Assembly: GCA_038145765.1 (NCBI GenBank)
Contig: JAYQQG010000006.1
Span: forward strand, 1-54,792
From: Verrucomicrobiales bacterium
GTDB taxonomy: Bacteria > Verrucomicrobiota > Verrucomicrobiia > Limisphaerales > UBA1100
Length of the DNA: 54,792 nt
Reading direction: 5' to 3'
Made by a program: the position numbers and the translations under genes. The notes below the pieces were generated by a model. It had not been told where the DNA came from. It saw nothing but the letters and a program-made list of their open reading frames with translations, and made no database searches. Below are positions 1 to 54,792 of this stretch, piece by piece (the first letter of the stretch is position 1; every line of letters starts with the position of its first letter).

Positions 1-160
1 GTTTTGCGATTTTCCGAAATGGCCAGTTTAGCTGGACTGGATTGAGCGGAACCCATGACTCAGTTGCAATTTGCCACCACTTTTCCGGGATTGCAACTGG
101 TGAAAAAATAGGTTTTGCACCGTTTTGATCCATTTCGAGTAAATTGTCGGGATTCTAGGA

Positions 161-188
161 TTGCCCCACGCAGCTTGGTCCATATACT
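161..188 (+). promoter_or_regulatory. Putative sigma70 promoter of gltBD
   Basis: TTGCCC(161-166)-N16-TATACT(183-188), about 60 nt upstream of the ATG at 251. Confidence 0.45.
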
Positions 189-250
189 CCTCCCCCCACT
201 TTTGGCGGGCCGGATACCGGTTTCCGCCTTGGATTATTGGATTTTATACA

Positions 251-3200
251 ATGGGCAACAAATCACAGATTGGATTTCCCGCGAAGCAGGGTCTCTATGA
301 TCCGGCGTATGAGAAGGATAGTTGCGGCGTTGGTTTTGTGGCCAACTTGAAGGGTGAACCGACGCATCAGAACGTGCTCGATGCCCTCGAGATGTTGGGC
401 AACATGGAGCACCGCGGTGGTTGCGGATGCGAGCCGAATACCGGCGATGGCGCGGGGATTTTGGTCGGATTGCCCGAAGGCTTCCTGCGGACAGTCGCCA
501 AGGCGGACCTCGGCGTGGACCTGCCCGAGAAAGGGCGGTTCGGCGCGGGGCTGGTGTTTCTGCCCAAGGATGAAGCCGAGCGGCAAAAGTGCATCGCGGC
601 GGTGGACGCCATTATCGCCGAGCAGGGCCAGCAATGCCTTGGCTGGCGCGAGGTGCCAACGGAGACCGAGGCCGCCAACGTCGGCCCCGCGGCGCGCGCG
701 GCGGAGCCGTATATCATGCAGCTCTTCATCGGCGCGGCCGATGGGCTGGAGGGCGATGATTTTGAGCGGCAGCTTTATGTGATCCGCAAGCGAGCGAGCC
801 ATCAACTGCGTTTTGATGAATCGATGGAGGAGCGCCTGCTCTTTTACATCTGCAGTCTCTCGACCAAGGTGATGATCTACAAGGGCATGCTCAACACCGA
901 GCAGGTGCTCAAGTATTACACCGACCTGGCCCGCGACGATTTCGCCACGCACTTGGCGATGGTGCACTCGCGTTTCTCGACGAACACGTTCCCGAGCTGG
1001 GACCGCGCGCAGCCGTTCCGGTTCATGAGCCACAACGGCGAGATCAACACGCTGCGTGGTAACGTGAATGCCATGCGCTCGCGGCAGGGCACGTTGGAGA
1101 GCGATTTGCTCAGCGACGATCTGAAGAAGCTGTACCCGATCATGGAGCCGGAGTGTTCCGACTCAGGCAACTTCGACAACGCGCTGGAGTTTTTGCTGAT
1201 GAGCGGGCGCACGCTGCAGGAGGCCGTGCTGCTGATGGTCCCCGAGGCGTGGCAGAAGCACAAACACATGGCGCAGGCCAAGCGCGATTTTTACGAGTAC
1301 AACAGCTGCATCATGGAGCCGTGGGACGGCCCAGCTTCGATTGCGTTCACCGACGGCAAATACATCGGCGCGGTGCTGGACCGCAACGGGCTGCGCCCGA
1401 GCCGCTATTATGAAACGCACGATGACCGCGTGATCATGGCCAGTGAGGTGGGCACGATCCCGGTTGATCCGGCCAACGTGCGTTCCAAGGGCCGCCTGCA
1501 GCCGGGTCGCCTGTTCCTCGTGGATTTCGAGCAGGGCCGCATTGTGCCGGATGACGAGATTAAATCGGAGTTTGCCGCGCAACGCCCGTACGGTGAGTGG
1601 ATCAAGAACCAACGCATCGAGCTGGACGACATCGCTGCCGCCGGCGAAGCCGCCGGGCTGGACGAGGCCACGCTGCTGCAGCGTATGCAGGCGTTTGGGT
1701 TCACCACCGAGACGTTGCAATTCATGTTGCTGCCGCTCGTGCACGAAAAGCGCGATCCGCTCGGCTCGATGGGCAACGACGCCGCGCTCGCCTGTCTCAG
1801 CGACAAGCCGCGGATGATTTACGATTACTTCCGCCAACTCTTCGCGCAGGTGACCAACCCGGCGATCGATTCGATTCGCGAGGAGGTCATCATGTCGCTC
1901 GAGTGTTACATCGGGCCGGAGAAGAATCTGCTCGAGACCACCGAGGGCCACGCCCAGCGCTTGCGCATGCCGCACCCGATTTTGACCAACGAGGAACTCC
2001 ACGCGCTCAAGGGCATGGATTACCGTGGTTGGCGCTCGAAGGAGATCGACATCACTTTCCCGAAATCCGAAGGCGCCGCCGGCGTGCGTAAAACGATCGA
2101 TCGCATTTGCGAGGAAGCCGCGCAGGCAATCCAGGACGGCTACAGCCTTGCGATCCTCAGCGACCGCGCGGTGTCCGCCGACCGCGTGCCAGTGAGCACG
2201 CTGATGGCCACCGGCGCGGTGCATCATTATCTCGTGAAGAACGCCCTGCGAACGCAGATTGGTCTCGTGCTGGAAACCGGCGAAGCCCGCGAGGTGCATC
2301 ATCACTGTCTGCTCGTTGGCTACGGCGCGGACGCGATCAACCCGTACATGGCGTTTGAGGCATTGTGGAAGGCGCGGCGCGAAGGCCTTTGCAATGAAGA
2401 GGAATTTGTCGATGACGCTTCGCTCGTGGCCGCCTATCGCAAGGGCGTGGCCAAGGGCATGCTCAAGGTGATGGCCAAGATGGGCATCTCCACGTTGCAC
2501 TCTTATAAAGGTGCGCAAATTTTTGAGGCCATCGGCCTGCAGGATGAGGTGATCGACCTCAGCTTCGTTGGCACCGCCAGCCGCGTGCAGGGCGTGAACC
2601 TCGATGAGCTGGCCGAGGAGATGCTGCGCCGCCACGCGCTGGGTTTCCCGGCTCGCGAAGAGGACAAGACGGAGACGCTGCCCAACCCGGGCGAATTTCA
2701 CTGGCGCGCCGAGGGCGAGAAGCACATGTGGAATCCGAATTCCATCGCCGCGCTGCAGATGGCATCCCGCACGAACAATTTCGATTCGTACAAGCAATTC
2801 TCCGATCACATCAACAACGACGCCAAGGCGCGGTGCGCGCTGCGCGGGTTGATGGAATTCAAGGAGGGCGTCAATGGCGGTGCGATTCCGATTGAGGAAG
2901 TCGAGCCGGCCAGCGAGATCGTGAAGCGGTTCTGCACCGGCGCGATGAGCTTCGGCTCCATTTCCGCCGAGGCACACGAAGGCCTCGCGATTGCGATGAA
3001 CCGCCTCGGCGGCAAGAGCAACACCGGCGAAGGCGGCGAGGATCCGGAGCGGTTTAATCCGCTGCCCAACGGCGACTCCAAGCGCTCGGCCATCAAGCAG
3101 ATTGCTTCCGGCCGGTTCGGCGTGACGATCTGGTACCTCACCAATGCGGATGAGCTGCAGATCAAAATTTCCCAGGGCGCCAAGCCCGGCGAGGGCGGTG

Positions 3201-4819
3201 AGCTGCCCGGGCGCAAGGTGGATGAAACTATCGCGCGCATTCGGCATAGCACGCCGGGCGTGGGTCTCATCAGTCCGCCGCCGCACCACGACATTTATTC
3301 GATTGAGGATCTGGCACAGCTGATCCATGACCTTAAGAACGCCAACCGGGCCTCGCGCGTGAGTGTGAAGCTCGTGTCCGAAATGGGCGTGGGCACCATT
3401 GCCGCGGGCGTGACCAAGGCCAAGGCGGATCACATTTTGATCTCAGGCGAAACCGGCGGCACGGGCGCTTCGCCGCTGACCAGCATCAAGCACGCCGGTC
3501 TGCCGTGGGAGTTGGGCATTGCCGAGACGCATCAGACGCTGGTGCTCAACGATCTGCGCAGCCGCGTGGTATTGCAGACTGATGGCGGCCTCAAGACCGG
3601 CCGCGACGTGGTGATCGCTGCGTTGCTCGGTGCCGAGGAGATGGGTTTCTCCACCGCGCCGCTCATAACGATGGGTTGCATCATGATGCGCAAGTGCCAC
3701 CTAAACACCTGCCCGGTTGGCATCGCCACGCAAAACAAGGAGCTGCGCAAGAAGTTTAACGGCTCACCTGATTACGTGGTGAATTACCTGTTCATGGTGG
3801 CCGAGGAGGCGCGGCAGTTGATGGCGCAGCTGGGCTTCCGCACGATCAACGAAATGGTTGGCCGCGTGGACGCGCTCGAGATGCAAAAGGCCATCGTTCA
3901 CTGGAAGGCCGACGGCATCGACCTCAGTTCTATTCTCACGCCGATCGAGAAACCGCATGCTGATGTGGGCACTTACTGCACGCAATCACAGGATCACGGC
4001 CTCGAGCTGGCGCTGGACATGAAGCTGCTCGAGCTGGCCAAGCCGGCGCTTGAGAAGGGTGAGGCGGTTGACATCGACCTGCCGATCATCAACACCGACC
4101 GCACGGTCGGCACCATTCTCAGCAACGAATTGGCTAAGGCGCACGGCGCAGAGCTGCTGCCGGAAGACACGGTGAAGATCAAGTTTAACGGCTCGGCCGG
4201 CCAAAGCCTCGGCGCGTTCCTGGCCAAGGGAGTGAGCATCGAGCTGGAAGGCGATGCGAACGATTACGTCGGCAAGGGGTTGTCCGGCGGCAAGTTGACG
4301 ATTTATCCGCCCAAGGTTTCGACCTTTGCGCCGGAGGAAAATATCCTCGTTGGCAATGTCTGCCTGTACGGTGCCACCGGCGGCAAAGCGTTCTTCCGCG
4401 GTCGCGCGGCGGAGCGGTTCTGCGTGCGCAACAGCGGCGCGAGCGCGGTCATCGAGGGCGTGGGCGATCACGGCTGCGAATACATGACCGGCGGTCGCGC
4501 GGTGATTCTTGGCCCCACCGGCCGCAATTTCGCCGCCGGCATGAGCGGGGGCGTGGCGTATATTTGGGATCCGGATAATGCGTTCCCGGCCAATTGTAAT
4601 ATGGAGATGGTGGAACTCGAGAAGGTCGAGGACGCCGAGGATATTGCCGAGTTGCAGGGCCTCATTGAGGAACACGCCGAGCGTACCGGCTCCACCGTGG
4701 CTGCGGAGGTGCTGGACAATTGGAGCACCACGCTGGGGCAATTCGTGAAAGTGATGCCCACCGATTACAAGCGCGTGTTGCTCGAGCGCAAACAAGCCGA
4801 GAAGGAGCTGGTCGCCTAG
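251..4819 (+). CDS. gltB: Glutamate synthase large subunit
   Basis: GLYDP..E.DSCGVGF N-terminal amidotransferase (catalytic Cys), [27 protein letters not shown] domain, [12 protein letters not shown] Fe-S loop, GXGXG C-terminal beta-helix; start taken at ATG 251. Confidence 0.98.
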
Positions 4820-4846
4820 CGTTGCCGGCCGAAAGGATTTTTCAAG

Positions 4847-6430
4847 ATGGGTAAACCAACTGGATTTATGGAGTTTGAGCGCGAGGCGGTGCCGTATCGC
4901 GATCCGCTGGAGCGCTTAAACGATTACGATGAGATCAACACCACACCCGAGGAGGGCCACCTGCAGACGCAGGGCGCGCGCTGCATGGATTGCGGCGTGC
5001 CGTTTTGCCAATCCGGCAACGGCTGCCCGATCGACAACCTCATTCCCGAGTGGAACCATCTCGTTTATCAAAAGCGCTGGAAAGAGGCGATCGATCGCCT
5101 GCACAAGACGAACAATTTCCCGGAGTTCACCGGCCGCGTGTGCCCGGCGCCGTGCGAAGGCTCGTGCGTGCTCGGCATCACCAATCCGCCGGTCACCATC
5201 AAGAACATCGAGAACACCATCATCAACCGCGCCTTTGACGAGGGCTGGGTGACCGCCAAGCCGCCCGCCGAGCGCACCGGTAAAAAGATCGCCATCGTCG
5301 GCTCCGGCCCCGCCGGTTTGGCCGCTGCCGATCAGCTCAACAAGGTGGGCCACTCGGTGACGGTTTACGAACGCGCCGATCGCATTGGCGGCCTGTTGAT
5401 GTACGGCATCCCGAACATGAAGTTGGACAAGGATGTTGTCGAACGCCGGATCAATTTGATGCGCGAGGAAGGAGTGGAGTTTGTCACCTGCGCGCACGTC
5501 GGCAAAAAGGAAGACTTCGCCTCCGGCCACATGACGCAGATCATGGAGGAACGCGGCTGCGAGATGCAGTACATCGATCCTAACGATTTGCAGAAGGATT
5601 TCGACGCCATCCTGATGGCCACCGGCGCAACCAAGCCGTTTGATCCCACCGGCCGCAATCCCGGCCGCGACCTCAAGGGCATCCATTTCGCGATGGATTT
5701 CCTCACGCGCAACACCAAGAGCCTGCTCGATTCCAATCTCGAGGACGGCGAATACCTCACCGCCAAGGGCAAGCACGTGATCGTGATCGGCGGCGGCGAC
5801 ACCGGCGCGGACTGCATCGGCACCTCGTTGCGGCACGGCTGCACGGACGTCGTCAACTTTGAGCTGCTCGACCAGCCGCCCGCCGAGCGCGCGGACAATA
5901 ATCCCTGGCCGCAATGGCCGCGCATCTATCGCCTCGACTACTCGCATGAGGAGAACAAGGCCAAGAACGGCAACGACCCGCGCGCGTACCACATTCTCGC
6001 CAAGGAATTTGTCGACGACGGCAACGGCCACATCAAGGGCGTGAAGACCGTCGAGGTCGATTGGTCCAAACCGGTCGAGGGCGGCGCGCCATTCAGCGAG
6101 GTGGAAGGCTCCGAAAAGGAATGGCCGGCCGACCTCGTGCTGCTCGCCACCGGTTTCGTCGGCCCCGAGCTGGAGGTCGGCGAAATGCTCGGGCTCGAGA
6201 CGCAAAACCCCCGCGGCAATTGGCAGACCTTTATCGGCGAGCACGGCGAATTCACCACCAACGTGGAGGGCGTGTTCGTCGCCGGCGACTGTCGCCGCGG
6301 CCAATCCCTCGTCGTCTGGGCCATCAACGAAGGCCGCGGCGCCGCCCGCGCCATCGACCAGTACCTCATGGGCAGCAGCCTGCTGCCTGCCCCGGGTGTC
6401 ACGCAGGGCAGCGCGCTCGCCGTTGCCTGA
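4847..6430 (+). CDS. gltD: Glutamate synthase small subunit (NADPH)
   Basis: MGKPTGF start, [48 protein letters not shown]; directly follows gltB. Confidence 0.97.
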
Positions 6431-6483
6431 GCATTGGCGGATGCCCCGGTTCCATGTTAGGTTGAGCTCCAACCCCGCACGTC

Positions 6484-6888
6484 ATGGAAATTGCAAAACA
6501 ACTGGCGGTGTTTCTCGATAACCGCCCGGGCACACTCGCGCGCGTGTGTGAAGCCTTTGCCGAAAAAGGCATCAACATTCATGCCCTCACCACCAGCGAC
6601 ACCGTGGACCACAGCGTGGTGCGCATGGTTGTTGATGACCCGCAGTCGGCCATCTGGTTGCTCGAGGAAAATGGCGGCATGGTAGTGGAGGATGAAGTGT
6701 TGCTCATCGATAATGCCAATAAACCCGGCGCGTTGGCGGAACTCGCGCGCGCCCTCGGCAAGGCTGGCGTGAACATCGAGTACCTCTACTGCGCCACCGC
6801 GCCCAAATCGCGCAAAGGCCTGCTCGTGCTGCGGGTGGACGACGCTCCCAAGGCGCTCGATACGTTGAAGGAGTTGCCTCTCGATTAA
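6484..6888 (+). CDS. Tandem ACT-domain (amino-acid-binding) protein
   Basis: Two ACT repeats (DNRPGTLARV; NKPGALAEL..L...GVNIEYLY); stop overlaps the mnmA start (TAATG). Confidence 0.85.
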   Translation: MEIAKQLAVFLDNRPGTLARVCEAFAEKGINIHALTTSDTVDHSVVRMVVDDPQSAIWLLEENGGMVVEDEVLLIDNANKPGALAELARALGKAGVNIEYLYCATAPKSRKGLLVLRVDDAPKALDTLKELPLD

Positions 6889-7979
6889 TGGAAACCGCCA
6901 CCCCCCAAAAAACGCGCGTCCTGTGTGGCATGAGTGGTGGAGTGGATTCCTCCGCAACGGCAGCGTTGTTGTTGGATCAGGGCTATGAGGTGGTCGGCGT
7001 TACGCTCAAACTCTGGCCGCAGGACTGCGTTTCCCGCGCCGAAGACAAATGCTGCGGACCGCAGGCCGTCATGGATGCCCGCTCCGTTTGCCACAACCTC
7101 GGCATCCGCTATTACCTCATCGACGAGGCGGAGGATTTTCAGAAGCACGTCATCCAGTATTTTGCCGACGAATACAAAGCCGGCCGCACGCCCAACCCCT
7201 GTGTGATGTGCAATGAGCACCTCAAGTTCGGCCGACTCATCGAGCGTGCCGATCAACTCGGCGCCGATAAGATCGCCACCGGCCATTTTGCCCGCGTTGA
7301 GCAAAACTCCGAAACCGGCCGCTATCACCTCCTACGTGGACGAGACGAGCGAAAGGATCAGACCTATTTCCTGTTTTCACTACGCCAGGATCAACTGTCG
7401 CGCGCGATGTTTCCGCTCGGTGAAAAAACCAAGGATGACACCCGCGACGTCGCCCGCCATTGTAATCTAAAAACCGCCGACAAGGAGGAAAGCATGGAAA
7501 TCTGCTTCGTCCCCGACAACGACTACGGCGGCTTCCTGCAAAAAGCCGGCCTCGCCGAAAAGCATCAGGGCGAAATCGTCGACCTCAACGGTCGCGTGCT
7601 CGGTCACCATGACGGCATCGAGTTTTACACCATCGGCCAACGCAAAGGCCTCGGCATCAGCGCGCCAAACCCACTCTACGTTCTCGAACTCAACGCCGAG
7701 GAAAACCGCGTCGTCGTCGGTCCTGTGGAAAACCTTGAGCAGGACACCTTCACCGTGGAGCGGTGTAACTGGATTCCTTTCGCCGATCTTACTGAGCCCA
7801 TCGAGGCCACCACACGCATTCGCTACAACCACCCCGGCACCCCGGCCACCATCGAGCCCGGCGAAAACGGCACCGCCACCGTCCGCCTCCACATCCCCCA
7901 ACGCGCCATCGCCCCCGGCCAAGCCTGTGTGTTTTATCAGGAAGACCTCGTCCTCGGCGGCGGCTGGATTGCACGGTAG
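6888..7979 (+). CDS. mnmA: tRNA-specific 2-thiouridylase
   Basis: SGGVDS PP-loop, TPNPCVMCN, ATGHFAR, KDQTYFL, EICF, TIGQRKG, PGQACV. Confidence 0.97.
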   Translation: METATPQKTRVLCGMSGGVDSSATAALLLDQGYEVVGVTLKLWPQDCVSRAEDKCCGPQAVMDARSVCHNLGIRYYLIDEAEDFQKHVIQYFADEYKAGRTPNPCVMCNEHLKFGRLIERADQLGADKIATGHFARVEQNSETGRYHLLRGRDERKDQTYFLFSLRQDQLSRAMFPLGEKTKDDTRDVARHCNLKTADKEESMEICFVPDNDYGGFLQKAGLAEKHQGEIVDLNGRVLGHHDGIEFYTIGQRKGLGISAPNPLYVLELNAEENRVVVGPVENLEQDTFTVERCNWIPFADLTEPIEATTRIRYNHPGTPATIEPGENGTATVRLHIPQRAIAPGQACVFYQEDLVLGGGWIAR

Positions 7980-7980
7980 C

Positions 7981-8046
7981 GGGAGGGACGAGTTCCACCT
8001 CGTCCCTTATAAATTCAATTTGGGGCAAGGTGGAACTTGCCCCTCC
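7981..8046. repeat. REP-like inverted doublet (GGAG-type), copy 1
   Basis: GGGACGAG-TTCCAC-CTCGTCCC and inverted GGGGCAAG-GTGGAA-CTTGCCCC-TCC between convergent genes; second copy at 49272-49348. Confidence 0.8.
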
Positions 8047-8048
8047 TG

Positions 8049-8699
8049 TCAACGTTTTCGGTTGTACGAATCCAAGGAATACTTCATGGCCGCCAACTCT
8101 TCTGAACGCGCTTGAGGTGTTTCATCAAGGATTGCGCAATCGTCCGCAAGAGCATCCATCCAATCCTGATGCGGCCAATCGCCAAGCGGTTGCACGGAAC
8201 CTTGGATCAACAACCCAAACCGGTTTCGGCGCTGGGCGGCACCCGCGATCTTTTTGACGTTCCAAAGCAGGTCATGCAATTCGTGTCCCTCAAAACATTC
8301 GCCCGGCTTGGGGCGGTGGCAGCAGTCAGCCAGCTCTGCTTCGATTCCAATTTTCTGAAAGGCCGTTTTCAAAAGCGCATGCGTGCGGCGGTAGCTTTCG
8401 GCAGCGGGCAGGGCGGTCCATTCGTGGCCGGGCGGGAAGATCAGGCTGTAAGTCCAATCACCATCATGAGGCACCAAGCCACCGCCGGTGCAACGGCGGA
8501 TCAACGGACGCAACGCGGTCGCGGCTTCGATGTCTGTGATCTTTTGCGAATAGCCAAAGGTGGCACAGGGCTCGGTCCAATCATAAAAACGAAGAAGGGG
8601 ATAGCCGATGTCGGTGATGTTCTCGAGGAGCGCCTCGTCGAGGGCCATGTTGTAGGCGGGGCGGTTGGCCCCGCTCTCTAGTAACAGCCAGTCCATCAT
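8049..8699 (-). CDS. Lipoate-protein ligase family protein (LipM-like octanoyltransferase)
   Basis: NMALDEALL, LRFYDW...TFGYSQ, RR.TGGG.VPH, ECF, KKIAGAAQRR; ATG at 8699 overlaps the nth stop (ATGA). Confidence 0.85.
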   Translation of the reverse strand: MMDWLLLESGANRPAYNMALDEALLENITDIGYPLLRFYDWTEPCATFGYSQKITDIEAATALRPLIRRCTGGGLVPHDGDWTYSLIFPPGHEWTALPAAESYRRTHALLKTAFQKIGIEAELADCCHRPKPGECFEGHELHDLLWNVKKIAGAAQRRNRFGLLIQGSVQPLGDWPHQDWMDALADDCAILDETPQARSEELAAMKYSLDSYNRKR

Positions 8700-9343
8700 G
8701 CGGCGGAGGGGCACAGGTGACGGATTTCGCAGGCGGCGCAGTCCGGCTTGCGGGCATCGCAGCGACGGCGTCCATGCCAGATGATCCAGTGGCTGAACAT
8801 CGTCCACTGTTCGTGGGGTACGAGCTTCACCAAATCTTTTTCGATTTTCTCGGGCGTCTTGGCCGAGGATATGCGCAGGCGATCGCATAGCCGCGCCACA
8901 TGCGTATCCACCACCACGCCTTCGTTAATGCCAAAGGCGTTGCCCAAGATGACGTTCGCCGTCTTGCGCCCGACGCCGGCGAGGGCGACCAGCTCGGGCA
9001 TGGTTTGCGGCACTTGGCCTTTGTGATTATCGACGAGCGCGCGGCAGGCGTTTTGGATGCTTTTGGCTTTATTGCGAAACAGGCCGATGCGCCGGATGTC
9101 ATTTTGCAATTCCTCCAACGGCACGGCGGTGTAGTCGTCGGCTTTGCGATGTTTTTTGAACAATTCAGCCGTGACGATGTTCACCTGCTTATCGGTGCAT
9201 TGCGCGGAGAGGATGGTGGCCACCATCAATTCCAGCGGATTGCGATAGTTCAGTTCGCAATGGGCATCGGGATACGTGCGCTGTAAACCCGAAATGATTT
9301 CGCCGAGTCGTTCGCGTTTGGCGGTTAGGGATTCGCGCGGCAT
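8696..9343 (-). CDS. nth: Endonuclease III
   Basis: LSAQCTD, HhH LAGVGRKTANV, VDTHV, C-x6-C-x2-C-x5-C Fe-S loop. Confidence 0.97.
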   Translation of the reverse strand: MPRESLTAKRERLGEIISGLQRTYPDAHCELNYRNPLELMVATILSAQCTDKQVNIVTAELFKKHRKADDYTAVPLEELQNDIRRIGLFRNKAKSIQNACRALVDNHKGQVPQTMPELVALAGVGRKTANVILGNAFGINEGVVVDTHVARLCDRLRISSAKTPEKIEKDLVKLVPHEQWTMFSHWIIWHGRRRCDARKPDCAACEIRHLCPSAA

Positions 9344-9353
9344 TTTTGAACAT

Positions 9354-9412
9354 GGATGGGCAGGATGTTCAGGATTTATTTTTGAAAAATATCCTGAACA
9401 TCATGAGTATCC
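9354..9412. repeat. Intergenic inverted repeat built from CAGGAT-type units
   Basis: GATGTTCAGGAT(9364-9375)...ATCCTGAACATC(9391-9402) with imperfect outer extension. Confidence 0.55.
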
Positions 9413-9415
9413 CGG

Positions 9416-10639
9416 TCAGACCATTTCCGGTTCCTCAATGGTGTCCGGCGGGGAATGCAGCGGGGTGCCGTCGGGGGCTTCGGGATACTCGGACACCTTG
9501 CCTTCGAAGTTGCGGATGACGACGCGGTCGGCGTTGTGGCTGAGCACGTAGTTGGGCGCGACGGGCACTTTGCCGCCGCCTCCGGGGGCATCAATCACAT
9601 ACTGCGGCACGGCATAACCGGTGGTGTGGCCGCGCAGTTGCTCCATGATCTCCAAGCCGCGCCGCACGCTGGTGCGCAGGTGGGCGCTGCCGTTGATGAG
9701 GTCGCATTGGTAAATATAAAGCGGCCGCACGCGGCACATTAGCAGCTTTTGCACAAGCGCCTTCATCACGATGGGATCGTCATTTACGCCTTTTAGCAAG
9801 ACTGACTGGTTGCCGAGCGGAATGCCGGCATCGGCCAGTCGCGCCAACCCCTCGCGCACCTCGGTGGTGAGTTCGCGCGGATGATTGGCGTGCACGCTGA
9901 TGAAGAGCGGATGAAATTCCTTGAGCATCGCGCACAGCTCGGGCGTGATGCGCTGCGGGAGAAAGATCGGGATGCGGCTGCCAATGCGGATGAATTCCAC
10001 GTGCGGAATGGAGCGCAGTTCAGTCAGCAGATGCCGCAGTTTGTCGTCGCTGAGCAATAGCGCATCGCCACCGGAGAGCAGCACATCGCGCACGGCGGGC
10101 GTGCGGCGGATATAATCGATCTGCTCCTTGAAATTCGGCCGGAAATCATAACCCAGCGCGTTGCTCACCAGCCGCGATCGGGTGCAATAGCGGCAATAAG
10201 CGGCGCAGCGGTCGGTCACCAAAAACAAGACGCGATCCGGATAGCGATGCACCAGGCCCGGCACCGGTGAATGGCTGTCCTCACCACAGGGGTCGCCCAT
10301 TTCCCACGGGGCGGTTTCCGTCTCCTGAATCTGCGGCAACATCTGCCGGCGAATCGGGCAGTCCGGATCATCGGCATCGATGAGGTTGAAAAAGTGCGGC
10401 GTGATGGCCATCGCCAGCTTGGTATCAGCCAGACGCGCCCCTTCGATTTCGGATGAAGTCAGCTCCGGAATCCGGCTCTGCAGCCCTTCCAGTGAACTCA
10501 CCCGATTCTTGAGCTGCCAACGCCAATCATCCCAATCGGCCGCCGAGACAGCCGCCCACGACCCACGACCTGAAGGTTGGAATTCCTTCAGCTGTAGTAG
10601 TTGCGCTTGGTGATCCAGCTCCGATTTGGGGGACGACAT
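9416..10639 (-). CDS. KamA-family radical SAM/PLP enzyme (lysine 2,3-aminomutase-like)
   Basis: HRYPDRV, CAAYCRYC, SGGD, NQSVLL.GVND, DAPGGGGK PLP-lysine motif; start at ATG 10639. Confidence 0.92.
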   Translation of the reverse strand: MSSPKSELDHQAQLLQLKEFQPSGRGSWAAVSAADWDDWRWQLKNRVSSLEGLQSRIPELTSSEIEGARLADTKLAMAITPHFFNLIDADDPDCPIRRQMLPQIQETETAPWEMGDPCGEDSHSPVPGLVHRYPDRVLFLVTDRCAAYCRYCTRSRLVSNALGYDFRPNFKEQIDYIRRTPAVRDVLLSGGDALLLSDDKLRHLLTELRSIPHVEFIRIGSRIPIFLPQRITPELCAMLKEFHPLFISVHANHPRELTTEVREGLARLADAGIPLGNQSVLLKGVNDDPIVMKALVQKLLMCRVRPLYIYQCDLINGSAHLRTSVRRGLEIMEQLRGHTTGYAVPQYVIDAPGGGGKVPVAPNYVLSHNADRVVIRNFEGKVSEYPEAPDGTPLHSPPDTIEEPEMV

Positions 10640-10646
10640 GGCCGGT

Positions 10647-10675
10647 AAATTAAGAAAGCGGGAAGGGCGTGTCAA
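10647..10675 (-). promoter_or_regulatory. Putative leaderless sigma70 promoter of the kamA-like gene
   Basis: TTGACA-N17-TAATTT, then 7 nt to ATG, no SD. Confidence 0.6.
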
Positions 10676-10680
10676 CCGGG

Positions 10681-12018
10681 CTATGGGGTGGCGATCTTCG
10701 CGCGTGTAACAGGATCTTTAGGCCGCAAATCAGCAAGGATAGTGTCGAGCAGATTAAGTTGGGCGATGGCGCGATTGCGTAAGGCCGCCTGAGCGGTAGG
10801 TTTGGTGCGGATTGTTTTATGGATTTTTCCGGAACGAACGCCGAGATAGGTTTCCAAAGTGGTGCGGTAATCCTGAATAAGACGGGCGGTCTCGGGAGTG
10901 GAATTGACCTGAAGAAAGGTGAGGCGCTGAAGGATGGGGCCCAGTTTAAGGGCGCGTTCCCTGGGGGATGGATCAGTTTGGAGATAGGCCTGTAGCGGGA
11001 GGCGTTTCTTGGATGGCTCTGTGTTAGAGGATTCGTTTGCCGGCTCAATTTCCACGTGGAGGCAGTCGGTCAAATGCGAAAGGACAACTTCCGGCCTCCA
11101 GCGGTTGAAGGCATCGCGGCTGCGGAATTGAAGCTGCGCGACCGACCACCATTGCTCGATTTGTAACATGCTTTGATGGCCGAATGCGGCGCCGAAGGCA
11201 TGAGTATTATTCTTGTGTTTGGGAAGTTCTCGGAGAAACAGCTGCAGACGCTCCGGCCCCTTGGGCAATCGGAGCAGTTTATAAACGAGCAAATGAGCGT
11301 GGGCGCGATAGGCGGCATCATCGGGCGACAACTTAATCCGAGCCGGGGGGAGAGTGAGGTTCAGATAGGAAATGGGCTTGGATTGCTGGAGGAGTTCACG
11401 ACTGGCGTGGAGTGGATCCTGTGGGTGGTGGAAATTCACCCCGCCAATGGCTTGGGGCGCAAACGGAGTGAAAAGGACAGGGCCCTTGGCTTGAAGGATG
11501 AGCTCGGTGCTGCCGGGGGTTAGCCACAATGGAAGGGAGGGATCCGTTTGAGAGTAGCGGCCGGCAAATTCCGTAAGCAACAAATTGAGGATGAGCTCCG
11601 TGAGCGCACGGCCATGGATGAGGTGTGGAACTGAGGCCCGGTAATCCCATGAACCGGTCGCATTCGGGATACGCCCAAAACGAGGACGATCCCCTAGTTT
11701 GCCGAGGATGATTTGCATATGGATCTGTCCCTGCCATCGGGTGGTGATTTGGTAATGCTGCACCCATTGATTGCGAATGGATTCTGCGAATTGCGCCAGC
11801 CCGGCCGGGTGCAGCTGAATCCGGTCGGGGATGGCCTTGACCTTATTGGCGGAGGGAACAAACGGCGCATCTACGAGAGAGCTGATGACAAATTGCCGCG
11901 ATCGGCTCGTGAGGGTTTGCCCGGGGCGCAGTCGTTGCGCGTGGCCCCAGTCCCAGCCGCACAGCAACATCAACACCGCCAAACAGCGTGCGAAGCGGCT
12001 ATTGAGGCAGAGGGTCAT
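10681..12018 (-). CDS. Exported hypothetical protein, possibly a degenerate zincin/peptidase-MA-like fold
   Basis: N-terminal signal peptide; PLWLxxG motif but no HExxH; ATGA overlap with the upstream gene. Confidence 0.7.
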   Translation of the reverse strand: MTLCLNSRFARCLAVLMLLCGWDWGHAQRLRPGQTLTSRSRQFVISSLVDAPFVPSANKVKAIPDRIQLHPAGLAQFAESIRNQWVQHYQITTRWQGQIHMQIILGKLGDRPRFGRIPNATGSWDYRASVPHLIHGRALTELILNLLLTEFAGRYSQTDPSLPLWLTPGSTELILQAKGPVLFTPFAPQAIGGVNFHHPQDPLHASRELLQQSKPISYLNLTLPPARIKLSPDDAAYRAHAHLLVYKLLRLPKGPERLQLFLRELPKHKNNTHAFGAAFGHQSMLQIEQWWSVAQLQFRSRDAFNRWRPEVVLSHLTDCLHVEIEPANESSNTEPSKKRLPLQAYLQTDPSPRERALKLGPILQRLTFLQVNSTPETARLIQDYRTTLETYLGVRSGKIHKTIRTKPTAQAALRNRAIAQLNLLDTILADLRPKDPVTRAKIATP

Positions 12019-12335
12019 GACTTTTTAGGTTTGCTGTTTGAACTCTTGGGGCTGCTCTTTTTGGAGTCGGAGTTTTTGGTATCCGTTTTTTTCTCGGTGG
12101 CCTTTTTGGCCGCTTCGCTGGCTTTTTTCTCACCGCTCTTGTAATTCTCGCTGCGGTAATCCGTTTCATAAAAGCCGCCGCCTTTGAAAATAATACCACC
12201 GCCAGTGCCCAGCAAGCGGGTGACCTTACCTTTGCAACCTTCTTCAGTGCATCGCGTCAGTTTTGGTGCCTTGATAGATTGAAAATGCTCAAAAATTGCG
12301 CCGCATTGGGCACACTCGTACTCATAAGTTGGCAT
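12015..12335 (-). CDS. FmdB-family zinc-ribbon protein
   Basis: MPTYEYECAQCG...C.x4.C...FKGGGFYETDY plus Lys/Ser-rich tail. Confidence 0.92.
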   Translation of the reverse strand: MPTYEYECAQCGAIFEHFQSIKAPKLTRCTEEGCKGKVTRLLGTGGGIIFKGGGFYETDYRSENYKSGEKKASEAAKKATEKKTDTKNSDSKKSSPKSSNSKPKKS

Positions 12336-12474
12336 GAACGAAAATCCCCTCTCTCTTGAGCTTTTTTCTAGGTGAAAACTGTGTGCGGGTCAAGGCGTTG
12401 CTGGCTTGCAATTCACAGGTTATTCACATAGGTTGTGGGTGAACCCACATTCGCCTTCGGGCGAACGATACACT

Positions 12475-12750
12475 ATGGCTATGAATCGGCAAAAGGTATT
12501 GGATCAATATTTCATGGATGCGCGGCACAAGCTGATTGATATTGCAGCGTTTCTGGACCGCGTGGAACGGGCGGAAGGCGAGGCGGATTTCCGATTGGAT
12601 GCCTTTCGCGATGCCGTGAAGCGACTGGAGGATCACGGTGAAGATCGTGCCCATGATGTGCTGATGGCATTTAGCGATCCGACTGAGGAACCCATCGCAG
12701 TTGCTCCCGGCAAGGGAGCATGTGGTGCTTGGCCCGGTGAGGGTGAGTAA
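12475..12750 (+). CDS. Small hypothetical protein preceding eboB
   Basis: 91-aa ORF (FMDARHKLIDIAAFLDR...FSDP..EP...GACGAW) 13 nt before the TatD-like gene. Confidence 0.8.
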   Translation: MAMNRQKVLDQYFMDARHKLIDIAAFLDRVERAEGEADFRLDAFRDAVKRLEDHGEDRAHDVLMAFSDPTEEPIAVAPGKGACGAWPGEGE

Positions 12751-12763
12751 GGTATAGCACGGC

Positions 12764-13564
12764 ATGCGCTTCATTGAGCCTCATGCTCATATGGTCAGTC
12801 GCACGACTGACGATTACGCCGACATGGCCACAGCCGGTTGTGTGGCCCTTTGCGAGCCGGCTTTCTGGGCCGGCTTTGACCGCGGGAGTGCGGATGGCTT
12901 TCGCGATTACTTTCGGCAACTCACCGAGTACGAACCCCGCCGGGCGGCCAATTATGGCATCAAACATTTTACCTGGCTGTGCATCAACCCAAAGGAATCG
13001 GAGGACATGGCGCTGGCGGCGGATGTGCTCGATGTGATCCCGGAATTCATGGATTGCCCCAACGTATTGGGCATTGGCGAGATTGGCCTGAACAAAAACA
13101 GCCGCAACGAAATCAAGGTGCTTGAGCAGCACGTGGACTTGGCGGCTTCGCATGATCAACTCATCCTCGTGCACACTCCGCACTTGGAGGACAAGCACAA
13201 GGGCACGCGGTTGATTTTGGATGTGCTTAAGAACGACAGCCGCATCAATCCCGAGCGCGTGATGATTGATCACGTGGAGGAGCACACCATCGGCATGGTG
13301 CTGGACGCCGGCCATTGGGGCGGCATGACGTTGTATCCGGAGAGCAAATGTTCCCCGGCCCGCGCGATTGACATGATAGAACGGTTCGGCAGCGATCGAC
13401 TTTGGTGGGACGCCGCCTGTGACTGGGGTCCCAGCGTGCCCTTAGCCGTGCCGCGGACCGCCTGCGAAATGCGCCGGCGCGGGCATGAGGAATCGCTTAT
13501 TGAGAAAGTGATCTTCGAGAATCCCAAAACATTTCTTAGTCAAAGCGAGCGGTTCCAGCTCTAG
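12764..13564 (+). CDS. eboB: TatD-family metallohydrolase, EboB type
   Basis: PHAHM, EPAFW, NPKE, IGEIG, VHTPH..DK, DHVEE, DWG; ebo context. Confidence 0.85.
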
Positions 13565-13679
13565 CATCCAATTCGATATCCGGCATTCCGCACAGACGGG
13601 ATAATTTATGACTGCATATTGCGAATGTCCGCATGCGTGATATGTTGTGTTAGATCGTAACGGTCGTTGAGGAACTCGC

Positions 13680-14270
13680 ATGAGGTATCAATTCGTTCTG
13701 ATCACGTTGGCTCTCTGCCTGCAGGTTGCGCTGCTCTGGACTCTTGGCATGCGCATTGACTCGGACACGGGGGCTGTCGCTATTCAACCGGAGAAAGTCT
13801 TGTCTCCGAAACCCTCGCCGCAATCGTCTCCGGCCAAGATCAATGTGCCTAAGCCGGCGCCGGCACCCTTGCGGGCTCAGATTAAGACCGAGCCGCCGGC
13901 ACGCATGATTCAGCAACTGTTTTTTGCAAACAACCGAGACCATCAAGTGATAGAGCAGGCAATTCGTGATCAATTGGAGTATGTTACGGGCAGCCGCCCC
14001 ATCGCGCCGTTGACCGATCAGATGGTGCGCAATCTCACCTATCTCGATCTTAAAGGGAAAGGGCTTTCCGATATTCGCCCGCTGGCGACATTGCAATCAT
14101 TACAGCAGGTGGATCTGGAACGAAACCGGGTCACCGATCTTCGTCCATTGGAACGATTACCAATGCTCAACGCAGTTTACTTGCGGAATAATGCCGGGCT
14201 GACGATGGAGGAGTTGCGCCGGGCGGGCAGCGTTATGCGGCAGTGCATCTTTGTGCAAAATCTCAAGTGA
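13680..14270 (+). CDS. Membrane-anchored leucine-rich-repeat protein
   Basis: N-terminal hydrophobic segment, Pro-rich linker, three LxxLxL repeats (LTYLDLKGKGLSDIRPL, LQQVDLERNRVTDLRPL). Confidence 0.8.
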   Translation: MRYQFVLITLALCLQVALLWTLGMRIDSDTGAVAIQPEKVLSPKPSPQSSPAKINVPKPAPAPLRAQIKTEPPARMIQQLFFANNRDHQVIEQAIRDQLEYVTGSRPIAPLTDQMVRNLTYLDLKGKGLSDIRPLATLQSLQQVDLERNRVTDLRPLERLPMLNAVYLRNNAGLTMEELRRAGSVMRQCIFVQNLK

Positions 14271-14319
14271 ATGTTTCTTCATTGCCGCCTGCAGTCTCTC
14301 GTGTATTTAATCCCGCGCC

Positions 14320-15474
14320 ATGGAATTGAAGCACGGTCTGCATCTGGCATATTGCACGAATATTCATCGTGGCGAAGATTGGGCGCAGACGTTTGAGGCC
14401 TTGAAATCGGACGTGATGGCCGTGCGCGATCGGGTGAGCCTAGGCCGTGCGTATGCGATCGGTCTGCGATTAAGCGACGTCGCTGCGCGTGAGCTGTCGG
14501 AACCCCGCACATTGGCTGAGTTTCAACAATGGTTAACAGACGAAAACTGCTATGTCTTTACCATTAATGGATTTCCTTATGGCAATTTTCATGGTTCACG
14601 TGTCAAAGAGCAGGTGTACCGTCCGGATTGGACTTCAGAGGAACGAGTGCGTTACACCAATCTTTTAGTTGATCTGATCGCAGCCTTGGTGCCGGATGGG
14701 GTGGAGGGCAGCGTGAGCACCTTGCCCGGTTCGTTTAAAGAATTCATCACCGACGAAAGCCAGGAGCGGGTGATCCGGGAAAATCTTTGGCGATGCGCTG
14801 AACATATTGCTGAGCTCAGCGATCGAACGGGCAAGGCGCTCCACTTGGGGCTGGAGCCGGAGCCGCTGGGCTACTTTGAAACCAGCGCTGAGACGATTCA
14901 TTTTTTTGAATCCCTGCGGTCGGAACATCCGAATGATCCCAAACTATCGGACCATTTGGGCGTAAATTATGACACCTGTCATCTGGCAGTTGAATACGAG
15001 GAACCCGAGGCTGCGCTGGGGGCATTGCGGGAGGCGGGGATTCGGATCAGTAAACTTCACTTGAGCGCGGCCTTGATTGTGCCGCCGAATCAAGCGGTGC
15101 GAGATAAGTTGAAGCCGTTCGAAGAGGATGTGTACCTTCATCAAGTCGTGGAACGATTGCCGGATGGTCGTTTGAACCGACACCGGGACTTGGGCGATGC
15201 CTTGGCGGCCGATCACGAAGCGGATGAGTGGCGGATCCATTTTCATATCCCGCTCCACAGTCCGGACGGTGAATGGTTCTCCAGTACGCGAGGACATATC
15301 GAAGGCGTAATGGCGGAGCTGCAACGCGATCCGTCCTGGTGTACGCATTTGGAGATGGAGACATACACTTGGGAGGTGTTGCCGGTGGAAATGAAAAATC
15401 GCAATGTGGTGGACCAGTTGGTGGGGGAATACGAATGGACTCTCAAACAGCTACAGACACACCAACTCGCATGA
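14320..15474 (+). CDS. eboE: Metabolite traffic protein EboE (TIM barrel)
   Basis: YCTNIH, TINGFPYGNFH...VKEQVY.PDW, LEPEP, YDTCH, YLHQV, WRIHFHIP, EMETYTW. Confidence 0.92.
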   Translation: MELKHGLHLAYCTNIHRGEDWAQTFEALKSDVMAVRDRVSLGRAYAIGLRLSDVAARELSEPRTLAEFQQWLTDENCYVFTINGFPYGNFHGSRVKEQVYRPDWTSEERVRYTNLLVDLIAALVPDGVEGSVSTLPGSFKEFITDESQERVIRENLWRCAEHIAELSDRTGKALHLGLEPEPLGYFETSAETIHFFESLRSEHPNDPKLSDHLGVNYDTCHLAVEYEEPEAALGALREAGIRISKLHLSAALIVPPNQAVRDKLKPFEEDVYLHQVVERLPDGRLNRHRDLGDALAADHEADEWRIHFHIPLHSPDGEWFSSTRGHIEGVMAELQRDPSWCTHLEMETYTWEVLPVEMKNRNVVDQLVGEYEWTLKQLQTHQLA

Positions 15475-16385
15475 GCTTCGGGCGAGCTTTGCTGATGCTG
15501 GGGCGGGTAAGCAACCTCCCCACCATCTGGAGCAATTGCATATGCGGATGGCTAATCGGCGTGGGTTATGCCGGGTATTCCGGGATTGAGCCGATAGATT
15601 GGATGATGGTCCTCTGGGTTTGTTTTGGAGCCACCGCCTTTTATCTGGGAGGGATGTTTTTGAATGACGCTTGTGATGTGGCGTTTGACCGCGAGTTCCG
15701 CAAGGAACGCCCCATTCCATCCGGGGCCATGAGCGAGGGTGCTGTGTGGAAGATTGGCATTGGCCTGCTGGCCGTGGGGATGGGGGTGTTTTCCATACAA
15801 GGAGGCACGACGGCCCTCTTGGCACTGGGCCTGTTCAACTGCATTTTGGTTTATAATTTTACCCACAAAAAACTAAAATGGTCGCCATTGTTAATCGCTA
15901 TATGCCGTTGGTTGCTGATTCTCTTGGTGGCATCGTTCGCGATTGTGACCACCAAACCGGAGGTAAGTTTTTTTAGCGATCACAACAGTGGTTTGGCGGC
16001 ATGGACCGCTTTGGTATTGTGCCTCTATGTGGTGGGGCTCAGTTGTCTGGCGAAGGTGGAGAGTGAGCCCGGGCTGGTGCGGTTTTGGCCCTGCTTACTG
16101 CTGGGTGCGCCGTTGGCTCTGGCGTTGTTTGTGAATCCGGATGGAGACTACCGCAAGGACGCCTTGTTGGTGAGTGCGATTTTGGGGCTGTGGGTCATGC
16201 GCTGTTTGCGACACACGTTTTGGGCGGAACAGCGGGACATCAGCAAAACGGTGGGAGGCTTGTTGGCGGGGATTGTGTTGGTGGATTTATTGGCGGTGCC
16301 GCACGTGCCCACGGAAGTGGCAGCGGTATTTTTTGGCCTGTTTCTGCTGGCGTTGGTGGCTCAACGCTGGGTGCCGGCGACATAA
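15471..16385 (+). CDS. eboC: UbiA-family prenyltransferase, EboC-like
   Basis: RVSNLPT, NDACD...D...ERPIPSG, YN..HK, multiple TM helices; ATGA overlap with eboE. Confidence 0.85.
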   Translation: MSFGRALLMLGRVSNLPTIWSNCICGWLIGVGYAGYSGIEPIDWMMVLWVCFGATAFYLGGMFLNDACDVAFDREFRKERPIPSGAMSEGAVWKIGIGLLAVGMGVFSIQGGTTALLALGLFNCILVYNFTHKKLKWSPLLIAICRWLLILLVASFAIVTTKPEVSFFSDHNSGLAAWTALVLCLYVVGLSCLAKVESEPGLVRFWPCLLLGAPLALALFVNPDGDYRKDALLVSAILGLWVMRCLRHTFWAEQRDISKTVGGLLAGIVLVDLLAVPHVPTEVAAVFFGLFLLALVAQRWVPAT

Positions 16386-16415
16386 AATAACCGGGAACGG
16401 TTGCCCGTTCCCGGT
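16384..16415 (-). terminator. Intrinsic terminator between convergent genes
   Basis: ACCGGGAACGG-TTGC-CCGTTCCCGGT perfect 11-bp stem; the adjacent A-tract gives a U-tract on the minus strand. Confidence 0.7.
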
Positions 16416-16435
16416 CATGAATGTTGGGTTAGCTT

Positions 16436-17323
16436 CTAGGAGTGAAGCGTGCGCCCTTTGAAGGTGAGTTCGGCCACACCGGATTTATCCAGCTCGCCTA
16501 AGCCAAGTTCCTTCATTTTTTCGTACTGCTTCCAAGTCGCCTTGGCCAAGGGGAGCTTGAGCCCTTCTCCATCAGCGAGCTTAAGTGCAATGCCGCTGTC
16601 TTTGGCGGCGTGGTCGGCGCTGAAATAGCAATCGTGATCTTTGATGACCATATCTTCGCCATCGGTCTCCAGCACGCGGCTATTGGCGCCGGTTTGGCTG
16701 AAGACTTCGCGGACGGTGCTGAGATCGAGTCCCATCGCATCGGCTAAGCCGAGGCCCTCAGCGAGGCCGGCGGTGTTAATGTTCATGACCATGTTCACCA
16801 AGGCTTTGAGTTTGGCCGCGCTGCCGGTGTCTCCAATGTATTTGTTGGTGACGGAGAGCGCATCCAGAATGGGCTTGGCGCGGTCGAATGCTTCCTGTTT
16901 GCCGCCGCACATCAAGTACAGTGTGCCTTCGCGGGCTTGCGTGATAGAACTGGCCATACAGGCTTCGAGGGTTTGGGCATCATGCTGGCCGGCCCATTCC
17001 TCCACTTTGGCGTGAGTGGCGGGGGAAACCGTGGCGCAGTTGATGAACAGCTTGCCGTGGGCCCGGGCCAATAAAGAGCCGGTGCCGTGGAAGATGCCTT
17101 TCATGGCCTTATCGTCGGTGACGACAGTGATGATCACGTCGGCATTTTTGGTGACGTGCGATAGTTTCTCGTAGTAGGTCGAGCCGAGTTCGTCCGCCAA
17201 GGATTGGGCGGCTTCGGCATTGACATCCGAGATGGCGGTAATGGTGAAGTGTTGGTCGTTTAACCGGCGGGCCATGTTAGCGCCCATGCGGCCCACTCCG
17301 ACGATTCCGATTCGTTCAGACAT
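16436..17323 (-). CDS. 3-hydroxyisobutyrate dehydrogenase-family NAD(P)-dependent oxidoreductase
   Basis: GIVGVGRMGANMA Rossmann motif, catalytic K in KLKALVN, KDSGIA. Confidence 0.9.
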   Translation of the reverse strand: MSERIGIVGVGRMGANMARRLNDQHFTITAISDVNAEAAQSLADELGSTYYEKLSHVTKNADVIITVVTDDKAMKGIFHGTGSLLARAHGKLFINCATVSPATHAKVEEWAGQHDAQTLEACMASSITQAREGTLYLMCGGKQEAFDRAKPILDALSVTNKYIGDTGSAAKLKALVNMVMNINTAGLAEGLGLADAMGLDLSTVREVFSQTGANSRVLETDGEDMVIKDHDCYFSADHAAKDSGIALKLADGEGLKLPLAKATWKQYEKMKELGLGELDKSGVAELTFKGRTLHS

Positions 17324-17399
17324 GGTTCGTTATAGGAGGATACAGTTGTGGTCTGTTATTTGCGTAAAAGACGCAAGTTAGGTTGGTTGAAAATAGACC

Positions 17400-18245
17400 C
17401 TAAAGGGCAATTGAAGGTGTGGCAACGGTTTTCTCGTGGGTATTTGCCACTTTTTTGTTTGAAATGCGTAAAGTAGGCGATGGTTCACTGGGGGAGGTGA
17501 CTTCCACTTGAACAAAGGGTGCGCCGAGTTGGCCGAGTTGATTGCTGATTTCGGAATGTGCCAGCTCAGGCGTGTTGCATTCGCGGCTGAGGTGAGCACA
17601 GTAAATTTGCTGGAGATTGGCATGGACGAGTTGTTCGAGGAAATGCCCAGCTCCTTCATTGGAGAGGTGCCCATGACGGCTGAGAATGCGTTGTTTGAGG
17701 CTCCAGGGGCGACGTGGATCGTTGTTCAGTAAATCTACATCGTGGTTGGTTTCCAGCAACAACACTTCAACATCGCGCACGCGGTCGGCAACCAGACGGG
17801 TGCCGTGACCCATATCAGTCAGAAACCCAATCCGCCCTTCGGGGGTGTGTAAGACGAACCCCATCGGGTCAATGGCATCATGGGGGATAGGGAAGGTGTC
17901 GACATTAAGGTCACCCATCTCAAAGGATTGGCCAGTTTCAACGAGACGAAAATCGAATGCCGTATCATGGATGCGGCGGATTTCATCGGCCGTATGGCGG
18001 TTGCAATACACTGGAATGCCGAGCTTGGCCGCAAGTACTTTGAGGCCGCTGATGTGGTCGGAATGTTCGTGTGTGATGAGAATGCCATCCAGTCGTTCTG
18101 GGGTGCGTTCGAGGTTTAACAGGGATTCCCGGATACGCTTGGCACTGATGCCGCAATCGATCAACACCCGGCAGCCAGCCGTTTCCAAATAGGCGGCATT
18201 CCCGCTGGATCCACTTGCCAAAACGGTGAACTGAACGTCCTCCAC
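17400..18245 (-). CDS. MBL-fold metallohydrolase (YycJ/WalJ-like)
   Basis: LASGSSGN, IDCG, THEHSDH, PHDA, LETNHD, GHLSN, AHLS. Confidence 0.92.
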   Translation of the reverse strand: MEDVQFTVLASGSSGNAAYLETAGCRVLIDCGISAKRIRESLLNLERTPERLDGILITHEHSDHISGLKVLAAKLGIPVYCNRHTADEIRRIHDTAFDFRLVETGQSFEMGDLNVDTFPIPHDAIDPMGFVLHTPEGRIGFLTDMGHGTRLVADRVRDVEVLLLETNHDVDLLNNDPRRPWSLKQRILSRHGHLSNEGAGHFLEQLVHANLQQIYCAHLSRECNTPELAHSEISNQLGQLGAPFVQVEVTSPSEPSPTLRISNKKVANTHEKTVATPSIAL

Positions 18246-18350
18246 GGGCTGATAGTACCGGGTACCCGGGGTAGGCTCAAAGTCATATCATTCACATTGT
18301 GCATTACCGAAATTGCAGTAACTTGATGGGAAGCAAATTCGTGGGCTGCA

Positions 18351-18366
18351 AGCAGCTTGCGTGCCA
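18351..18366 (-). promoter_or_regulatory. Putative sigma54 -24/-12 site upstream of rpoN (opposite strand)
   Basis: Minus strand TGGCACGCAAGCTGCT = GG-N10-GC; abuts TTGAGC-N17-TATGGT (18367-18395), the likely rpoN promoter. Confidence 0.55.
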
Positions 18367-18419
18367 TTGAGCTTGATGTTTGACGTGTTTATGGTTTAAA
18401 GAAAGGCAGCCGCCCGACC

Positions 18420-19937
18420 ATGGCTTTTGAACCCCGAATGCATCTCGGACAGAAACTGGCGCAAGTCCAGGTAATGTCCCCGCAAATGCAGCAATCGCTG
18501 GCATTTTTGCAGGCGCCCATGCTGGATTTACAAGGCATGGTGAACAAGGAATTGCAGGAAAACCCAGTGCTGGAAGAGGTGCCGATCGAAGAGCAAAAGT
18601 CGACGGACTCCGATGGTGGAGGAGAATTGATCGGGGCTCCTGATCAAAACGAGGCCGCTGAACCGCCCAGCGACACGAAGGTGGATCCCACTGATGAATC
18701 GAATTCGGAACCGATTGATGATTTTCAGGCGGAGATGGAGCGGTTAGCCGAACTCAACGAAGAATGGCGCGATCATTTTGATACCGCCCAAACCGCCCCT
18801 ATTGCCGTAGCCTCCAGCGCCGAAGATATTGAGCGACGCGAGTTTGTTTTCGAATCACTGACGGCATTGGGCACGTTGTCAGAGCATTTGCTGGAACAGG
18901 CGCACATGAGCGATCTGGACCCGCAGGAAATGGAGGTGGCTGAAGTCATTATTGGCAATATTGATGAACACGGCTTTCTTCAAACGACCATCGCTGAGCT
19001 CGTGGAAGCGGCCAACTCAGATCAGGATACCGTGGAGGAAGTGCTCTCGGTTATCCGCTCCTTTGAGCCGGCCGGCGTGGCGGCAGGTGACTTGCGCGAA
19101 TGTTTGTTGCTGCAGTTGGAACGATTGGGGCAGTTGGAATCGCTCGAGTATCAAGTGGTGGAACATCACATGGAAGCCTTGGGGCGACGGCGTTTTCCGG
19201 AGATTGCACGGGCCTTGGGCGTGGGGATTGATACAGTACAGGAATTGGCAAAACACATCGGGCACCTGAACCCAAGGCCGGGCAGTGCCTTTGAGGAAAC
19301 GCCCGATCAATATGTTGTGCCCGAGGTGTTTGTGAGCTGGAAAGACGATCATTGGGAGGTGACTTCCAACCGCGAGGAAATGCCGCAGTTACGCATCAGC
19401 AATACCTACAAAGACTTGATGACGCAGGCGCGTGATTCCAAGGATGTGCGCGAATACATCCGAGGCAAGATCCGGGACGGAAATTTTCTGATAAAAAGCA
19501 TTCATCAACGGCAGGATACAATTCTGAAAATTGCTAAGGAAATTGTTGTGCGCCAATCAGAGTACCTTGAGCATGGGGTGAGTCACCTCAAGCCGATGAC
19601 CATGTCGGAAGTGGCTGAAAAGGTGGAAGTGCACGAAACCACGGTGAGTCGCGCGGTGTCCGGCAAGTACATGAAAACGCCGCAGGGGTTGATCGAGATG
19701 CGCTACTTTTTCACCGGCGCCATCCAAAGCGCGGACGGGGGGGAAAGCATGAGCAATACCAGCGTGAAACAAATGGTCAAAGAACTGGTGGATGGCGAAG
19801 ACAAAGCCAAGCCGCTATCCGACGAGGCCATTGTTAAACTGATGGGGGAAAAGAAAGTGAAGATCGCCCGTCGGACGGTGGCCAAGTATCGTGGCGAGCT
19901 CGGCATCCTATCCTCGAGCATGCGTCGGGTTTATTGA
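18420..19937 (+). CDS. rpoN: RNA polymerase sigma-54 factor
   Basis: Gln/Leu-rich region I, ENPVLE, HETTVSRAV HTH, RpoN box IARRTVAKYR. Confidence 0.98.
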   Translation: MAFEPRMHLGQKLAQVQVMSPQMQQSLAFLQAPMLDLQGMVNKELQENPVLEEVPIEEQKSTDSDGGGELIGAPDQNEAAEPPSDTKVDPTDESNSEPIDDFQAEMERLAELNEEWRDHFDTAQTAPIAVASSAEDIERREFVFESLTALGTLSEHLLEQAHMSDLDPQEMEVAEVIIGNIDEHGFLQTTIAELVEAANSDQDTVEEVLSVIRSFEPAGVAAGDLRECLLLQLERLGQLESLEYQVVEHHMEALGRRRFPEIARALGVGIDTVQELAKHIGHLNPRPGSAFEETPDQYVVPEVFVSWKDDHWEVTSNREEMPQLRISNTYKDLMTQARDSKDVREYIRGKIRDGNFLIKSIHQRQDTILKIAKEIVVRQSEYLEHGVSHLKPMTMSEVAEKVEVHETTVSRAVSGKYMKTPQGLIEMRYFFTGAIQSADGGESMSNTSVKQMVKELVDGEDKAKPLSDEAIVKLMGEKKVKIARRTVAKYRGELGILSSSMRRVY

Positions 19938-20509
19938 TCATCGGCTTCCGCGAGGTCGGCCTTGGTAGCCTTCTGCAGTGCATCCAGTTCCTCGCGTAAA
20001 TCCGCCTTTGTCTCGCGATCCATCCGGTCAGTAAACAGGATGCCGTGCAGGTGATCCGTTTCATGCTGCACGCAACGCGCCAGTAAGCCGCCGCAGACAA
20101 ATTCAATCGGCTCGTTCCGCTCGTTCCGTGCCTTGACGCGGATTGTTTCGGGGCGTGAAACATCCCCGTAAATCTCGGGAAAGCTCAGGCAGCCTTCCGG
20201 TCCGCTTACTTCGGGGGTCAATGGCTCAATTTCAGGGTTCAAGAGCACCAGCGGCATAATCGAATGGGGGTCGGCTTCTTTGCCTTCCAATTCTAAAGTG
20301 GAAGGCCGGTCCTTGACCGACCGAATATCGATAACGGTCAACTGGATGGCCCGGCCGACTTGTTGCGAGGCGAGCCCGATGCCGCGGTGTTCCTCCATTG
20401 TATCGAACATATCCTCAATGAACTGCTCCAGTTCCGGCGTGATTTCGGAAACCGAATCGCCCTTTTGTCGCAACACCGGGTTGCCAAAATATGTCAGTGG
20501 AAGGACCAT
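19931..20509 (-). CDS. def: Peptide deformylase
   Basis: GIGLASQQVG, EGCLS, QHETDHLHG. Confidence 0.97.
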   Translation of the reverse strand: MVLPLTYFGNPVLRQKGDSVSEITPELEQFIEDMFDTMEEHRGIGLASQQVGRAIQLTVIDIRSVKDRPSTLELEGKEADPHSIMPLVLLNPEIEPLTPEVSGPEGCLSFPEIYGDVSRPETIRVKARNERNEPIEFVCGGLLARCVQHETDHLHGILFTDRMDRETKADLREELDALQKATKADLAEADDQ

Positions 20510-20512
20510 GCG

Positions 20513-21421
20513 TTACGCTTCCACGTCGAGGATTTTGAGAATGCGTTCAAGATCATCATCCGAAAAATACTTGATCGTTAGCGCGCCTTTGCCTTCGCGA
20601 TAGGTCAGGCTGACCTTGGTGCCGAGCTTTTCCTTGAGCCGGTTTTCCAGCGATGTCACATGCACTTCACGTGACTTGCTTGTGGTTTTGCCCGGTGATT
20701 TGTCCGGCGGCACACCTTGCAGTTGGGCCACTATTGCTTCGGTATCCCGGACACTCAGCGACTCCTTGATGACCCGGTTGGCCACCAATGTTTGCTGTTG
20801 CGCATCGTTCAGTCCAAGGATCACTTTCGCGTGCCCCACGCTCAAACGCCCTTGACGAACATGCGTTTGGATTGAATCTGAAAGGTTTAATAATCGAACT
20901 GCATTGGCGATAGCGGCCCGGCTCTTGCCAACGCGTTGGGCGGCGGCTTCCTGTGTGAGGTCAAAAGCCTCCATCATCAGGGCGTATCCCTGGGCTTCCT
21001 CGATGGGGTTGAGGTCTTCGCGTTGAAGGTTTTCGATTAATGCGAGTTCCAAGACTTGTGCATCAGTTGCTTCCCGGACAATCACCGGCACCGCTTCTAG
21101 GCCGGCGATCTGGGCGGCGCGCCAACGGCGTTCCCCTGCAATCAATTCCAATAGTCCATCCTCGGCTTTACGAGTGACCAACGGTTGCAAAATCCCACTG
21201 GCTTCAATCGAAGCGGCTAATTCCTCCAAAGGTTCCCGATCAAAATCTTTTCGTGGTTGGGATGGACAGGGGCGTACGGATTCCACTGGCACCCGTTGTA
21301 TCAACTCGGTCGGAAGTGCATCGGTAGTCGAAGGAGTATCCGCCGGGGCGCTTTCATTCTCGGCAGATGGTTGCCCGCCCAGCAGAGCGCCTAGTCCACG
21401 TCCCAGTCCGGATTTCGCCAT
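20513..21421 (-). CDS. parB: ParB/Spo0J chromosome partition protein
   Basis: GLGRGL ParA-interaction peptide, QPRKDF, GERRWRA, ENLQREDL, HTH; start at ATG 21421. Confidence 0.95.
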   Translation of the reverse strand: MAKSGLGRGLGALLGGQPSAENESAPADTPSTTDALPTELIQRVPVESVRPCPSQPRKDFDREPLEELAASIEASGILQPLVTRKAEDGLLELIAGERRWRAAQIAGLEAVPVIVREATDAQVLELALIENLQREDLNPIEEAQGYALMMEAFDLTQEAAAQRVGKSRAAIANAVRLLNLSDSIQTHVRQGRLSVGHAKVILGLNDAQQQTLVANRVIKESLSVRDTEAIVAQLQGVPPDKSPGKTTSKSREVHVTSLENRLKEKLGTKVSLTYREGKGALTIKYFSDDDLERILKILDVEA

Positions 21422-21486
21422 AGACGATTTGTGGGCAAGCGATATTGCGATGTCAAAAGCCGGATATTCACAGTACACTGCATTGC

Positions 21487-21939
21487 GTGACGCATAAGAG
21501 CGGGTGGATTTCGGAACGAGTCGCGCATTTGGCAGGGGGTATTTATGATGCGCGATATCTCGGTTACTTTGAGTGCTTCAATGCCGGCGAGTTTTACGAA
21601 GCCCACGATGTGCTGGAGGATCTATGGCTGGAGACGCGCGGGCAGACCGATGCGGACTTTTATAAGGCGCTCATTCAGTTGACGGGCGGTTTTGTGCACC
21701 TGACGATGCACGAAAATCCCAAATGGCCCGCCGCTGGCCCTCGTCTGCGCCCCGCCCACAAGCTCATGGGGATGGCCCGGGGTTATCTCGAAAAATATCC
21801 GGAAACCCACCACGGCATGGAAAAGGCGGGTGTTTTCCAACTGATCGATCAGTGGCGTAATGAGTTGGAAGCGGGTGTTTTTGAAGTCAATCCGCTGCAC
21901 GTTCAGCCCTCGCCGAAGCTCCCGATCCCCAACTATTGA
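21487..21939 (+). CDS. DUF309-domain protein
   Basis: FN.GEFYEAHDVLEDLW...YKALIQ...H signature; GTG start 7 nt after TACACT. Confidence 0.88.
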   Translation: MTHKSGWISERVAHLAGGIYDARYLGYFECFNAGEFYEAHDVLEDLWLETRGQTDADFYKALIQLTGGFVHLTMHENPKWPAAGPRLRPAHKLMGMARGYLEKYPETHHGMEKAGVFQLIDQWRNELEAGVFEVNPLHVQPSPKLPIPNY

Positions 21940-21950
21940 CGAGCGCTCAT

Positions 21951-22015
21951 CGTGCTGCCGGCGCCCCGTCGTCAGGTCCAACGCCTCTATCTGCCGGCGG
22001 GGCGCCGGCATCACG
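21951..22015. repeat. REP-like inverted doublet (GTGC-TGCCGGC type)
   Basis: CGTGCTGCCGGCGCCCCGTCGTCAG...CTGCCGGCGGGGCGCCGGCATCACG, about 25-bp imperfect inverted repeat upstream of the bioB promoter. Confidence 0.6.
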
Positions 22016-22064
22016 GATAACTCAAGCTTGCCCAAAAACGGCCTGATCCGTAGCTTCGTCAACC

Positions 22065-23156
22065 ATGATTGCGACCGAGGTTGACGCCAAAGACCGCATT
22101 GCCGAGCTGGGCCAGCGAGTGCTCGATGGAGCGCAGATTGAGCGGGATGAAGCGCTGTTTCTTTTTGATCTGGAGGACAGCGCCGATATCCACACGCTGC
22201 TCTCGTGGGGCAACCGGATTCGCGAGCATTTTAAGGGGAACAAGATTCACCTGTGCTCCATCGTCAATGCCAAGGCGGGGGCGTGCTCGGAGAATTGTTC
22301 GTTCTGCTCGCAATCGGCCGCGTACCAGACGGGCTCGCCTCGGTACGGCTTTGTGGATCCGGAACCGGTGGCTGAGGCCGGCGAGGAAGCCAATCGCAAT
22401 GGCGTGACGGCCGTCGGACTGGTGGCGGCCTGGCGGGGGCTCAAGGAAGGGCCGATGCTCGATGAGGTGTGCGACCGCATCCGCGAGATGAAAGAACAGG
22501 GCCAAACGCGGCCGGATGCGTCGCTGGGTTTGATCGAGTCACAGGAGGTGGCCAATCGCCTGAAGGAGGCGGGTCTCGAGTGTTACGGCCACAATCTTGA
22601 AAGCTCGAAGCGCTTTTTCCCGGAGCATTGCACAACCCACACTTTCGAGGATCGCCTGCGTACCATTGGGTTTTTGAAAAAAGCGGGCATCAAGATTTGC
22701 AGCGGCGGCATCATCGGCATGGGCGAAACGCGGGAGGACCGGTGCGACCTCGCCATGAGCCTGCGTGAGATCGATGCCAGCGTGGTGCCGGTGAATATTT
22801 TGAATCCCATCGAAGGTACGCCGCTGGAGAAACAGGAACCATTGCCGCCGCTTGAGATTCTCAAGACCATCGCCTGTTTCCGTTTCATTTTGCCGCGCAA
22901 GGAAATCATGATCGCCGGCGGTCGCACGGTGAATCTGCGTGATCTGCAGTGCATGGTGTTTCAAGCCGGCGCCAGCGCGTTGATGGTGGGTAACTACCTC
23001 ACCACGCTCAATCAGCCGGTGGAGAAGGACCTGCAAATGCTGCGCGACCTCGGGCTGGATCCGGATTGGCAGGAATTCGATGAAGCCGACGTGAGCGGCG
23101 GCTGCGGTTGTGGTGAGGAGCAGTCCTGCGCCACCACCGAGACGGCAACGGCCTAG
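22065..23156 (+). CDS. bioB: Biotin synthase (atypical auxiliary-cluster ligands)
   Basis: CSENCSFC radical SAM motif, Y.HNLE, CSGGIIGMGET, VPVN.L.P.EGTP, AGGR, GNYLTT. Confidence 0.88.
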   Translation: MIATEVDAKDRIAELGQRVLDGAQIERDEALFLFDLEDSADIHTLLSWGNRIREHFKGNKIHLCSIVNAKAGACSENCSFCSQSAAYQTGSPRYGFVDPEPVAEAGEEANRNGVTAVGLVAAWRGLKEGPMLDEVCDRIREMKEQGQTRPDASLGLIESQEVANRLKEAGLECYGHNLESSKRFFPEHCTTHTFEDRLRTIGFLKKAGIKICSGGIIGMGETREDRCDLAMSLREIDASVVPVNILNPIEGTPLEKQEPLPPLEILKTIACFRFILPRKEIMIAGGRTVNLRDLQCMVFQAGASALMVGNYLTTLNQPVEKDLQMLRDLGLDPDWQEFDEADVSGGCGCGEEQSCATTETATA

Positions 23157-23158
23157 CC

Positions 23159-23920
23159 GTGCAACCGCGCGGGCTCAATGACGGTTGCTATTGCGGCGAC
23201 CGCATCGACATCGAGTCTATCCTCAACGACTGCCTGACGGCTGCCCGGCCACATGGCTGGGAAGTGCACTGGCTGGGGACCGAAAACAATTTGCGCCTGC
23301 TCACGCTGCATCGGGCTCCCGAAATTGTTCGCCGGAAAATCTACGTGTCTTCAGGCATTCATGGCGACGAGCCCGCCGCCCCGTTGGCGATGCTGCGTTT
23401 ATTGAATGAAAACGTATGGCCGAAGGAGACGGAGTTGTGGCTTTGCCCTTGCCTGAACCCCACCGGCTTTCCGGCCAATACCCGCGAAAGTGCTATGGGC
23501 CATGATCTGAATCGGGATTACAAACATCGACGCACACCGGAGATCGCTGCGCATGTGGCCTGGCTGGAAACCCTGCCGGATTTCGATTTCACCATCCAGT
23601 TGCACGAGGACTGGGAGGCGCAGGGGTTTTATTTTTATGAATTGAAAATGGACGGTACACCCACGGAACCACGCCGTGTGCTGGCGGCGGTCAAGAGAGT
23701 TTGCCCGATCGATCATTCGACCGAGATTGATGGACGCAAGAACGATCGCGGCCTCATCAAGCCGGTGCTGGATCCCGCCGTGCGCGAGCTTTGGCCCGAG
23801 GCGTTTTGGTTGGTGATGAATAAAACGCGCCTCAGTTACACCTGCGAGGCGCCCTCGGATTTTGAAATGGAAGTGCGTGTGGAGGCGTTGGTGACGGCGG
23901 TGAAAACATTGTTCAGGTAG
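23159..23920 (+). CDS. M14-family zinc carboxypeptidase / desuccinylase-like protein
   Basis: GIHGDE, LNP.G, DLNR, LHED, terminal catalytic E (TCEAP). Confidence 0.85.
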   Translation: MQPRGLNDGCYCGDRIDIESILNDCLTAARPHGWEVHWLGTENNLRLLTLHRAPEIVRRKIYVSSGIHGDEPAAPLAMLRLLNENVWPKETELWLCPCLNPTGFPANTRESAMGHDLNRDYKHRRTPEIAAHVAWLETLPDFDFTIQLHEDWEAQGFYFYELKMDGTPTEPRRVLAAVKRVCPIDHSTEIDGRKNDRGLIKPVLDPAVRELWPEAFWLVMNKTRLSYTCEAPSDFEMEVRVEALVTAVKTLFR

Positions 23921-23968
23921 GGCCCGCTCTCCGAGCGCGCCGAGGCGGTTTAGTAGAAACCGCCCTAC
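23917..23968. repeat. REP-like inverted doublet (GTAG-type)
   Basis: GTAG-GGCCCGCTCTCCGAGCGCGCC and inverted GGCGGTTT-AGTAG-AAACCGCC-CTAC between convergent genes. Confidence 0.7.
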
Positions 23969-23977
23969 CATGACTGC

Positions 23978-24575
23978 CTACCGATAATTGCAAATATTAT
24001 ACTTGCCCCGGTGTCTTATACACATGGCGGTGGCGATGCGCTTCTCTCGCGTCGCCTCGCGTTTGGCCTCGGTGATCCACTCCACGTATTCGCGTTGGCA
24101 ACTGGGGGAAAAATTCTCAAACGTCTTTTTGGCCTTCGCATTGGTGGCGAGGGCTTTCTTGAAATAATCCGGGACCGCGATGGCCTTGCGCTTGGCGGGT
24201 TTGGGTTTCTTTATGCCGCTGGCATTGAGGGCGACAGCGGCTTTGATGTATTTGATCATCACCTTATCGGCCGGCAGATCCTTGGCGTCGGCAAGCTTTT
24301 CACAGTTCATGAAGGAAGCCCCGTCGTTTTCAAATAGGCCATCGGGATCCTCCATTTCTTTGCCGCGCCAAAAGCCAAACCGCACATGGGCCTTGAAGGC
24401 GACCATGCCAGAAACGATGCCCTCATGCATAAAGGCCGGTGCGCCCCATTTAATATCCTCAGTGATCTCCGGGCACGCCTTGTGCATGAGCGCGCGGATT
24501 TTCATCAGAAATCGGCTGCGCGAAGGGCGCCGCTTTGTCGATGTAAGCATCGATCTTGGGATCGGCATTTTTCAT
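23978..24575 (-). pseudogene. YdeI/OmpD-associated (DUF1801 + OmdA) family gene with a +1 frameshift (real or sequencing error)
   Basis: ATG 24575 reads MKNADPKIDAYIDKAAPFAQPI; one extra base near 24510 shifts the frame into LMKIRALMHKACP..IKWGAP...REYVEWITEAKREATREKR. Confidence 0.8.
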
Positions 24576-25540
24576 GGTTGATTGACGACATTTTGCGGTG
24601 TGCCAGCGAGAAAGGCACGCAGGTTTTCCACGGCGATCTCCATCAGGCGCGCCCGCGCCGCGCGCGTGGCCCAGCCGATGTGCGGGGTGATGATGAGGTT
24701 GAGGGCGGTCAGCAACGGGTTGTCGGCCGGCGGCGGTTCAGTGGAAAGTACATCAGTCGCCGCCCCGGCGATGCGGTTGGTAGTCAAGGCGGCAGCCAGA
24801 TCGACTTCGTTCACCAACGGCCCGCGGCCGGTGTTAATGAGAAAGGCAGTGGGTTTCATCTGATCCAACAGACTTCCGTTGACGAAGCCCGCGTTCTCTT
24901 CGGTGAGCGGGCAATGCAGGCTCACGACATCCGCCTCGCGGAAGAGCGTTTCGCGATCCACGAACTGAGTGCCTTCCTCTTCCCTCGGCGTGCGCGTGTG
25001 CACGAGAATCTTCATGCCAAACGCCCGCCCAATGCGCGCCACGGCGCGGCCAATGGCGCCGTAGCCGACCAGGCCGAGCTTGAGGCCGTGCAGTTCCACG
25101 AGCGGTTTTTGCCAGTAACAAAAATCCGGGCACGCACTCCAATCACCGGCACTTACGCTGGCATGGTGCAGGGCCGGTTGCGAGGCGAGCTCAAGAATCA
25201 GGGCAAAGGTCATTTGCGCGACGGATTCGGTGCCGTAACCCGGGATGTTGGTCACCGGAATACCGCGCGCAGCCGCCGCGGCGGTATCCACCACGTTGTA
25301 GCCGGTGGCCAAGACGCCGATATATTGCAGCTTCGGCAGCGCCTCAATGGCCTCGGCGGGGACGAGGGATTTGTTGGTAAACACAATCTCCGCCTCAGCC
25401 GCGCGGTCCGCCACCTCCGCGGCTGGCGTGCGATCATGCACGGTCAAATTCCCCAAGTTTTCCAGTGCATCCCAAGTTAAATCTCCCGGGTTTAGCGTGT
25501 GGCCATCGAGCACGACGATTTGGGGTGCGGTTTCGGTCAT
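24572..25540 (-). CDS. D-2-hydroxyacid dehydrogenase (glycerate dehydrogenase/HprA-like)
   Basis: LDGHTLNPGD, ATGYN, GYGAIG, LHCPL, INTGRG, DVLSTEPP, TPHIGW. Confidence 0.93.
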   Translation of the reverse strand: MTETAPQIVVLDGHTLNPGDLTWDALENLGNLTVHDRTPAAEVADRAAEAEIVFTNKSLVPAEAIEALPKLQYIGVLATGYNVVDTAAAAARGIPVTNIPGYGTESVAQMTFALILELASQPALHHASVSAGDWSACPDFCYWQKPLVELHGLKLGLVGYGAIGRAVARIGRAFGMKILVHTRTPREEEGTQFVDRETLFREADVVSLHCPLTEENAGFVNGSLLDQMKPTAFLINTGRGPLVNEVDLAAALTTNRIAGAATDVLSTEPPPADNPLLTALNLIITPHIGWATRAARARLMEIAVENLRAFLAGTPQNVVNQP

Positions 25541-25606
25541 GGAGAGATTTGGCGGGTTGAACTGCGGGTTGTCAATTCCTTGGCGTTGAGGTAGCGTTCC
25601 GCCTGC

Positions 25607-26176
25607 ATGACCACGGAGACATTGAATCGACCGGTGAAATACGCCGCGCTCGAATGGCGGAATTCTCAGGGTGAATCGTTTGAAGCCATTCAGGAAGGCG
25701 CGTTGTGTTACCTGAAAGGTGATGAGAAACCGTATACCGGTAAAGCCATCGAGTTGTACGAGAACGGCAACGTGTCTCTGGAGGGAGAGTTCAAAAAAGG
25801 CAAGGCACATGGCGAGGAAACGTGGTGGTTTGAAAATGGCAACAAGAATTCGTTGGTGACCTTTTTGGATGGGGTGCGCCACGGGCCACACTTGGTCTGG
25901 TATGAGAGCGGTCAGTTGCAGATTGATGTCTGCTATACCCACGGCAAACGCGACGGGCGGCATGCAGTATATTACGAGAGCGGCCAAGTGCGTTCTGAGG
26001 CTCATTTTTCCGGTGAACAGCTGGAAGGGACCTACACCACGTGGTATGAGAATGGCAGCAAGCGTAGTGAGCGGGTATTCCAGGCAGGCCAAGAGATTCA
26101 ACGTCGTGAATGGACGGCCAAAGGGAAGCAGAAGGCACTCAACAATTGGAATAGCGACGGCTCCCCACGCAACTAG
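25607..26176 (+). CDS. MORN-variant repeat protein (YwqK-like)
   Basis: KPYTG then repeated YENG/ESG...G..HG....WY units. Confidence 0.88.
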   Translation: MTTETLNRPVKYAALEWRNSQGESFEAIQEGALCYLKGDEKPYTGKAIELYENGNVSLEGEFKKGKAHGEETWWFENGNKNSLVTFLDGVRHGPHLVWYESGQLQIDVCYTHGKRDGRHAVYYESGQVRSEAHFSGEQLEGTYTTWYENGSKRSERVFQAGQEIQRREWTAKGKQKALNNWNSDGSPRN

Positions 26177-26229
26177 AGAGCGTGGTTTCCGGTGGCGTTC
26201 GACGCCGGCTGCATGATATTTTTATAAAC

Positions 26230-28098
26230 GTGCAGCGATTCATCAACATCATATCCCGGGCTGTGACGGTCATGGGCTTGCTGTGTTCCATGACGATGTT
26301 GGCGGCTGCGGCCGGTGAATCGGTAATACCCAAACAATGGCCGGATGCCACCGGGCGGGTTCATCCTGTTGCCGGCAAACCGGTGGTGCTGGCTTGGTCG
26401 GGAATGGGTTGTCCAATGTCCAAACTGTACCGACCGCGCTTGGAGCGGTTGGCGGCTGTTTATGAAGCTCGTGGGGTGCGGTTTTTTCTCGTGAACTCCA
26501 ATTCGCAGGATACACCGGATGAATTGAAGCGGTTGGCGGCGGTCGTACGGTTTCCTGTGATCCGGGATGCCGGCGGACGATTGGCCCGGCGATTGGAGGT
26601 GGAGCGGACCACCGAGGTATTGCTGATGAACGGCAAGGGGCAGGTTGCATATCGTGGGGCGGTAGATGATCAGTATGGTTTCAAGAAAACCCGATCCGGG
26701 GGTGTCGGTGCATTTCGCCGTCCGGTGCCGACGGTGAATTATCTGCAACAGGCCATTGAGGCGGTGTTAACAGGGAATCCGGTTCAAGTGGCGAAAACTG
26801 AGCCATACGGATGCGCGATTGGTCTGGAAGAACCGGCCAAGGAACGCGGAGTCACATTCCATGAGGACGTTGAGCCGGTCCTGCAGGTGCATTGTCAGGA
26901 ATGCCATCATGCCGGTGGCGGTGGTCCATTTGCCTTGGAGACCTACAAGCAAGCCAAAGGCTGGGCCAAGATGATCGTGGAAGTGACCTCTGAGAAACGT
27001 ATGCCGCCCTGGAATGCGGATCCACAGGTCGGTCATTTTAAAAATGCCCGGGGTTTGGCCGTAGATGAGATTCAATTGCTGGCCGACTGGTTCAAGAGCG
27101 GTGCCCCTCAGGGCAATCCCCAAGCGGCTCCACCGCGACTGGATTGGTCGGGCGGATTGGGGATTGGGCAGCCCGATCACGAAATCGCCTTGCCGGCATT
27201 CGATGTGCCTGCAGAAGGCCGCGTGCCCTATCGTTATGTCAGCATCCCCACACAGTTTAAGGAAGACCGTTGGATTCGCGCCGCTGAATTCACCAGTGAC
27301 ACGCCCGAAGTGGTACACCATGTGTTAACATTTCTGCACGAACGATCCGGCGGACGGCGGCAAGCGGGCCGCCCTTGGTCGCCACCGTTTGATATGTTGG
27401 CTCCGTTGCAAGGAGCACGCCCGCGAGAATTCCCCTACTGGATTGCTCGCAATCGGCGTTACCTGAAGCAATATCAAGTGGGGCAGGGCGGCGGACTGCA
27501 CGGGTATTTTTTATCCGGTATCGTTGGCGACCGGCCGTTGGTTTACCCGGTCAACCGTGCCAAACTGTTGCCGGCCGGAGCCACCATCGTGTTTCAGGTG
27601 CATTACAACCCCAACGGTAAACCGCACCAGAGCACAAGCCGTTTGCGGTTGTGGTTTGCCGATAAACGCCCCGAACAGGCGGTGGACATGCACGCAGCGT
27701 CTACGGTGGTTTTTCGTATCCCGCCGGAGGCTCCTAATCACCGGGTGACAGCCGTGCATAGGTTTCAGAGAGACGGCCTTTTGCTGGGCCTCCAACCGCA
27801 CATGCATTACCGGGGTAAATCGTTCCGTTACATTGCCGAGTATCCCGATGGCCGCAAGGAGACGCTGCTAAAGGTTCCGGATTTTGATTTCAACTGGCAG
27901 CACAAATACGAGTTGAGTGAACCCCGATGGCTGCCGCGAGGCACCGTGTTGCGGGCGGAAGGCACCTTCGATAACAGCCCTGGGAACCCAGATAATCCGG
28001 ACCCCAAGCGATCGGTTTATTTTGGCCTGCAATCAGATGAGGAAATGTTCATCGGTTACTTTGAAGTCATCTGGAATGCGCCCGAGCCGAAGGATTGA
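26230..28098 (+). CDS. Exported redoxin + c-type cytochrome + copper type II monooxygenase-like fusion protein
   Basis: Signal peptide; Trx-like domain (GCP, YRGAVDDQY, GCAI); CQECH heme motif with MPPW; VVHH, QVHY, PHMH, EEM. Start is uncertain (26182, 26230 or 26272). Confidence 0.85.
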   Translation: MQRFINIISRAVTVMGLLCSMTMLAAAAGESVIPKQWPDATGRVHPVAGKPVVLAWSGMGCPMSKLYRPRLERLAAVYEARGVRFFLVNSNSQDTPDELKRLAAVVRFPVIRDAGGRLARRLEVERTTEVLLMNGKGQVAYRGAVDDQYGFKKTRSGGVGAFRRPVPTVNYLQQAIEAVLTGNPVQVAKTEPYGCAIGLEEPAKERGVTFHEDVEPVLQVHCQECHHAGGGGPFALETYKQAKGWAKMIVEVTSEKRMPPWNADPQVGHFKNARGLAVDEIQLLADWFKSGAPQGNPQAAPPRLDWSGGLGIGQPDHEIALPAFDVPAEGRVPYRYVSIPTQFKEDRWIRAAEFTSDTPEVVHHVLTFLHERSGGRRQAGRPWSPPFDMLAPLQGARPREFPYWIARNRRYLKQYQVGQGGGLHGYFLSGIVGDRPLVYPVNRAKLLPAGATIVFQVHYNPNGKPHQSTSRLRLWFADKRPEQAVDMHAASTVVFRIPPEAPNHRVTAVHRFQRDGLLLGLQPHMHYRGKSFRYIAEYPDGRKETLLKVPDFDFNWQHKYELSEPRWLPRGTVLRAEGTFDNSPGNPDNPDPKRSVYFGLQSDEEMFIGYFEVIWNAPEPKD

Positions 28099-28128
28099 CG
28101 CTGGGAAAAATCCTGTCACCCTTGCCGC

Positions 28129-28743
28129 ATGAACGCAGCTTTGCCATTTGTGATGAGTATCTTTCTGTTCGCGGTAGCCCTGCAAGCGCAACCGACTCCG
28201 CCTCCGGCCGTGCCCAAGGAATCTCCCGCGCAGATCGCGGCCCGCCAAGCATTCGAGGCCGCCAAAACTGCCGCGGAATCCGGGGATGCCGTGAAACTGC
28301 GTGAACTGGCTGACCTGTATTATGCGGGCAAAGGCGTGACCAAGAATGTGGCTGAATCTTATAAACAATACTTGGCATCGGCTGAGAAGGGGGATGTGTT
28401 GTCGGAGGCGACGGTGGGTTGGATGCTTCGCAACGGCCAAGGTGTGGCGCGTGATTACAAGAAGTGTCTGGAATGGTACACCAAGGCTGCTGAAAAGGGG
28501 CATGTGGAATCGCAGTTAGGTTTGGCGGAACTTTACTATAACTCCGTTGGGCTAGAGGAACGGGACTACGCTACCGCCTACAAGTGGTACCTTATCGCCT
28601 CCGGTTTAGGCAGCAAGGAAGCCAAGGCTTTCATTCCGCGGATGGAGCAGGCCGTGCTAAAAGAGCCGAATGTGAATGCCGAGCAAAAGGCGACGGCTGA
28701 AAAGGCGGCCAATGATTGGCTGGCGGCCTACGGCAAAAAGTAA
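28129..28743 (+). CDS. Sel1-repeat exported protein
   Basis: Signal peptide; LY..G.GV..N/DY..A..WY..AAEKG repeats. Confidence 0.92.
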   Translation: MNAALPFVMSIFLFAVALQAQPTPPPAVPKESPAQIAARQAFEAAKTAAESGDAVKLRELADLYYAGKGVTKNVAESYKQYLASAEKGDVLSEATVGWMLRNGQGVARDYKKCLEWYTKAAEKGHVESQLGLAELYYNSVGLEERDYATAYKWYLIASGLGSKEAKAFIPRMEQAVLKEPNVNAEQKATAEKAANDWLAAYGKK

Positions 28744-28786
28744 GAATAACCGAGCGCGGCCTCGTTTCGCAGGGTCGTTCCACTGC

Positions 28787-28862
28787 ATATTCACATCTGT
28801 GAATATCCTGTGAAAACAGGCGAATAACTTACTCTATTCACATCCGGATAGTGTGTTACCTT
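28787..28862 (+). promoter_or_regulatory. Operator-like palindrome and putative promoter upstream of the RNA candidate
   Basis: ATATTCACA-TC-TGTGAATAT perfect palindrome (28787-28806); CTATTCACA (28834-28842); TG-n-TACCTT extended -10 (28854-28862). Confidence 0.45.
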
Positions 28863-28868
28863 TCTCTT

Positions 28869-29096
28869 GTTGGCAGCACCTTCGGGAGCCGCTGACGGGG
28901 TCGGATGACTCCGAGACAGGAACCTTCGGGCGAATGTTTCAATCCGGAAGCTTCTTCGGAAGCATCTGGATGAGCCGCTGATCCAAAGCCTCCACCCGAG
29001 GCATCCTGAAGAACAGTTCGCGAGAGCAGTTCGGACGGAATTTGACCGTCTGGGAAGTAGTCTTCGGACCACCGCCCGGGCGGTCTTTTTTGTTTT
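28869..29096 (+). ncRNA. Unassigned highly structured small RNA candidate
   Basis: Chain of at least 7 hairpins, four with cUUCGg loops and one GCGA (GNRA); ends in a long stem plus T6; no plausible CDS on this strand. Confidence 0.7.
29044..29096 (+). terminator. Intrinsic terminator ending the RNA candidate
   Basis: GACCGTCTGGG(29044-54) pairs with CCCGGGCGGTC(29075-85), followed by TTTTTTGTTTT. Confidence 0.75.
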
Positions 29097-29182
29097 CTCC
29101 ACGTTGAATTAAACTTTCAAAGTTTTCCTTGGCTGATGTTTTTCATGCGTTAGGCTTTATAAAACACTGGGTTAGTTTTATT

Positions 29183-29380
29183 TTGGAAATCTATATTGGA
29201 AAAGATGGTCAGTTTTTGGGTCCGTACCGAGAGGCTGGAATTCAAGTGCTACTGGATGAAAGCATCTATAATGGGGATGAACTGGTTAGACGAGAGGGGC
29301 AGGAAGCATAGTTGAATATAAAAGAGTTTCTGGAAGGAGCTGATACGCCTGCACCGGAGCCTGAAGAGCTCTCAGTTTAA
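29183..29380 (+). pseudogene. GYF_2 (DUF4339)-domain gene remnant
   Basis: EIYIGKDGQFLGPY...I..LL......DELV.REGQEA* with TAG (29309-11) where the conserved Trp is expected; the frame continues to TAA at 29380. Confidence 0.65.
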
Positions 29381-29387
29381 CCATTCG

Positions 29388-30017
29388 ATGAAGAAGCTCA
29401 TGCAACAGATAAAAAAGATTAAGAATCTGATTTTTGAAGGCCATGCTGATAAGGCGAGGGAACTTGTTCAGTCTCTGAATAACCCACGCATCTATGAAGG
29501 GTTACTGGAGGATAACCCGGATATTGATGATGGATATGTTGGAACGCCGGAATATCTCCTCCGAAATGGAGATTTTTTCCTTAAGCTGTTGGCTCATATT
29601 CCGCAGGAAGCAAACTTAGACTCTAAGTTTAAGTCAGTTACCAAACTGCAACTCAGTTACACCCGAATCAGTGATGTTACACCCTTAAAAGGTTTCACGC
29701 AGTTAACTTGGCTGGATCTCTCCGGTAACCAGATCGGTGATGTTACACCCTTAAAAGATCTCACGCAGTTAACGGAGCTGGATCTCGGTGGTAACCCGAT
29801 CAATGATGTTACACCCTTATAAGATCTCACGCAGTTAACGGAGCTGAATCTCGGTGGCAACCAGATCAGTGATGTTACACCCTTAAAAGATCTCACGCAG
29901 TTAACGTTACTGGATCTCAGAGGCAACCAGATCAGTGAATCTGACAAAGAAAATCTACAAGAGATTCTTCACGAATGCTGCATATTGCCGAGAAAGCCTT
30001 GGTGGAAATTTTGGTAA
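29388..30017 (+). pseudogene. Internalin-like LRR gene interrupted by a nonsense codon
   Basis: 22-aa LRR units (NQISDVTPLKDLTQLTELDL); TAA at 29820-22 where sister repeats have AAA; the frame continues to ...RKPWWKFW* at 30017. Confidence 0.85.
29667..29938 (+). repeat. Four 66-bp coding tandem repeats (LRR units)
   Basis: ATC.GTGATGTTACACCCTTA.AAG.T.TCACGCAGTTAAC... recurs at 29667, 29733, 29799 and 29865, partially at 29931. Confidence 0.92.
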
Positions 30018-30077
30018 ACTAGCTCATTGACAACCTCTCACCTTGCTCAAGAGAGTAGTGTGGCTTTGATTGCCTAC

Positions 30078-30281
30078 ATGAAGCAGTTCATGCTCTTCCC
30101 CTTCATGACCTCCGCTTTCGAGTTCACGGGAAAAGTTGTTGTAGTAGCTAATGGCGATACCTAGGTGATATTATATGAGGGTGCGAAACAGTATAAGGTG
30201 AGGCTGCAACATATTGACTGCCCTGAAACGCGCCAGCCATTTGCAACCAGATCAGTGCGTCTGGCACAGAGGGTTTACTGA
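30078..30281 (+). pseudogene. Thermonuclease (SNase-family) 5' fragment
   Basis: FTGKVVVVANGDT*V...QYKVRLQHIDCPE.RQPF; internal TAG at 30162; truncated after QPF. Confidence 0.75.
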
Positions 30282-30453
30282 GGCGGGCCAGAGTGTGAAA
30301 TCAACACTTAACCATTCCTTAAATCCACACCCACCTCTGCCTTCGCCGGCCATGGCGCGGGCGTAGGGTGTGTGCACTGATAGCACTTAACTGTCGGAAA
30401 CCTTTCCAATGGTGTTAGCGCATCCTGTTAAATTTTTTTTGTTGGGAAAGCCC

Positions 30454-31374
30454 TTAAACGTCGCAGAGTTCGACAGCCTGGATCAACCCCTTCATCGGGT
30501 CGCCGGTGGGAATGAATTCCTGCCCGACGAAGCCCTTGTATTTGATGTCCAGCAGCTTGCGCATGATGGGCGGGTAATTGATCTCCTGCGTGTCATCCAG
30601 CTCCTTCCGGCCGGGGTTGCCGGCGGTGTGAATGTGGCCGATGATGTCCTTGTTTTCCTCCAGACGCCGGATCACGTCGCCATCCATGATTTGCACGTGA
30701 TAAATGTCGAAGAGCATCTTCATGTTGGGCGAACCCACGCGCCGGATGATGTCGGCCACGTAATCCACCTTGTCGCCCTGATAACCGGGGTGGCCTTTCA
30801 TCGGGTGGGTGTCGTCGCGCGTGTTCAGGTGTTCGAGGCAAATGTTCACGCCCTTCTTCTCTGCGTGGCCGATGATTTTCTTGAAACCCTCCACGCAATT
30901 CTTCGCGCCTTCCTCGAGGGAAATCTCGCCGCTCTTCGGATCCTCCGCTTTGCGCCATTTGTAGCCGTTAAAGGCGATTACGCTTTTCACGCCGTGCTTG
31001 GCGCACTCATCAATCGTCGCCTTGGTGGCCTTGATGACCATCTCATGGTAATCGCGGTTATTCATACCGCGCATGAACGGCGCGCCCTCCACGCCGTTCG
31101 GTGCGATAGCGCAGGTCAATCCGTGCTTCTTGAGCAGCGGCCAATGTTCCGGCCCGATGATCTCCACACTCTTGCAGCCCAGATCCTTCGCCGCCTTGGC
31201 GGTGTCCTCCACCTCCCAGCCGCGCTCGCCCCAGCACCAGTGCACGACGGATTGGTTAATCCGGCCTTTTTTGACACCGCGCTTCTTGGCGGCTTCGCCG
31301 GTAAAAGCTGCGGTCACAGCCGCGCCACCGGCCAATTTGATGAGGTTGCGACGGGAAAAGGATTGTTCTTTCAT
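30454..31374 (-). CDS. Tat-exported hydroxypyruvate isomerase-like TIM-barrel protein
   Basis: SRRNLIK twin-arginine signal; LEHLN, LFDIYHVQIMDGD, HIHTAGNPGR, GQEF. Confidence 0.9.
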   Translation of the reverse strand: MKEQSFSRRNLIKLAGGAAVTAAFTGEAAKKRGVKKGRINQSVVHWCWGERGWEVEDTAKAAKDLGCKSVEIIGPEHWPLLKKHGLTCAIAPNGVEGAPFMRGMNNRDYHEMVIKATKATIDECAKHGVKSVIAFNGYKWRKAEDPKSGEISLEEGAKNCVEGFKKIIGHAEKKGVNICLEHLNTRDDTHPMKGHPGYQGDKVDYVADIIRRVGSPNMKMLFDIYHVQIMDGDVIRRLEENKDIIGHIHTAGNPGRKELDDTQEINYPPIMRKLLDIKYKGFVGQEFIPTGDPMKGLIQAVELCDV

Positions 31375-31473
31375 GGGAATTGGTTCGGAGGGATTCAATC
31401 GGCAAACACGCACGGTGGCCAGCAGAAAACGCTTTTTGCTTCCGCCTCCGAACGCAACCCGTAAGCTGTCCTC

Positions 31474-32163
31474 ATGCCTGACCTCGACGCCATTATGGAG
31501 GCGAAACTCCGGGTGATTGATGACACTCACCGCTATGTGCCCGGCCGTTCGGCCCTGTTGATTATCGATATGCAACATGGGTTTGTAGATGAAGGGGCAT
31601 CGCTCGAGGTGGCGGCGGCGCGGGATCTGATTCCGAACATGGTTCAGCTAATCGACGCTTTTCGCGCGGCGAAAGCACCAGTGGTTTACACGGAGTTTGT
31701 GTACGCCGATAACGTGCCGTGTCTGCGGGGCGATCCGTTCGGGATCGAGCATTTGGAAAATGAGGGCGCGCCCGGATTTGGTAGCAAATCCAGCAACTGC
31801 CTGATCGGGCATAATGCCGGCAGGGGTGTGGAGTCGGCAGATACTATCCCGGCGCTGCAGCCACGACCGGAGGAGCTGATCATTCGCGGGCATACCTACG
31901 ATAAATTTTATGGCACCCCGCTGGATCTCGCGCTGCGCAGTCAGGATATTTCGCATCTGTTCCTCACCGGCATCACCACCGATGTATGCGTCAACTCCAC
32001 GCTCATTGCCGCTACTCAACGTAACTACCGAGTGACCGCCATCACCGATGCCTGCGCCTCCCCGTGGCCCGAGCTGCATGAGGCGTGCTTTAAGATTTGG
32101 CAGCCCAAGTTCGCCCGCCTGAAAACCACGGGGGAAGTGCACAATGAAATTTCAACAAACTGA
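31474..32163 (+). CDS. Isochorismatase-family cysteine hydrolase
   Basis: ALLIIDMQ, F.GT.LD..LRS, TGITTDVCVNST, DACAS. Confidence 0.9.
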   Translation: MPDLDAIMEAKLRVIDDTHRYVPGRSALLIIDMQHGFVDEGASLEVAAARDLIPNMVQLIDAFRAAKAPVVYTEFVYADNVPCLRGDPFGIEHLENEGAPGFGSKSSNCLIGHNAGRGVESADTIPALQPRPEELIIRGHTYDKFYGTPLDLALRSQDISHLFLTGITTDVCVNSTLIAATQRNYRVTAITDACASPWPELHEACFKIWQPKFARLKTTGEVHNEISTN

Positions 32164-32172
32164 TTAACCCAA

Positions 32173-34206
32173 ATGAAACGCATTCTGATTCCCGCTTGCG
32201 TGCTGGCTTTGGCGGCGATGTCCATCGCCCAAGGTCCGCGCGTTTTTCCTGAAGGGCAACCGCCCGACGATATTCGCCTGAAGCCGTTGAAGGATTTGAA
32301 CGGCCATTTTCCGTTTGCTGTGCCCAAGACGCTGGAGGCGTGGCAGGCGCGCAAGGCGGAGCTGCAGCGGCGGGTGGCGGTGGCCAACGGACTGTTTCCC
32401 ATGCCGCCCAAGACGCCACTGAACGCGGTGATTCATGGCAAGGTGCAGCGTGAGGGGTTTTCGGCGGAGAAAGTGTATTTCGAAAGTCTGCCGGGTTTTT
32501 ATGTGACCGGCATCCTGTTCCGGCCGACGGCCAAGATCGAAGGCAAATGGCCGGCGGTATTGTGCCCGCACGGGCACGGCGGACGCCTGCAGACGCACAG
32601 TGATTCGGCGATCCTCAATGAGATTAAGATTGGCGCGGAGAAGCACAAGGAATCCGGCCGCATGCCCAAGGTCGCCCGCGCTGCCACGCTCGCGCGGTTG
32701 GGTAATGTGGTGTTGCTCTTTGATATGATCGGTTATGCGGACAGCACGCAGTTGTCCTTCGAGTTGGCCCATCGATTCCGCACGCAGCGGCCGGCGATGG
32801 AGGGGAAACAGAGCTGGGGCTTGTACAGCGCGCAGGCGGAATTGCGGTTGCAATCGATCATGGGGTTGCAGACCTGGAACGGCATTCGGGCGCTGGATTT
32901 TCTCGCAGGCCTCCCGGATGTGGATCCCAAGCGCATGGCGGTTACCGGAGGCAGCGGCGGCGGTACGCAGACCATTTTACTTGGCGCGCTGGATGACCGG
33001 CCGGTTGCTTCCTTTCCTAATGGCATGGTGAGCACCTCGATGCAGGGCGGTTGTACCTGCGAAAGCTGCAGCCTGCTCCGCGTGGGCACGGGCAATGTTG
33101 AACTGGCCGCGCTGTTCGCGCCGCGGCCGCAGGGGATGACGGCGGCCAATGACTGGACCAAGGCGATGATGAAGGATGGTTATCCCGAGTTGCAGAAGCT
33201 CTACGGGTTGTACGGCAAAAAGGAGAATGTGTTTTGTGTCGATCTCACGCACTTTCGGCATAATTACAATTACGTGTCGCGCGCACACATGTACCACTGG
33301 TTTAACCGCCACATGAAATGGGGTCTGAAGGAACCGATCGTGGAGGCGGATTTCAAACTGCTGAGCAAGGAAGAGCATGCGGTATGGAATGCGGACCATC
33401 CGGAGCCGGCCGGGGGCGAGGCCTTTGAACGCAAGCTGACCCGGTGGGTGGCGGATCGGGACGCCAAATTAGTGGCTAAAATGTCCGTTTCCGAACTGCG
33501 CCAGGCATGGGGCGCTTTGATCGGTCGCATGGCGCCGGCGTACAAGGAAGTGGCCCGCGAAAAGGTGGGCAAGGCCAAGCGCGACGGGTATTTGGAATTC
33601 ACCGATATCCTGCGCCTCAAGGCCCGGGGCGAATCGCTGCCGGTTGTTTCGCTGTATCCCGCCAAGGAATGGAACGGCAAGGCGGTGCTGATCCTCACGG
33701 GCAACGGCAAGGCGGGGTTATTCGATGCCAAGGGCAAACCGACGGCCGTGGTGCGGGCGCATTTAGCGGCCGGCACCTCGGTGGTGGGCGTGGACCTGTT
33801 TCAACAGGGCGAATTTCTCAAGGACGGCAAGCCGGTGACGCAGGCGAGGGTGGTGGGGAATCCGCGTGAGTTTGCCGGGTACAGCTTTGCCTACAACCAC
33901 ACACTCTTTGCGCGTCGGGTGCATGATGTCATGACCGTGCTGTCGTGGGTGCGCGGGTTTGAGAGCGAAAAGCCCGAACACATTCGCGTGGAAGCGGATG
34001 CGGCCACTTCCCCCGTTGCGCTGGCGGCGTTGGCCCTGAGTGGGCGTGGTGTCAATGAAGCGACAGTGCGAGCTGGCAAGTTTGCCTTTGCGGATTTGAA
34101 ATCCTATCGCGATCCAAATTTTCTGCCGGGCGCCGTAAAGTACGGCGGCTTGAAAAGTCTGCGTCGACTGGCCGCCGCCAACGAAGTGCAACTCAATAAT
34201 AATTAA
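32173..34206 (+). CDS. Exported acetyl-xylan-esterase-like alpha/beta hydrolase
   Basis: Signal peptide; FESLPG, PAVLCPHGH, VTGGSGGGTQT nucleophile elbow, MQGGC.CE, FAPRP, HNYN. Confidence 0.85.
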   Translation: MKRILIPACVLALAAMSIAQGPRVFPEGQPPDDIRLKPLKDLNGHFPFAVPKTLEAWQARKAELQRRVAVANGLFPMPPKTPLNAVIHGKVQREGFSAEKVYFESLPGFYVTGILFRPTAKIEGKWPAVLCPHGHGGRLQTHSDSAILNEIKIGAEKHKESGRMPKVARAATLARLGNVVLLFDMIGYADSTQLSFELAHRFRTQRPAMEGKQSWGLYSAQAELRLQSIMGLQTWNGIRALDFLAGLPDVDPKRMAVTGGSGGGTQTILLGALDDRPVASFPNGMVSTSMQGGCTCESCSLLRVGTGNVELAALFAPRPQGMTAANDWTKAMMKDGYPELQKLYGLYGKKENVFCVDLTHFRHNYNYVSRAHMYHWFNRHMKWGLKEPIVEADFKLLSKEEHAVWNADHPEPAGGEAFERKLTRWVADRDAKLVAKMSVSELRQAWGALIGRMAPAYKEVAREKVGKAKRDGYLEFTDILRLKARGESLPVVSLYPAKEWNGKAVLILTGNGKAGLFDAKGKPTAVVRAHLAAGTSVVGVDLFQQGEFLKDGKPVTQARVVGNPREFAGYSFAYNHTLFARRVHDVMTVLSWVRGFESEKPEHIRVEADAATSPVALAALALSGRGVNEATVRAGKFAFADLKSYRDPNFLPGAVKYGGLKSLRRLAAANEVQLNNN

Positions 34207-34228
34207 GGGAGAAAATTTAGGGAGCAAC

Positions 34229-35152
34229 ATGAGACTGTGTCGATTTCAACAGGGCGATGCGCCGGCGGTGGGGTTTTATCAGGCGGACAGCGTTGTGCCC
34301 TTGGCCGCAGCGGCCGGGGCGGCGGGGATTACGCTGGCGGCTTTTGATGATGTACTCGCGTACTTACCCGGCGGATCCCAGCGTGAAGAAGCTTTGCAGG
34401 TGGATGCATGGTTAACAGCGAATGCAGCCGGAGCAGCGGAGTTGGCATTGACTGATGCGACCATCCTGACGCCCGTGCCGCGTCCGAACAAACTGCTGCT
34501 TTTGGCGGGGAACTACGCCAAGCACATTGAGGAAGGCGGCGAGATTGCCGTGGAGCGGGCGCAAACCTATCCGTATGTGTTCATAAAGCCGGCTTCCACC
34601 ACGCTTAATCGCCACGGGGGTGAGATTCCCATTCCGGCCGTGTCACCGGACAATATCGATTGGGAATGCGAACTGGGCGTGGTGATGGGCAAAGAGGCCA
34701 AAGGCGTGAGTGAGGCCGAGGCGCTGGCATACGTGGCGGGTTACACCGTGGTGAATGACATTTCCGATCGCGGTTTTCGCCCGAACCCCAACCGCGCGGA
34801 GCGTGATCGCGATAAGTTTTTCGACTGGCAACACGGCAAATGGCATGACGGCAGTTGCCCGGTGGGGCCATGCGTGGCTTGTCCGGAAAGTATTCCTGAC
34901 CCGCAGGTGTTACCACTCAAGCTCACCGTGAATGGCGAGGTGCATCAGGACGCAAGTACCGCCATGCAGATTTTTCCCGTGGCAGCGGTGATCGAGTTTA
35001 TTTCCTCCTTTGTCACCCTTGAACCCGGCGACATCATTTCCACGGGCACGGCCGCCGGCGTTGGCCATGCGAAAGGCGTCCACCTCCAAGCCGGCGATCA
35101 AGTCGAGGCCAGCATCGAGGGCATCGGGGTGTTGCAGAACACCATGGTCTGA
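34229..35152 (+). CDS. Fumarylacetoacetate hydrolase-family protein
   Basis: GNYAKH, FIK, DWECEL, NDISDR, GK, PGDIISTGT..GVG. Confidence 0.93.
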   Translation: MRLCRFQQGDAPAVGFYQADSVVPLAAAAGAAGITLAAFDDVLAYLPGGSQREEALQVDAWLTANAAGAAELALTDATILTPVPRPNKLLLLAGNYAKHIEEGGEIAVERAQTYPYVFIKPASTTLNRHGGEIPIPAVSPDNIDWECELGVVMGKEAKGVSEAEALAYVAGYTVVNDISDRGFRPNPNRAERDRDKFFDWQHGKWHDGSCPVGPCVACPESIPDPQVLPLKLTVNGEVHQDASTAMQIFPVAAVIEFISSFVTLEPGDIISTGTAAGVGHAKGVHLQAGDQVEASIEGIGVLQNTMV

Positions 35153-35156
35153 ATGA

Positions 35157-36452
35157 TCACGCCGGGCGCAGGCCGGGCAGGGTGCCTTGGCCGCTGGAGA
35201 ATGAATCGGTCTCGATGCCCATTTGTTGGAGCATGGAGAGGTAGAGGCGGCAGAGGGGCTGGTTGTTGCGGGGATCAAAGGCGAGATGTTGGCCATGGCG
35301 GAAGCCGCCGCCGGCAAGGAGGATGGGGAGGTTATCGCAGTTGTGTACGTTGGCGTCGCCCATGTTGCTGCCGTACAGGATCATGGTGGAGTCAAGCAGG
35401 GGGCCGGTGGGTTCGCGGGTGTCGCGGAGTTGCTGAAACAGGCCGGCGAGGGTTTTCATTTGGCGGTGATCGGTCTTTTCGAGCTGACGAATCTTCTCCG
35501 GTGATTGGCCGTGGTGGCTGAGGTTATGGTAGCCGGTGAGGGATTTCTCCTCGTCATTGATTTCAAAGACCGGCGTGGCAAAGGCGTCGACCATCAGGGT
35601 GACGATGCGAGTGGAGTCGCTCTCGAATGCCAGTTGTGCCATCCGGAGCATGAGATCAAACTTCGGGAAAAACTGCGCACGATCGAGAATATCTTCGGGC
35701 GCAGGCTGGCGGGTTATTGGTTTGGGGCGCGTTTCCCATTCGCCGGCGATCGTCAGGCCCTGTTCCAGTTCGCGGATGGAGGTGAAGTACTGGTCGAGCC
35801 GAGTCTTGTCCTCTTGACCCGATCGCGCCTGCAGCCGCTTGGCGTCGGCGCGCAGGGTATCGAGGATGCTGCCACGTTCCTTGAGGCGTTGCAGGCGTTG
35901 CTCAGTTTCCTCCGGGCGGCCTTGAATGAACATCTTCCGGAACAGGGCAGAGGGTTTGTCCTCGGCGGGCAACAGCACGCCGTCACGGCTCCAGGACAGG
36001 CTGCGGTTGCCGCGATCGATATTTACACCGAGATTCAGCGTGGGAAAACGTGTGCGTTGGCCGAGGTGCTCAATGGCGAATTGATCGAGTGAAACGGTAT
36101 TTCGAAACCCGCTGCCGGTGGGGTCCTTGGCGCCGGTTAGAAAACAGTTTTCCGTGGAATGCCCACCGGAAACGGCTGGATGCGAGAGGCCGGAAAAAAC
36201 GGTGAACTCTTTGCGGATTGGCTCGAGGTTTTTAAGCAGCGGCGAGAGCGCGTAGTCGGGGCCGGTTTGTTTGGGGAAAAAAGAGCCGGGCAACACGCCG
36301 AGATTGTTGGAGATCAACAGCATTCGTCGGGCAGCGGGTTGCTTGGGCTGCGCCCGGGCGTGTTGCAACAGTAAAGGCAAGGGCAGGGCCACGCCCAGAC
36401 CACGGAGGAAGTGGCGGCGGTTCATGGGCGGTGTCGGGGCAGTGTGGTTCAT
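35157..36452 (-). CDS. DUF1552-domain protein (Tat-exported)
   Basis: RRHFLRGLGVALPLP, SGLSH....GGH, SILD, LDQYFTSIRELE, YHNLSHHG, LLDSTM..YGS.MG...H...NLP.LLAGG. Confidence 0.9.
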   Translation of the reverse strand: MNHTAPTPPMNRRHFLRGLGVALPLPLLLQHARAQPKQPAARRMLLISNNLGVLPGSFFPKQTGPDYALSPLLKNLEPIRKEFTVFSGLSHPAVSGGHSTENCFLTGAKDPTGSGFRNTVSLDQFAIEHLGQRTRFPTLNLGVNIDRGNRSLSWSRDGVLLPAEDKPSALFRKMFIQGRPEETEQRLQRLKERGSILDTLRADAKRLQARSGQEDKTRLDQYFTSIRELEQGLTIAGEWETRPKPITRQPAPEDILDRAQFFPKFDLMLRMAQLAFESDSTRIVTLMVDAFATPVFEINDEEKSLTGYHNLSHHGQSPEKIRQLEKTDHRQMKTLAGLFQQLRDTREPTGPLLDSTMILYGSNMGDANVHNCDNLPILLAGGGFRHGQHLAFDPRNNQPLCRLYLSMLQQMGIETDSFSSGQGTLPGLRPA

Positions 36453-39022
36453 GGCTGGCGGAGGATCGGGCTGGCGCAAAAGGCGCGGAGCAAATCGCCG
36501 ACCCGATAGCCGGTAGGTTTGCACTGGTCAAGAACCCGCTCGATCTCTGCCCGTTCGGAAAAGCGAACGGGTGTCCCAGTGGCGTAGAGGGTAAATTGAT
36601 GCAACAGGTTGCGGGCCAGTAAACGGGGTTTCTTGGCAAGGATGGCCTTGAGCGCATGGATGTCAGTAAAGGCCTCGCCGGTGAGCAGTTGACCGGCGGG
36701 ATCCACTTCCCGGCGCACGTGGTAGGTGAAGGGGTGGCCGGCGGGATCGTAGCCGGTGATTTGTTCGCCGGCATTCTGGGTCCGATACCGATCGCGCCAG
36801 GCGCCCATCACGTCAAAATTTTCCAGCGCGAATCCAATGGGATCAAATCGGGCGTGGCAGGTCGCACAGGCCTTATCCTCCGTATGCTTGGCCAATTGCT
36901 CGCGAATGGTGGTGGCCCCGCGAATATCCGGTTCCACGGCCGGGATTGACTTGGGCGGCGGCGGCGGCGGATCGCCCAGGATCTTTTCCATCACCCAAAC
37001 GCCACGCAGCACGGGAGATGTAGTGGTGCCATTGGATGTGTGCTTGAGAATGGAAGCATGAGTGAGCAGTCCGCCGCGGGGGTTCCAGTCGGGCAGGGTC
37101 ACCTTGCGGAGTTGGGAGCCGCGAACGCGGGGCAGGTCGTAATGCGCGGCGAGCCGATCGTTGACGAAGGCAAATTTGGAATCGGCAATCGTGGCGATGG
37201 GATGATTTTCGGTGATGAGCGTTTTGACGAACAGGCGTGTCTCTTTTTCCATGGAATCGACGAGGTAATCATCCTTGCGATATTCGGGGTAGAGCCGGTT
37301 GTCGGGTTCGTCACGCCGCAAGTCCGCCAAGTCGAGCCATTGCTCCACAAAGCCCTCAATGAACCGATCGAATCGCGGATCCGCCAGCATGCGGGCATGT
37401 TCCTGTTCGAACGTCTTGCGGTTGTTGAGTGCGTTGGTTTTGGCGAGTGAGGCTAGTCGATCATCGGGACTGGAGTTCCACAGGAAATGAGTCAGCCGAT
37501 TGGCGTAGGCGAGCGAGGGCTCATCCGGTTGGCGGCTCAGGAACAGGAAATGGTTGGAGCACAGGAATGCTTGATATCCTTTAAGCATGGCATCGGCGAA
37601 AGGCATGCCGGCCGCGAGGTCCTTGCGAATCAGGGTCAGGAAGCCGGTGTAATCCTCTTCCGTCAAGGGTAGATGTGCGGCAGCATCGGCGAAGCGGCGG
37701 AACAGGCGTTCGGCATCTTTGAGCGGTTCCTTGCTCTCGACACTGATGGGGAGTCGGCTAATCGGCAGAGGCGCTTTAAGCGGCAGTTGACCGAACAGGA
37801 ACTCGTGCGATGGCGGGGGCCAAGTGGGCGGGTTCAGCGGCCCCTCGACATCGAGCCATTCGATGACCCCGCCACGATGACCGTCTTTAGGCATGGGGGG
37901 GAAATCGTAGTAAAACCCCTTGTCTGTCCGGATGAACGGCACTGGCAGGCCGAGGAAGCTGTACTCGAACGTTTCGCCTTTCTTGAGAAAAATCGTGGTC
38001 TCAAATTGCTTGCTCACCGGCTGGAGATCCATCCAACCACCGGTTTCGCGGACATCGCCGGAAACATCCGGGCCTGATGGCTGACGCGCGCGAAAGCTCA
38101 TAGGCAGCGGATCATGCGCCGGCACCAGCCTCAGATCGCGCACCTGCCGCACCGCACGACCCGCGAAGCGCACCCGATAGGTGCCGGTTTTGTTGGCCCG
38201 GAAATTTCGCGGATAACCAAAGTATGGCCAGGTGGCCGAACGAAACACGGCGACGTGCAGCTTGGGATCAGTCAACGCTTCGGGCTTCATTTCCTTCAGG
38301 TCGTTCCCGTTGATGACCACCATTTTATTGTCGCGAACAAAAAACATGGCCTCGCGTCCTCCAAAAGTGGTGAGCCCGGTAAACAGATTGATTCCGCGCG
38401 CCTTGAACTTTTGAGGAACCGGCGGCGTGACCGAAGGTGCCATCGCATCCATCAGTGCCTCTTCACTGGCGTTGAGAAAAGCATTTAGATGAACCCGCGA
38501 TAAATCGAGCAGGCCGACAACCCTGGTGTAGCCATGCGCCCGCCGGTCTTCGGGCAACTTGCCTTTCACATCCAACGTCGGCATCTTGAGTAGGTCGCGG
38601 AGGTTATCCTGAAACTCATCGCGGGTCAGCCGGCGCGCCGGTCCGCGGCCATGTTTGGCGATGGCTGCCCGGTCCGCCCCGCGCAAGACGTCCCCCAGCA
38701 ACTTCAACGCACGATCCCGGTCTGCAGCCTGAATGCGATGCGCTTTGCCTTCCGGCGGCATTTCCTTTTTATCCACTCGATCAAACAAGCGCACCCACGT
38801 CGAAAGCGTTTTGCCCTTGCTCAAGTCCCGTGAAAGATCCGCCAAATTAAAATCCGCCTTGGCCGATTCGGTACCGTGACAATCCATACAATGTTGATCG
38901 AGTAACGTTTCAACGGGTGCCGGGAAGGTTTTTTGAGCGATCAGCCCATGGCTGGTGAAAAGGAATAATGACCAACAAACCAAGCCAAGCTTGCCAAGAA
39001 CGATGTTGGTTTGCCGTCGCAT
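36449..39022 (-). CDS. DUF1592/DUF1588 Planctomycete-type cytochrome c domain protein
   Basis: CMDCH...MPP, RRLT..E, FLWNS.PD, RGGLL, SPVLRGVW, CATCH..FDP.GFALENFD. Confidence 0.92.
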   Translation of the reverse strand: MRRQTNIVLGKLGLVCWSLFLFTSHGLIAQKTFPAPVETLLDQHCMDCHGTESAKADFNLADLSRDLSKGKTLSTWVRLFDRVDKKEMPPEGKAHRIQAADRDRALKLLGDVLRGADRAAIAKHGRGPARRLTRDEFQDNLRDLLKMPTLDVKGKLPEDRRAHGYTRVVGLLDLSRVHLNAFLNASEEALMDAMAPSVTPPVPQKFKARGINLFTGLTTFGGREAMFFVRDNKMVVINGNDLKEMKPEALTDPKLHVAVFRSATWPYFGYPRNFRANKTGTYRVRFAGRAVRQVRDLRLVPAHDPLPMSFRARQPSGPDVSGDVRETGGWMDLQPVSKQFETTIFLKKGETFEYSFLGLPVPFIRTDKGFYYDFPPMPKDGHRGGVIEWLDVEGPLNPPTWPPPSHEFLFGQLPLKAPLPISRLPISVESKEPLKDAERLFRRFADAAAHLPLTEEDYTGFLTLIRKDLAAGMPFADAMLKGYQAFLCSNHFLFLSRQPDEPSLAYANRLTHFLWNSSPDDRLASLAKTNALNNRKTFEQEHARMLADPRFDRFIEGFVEQWLDLADLRRDEPDNRLYPEYRKDDYLVDSMEKETRLFVKTLITENHPIATIADSKFAFVNDRLAAHYDLPRVRGSQLRKVTLPDWNPRGGLLTHASILKHTSNGTTTSPVLRGVWVMEKILGDPPPPPPKSIPAVEPDIRGATTIREQLAKHTEDKACATCHARFDPIGFALENFDVMGAWRDRYRTQNAGEQITGYDPAGHPFTYHVRREVDPAGQLLTGEAFTDIHALKAILAKKPRLLARNLLHQFTLYATGTPVRFSERAEIERVLDQCKPTGYRVGDLLRAFCASPILRQP

Positions 39023-39040
39023 GGCGAACAGAATCCGGGG

Positions 39041-40165
39041 CTAAAACAAAATCACCTGCCGCGCCACCTCACCTTTATGAAGTCGATCGAAACCGGTATT
39101 GATGTCTTCCAGTTGAATCGTGTCAGTGAGCAATCGGTCAACCGGCAGCTGGCCGGCGTGATACATGTCGATGAAGCGCGGGATGTCGCGCGTGGGGACG
39201 CAGCTGCCTTGGTAAGAGCCCTTCACCGTTTTCTCCATGGCGCTGAGAGTGACGGCCGGGATGCTGAATTGATGATCCGGATGCGGCAGGCCGATGGCGA
39301 CGGTCGTGCCGCCGCGCAGGGTGGATTCGTAGGCCTGCGCCATCACGGTGGCGTTGCCCACGCTTTCGATGGCAATTTCTACGCCCCCATGTGAAAGATC
39401 CTGAATGACTTCCACAGGGTTGTTTTCCGCGGCGTTAACCGTGTGCGTGGCGCCGAGGTCGCGGGCCATCTCGAGTTTTGAATCCAATAAATCCACCGCA
39501 ATGATTTGGCCGGCGTTGCAGGCTTTGGCCCCAATCAAGGCTGCCAGTCCGACTCCGCCCAGCCCGAATACAGCCACGCTTTGGCCGGGGCGGATGTTGG
39601 CCGTATTCATGGCGGCGCCGGTGCCGGTGGTTACGGCGCAACCGAACAGTGTGGCCAGTTCAAACGGCAGAGTGGAATCGATCTTCATCAGAGAGCCGGG
39701 CAGGGCGATGGTGTATTGCGAATAGCCGCTGACGCCGCAGTGGTGGAAATAAGACTGACCGTTTCGACTGAAGCGTTGGGCGCCGTTCATTAACACACCG
39801 GCGTTGTTGGCCTCGGCGCCGTTCTCGCACAGGGAGGGTTTGCCCACGGTGCAGTACCGGCAATGGCCGCAGCTGGGAATGAAAGTAAAAATCACGTGAT
39901 CATCCGCCTTCAGGCCGCGCACGCCCGGACCCACTTCACGGACGATGCCGCTGGCTTCGTGCCCCAGTACCATCGGCATCTGGCGCGGGCGTGAACCATT
40001 GATGACGGAAAGATCCGAATGACACAGGCCGGCCCCTTTCACCTCCACCAACACCTCTCCCTCGCCGGGACCTTCGAGATCGAGTTCCTCAATAACCATC
40101 GGCTGGGAGTCGGCATACGGCATTGGACGTTCCATCTCGTGCAAGACGGCAGCGGTGGTTTTCAT
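39041..40165 (-). CDS. Zinc-dependent alcohol dehydrogenase (class III-like)
   Basis: CHSD, GHE, C.xx.C.xx.C.x7.C structural Zn site, GCAV.TG, GLGGVG; start at ATG 40165. Confidence 0.93.
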   Translation of the reverse strand: MKTTAAVLHEMERPMPYADSQPMVIEELDLEGPGEGEVLVEVKGAGLCHSDLSVINGSRPRQMPMVLGHEASGIVREVGPGVRGLKADDHVIFTFIPSCGHCRYCTVGKPSLCENGAEANNAGVLMNGAQRFSRNGQSYFHHCGVSGYSQYTIALPGSLMKIDSTLPFELATLFGCAVTTGTGAAMNTANIRPGQSVAVFGLGGVGLAALIGAKACNAGQIIAVDLLDSKLEMARDLGATHTVNAAENNPVEVIQDLSHGGVEIAIESVGNATVMAQAYESTLRGGTTVAIGLPHPDHQFSIPAVTLSAMEKTVKGSYQGSCVPTRDIPRFIDMYHAGQLPVDRLLTDTIQLEDINTGFDRLHKGEVARQVILF

Positions 40166-40232
40166 GTGCCGGAGCATTGGCTAATCGCTGCCGGATTGCA
40201 ATCATGCAGCAAATGAGGAAGGATTCTCAAAC

Positions 40233-41126
40233 ATGCCGAAGAGCAAGTTGAAATGTGCTTTTACTTTGGTGGAGCTACTGGTCGTGGTTGCGATCATCGG
40301 CATTCTAGCGGGTATTCTTTTGCCCACATTGGCGAAAGCCAAAGTGAAGGCCAACCGGATGAAATGTGGTAGCAACCTGAAGCAGGTGCACATGGCGTTT
40401 ACTTTATTTGCGGGGGAATATGAGGGCCGATTGCCTTGGACCTTGACGCATCGGCAAGGCGAACAGCTTTGGCAGAGCCTGTATGGCACTCAACACACGG
40501 GGGCACATCATTTGTGGGATGTGCAGTTCCTTTTCCTGCCGGCACCGATTCGAGAAGAACTGGGCACGGCGCGTTTGTTGGCTTCGCCGGTGGATCCGGA
40601 AACGCATCCTTGGATGGACAAGGAAATTCAGCACGGCAAATGGAACGGGTTTGGGCATGCTTTCGATGGGGTGCATGTCCATATGGATTATCGCTCGCTG
40701 AGCTATGCCTTGCATTTGGGGAGCGACATGCAGCGGCCGGAAACTTTGTTGGCGGTGACTCGAAATATTTCCGGTGATCCAAGTTATGAGTTTGATTATC
40801 CATCAGGTCCGTCTACGCCCTCATACAAAGATTATCTGGGGATGTCGTTGCGCACGGCGAACGTTGGGCAGGCTAGTCAGGCGTTTGTGGGGAACAACGA
40901 GATGGATCCGGTGCGTTTGCAAAATTACGCCATGGCGGGGCTAGGCACGAGTGCAGGACAGTGGGTACGGGCAGGCGGTAGCATGAAGCTGGGCGGTGAT
41001 GCGGAATTCGCGTCCACTGTGCGGGCGCACGGGGTCGCAACTGGGGGGGTATTCAAAGGGGTGAATGAAAATCTGACACGCCCGACACAGGAAATTATCC
41101 CGCCCAATATTCTCTGGATCCGTTAA
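40233..41126 (+). CDS. Prepilin-type N-terminal methylation domain protein (PVC pilin-like)
   Basis: AFTLVELLVVVAIIGILAGILLP.LAKAK..A....C.SNLKQ. Confidence 0.9.
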   Translation: MPKSKLKCAFTLVELLVVVAIIGILAGILLPTLAKAKVKANRMKCGSNLKQVHMAFTLFAGEYEGRLPWTLTHRQGEQLWQSLYGTQHTGAHHLWDVQFLFLPAPIREELGTARLLASPVDPETHPWMDKEIQHGKWNGFGHAFDGVHVHMDYRSLSYALHLGSDMQRPETLLAVTRNISGDPSYEFDYPSGPSTPSYKDYLGMSLRTANVGQASQAFVGNNEMDPVRLQNYAMAGLGTSAGQWVRAGGSMKLGGDAEFASTVRAHGVATGGVFKGVNENLTRPTQEIIPPNILWIR

Positions 41127-42005
41127 TTATTTCACCAGTCCAGTCCGATCCAGCCAGCCTTCCACCAACTTGGGCCATTTGGAAACGGGGTCGGTAGAAG
41201 GGCGCAAGCCATAGCCGTGGCCGCCGTGGGGGAAGATGTGTAGTTCGGAATGCACGCCGACGCGGCGCATGGCCAGCCACATTTGCACGCTGCTGTCCGC
41301 CGTCACACGATCATCGCCCGCGTGAATGAAAATAGCCGGCGGCGTGTCCTTGTCCACCGGCACCTCGGGCACGAGCTTGGTTTTCGTTTCAGAATCCACC
41401 AGATAAGCGGGGTAAACGAGCACGCCGAAATCCGGGCGGCAACTGGCCTGATCGGCGGCGTCCACGGTGGGATAGGTACGCTTACGGTAGTTGGTCATGG
41501 CAGTGGCGGTAAGATGGCCGCCGGCGGAAAAGCCGAGGATGCCGATCCGTTCGGGATGGATACCCCAAGCCTTGGCGTGATGCCGGGTAAGCCCCAGAGC
41601 CCGTTGAGCGTCCTGCAGGGGGGCGGCATGTTTTTCGCGATCCTTCCGGCGGGGCACACGGTATTTCAACACAACGGCCGTGACGCCTATGCCATTGAGC
41701 CATTCGGCCACTTCCGTGCCTTCCAAATCCCAAGCGAGAATACTGTAACCGCCGCCGGGGCAAATCACCACGGCCGTGCCGTTAGGTTTTTTGGCTTTGT
41801 ACACGGACAAGGTGGGGGTGCTGACGTTGCCGATACGAATAACCTGTTTTTGGCCGGGCCGGGCCGGTTGCTCGGCTTCGGCGGGGAGATCATACGATTC
41901 CCCAGGCGCTTTACTGGGCCAGAGATTCAGGGTTTTCCAAGCTTCAATGCCGTGAACGGGCATCTGGATCCAAGTCAAAATAGCCGGCAAAATCAGCAAA
42001 CGCAT
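41127..42005 (-). CDS. Exported alpha/beta hydrolase (carboxylesterase)
   Basis: CPGGGY, LKYRVP, GFSAGG, DD.V, GGHGYG; start at ATG 42005. Confidence 0.9.
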   Translation of the reverse strand: MRLLILPAILTWIQMPVHGIEAWKTLNLWPSKAPGESYDLPAEAEQPARPGQKQVIRIGNVSTPTLSVYKAKKPNGTAVVICPGGGYSILAWDLEGTEVAEWLNGIGVTAVVLKYRVPRRKDREKHAAPLQDAQRALGLTRHHAKAWGIHPERIGILGFSAGGHLTATAMTNYRKRTYPTVDAADQASCRPDFGVLVYPAYLVDSETKTKLVPEVPVDKDTPPAIFIHAGDDRVTADSSVQMWLAMRRVGVHSELHIFPHGGHGYGLRPSTDPVSKWPKLVEGWLDRTGLVK

Positions 42006-42085
42006 GGCGTGAGTGTGCGCAATCTGTTGTTTAGGGCAAGGCGAAATGAATTGAGGCACGCGCTTATTCCAAGCACACTCCGCGC

Positions 42086-43114
42086 ATGACACGTTTTGGC
42101 ATTATCGGCCTCTCGCATGATCATGTGTGGGATGTCCTTCCGGAACTGCAGGAAAACGAACAGGCGGAATTGGTAGCCGTCACCAGTCTGCAGCGTCCGC
42201 TGCTCGACCGTGCCGCCAAGGAATTCAGCGTCAATGTGTACACGGATTCGCAGGAGATGGCCGCCTCCGAGAAATTGGATGCGGTGTTAATCTACGGCAA
42301 CAACCGGGCCGGGGCCGAAGAAGGCATCAAGGCGCTCGAGCGCGGCTGGCATGTGTTGATCGAGAAACCGCTTGCGGCTGATCTCGAGGGAGCCGATCAA
42401 TTGCTTCAAGCCGCCGATACCTCCGGCAAACGCCTGATGGTGAACTGGCCCATTGCCTGGTGGCCGCAAGTGCAACAGGCTCTGGCCCTCGCGCAATCCG
42501 GCGAGATCGGTGAGGTTTGGCAGGTGCGCTATCGGGCCGCCCACCAAGGCCCCAAGGAAATGGGGGCCAGCGAACATTTCTGTGATTGGCTGTATGACCC
42601 CAATCGCAATGGCGGCGGGGCATTGCTCGATTACTGCTGCTACGGCGCGGTATTGGCACGAGTCTTGTTGGGGCGCCCACATCGGGTTACGGCGGTGGCC
42701 GGACAGTTGCTGAAAACGGATTTGGATGCCGAGGATAATGCCGTGCTCTTGATGCAGTATCCCAGGGCGATCTGTATCGCGGAAGCCAGTTGGACGCAGA
42801 TCGACAAGATGACCAACTATCGCACCATTATTTACGGCAGCGAAGGGACGTTGCTGGCCGAACCCGAAAAGGGTCGTTTGCTGAGGGCTACTCAGGAACA
42901 GCCGGAAGGTTGCGAGATCGAAGTACCCGAGTTGCCCAACCATTTGCGAAGCCCGATTGCGCATTTTCTGCATGGCATTGAAACGGATGGAGCGTTTCAT
43001 CCTTTATGTCGCGCCGGTCATTGCCGGGATGCTCAGGAAATTCTTTCGGCCGGCGCTGTGTCGGCGGTGGAAGGAAATGGCGTGGAATTGCCGCAACTCG
43101 AGGGGATGGACTAA
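42086..43114 (+). CDS. Gfo/Idh/MocA-family oxidoreductase
   Basis: N-terminal Rossmann fold, EKP motif, GGGALLDY.CY. Confidence 0.92.
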   Translation: MTRFGIIGLSHDHVWDVLPELQENEQAELVAVTSLQRPLLDRAAKEFSVNVYTDSQEMAASEKLDAVLIYGNNRAGAEEGIKALERGWHVLIEKPLAADLEGADQLLQAADTSGKRLMVNWPIAWWPQVQQALALAQSGEIGEVWQVRYRAAHQGPKEMGASEHFCDWLYDPNRNGGGALLDYCCYGAVLARVLLGRPHRVTAVAGQLLKTDLDAEDNAVLLMQYPRAICIAEASWTQIDKMTNYRTIIYGSEGTLLAEPEKGRLLRATQEQPEGCEIEVPELPNHLRSPIAHFLHGIETDGAFHPLCRAGHCRDAQEILSAGAVSAVEGNGVELPQLEGMD

Positions 43115-44106
43115 TGCAGGCGGCGTACATTGAAGAAACGGGTGAGCCTGAGCAGATCCGGATTGGAATATTGCCGGATCCGTCGCCGGGTGCCGGCGAA
43201 GTCTTGATTCAGGTTAAAGCCGCTTCGGTAAATCCGATTGATACTTATATCCGGGGCGGTTTGGTAGCCATGGAGTTGCCCATGCCGTTCGTGATCGGCA
43301 GCGATTTGGCCGGCGAAGTTTTGGCGTTGGGTGAAGGCGTGACAGGCTGGTCCGTGGGAGATCAGGTATGGGCGAGTAATCAAGGTTTGTTGGGGCGACA
43401 AGGCACAACCTCCGAGCAGGCCTGTGTGGCGGCAGATTATTTGCACCCGATTCCGGAAGGCGTGAGCGAAGAGGAGGCAGCAGCCGTGGCGTTGGTGGGG
43501 ATTACCGCACACATCGGACTGGTGCATCGGGCTAAGGTTCAGGCGGGCGAAACCGTGCTGGTCAACGGCGGTGCCGGCGGCGTGGGATCGATGGTGGTAC
43601 AAATTGGCAAGGCACTGGGGGCGCGGGTGATTGCCACAGCGGGCAGTGACGAGCGCGTGGCCAAGGCCAGTGAATTCGGCGCGGATGAAGTGATCCAATA
43701 TCGCGATGAGGACGTGGCCGCCCGCGTGCTTGAGCTGGCGCCTGAAGGAGTCAATGTGTTGTGGGAAACGCGGCGCGAGGCGGATTTCGAATGGGCGGTG
43801 CCATTACTGGCCAAGCGCGGCCGGATGGTGGTGATGGCCGGGCGCGGGGCGCGGCCAGTGTTTCCAGTAGGGCCATTTTACGTGAAGGATTGTGAATTGC
43901 ACGGCTTTGCGATGTTCAATTATTCCGCAGCCGAACAGCAGCAGTGCGGGGCGGATCTCAATCGATGGCTGGCCGAAGGAAAATTGCGCGCCAACATTGA
44001 TCGTGTGCTGCCTTTGAGCGAGGCTGCAGCAGCACACCAGTTGCAGGAAGAAAACACCATCCACGGGGCCGGAACCTTGGCCGGGAAAATCATTTTAAAA
44101 CCCTAA
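43114..44106 (+). CDS. NADPH:quinone reductase (zeta-crystallin/MDR family)
   Basis: SVNPIDTY.R.G, GSDLAG, GGAGGVG, GKIIL; TAATG overlap. Confidence 0.92.
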   Translation: MQAAYIEETGEPEQIRIGILPDPSPGAGEVLIQVKAASVNPIDTYIRGGLVAMELPMPFVIGSDLAGEVLALGEGVTGWSVGDQVWASNQGLLGRQGTTSEQACVAADYLHPIPEGVSEEEAAAVALVGITAHIGLVHRAKVQAGETVLVNGGAGGVGSMVVQIGKALGARVIATAGSDERVAKASEFGADEVIQYRDEDVAARVLELAPEGVNVLWETRREADFEWAVPLLAKRGRMVVMAGRGARPVFPVGPFYVKDCELHGFAMFNYSAAEQQQCGADLNRWLAEGKLRANIDRVLPLSEAAAAHQLQEENTIHGAGTLAGKIILKP

Positions 44107-44109
44107 TCC

Positions 44110-45660
44110 ATGAAACCATTTCAATTGTTGTGGGTACTGCTTTGCGGAGTGGTGCCAGGGCAGGCGGCTGACTTTAGATTGGACCCCGTCGAGGGCGGCA
44201 AGCCGCGAAACATCATTTTCATCCTGACCGATGATCATCGGTTTGATGCGATGGGTTTCATGGGGCATCCGTTCCTGGAGACACCGCACCTCGATGCCAT
44301 GGCCAAGGGTGGGGCGCATTTCCCCAATGCGTTTGTGACCACCTCGCTCTGTTCGCCAAGCCGCGCCAGTATTCTTACCGGCAAATATGCGCACAATCAT
44401 GGCGTAGTCGATAATTACAATCCACTGCCCAAGGGGCTCGTGTTTTTCCCTCAATACCTGCAGGCCAACGGCTACAATACCGCATTCATTGGTAAATGGC
44501 ACATGGGCGGCAATATCGACCATCGTCAGCCGGGATTTGATCATTGGGTCAGCTTTAAGGGGCAGGGGACGTATTGGGTGGATGGCCGCGGCACGAGTCG
44601 TAAAGTGCCGCAAAACAGTTACGATGGGTTTAACGTCAACGGCAAGCGGGTGGAGCAAAAGGGCTACATCACCGACGAGTTGACCGATTACTCGCTGGAT
44701 TGGTTAAAGAACCGCAAGGATAAGCGGCCGTTTTTTTTGATGATTTCCCACAAGGCGGTCCATGCGGATTTTGTAGCGGCCGATCGGCATCTGGGTCGAT
44801 ACAAGGAGAAACGCATGCCGTTGCCCAAGACCTTCGCCAATACTGAAGCTAATTATGCCGATAAACCGATGTGGCTGAAGAACCAGCGGAATAGCCGGCA
44901 TGGCGTGGATTTTGCCTATAACCTGCCTGACTTTGACCTGAATAATTATTACCTCCGTTACTGTGAAACCTTGTTGGCGGTGGATGATCACATGGGCTCC
45001 GTGATGGGGCATCTCAAACAAATCGGCGAACTCGAGCGCACGTTGGTAGTGTACATGGGGGACAACGGGTTTCAGTTCGGTGAACATGGCCTGATCGATA
45101 AACGGACGGCGTACGAACATTCCATGCGCGTGCCATTGTTAATGCATTGTCCGGAGGTAATTCGGGCAGGCAGTACGGTGAAAAAAGTCGTCGCCAACAT
45201 AGATCTCGGACCGACCCTCATCGAGGCGGCGGGCTTGCAGCCCCCGAATGAACAGTTTGATGGCAGCAGTTTTTGGCCGATCGCCTTGGGTAAGAAGGTG
45301 CCGTGGCGGGATTATGTGTTGTACGAATATTTTTGGGAACGCAATTACCCCCACACCCCCACCATTCATGCCGTGCGCGGGGAACGCTATAAATACATCC
45401 GCTACCACGGTTTGTGGGATGTAAATGAACTGTATGATTTGCAGCAGGACCCGGATGAAACAAAGAATCTAATCATCAGCAAAGCACACGCTCCGGTGGT
45501 GGAGCGATTGAATCAGCGCTTGTTTGAACTGCTTAGGGAATCCGGTGGACTAAACTTGCGTCTGGCTCCGGACCGCGGGCCTACTTTTCCATTGCGCCAT
45601 CCGGAGCGTTCCCGCCCGGCGGATTTTCCCAAAGAATATTATGGGACCAAAGAGAAGTAG
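44110..45660 (+). CDS. Formylglycine-dependent sulfatase (S1 family)
   Basis: Signal peptide, ILTDD, CSPSRASILTG, GKWH, GDNG...GEHG..DKR, ELYDL..DP.E..N. Confidence 0.95.
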   Translation: MKPFQLLWVLLCGVVPGQAADFRLDPVEGGKPRNIIFILTDDHRFDAMGFMGHPFLETPHLDAMAKGGAHFPNAFVTTSLCSPSRASILTGKYAHNHGVVDNYNPLPKGLVFFPQYLQANGYNTAFIGKWHMGGNIDHRQPGFDHWVSFKGQGTYWVDGRGTSRKVPQNSYDGFNVNGKRVEQKGYITDELTDYSLDWLKNRKDKRPFFLMISHKAVHADFVAADRHLGRYKEKRMPLPKTFANTEANYADKPMWLKNQRNSRHGVDFAYNLPDFDLNNYYLRYCETLLAVDDHMGSVMGHLKQIGELERTLVVYMGDNGFQFGEHGLIDKRTAYEHSMRVPLLMHCPEVIRAGSTVKKVVANIDLGPTLIEAAGLQPPNEQFDGSSFWPIALGKKVPWRDYVLYEYFWERNYPHTPTIHAVRGERYKYIRYHGLWDVNELYDLQQDPDETKNLIISKAHAPVVERLNQRLFELLRESGGLNLRLAPDRGPTFPLRHPERSRPADFPKEYYGTKEK

Positions 45661-45662
45661 CC

Positions 45663-47543
45663 CTAGGCTTTCTTCTCATCGGATTCATCATCGGAAGCGG
45701 AATCCGGAGTGTCGTCTTCAGATTCAGGCTCCGGATCGGATTCTTGTTCCGTAACAGCAGTCGGTGCGGTCGTTTCCTCTTCCTCGATTTTTTCTTCGGA
45801 GCTTGATTCATCACCATGACCATCATCGGCGAATTGTGGTTCAGGCAACTTGCCGGCAACAAACCAGCCAAGGGCAAAAACGATGAATCCGATGGCGGCA
45901 GTGGTTAAAGCTACCCGGGTTGGGAATCCATCCGGGCCGTGTAGTGTTTGAGGGAAGATGCCTTGCCATTTCTCGTCCGTGACGGTGAAAACAACAAAAG
46001 CGAAACTGGTGCCGATCAAGCGTCCGCCAATGTTTGCGGCGAAACTTTCGCCCGTGCCCCGAAGGTGAACCGGGAAAAAGCGGGGGAGCATGTTGCCCCA
46101 AAATGTGAATTGGCCGACAACCAGCATGCCGGCAATGAACATTCCAATGTATGCATTGGTCAGGTTGCTTGAGATCAATAAACCAAAGATGACTGGCATG
46201 AGGAATATTCCCGGCAATTGGAAGGCCCGTAGAACGGATCGGCAAGGTGCCCCTTGTAACAGGTTCATCAATTTGGTTGTAACCCACCAGATTGGAACAC
46301 CGATGATACCTCCAACGATCATACCTTTTCCCGCACAAAGCAGGTGAGCAGTTATTGCACTGGTGTCCGGATCTGGAATTTTAAATCCAAATCCTATGAG
46401 AGATTCGTAGACGAGGAACGCGGCCAATTGCGACCAACCGACAAATGTCCAGATACTCGATGTGCCTCTTGAAACGACAACCACAATGATGACAGCCATG
46501 AGGGCGCGGCCAAATAATCCGCCGACTTCCTGGACTTTGGTTATTTTGGCAGCGTACTCCTGCTCTTTGGCTTTGAAGGCTTTCTTTCCGGCTATGGTCA
46601 CCAATTTTTCCGGTTTATTCGCAGCTTCAGCGGATGCTTTGGCTTTATCCCGTGCTTCGACAGATGCAGCCGCAACTTCGGGTGTTTTGGGGATAATTAG
46701 ACGCATGTGCTGCACGGCTCCGAATGCAGCTCCGTAAGCCAGAGCAAACAGTATTGTGGTTACGATTGTGGCCCTTTTTAATTCGGGTGAGAACAATTCG
46801 CCGAGGCTGGCTCGTTTTAATTCTCCGGATTCTTTCTTTTTCTGCCACTGCGGCGATTCCGGGAGGAACGGACGGATGATGAGTAACGGGATGGCCGGAA
46901 TGAGTCCGCTCATCAAAGTGTAGCGCCAGACAGCTTGATTGCTGTCTTCAGAAATGGTTCCCAAGATTCCGGAAAACCAGCCGGGGATTACCGGCAATTC
47001 TCCCGAGAGTGCTTTATGGGCAAGGTATCCGTTTACGATGGCTACCGATAAACCACCCACCGATGAAAACGCCTGTGTGTATCCCAACACCTTTTCTCGT
47101 TGGACAGCATTAGGGAACAATTCTGAAAGCCACGCAACTGCAGCCACAAACTCAACACATACTCCGATGAACACAAGGCAGCGGAAAAAAAGTAATTGCT
47201 CGGGCGTAGTAGAAAAACCTGCACAAAACGCGGCTACCGCATAAAGAAGAATACTGAATGTCAAAACCCTACGCCGGCCGAACAAGTCTGTGAGGTAACC
47301 ACCCAGCAGGCCAAAAATACCGCCACAAATTGCTGGCACAAAAAACAGGAGCCTAAACCAATAAGTAAACTCAGGTGTTCCCGGTCTAATATTTGCCAAA
47401 TCTGCCAGGGCATCTTTGCCGATCAACGGCAGCATCAATAGCTCGTAGATGTCGAACAGAAACCCGATGGTGGCGATAAAGCAGATCAACCATTGGGTGC
47501 GGGTGAGTTTTAGGCCAGAACCGGAAGCAGCGTCAGCGCTCAT
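45663..47543 (-). CDS. MFS transporter with internal insertions and an acidic tail
   Basis: GFLFDIYE, motif A GYLTDLFGRRR, ELFP, PESP, FPVHLRGTG. Confidence 0.92.
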   Translation of the reverse strand: MSADAASGSGLKLTRTQWLICFIATIGFLFDIYELLMLPLIGKDALADLANIRPGTPEFTYWFRLLFFVPAICGGIFGLLGGYLTDLFGRRRVLTFSILLYAVAAFCAGFSTTPEQLLFFRCLVFIGVCVEFVAAVAWLSELFPNAVQREKVLGYTQAFSSVGGLSVAIVNGYLAHKALSGELPVIPGWFSGILGTISEDSNQAVWRYTLMSGLIPAIPLLIIRPFLPESPQWQKKKESGELKRASLGELFSPELKRATIVTTILFALAYGAAFGAVQHMRLIIPKTPEVAAASVEARDKAKASAEAANKPEKLVTIAGKKAFKAKEQEYAAKITKVQEVGGLFGRALMAVIIVVVVSRGTSSIWTFVGWSQLAAFLVYESLIGFGFKIPDPDTSAITAHLLCAGKGMIVGGIIGVPIWWVTTKLMNLLQGAPCRSVLRAFQLPGIFLMPVIFGLLISSNLTNAYIGMFIAGMLVVGQFTFWGNMLPRFFPVHLRGTGESFAANIGGRLIGTSFAFVVFTVTDEKWQGIFPQTLHGPDGFPTRVALTTAAIGFIVFALGWFVAGKLPEPQFADDGHGDESSSEEKIEEEETTAPTAVTEQESDPEPESEDDTPDSASDDESDEKKA

Positions 47544-47671
47544 GGCGGCGGATTATGCCGTTTTTAAGCCTCAAAAACAAGGCAATAGTACGTGGACGTA
47601 CGGTTTTCTTGTCCACAGTTCGGGGGAAACGGTTTGCCATGAAGCGGGCCGTTTGGTTTGCTCGCGCGCCC

Positions 47672-48520
47672 ATGCAACGATTTGCGACCATAACGGTGAT
47701 TGGCCGGGATAAAACCGGCGTGGTGGCGCGGGTGACCGAGTTCCTTTTTCAGCTGCAGGCCAATATTGAGGCCTTGGAGGAGCAGGTGACGCGCGGCCAG
47801 TTCAGCATGGTCATTCAGGCCTCCTGGAAAAAGGAGGCGCCCGTGTCGGCCAAACTCAAGCGCCAGCTCAATGCGTTGGGTAAGGAGCTGGGCATGGAAG
47901 TGCGGCTGCGTGTGTCAGAGCCCGGTGGTAAACAGCGCATGGCCATCATGGTCACCCGCGAGGCAGGCTGCCCACAGGCACTGTTGGAGGCTTTTGCCAA
48001 AGGTCAGCTAAAGCAGGCGGAACCGGTGGTCATGATCGGCAATCGTCCGGATCTCGCGCCGTTGGCTAAGAAACACAAATTGCCCTTCGTGCATGTGCCA
48101 TGGACGGATCGGCAACGCGGCGAAAAGCGCGTGCTGGAGGTGCTCGACAAGTACGAGGTCGATTTTGTTGTGCTCGCGCGTTTCATGAAAATACTCTCAC
48201 CGGATTTTGTGTGGCGTTACAAAAACAAGATTATCAACATCCATCCTTCGCTGTTGCCGAGTTTTCCAGGACCACAAGCCTACCGGCAGGCGTATGAACA
48301 TGGCGTGAAGATTGCCGGGGTCACGGCACACTTTGTCAGCATGCAGCTGGATGAGGGGCCGATCATTGCTCAGGAAAGTTTCCGGATCAAATCCGGCATG
48401 ACCCTTAAACAAATTTTGGCTGCCGGCCAGCAATGCGAGGCCAAGGCCCTGCTCAAGGCCGTGAAACTCTACCTGACCAAACGGTTGGACGTGCACTGGG
48501 GCGTGGTGAAAGAGGTGTAG
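47672..48520 (+). CDS. purU: Formyltetrahydrofolate deformylase
   Basis: N-terminal ACT domain, VLARFMKILS, INIHPSLLP.F.G...Y.QA...GVK..G.TAHFV...LDEGPII. Confidence 0.92.
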   Translation: MQRFATITVIGRDKTGVVARVTEFLFQLQANIEALEEQVTRGQFSMVIQASWKKEAPVSAKLKRQLNALGKELGMEVRLRVSEPGGKQRMAIMVTREAGCPQALLEAFAKGQLKQAEPVVMIGNRPDLAPLAKKHKLPFVHVPWTDRQRGEKRVLEVLDKYEVDFVVLARFMKILSPDFVWRYKNKIINIHPSLLPSFPGPQAYRQAYEHGVKIAGVTAHFVSMQLDEGPIIAQESFRIKSGMTLKQILAAGQQCEAKALLKAVKLYLTKRLDVHWGVVKEV

Positions 48521-49272
48521 TGAGGATTCTGTCGTGGAACGTCAACGGTCTGCGGGCCGTGCAGAAAAAAGGCTTCGCCGACTGGGTGCGCAAGGCACGG
48601 CCGGACATCCTCTGTGTGCAGGAAAGTCGGGCGTTGCCGGAACAGGTGGAGCCGGATTGGCCACGCACCTTTGAGGCGTATTGGAATCCGGCCGAGAAAA
48701 AAGGCTACTCCGGCGTGCTCACCCTGTCCAAGCCGGCTCCGTTGAAAGTAACACGCGGGATTGGTGTGGACATGCACGATCGCGAAGGGCGGGTGCTGAC
48801 CACAGAATATGAGGATTTCTTCTTGGTCAACGTCTACGTGCCCAATGCACAGCGCAGTCTGGCACGCTTGCCGTATCGGCAGGATTGGGATCAGGCTTTT
48901 CTGGCGTACCTCAAGAAATTGAAGCGGCGCAAGCCAGTGGTCTTTTGCGGAGACTTCAATGTGGCCCACACGGAAATCGATCTCGCCAATCCGAAGTCCA
49001 ACAAAAACACCCACGGATTTACGGCTGAGGAACGAGCGGGGTTTGATGCATTTGTGCAGGCGGGATTTTTGGACAGCTTTCGAGAATTCGAGCCGGAAGG
49101 CGGCCATTACACATGGTGGAGCAACATGAACAACGCCCGGGCCCGTAACGTGGGCTGGCGGATCGATTACTTCATGATTTCCGCTAATCTACGGCCGCGC
49201 TTAAAACGGGCGTTTATTCTGCCCGAGGTGATGGGTTCCGACCATTGTCCAGTGGGGATTGAGTTAAGATAG
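48520..49272 (+). CDS. xth: Exodeoxyribonuclease III / AP endonuclease
   Basis: SWNVNGLRA, CVQE, GYSGV, EGR, YVPN, GDFNVAH, GWRIDY, SDHCP. Confidence 0.95.
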   Translation: MRILSWNVNGLRAVQKKGFADWVRKARPDILCVQESRALPEQVEPDWPRTFEAYWNPAEKKGYSGVLTLSKPAPLKVTRGIGVDMHDREGRVLTTEYEDFFLVNVYVPNAQRSLARLPYRQDWDQAFLAYLKKLKRRKPVVFCGDFNVAHTEIDLANPKSNKNTHGFTAEERAGFDAFVQAGFLDSFREFEPEGGHYTWWSNMNNARARNVGWRIDYFMISANLRPRLKRAFILPEVMGSDHCPVGIELR

Positions 49273-49348
49273 GGAGGGGCGAGTTCCACCTTGCCCCATT
49301 TTGAATCAAGTCGAGAATTTTTGGGACGAGGTGGAACTCGCCCCTCCC
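49272..49348. repeat. REP-like inverted doublet (GGAG-type), copy 2
   Basis: GGGGCGAG-TTCCAC-CTTGCCCC and inverted GGGACGAG-GTGGAA-CTCGCCCC-TCCC; same family as 7981-8046. Confidence 0.8.
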
Positions 49349-49731
49349 ACGGGCTTTTTCCAGATCGGCACACGTTGTTTCATGGCATCGATCAGGAACT
49401 GGCACGCGGCAAAGGCCACGGCCCGGTGAGGCGCGATGATTTCCACCCAAAGCGAGGGCGCATTTACCGGTACGACGCCCACGCGATGCACAAGGCGCAC
49501 GGATTCCACCGGCCATTGACGGTCTATTTCCTCAAAAATTAATTCGAATTGGTGACAGGCCATTTCATCAAAGGCCTCGTAATCGATGGCGCTGATGGAG
49601 GCCGTACCTTCCTGTGCGCGGACGACACCCTGGAATACGACCACGGCTCCCATGCCATCGCTTAGTTCGCGCTCGGCATTGAGCGCGGTCTCGTCAATCG
49701 GCTCGGGGGTAATGGTGAGTTGGGTTTTCAT
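49306..49731 (-). CDS. moaE: Molybdopterin synthase catalytic subunit
   Basis: GAVVVF.G.VR, YEA, HRVG, PHR..AF.AC...ID.MK..VPIWKK. Confidence 0.9.
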   Translation of the reverse strand: MKTQLTITPEPIDETALNAERELSDGMGAVVVFQGVVRAQEGTASISAIDYEAFDEMACHQFELIFEEIDRQWPVESVRLVHRVGVVPVNAPSLWVEIIAPHRAVAFAACQFLIDAMKQRVPIWKKPVGGASSTSSQKFST

Positions 49732-49973
49732 CCGCCTTGCACGGGGGGGAAGAGGGATATTTCGTCGCCTTCATTTAACACAAATTCATCCGGTTGATAA
49801 TCCACCCCCACGGCCTTTAGTGTGCTGTTTTGCATTTCGGCTAAGGCCGGAAAACGTTCAATCACGGCCGAATGAGCGTCGCCAAGGGAGGCGGATTCCG
49901 GTAGTTCCAGTGTGCTCTCCGAGCAACCGGTATGGTCCTTAAAATAGGACCAAAACTTGACGATGACGGTCAT
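49728..49973 (-). CDS. moaD: MoaD/ThiS-family sulfur carrier
   Basis: 81-aa ubiquitin-like protein, L.EGDEI..FPPVQGG C-terminal di-glycine; adjacent to moaE. Confidence 0.9.
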   Translation of the reverse strand: MTVIVKFWSYFKDHTGCSESTLELPESASLGDAHSAVIERFPALAEMQNSTLKAVGVDYQPDEFVLNEGDEISLFPPVQGG

Positions 49974-50533
49974 GCATACACCTCCGGTTTTAGAACGCCG
50001 ATGAACGGCAGGTTGCGAAAGCGTTCGGCGTAATCGAGTCCGTAGCCGACCACGAATTCATCAGGCACTTCAAACCCCACATAATTTGCTGTGACCGTTT
50101 CACGTCGACGGGAGGTTTTCTCGAGCAACACGCAGGTCTTCAGACTGCGGGGATGGAGGTCTTTGAGTTTGGCTTGAACGGCGTGCAGGGTTTGGCCGGT
50201 GTCGAGAATATCATCGACCAGCAGCACATCCCGATCCTGTGCCTCGAGTCGGAGTTCCTTGGTGAAAACCAGTTCGCCCGGTGCCGTGCCGGTGCCGTAA
50301 CTGGAGACACCCATGAAATCCAGCCGCATCGGCAGCGCGATGTGCCGCATGAGATCGGCCAGAAACGGAACCGTGCCCGTGAGCAGGGCGATCATGAGAA
50401 GATCTTTTTCGGCATAATCACGCTCAATGTCCGCAGCCAATTCACGCACGCGCCCCGCGATTTCTGTTTCACCAATCAGGACACTTTCCACCTCATGGCG
50501 CAGGTGCTCGGGCGGTGGCGTGGCGGCGGGCAT
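49970..50533 (-). CDS. hpt: Hypoxanthine phosphoribosyltransferase
   Basis: VSSYG, VLLVDDILDTGQT, FVVGYGLDY.E.FRNLP. Confidence 0.95.
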   Translation of the reverse strand: MPAATPPPEHLRHEVESVLIGETEIAGRVRELAADIERDYAEKDLLMIALLTGTVPFLADLMRHIALPMRLDFMGVSSYGTGTAPGELVFTKELRLEAQDRDVLLVDDILDTGQTLHAVQAKLKDLHPRSLKTCVLLEKTSRRRETVTANYVGFEVPDEFVVGYGLDYAERFRNLPFIGVLKPEVYA

Positions 50534-50536
50534 GAG

Positions 50537-50917
50537 CTAGATATGTTTGGAGTCGTTTTCGTCCTTCTCCGCATAGCCGCTGTCCTGACGCTGGAAGTTG
50601 ACTTCGTTTTTCTTCACGTAGGCCTCAAATACATCATCCGCACTCATGCCGAGTACCTGTGCGAGGCTGATCAGGAAATGAAACAGGTCGACCACCTCCA
50701 CCCGCGCATTTTGTTCGTCCAGCTTTTGATACTTGGCCCACCATTTCCACGGGACACTGTCGGTGAGCTCGGCAATCTCCTGATTCATGGCGCGACAATA
50801 GTTGAGTACCCACTCGGTTTTTTGTTCATCAGTCATGCCGTCGGTATACACGCCAATGCGTTCATTGAGGGATTTCTGCATGCGAAATAATTCGCGGAGT
50901 TGGTCTGGCTGGTCCAT
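50537..50917 (-). CDS. Dimeric all-alpha dUTPase
   Basis: E.AEL....WKWW, EVVD.FHF, Y..KN.VN..RQ; start at ATG 50917. Confidence 0.88.
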   Translation of the reverse strand: MDQPDQLRELFRMQKSLNERIGVYTDGMTDEQKTEWVLNYCRAMNQEIAELTDSVPWKWWAKYQKLDEQNARVEVVDLFHFLISLAQVLGMSADDVFEAYVKKNEVNFQRQDSGYAEKDENDSKHI

Positions 50918-51024
50918 TCCGCGAGCATGCGAAGTGCAAGGACGGAGCGGCAAGGGCAAGTTATTCGGCCTTATTGGCAGGGCTTTGGGCGTGACCGAGG
51001 CGGAGGCATGTCCTACAAACAGGC

Positions 51025-51696
51025 ATGCTAGCTGCGACATTGCTGCAAGGCGGGCCGATGGTGTGGGTGCTTTTGGCTGCCAGCGCGTTGGGGGTGGTGG
51101 TGTTTGTGGAACGCCGGCTCACCTATCATCGGGTGCAGATCAACACCACCGCACTGCTGGGCGGACTAAAAAATGTGCTGAGCCAGAATAATCTGGTGGA
51201 GGCCATCGGGATTTGTGACGCCACCCCCAGTCCTACCGCCCGCGTGGTGAAAACGGTGTTGGAAAATCATCAATTGGCGCGGGATGAGGTGAAAGAGATT
51301 TTGGAGCAACAAGGGACTGAAGAAGTCGCGCGTTTGGAGCAGCGGCTGGGGATTCTAGCCACGCTGGGGCAGGTGGCCCCGCTGTTGGGCATGCTCGGTG
51401 CGGTGCTGGGCTTCATGAAAACTGGCGAGGCTGTGATCACCGATCATCATGCGCATTTTGCAAAAGCAATGATGCCACTCGCGCTCGGGCTGGCCGTCGG
51501 GGTGCCCTGTTTTGTCGGATATAACCATTTGGTGGCGGTGGTGGGCAGCATCGTGGTTGACATGGAGAAGGCGGGGCTGCGGGCATTACGCATGGTTGGG
51601 GAATTGGAGCGTCCGGCAAGGCGTGGACGACGCAAGGCAGTGCCTGTACAGAAAACCGAGGCGGAAGAGGGCCCTGGTCTGTTTGAGGAGTCATGA
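51025..51696 (+). CDS. MotA/TolQ/ExbB-family protein (degenerate channel residues)
   Basis: GGPM TM1, ER, LE..L..LAT....APLLG.LG.V.G, GL.V.VP...YN. Confidence 0.88.
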   Translation: MLAATLLQGGPMVWVLLAASALGVVVFVERRLTYHRVQINTTALLGGLKNVLSQNNLVEAIGICDATPSPTARVVKTVLENHQLARDEVKEILEQQGTEEVARLEQRLGILATLGQVAPLLGMLGAVLGFMKTGEAVITDHHAHFAKAMMPLALGLAVGVPCFVGYNHLVAVVGSIVVDMEKAGLRALRMVGELERPARRGRRKAVPVQKTEAEEGPGLFEES

Positions 51697-52115
51697 AATT
51701 TCGGCGGCATCATCAATTTCTAAACGAACCCCCGTCGGCCGTGGCATTGGCCGGGGTCATGTTTTTGCTGCTTTTTTATCTCTTGGCCAACTCAGCACTG
51801 TTGCTAACCGAAGGCTCGCCGCTTGTCCGGCTGCCTCAAGGTGGAGCGGCCATGCCGGATGGGTTTGCGCATTCCACCGTGGTGGCAATGGATCACCGGG
51901 CGCAGTTGTATTTTCGGAATCAACAAATCCAATTAGGCGATCTCAAGGTCCAGTTGGGTAAATTGTCAGAGCAAGCCGGCGAATCGGGATTGTTGCTTGT
52001 ATTGAAAGCGGATCGATCCGTTTCTTATGAGCAAATCACCCGGCTGACCGAAGCCGTGCAGGCGGTTGGGGTGCGCCAGACTTGGCTGGCGACTAGGCCG
52101 AGGTTATTCGAGTGA
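51693..52115 (+). CDS. ExbD/TolR-family protein (lacks the TM Asp)
   Basis: MKF start, single TM, V.LP, L.ADRSV.Y......AV.A.G.....LAT. Confidence 0.85.
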   Translation: MKFRRHHQFLNEPPSAVALAGVMFLLLFYLLANSALLLTEGSPLVRLPQGGAAMPDGFAHSTVVAMDHRAQLYFRNQQIQLGDLKVQLGKLSEQAGESGLLLVLKADRSVSYEQITRLTEAVQAVGVRQTWLATRPRLFE

Positions 52116-52861
52116 ATGCGCCGGACTCCAATGAATCCCCACAATGGGGCTGGTGGGTGGGGGTCATTTTCGTGGTGCAGGCAGGGTTGCTCTGGTGGAT
52201 GTCGACAGAACCAGTTGATCACGTCGAAGGAGGCGATGCTTCATTTATACAAATCGATTCTGAGACGTATAAGGGTTTGGCGATGGAAGACCCGTTATCG
52301 TTGGGCCAACCTCGTGCTGACGGGTTTTCGTCGGTCTGGTTGAAATCAAAGGCAACCCCGCATGAATTGAGCCGCTGGACGCCGCCGCATGTACCCTTGT
52401 CACCGGAAACAAATATCGTGGAAACTGTTTTGAAAGAAGTGCTTGGCAATCAGGCGCAGGCGGAATTCCGGTCGTTTCAAAAGCCGCCCCCCAAATTAAC
52501 GACCGTGATCGTGCCCCCATTGAAGCAGGAAACGATGAGCCGTTTGAAACTGGCTGGAGGCTTGGAAGGGCGTTCATTGGCCAGCCAGGTGACCCTGAAG
52601 AATAACTGGAATCACGAGGTGTTTCTGAAGCCAACCCGATTGCAGATGGTTGTGGACCCTCTCGGGCGGGTGCTGAGTGGCGTTCAACTGGCGGGTTCCG
52701 GAAATCAGGGGGCTGATGAGATGGCGATGACTTTGGCGCTGAAACAAATTCGGTTCAATGCGCTAACTAACGGAACGGAATACGCGAGTGGTGAGTTGGA
52801 GTTTCATTGGCATACCGATCCAAATTCAGTGACGAATGTGATGGAACGATTCCCTCGATGA
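52112..52861 (+). CDS. TonB/TolA-like single-TM periplasmic protein
   Basis: N-terminal TM, Pro-rich region, C-terminal VDP.G.V......SG...AD..A......RF resembling TonB_C; follows exbBD. Confidence 0.6.
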   Translation: MNAPDSNESPQWGWWVGVIFVVQAGLLWWMSTEPVDHVEGGDASFIQIDSETYKGLAMEDPLSLGQPRADGFSSVWLKSKATPHELSRWTPPHVPLSPETNIVETVLKEVLGNQAQAEFRSFQKPPPKLTTVIVPPLKQETMSRLKLAGGLEGRSLASQVTLKNNWNHEVFLKPTRLQMVVDPLGRVLSGVQLAGSGNQGADEMAMTLALKQIRFNALTNGTEYASGELEFHWHTDPNSVTNVMERFPR

Positions 52862-53082
52862 CCTCTTCAGAAACCATCTTTGTCTTGTTGCTGGTCTTGT
52901 TGGCCGGCTGGGCGGTGGTTGCGTTTTATATGCGTCGGCCGGAATTGGAATTCAAACCGGAAGCCAGCGGGGACCAAGTTTTTCAATGTGAGGAATGTGA
53001 TTATGTCTACACCGATGATGCGGATGTAGAACGTTCATTGTGCCCGGAGTGCGGGCGCATGAACAACTCCGTCCAGTTTTAG
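52858..53082 (+). CDS. Small membrane-anchored zinc-ribbon protein
   Basis: TM helix followed by CEEC...CPECG; ATGA overlap. Confidence 0.8.
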   Translation: MTSSETIFVLLLVLLAGWAVVAFYMRRPELEFKPEASGDQVFQCEECDYVYTDDADVERSLCPECGRMNNSVQF

Positions 53083-53086
53083 GCGG

Positions 53087-54658
53087 TTAAGCCAGCGAGG
53101 CTTTCACCTCAATCACGTCGTGTGGCTTGCTTTCGTGCAGGCCTGCGGGGCTGAGGCGGATGTAGCGGGCCTTGGCACGCAGTTGCACCAAATCCTGTGC
53201 CCCAAGATAGCCCATACCGCTTTGGATGCCGCCAGCGAGTTGCTGGACGGTCTGGTCGACTGAGCCGGATACTTCCTTGAGTGCCTCCACGCCCTCGGCG
53301 GTAGCTTTACGGGTGGTATCCTTGTTGGAATGACCGTAACGCGCGGCACTGCCGGCTTTCATGGCGGCGAGGCTGCCCATGCCGCGGTATTGTTTGTATC
53401 GTTTACCGCTGATTTCCACAATGTCTCCCGGTGATTCCTGGCAGCCTGCCAGCAGTCCACCGCAGATGATGCCGTCGGCCAGTGTGAGTGCTTTGACGAT
53501 ATCCCCGCTCTTGGTGATGCCGCCATCGGCAAGAATGGTCACGCCTCGGGCGCGGGCACTCTGAGCGGTGGTGTACAAAGCGGTGAGTTGGGGAATGCCC
53601 ACGCCGGCCACGACGCGGGTGGTGCAGATGGAGCCGGGGCCTTGGCCGATCTTGATGCTGTTGGCTCCGGCGTCCGCGAGGTATTCCACGCCGGCACCGC
53701 TGGTGACATTGCCGGCAATGATGGGCAATTCAGGAAAGGCATCCCGAATCAGGCGCACCGTATCGCCCACGCCGGCGCTGTGGCCGTGAGCGGTGGAGAC
53801 GGCCGCGACATCGACCCCGCGATCAACGAGGTCGCCGACATGGTTGGTGATACGATCGCGATCGAGATCGCCGCTTTTGGTTCGGCTGGCGGAAATGGCC
53901 GCACCGCAGAGCAGTTGAAACTCGCTGTCCCGGGCCGGTTTAAACTGCGCGGAGGCTTCCTGTGTGATGCGTTCGACATCGCTCAGGGTAAAGAGACCGT
54001 GCAGTTGGTCATCATCATCCACGACCAGCAACTTGTTGATGCCGGGGTGATCCGTGAAAAAGCGATCGGCCACCTCGATCGGGTCGGGGTCGAGGTCTTT
54101 TTGTTTAATGGCGTGCACCTTGTCGCGGGGGATGGCGGCTTCAGAGACGCGGCGATCGGCGTAACGCGGTTTGACAACACTGCCGGAGAGAAGGCCGGAC
54201 AGACGGCCGTTGCCGTCCACAACCGGAAAGGTGCTAAAGGTGTAGCGGCGGTCTTCAATGATTTCCAGCACATCGCCCACACTAAGGTCAGGAGTGACGG
54301 TGATCGGCTCCTGGATCAAACCGTGCACATGGTTTTTGACGCGGCTCACTTCCTTGAGCTGCTGTTTTTCGGTCATGTTATAATGAATGAGGCCGAGGCC
54401 GCCGTTGAGTGCCATGGCGATGGCCATGCGGTACTCGGTGACGGTGTCCATGTCGGCAGAGATAATGGGCAAGTGCAGGTCGAGGCCTGGGGCGAGAGCT
54501 GTATCCAGCACGGCATCGCGCGGGAGAATATCGGAATAGAGCGTGGCGAGGGTGACGTCGTCGTATGTCAGGCCGATGTCGGCGTGCCGAGGGAAAAAGG
54601 TGTCCGCGGGTAAATAAAACTGGGAATCGGTATCCGAAGAATTCTGTTCAGCCGCCAT
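53087..54658 (-). CDS. guaB: IMP dehydrogenase with CBS domains
   Basis: [49 protein letters not shown] dyad, EGVE. Confidence 0.93.
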
Positions 54659-54703
54659 GGCCGAACCTGCCAGAGGGAGGGCAGGGTTGGCAAGCGGGAA
54701 GTG

Positions 54704-54792
54704 CTATTCACCGAGAATCCGCCGGGCGATGTCGCTGGAGGATTTGCCGGGCACATGGCCCAACACGGTGATACGACCACCTTGGGTGTTGA
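54704..54792 (-). CDS. 3' end of a probable cytidylyltransferase-like gene (RfaE2/HldE-type), partial
   Basis: Minus-strand frame reads NTQGGRITVLGHVPGKSSSDIARRILGE*, like GGrv...G.STt.i C-termini; truncated by the window edge. Confidence 0.5.
   Translation of the reverse strand, partial: NTQGGRITVLGHVPGKSSSDIARRILGE

Follow-up and report, generated by a model that had tools for sequence, protein, structure and literature searches.

A probable sibling small RNA gene of an uncatalogued structured RNA family in marine Verrucomicrobiota

The window analysed here is a stretch of 54,792 bases from a genome (G000) that is assembled in 221 contigs and is 91.5% complete. Positions 28869-29096 of its forward strand read as a run of hairpins, just as the initial annotation of this DNA had drawn them, with four UUCG caps, a single GCGA loop and, by word count, ten GGA words; four CTTCGG words fall within the element (at 28880, 28924, 28954 and 29062), of 23 forward-strand copies across the window. 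A Sel1-repeat gene (28129-28743) precedes the element on the same strand, and a homologous gene of ~200 aa is present ~100-125 nt upstream in 14 of 15 loci, the fifteenth being without upstream sequence. Downstream there is, as had been noted, no intact gene: what follows the terminator is an AT-rich stretch of ~1.2-1.3 kb (29100-30400), in which 300-base segments between ~29000 and 30200 have a GC content of 41-45%, compared with ~55% around it, and which carries a GYF-like gene fragment (29129-29311) and a leucine-rich-repeat fragment (29388-29822). A TIM-barrel gene is located ~1.36 kb from the RNA end in the window; six relatives have a xylose-isomerase-like TIM-barrel gene, in convergent orientation, ~190 bases past the P4 core and ~100 past the RNA 3' end, and the AT-rich stretch is absent from relatives, whose convergent gene comes soon after the RNA. 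The stretch looks like inserted or decayed foreign DNA. Since the next gene is convergent in the six g1-type loci that have downstream sequence, the RNA is not a leader, and a riboswitch or other cis-acting leader was rejected because there is no regulated same-strand gene downstream, only gene fragments in the window and the convergent gene in these six relatives.

The whole RNA probably comprises 28869-29091 on the forward strand, ~223 nt, and its 3' end most likely lies at the T run 29086-29091 rather than at 29096. The terminator stem of the initial annotation was recovered by a terminator scan as a terminator-like hairpin (29071-29084) followed by CTTTTTTG; among 33 distinct orthologues there is hardly any variation in the run of six T/U residues, and the helix is conserved as well, which is the form of intrinsic terminator sought in a stand-alone sRNA gene. 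The fold consists of hairpin P1, a three-way junction closed by P2, the invariant hairpin P4, hairpin P5 and the terminator helix P6 (Table 1).

Table 1. Features of the RNA gene and of the region upstream of it, in window coordinates
Feature	Position	Strand	Remarks
GTGAA in direct repeat, two copies spaced by one helical turn, TGTGAATATCCTGTGAAAA	28798-28816	+	Candidate transcription-factor site, ~55-70 bases before proposed RNA start
GAATAACTT, conserved box just 5' of the -35 position	28822-28830	+	AATAACT-like box aligned across the family
Extended -10-like element TGTTACCTT (TGnTAnnTT)	28854-28862	+	6-7 bases before first paired base
P1 hairpin, GUUGGCAGCACC-UUCG-GGAGCCGCUGAC	28869-28896	+	Helices 1 and 2: 6/8 pairs compensatory; 93.0% and 88.7% of cells paired
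P2 5' strand GGGGUCG; partner 28978-28984, alternative local partner 28907-28912	28897-28903	+	92.6% paired, 5/7 compensatory
P2b 5' strand CUC; partner GAG 28972-28974	28909-28911	+	Helix 4: 2/3 compensatory, 93.5% paired
P3a hairpin, UUCG cap and internal loop	28913-28940	+	Helix 5: 8/10 pairs compensatory
P3b hairpin, AUCCGGA.GCUUC-UUCG-GAAGC.UCUGGAU	28942-28971	+	Helices 6 and 7: 9/11 pairs compensatory
3' strands of P2b (GAG, 28972-28974) and P2 (CUGAUCC, 28978-28984), closing the three-way junction	28972-28984	+	
P4 hairpin, GCCUC-CACCC-GAGGC; loop invariant, most conserved element	28988-29002	+	
P5 hairpin; UCC...GGA base, GAAC.GUUC-GCGA-GAGC.GUUC tip, GNRA loop 29020-29023	29004-29039	+	Helices 10 and 11: 7/11 compensatory
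Linker AUUU	29040-29043	+	
P6 long terminator helix, ACCGUCUGGG..GUAGUC-UUCG-GACCAC..CCCGGGCGGU (29044-29084), then U run 29086-29091	29044-29091	+	

The claim that selection acts at the level of the RNA is borne out both by folding energy and by covariation. The forward strand of 28860-29100 folds with a minimum free energy of -101.7 kcal/mol, compared with -85.2 +/- 4.7 for dinucleotide shuffles (z -3.50; none of 200 shuffles equal), whereas the reverse-strand fold has a z of only -1.25, with 16 of 200 shuffles equally good. RNAalifold predicts 72 pairs from 13 sequences, 35 of them with compensatory changes. When 17 distinct orthologues are placed on a covariance model of the element (R1), 93.3% of pair cells hold standard pairs, as opposed to 82.5% with shuffled partners and 34-53% with partners slid by 1-3 columns; both sides have changed in 38 of the 72 pairs, and none of 500 shuffles reaches any of the five measures used. 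With 33 distinct orthologues, metagenome copies included, the paired cells make up 94.0% and compensatory changes are seen in 42 of 72 pairs, again unmatched in 500 shuffles, in an alignment that is fitted to the covariance model and hence favours its structure; the MAFFT-based result with 13 sequences is free of that bias. Four of 23 metagenome pattern matches (L117, L123, L127 and L135) fit neither R1 nor the second model described below (R2), and were left out as chance matches. Together, the paired nature of the substitutions and the presence of a fold excess on the forward strand only indicate a functional RNA rather than chance hairpins or a reverse-strand protein.

Compensatory change is fast in the 5' half of the RNA, and the 3' half is nearly invariant. 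All 33 distinct orthologues have the same P4 sequence, UCCACCCGAGGCA; 16 of them were added by two pattern scans that fixed part of this very sequence, the unbiased set being the 17 rows found by BLAST or the covariance model. The P4 stem does not vary at all in the window's class, so that pairing there yields no covariation signal, and the equivalent stem of the paralogues does covary. P6 (helix 12) has 17 pairs, five of them compensatory, with 97.9% of cells paired, and two of its pairs are invariant wobbles (UG in all 33 distinct orthologues). The length of the P5 tip differs between genera, and one-base indels separate orthologues. Six of the seven helices originally drawn stand, through compensatory changes or, for GCCUC-CACCC-GAGGC, through invariance; the remaining one, CGGGGTC-GGAT-GACTCCG, has a stronger long-range rival. 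For the local hairpin GGGGUC-GGAU-GACUCC, 85.3% of cells can pair and three of six pairs are compensatory, whereas P2 and P2b combined are paired in 92.9% with six of ten pairs compensatory; the two arrangements are mutually exclusive and both are conserved, the long-range pairing being the better supported.

Comparison with catalogued RNAs leaves the element, as had been suggested, an unassigned structured RNA. None of the 4227 models of Rfam 15 matches anywhere in the window at its gathering score, and permissive settings applied to 28700-29250 return nine matches with E values of 0.82-9.2, all far below the cut-offs; the best of those inside the element is isrD, which covers the terminator only (17.3 bits, gathering score 37). 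Eleven paralogue loci gave tRNA matches only. The view that the element is not a tRNA, tmRNA, RNase P RNA, SRP RNA or 6S RNA is likewise upheld, in that ARAGORN detects neither tRNA nor tmRNA in the window, and the SRP RNA, tmRNA and RNase P RNA of G000 sit on other contigs than the element. A 6S RNA-like match is located at G000:C75:2359-2528 on the reverse strand, scoring 43.5 bits against the RF00013 cut-off of 46.4, and is probably the 6S RNA of this organism. With these loci elsewhere in G000, a missing or diverged housekeeping RNA was ruled out; 6S RNA was also rejected on the grounds that the consensus fold is multibranched, with no rod and central bubble, and a tmRNA-like reading of CCUCCACC on the grounds that ARAGORN is negative, the G-U identity pair is absent and the motif lies in a loop. 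A full-text literature search returned, among the papers listed, no description of regulatory RNAs in this lineage or of such an RNA. We are confident that the element is a real RNA gene of an undescribed family; it is the family that is new, whereas stand-alone sRNA genes that have siblings are already known in bacteria.

BLAST finds a single copy of the element in G000 and matches in 14 of 41 related genomes, G000 included: these are 11 of the other 14 genomes in its genus and two of three from a second genus, with none among 16 genomes drawn from 16 other families of the order. A pattern scan with one genome per species identified 16 loci, all labelled Verrucomicrobiota, Verrucomicrobiales, Limisphaerales or Pedosphaera, and R1 matches 27 of the 31 genomes of the taxonomic family. 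The initial annotation had stated that a significant Rfam match would speak against its proposal, as would the absence of homologues, covariation and expression; none of these results was obtained, with homologues in 27 of 31 genomes and RNA-library contigs from four studies. R1 scores orthologues at 147-245 bits; many genomes also contain full-length matches that score lower (19-75 bits). The latter represent paralogues, 214-398 nt in length, whose helices follow the order seen in the orthologues and which have terminators of their own and the same upstream boxes. A second covariance model, R2, built from 16 paralogues, has 76 matches in 28 of the 31 genomes of the taxonomic family, with one to seven per genome. 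By genus, and with G000 set aside, R2 matches 14 of 14 genomes in g1, nine of nine in g5, four of four in g4, none of two in g2 and none of one in g3, the three g2 and g3 genomes searched having an estimated completeness of 90-95%. Under stricter filters, R2 has no match in a sample of 148 genomes that represent other families in the order, and none in a sample of 150 other genomes of the phylum.

G000 has three family members: the window copy and two further ones (loci L093 and L095), namely one on contig C32 (6520-6773, forward strand), which scores 171.9 bits with R2, and one on C95 (~7539-7927, forward strand), which scores 125.3 bits with R2, or 169.3 bits over 389 nt once its 5' part is included. 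The C95 copy, at ~389 nt, has extra 5' hairpins, and it is in such peripheral hairpins that members of the family vary, the core being kept. The contexts of the paralogues are unrelated (ceramidase-like, sulfatase, aminoacyl-tRNA-synthetase-like and tRNA genes), and clustering of flanking ORFs across paralogues gives no common protein-gene neighbour, only spurious ORFs that overlap the RNAs themselves. Of the C32 and C95 members, one lies between ceramidase-like and sulfatase genes and the other before a class II aminoacyl-tRNA-synthetase-like gene; elsewhere, sibling RNA genes adjoin tRNA genes (L063 1311-1382, L065 1-51, and upstream of L078, L080 and L094). Head-to-tail or overlapping pairs of family matches occur at G020:C146:9570-10002, G008:C1:41167-41564, G007:C7:30752-31149 and G024:C110:11408-11822, which suggests tandem duplicated copies in these four relatives. 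In at least seven assemblies (L004, L006, L007, L029, L116, L118 and L120) a contig ends at or inside the RNA gene; such breaks may stem from the 3' domain repeated among siblings or from a variable downstream site.

The paralogues have a further candidate interaction, in which the P4 loop, UACCAA, would pair with UUGGUA just before P6. This loop-to-3' pseudoknot is plausible but weakly tested: 94.6% of cells are paired, one position occurs as AU 27 times, GU seven times and GC three times, and three pairs are invariant. It was rejected for the window's own class, in which the loop is CACCC(G), the partner site is AAUUUGA and there is no conserved complement to the loop. The window RNA is probably a locally syntenic but diverged member, here termed class A, of this uncatalogued family of sibling sRNAs.

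The region upstream of the RNA has a layout that recurs across the family. Of 53 distinct upstream regions in the family, 50 contain the AATAACT-like box; an extended -10-like element (custom pattern TGnTAnnnT) is found 4-10 bases before the RNA in 41 of 53 distinct members, and at least two GTGAA-like words lie further upstream in 39 of 53. These upstream repeats recur with an 11-base period, with up to four in a row at the C32 copy, and their helical phasing suggests a single regulator bound on one face of the helix, in an arrangement that we liken to OmpR/PhoB-type sites. Since a generic sigma-70 consensus scan gave no promoter-like sites, the promoter reading is founded on conservation within the family. 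The pattern GTGAA-N6-GTGAA occurs 35 times in the genome, upstream regions of protein genes included, and these occurrences rule it out as a specific marker of the family when taken by itself. This conserved promoter layout, together with the three paralogues in the genome, the larger family to which they belong and the long-range rival helix, goes beyond what the initial annotation had described.

Part of the interval 28700-29200 is present in 20 RNA runs (14 studies across all 21 rows listed). Four RNA runs from four studies each provide one contig on the locus, of 151-259 nt and with 90-100% likeness, spanning 28783-29010, 28902-29052, 28831-29089 and 28912-29066 and jointly covering 28783-29089. 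As contigs rather than reads these carry no information on ends, strand or level, and carry-over of DNA into the libraries is possible; the flanks are without RNA-library contigs, an absence of cover that is not evidence in either direction. Two of the contigs start upstream of the proposed RNA start, at 28783 and 28831, which would also fit read-through from the Sel1-repeat gene or DNA in the library.

Families of sibling sRNAs with a dedicated activator include Qrr1-5 with LuxO, RsmX/Y/Z with GacA, GlmY/GlmZ with GlrR, and OmrA/OmrB with OmpR. The family described here is like these in that a genome has several copies that have diverged from one another, each a separate gene ending in an intrinsic terminator, with common upstream boxes at fixed spacing; in a manner reminiscent of GlmY and GlmZ, it is precisely in the most conserved loop that class A departs from its siblings. 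Unlike them, it has no sequence or covariance-model similarity to Qrr, Rsm, GlmY/GlmZ or Omr RNAs; the window RNA is much more structured, with six or seven covarying helices and a possible pseudoknot in its siblings; and the upstream repeats are direct GTGAA words with an 11-base period rather than the sites of those systems. Taken as a whole, the locus is probably best explained as a separate sRNA gene, class A of a sibling family that was found only in one taxonomic family of marine Verrucomicrobiota. It would be a structured RNA gene of ~223 nt with its own activator-type promoter and intrinsic terminator, and its product would act in trans as one of a set of regulatory siblings. The fast-evolving, UUCG-capped 5' domain would serve as a structural scaffold, and the nearly invariant 3' domain (the P4 loop CACCC, AUCCUGAAG, GGAAUUUG and lower P6) as the working surface for a target RNA or protein, while one DNA-binding regulator would read the phased GTGAA repeats and switch transcription of all siblings, in which case a single signalling pathway would have the family as its RNA output.

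The regulatory mechanism proposed here, with action in trans, is offered more tentatively than the gene assignment, and we consider it possible rather than likely. Hfq gave no match in G000 (about 91% complete), so any pairing with targets would proceed without the usual chaperone. Words complementary to the P4 loop have 20-193 matches per word genome-wide, with no visible link to start codons among the matches listed, and the six or seven covarying helices exceed the structure that most pairing sRNAs need, which weighs against a pairing sRNA.

Because the conserved structure exceeds the usual need of a pairing sRNA, the main rival is a structured protein-binding, scaffold or even catalytic RNA that presents a three-dimensional surface to a protein, in the manner of 6S, Ms1 and Y-RNA-type ribonucleoproteins; we regard this as somewhat unlikely. 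The helices kept by covariation, the three-way junction and the two invariant U-G pairs of P6 would all suit such a role, as would a family in which length varies between 214 and 398 nt at the peripheral hairpins around a constant core, and the four UUCG caps suggest architecture more than contact surface. The UACCAA/UUGGUA pseudoknot, with its one compensatory type of pair, would also be in keeping with a scaffold, although the window's own class lacks the sequences that would form it. Like 6S RNA and Ms1, the RNA is abundantly structured, falls in a similar size range and has a stand-alone gene, but it does not form a long rod interrupted by a central bubble, and G000 has the separate 6S-like locus on C75. 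Moreover, no protein gene is a conserved neighbour across the paralogues, and the narrow distribution and variable copy number of the family are unusual for a housekeeping ribonucleoprotein.

An unlikely alternative is that the family consists of RNA conformational switches, with class A a decoy or antagonist of its siblings or else a sensor acting in trans. The window RNA and its siblings would then keep two exclusive pairings of one strand, the local hairpin and the long-range P2, and a short terminator hairpin within P6 would compete with the long helix. Lacking the loop-to-3' pseudoknot of its siblings, class A could act as a decoy, as GlmY does toward GlmZ, or, as a sensor, could have its fold set by a ligand or protein that would thereby determine exposure of the invariant 3' domain. 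If true, the switch or decoy reading would give marine Verrucomicrobiota a new regulatory RNA system of their own.

That the RNA is instead part of the 3' UTR of the upstream Sel1-repeat gene, or is processed from its transcript, seems to us very unlikely. The proximity of that gene, in the same orientation, at 14 of 15 loci would fit, as would the reach of the RNA-library contigs upstream to 28783 and 28831 and the finding, by terminator scan, of no strong terminator between the gene and the RNA; but contigs of this kind cannot show transcript ends, and the paralogues keep the upstream boxes at equal spacing in unrelated gene contexts.

A sponge that sequesters CsrA/RsmA, as CsrB and RsmY do, is highly improbable, in agreement with the doubts expressed about it initially. 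The element does resemble CsrB, RsmY and RsmZ (Rfam clan CL00106) in being multi-hairpin, in containing ten GGA words in 228 nt and in belonging to a genome that encodes CsrA (PF02599, 82.2 bits, C50:18700-18855, reverse strand), and the genetics of RsmX/Y/Z are akin to those of a multi-copy family with a common upstream activator-like site. However, the capped loops are UUCG or GCGA and contain no GGA, and most of the GGA words lie in helices or are not conserved: the single-stranded GGAAUUUG becomes GGGCUUG in the second genus, and the paralogues have only one invariant GGA, in AAGGAUUGG, where it overlaps the pseudoknot strand. On the element, the RsmY model reaches 11.4 bits against a gathering score of 57.

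Finally, it is hardly credible that there is no functional RNA here but only chance hairpins or a small reverse-strand protein (ORF 28791-29102, 103 aa), for although a reverse-strand frame is open over the whole element in several orthologues, the window's copy has two such frames open simultaneously, the open frames differ by lineage and the reading frame is not conserved, other lineages have stops in the corresponding frames (in all three in orthologue L052), orthologues differ by one-base indels with substitutions falling in compensatory pairs, and the reverse strand folds no better than its shuffles.

Read as a sibling sRNA family, the ~76 matches in 28 genomes, with their defined fold and promoter layout, constitute a ready candidate for Rfam, in a phylum whose members are abundant degraders of polysaccharides in the sea. 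Two questions have also become testable, namely which regulator reads the GTGAA repeats and what the ligand of the invariant 3' domain is in a genome where Hfq was not found. The regulator of the sRNA genes may act on protein genes as well, judging from the distribution of its putative site. Within the window, the double repeat GTGAATAACCTGTGAA also occurs at 12412-12427 on the reverse strand, ~75 bases upstream of a 106-aa ORF (12015-12335, reverse strand) whose product, starting MPTYEYECAQCG, we take to resemble an FmdB-type zinc-ribbon protein.
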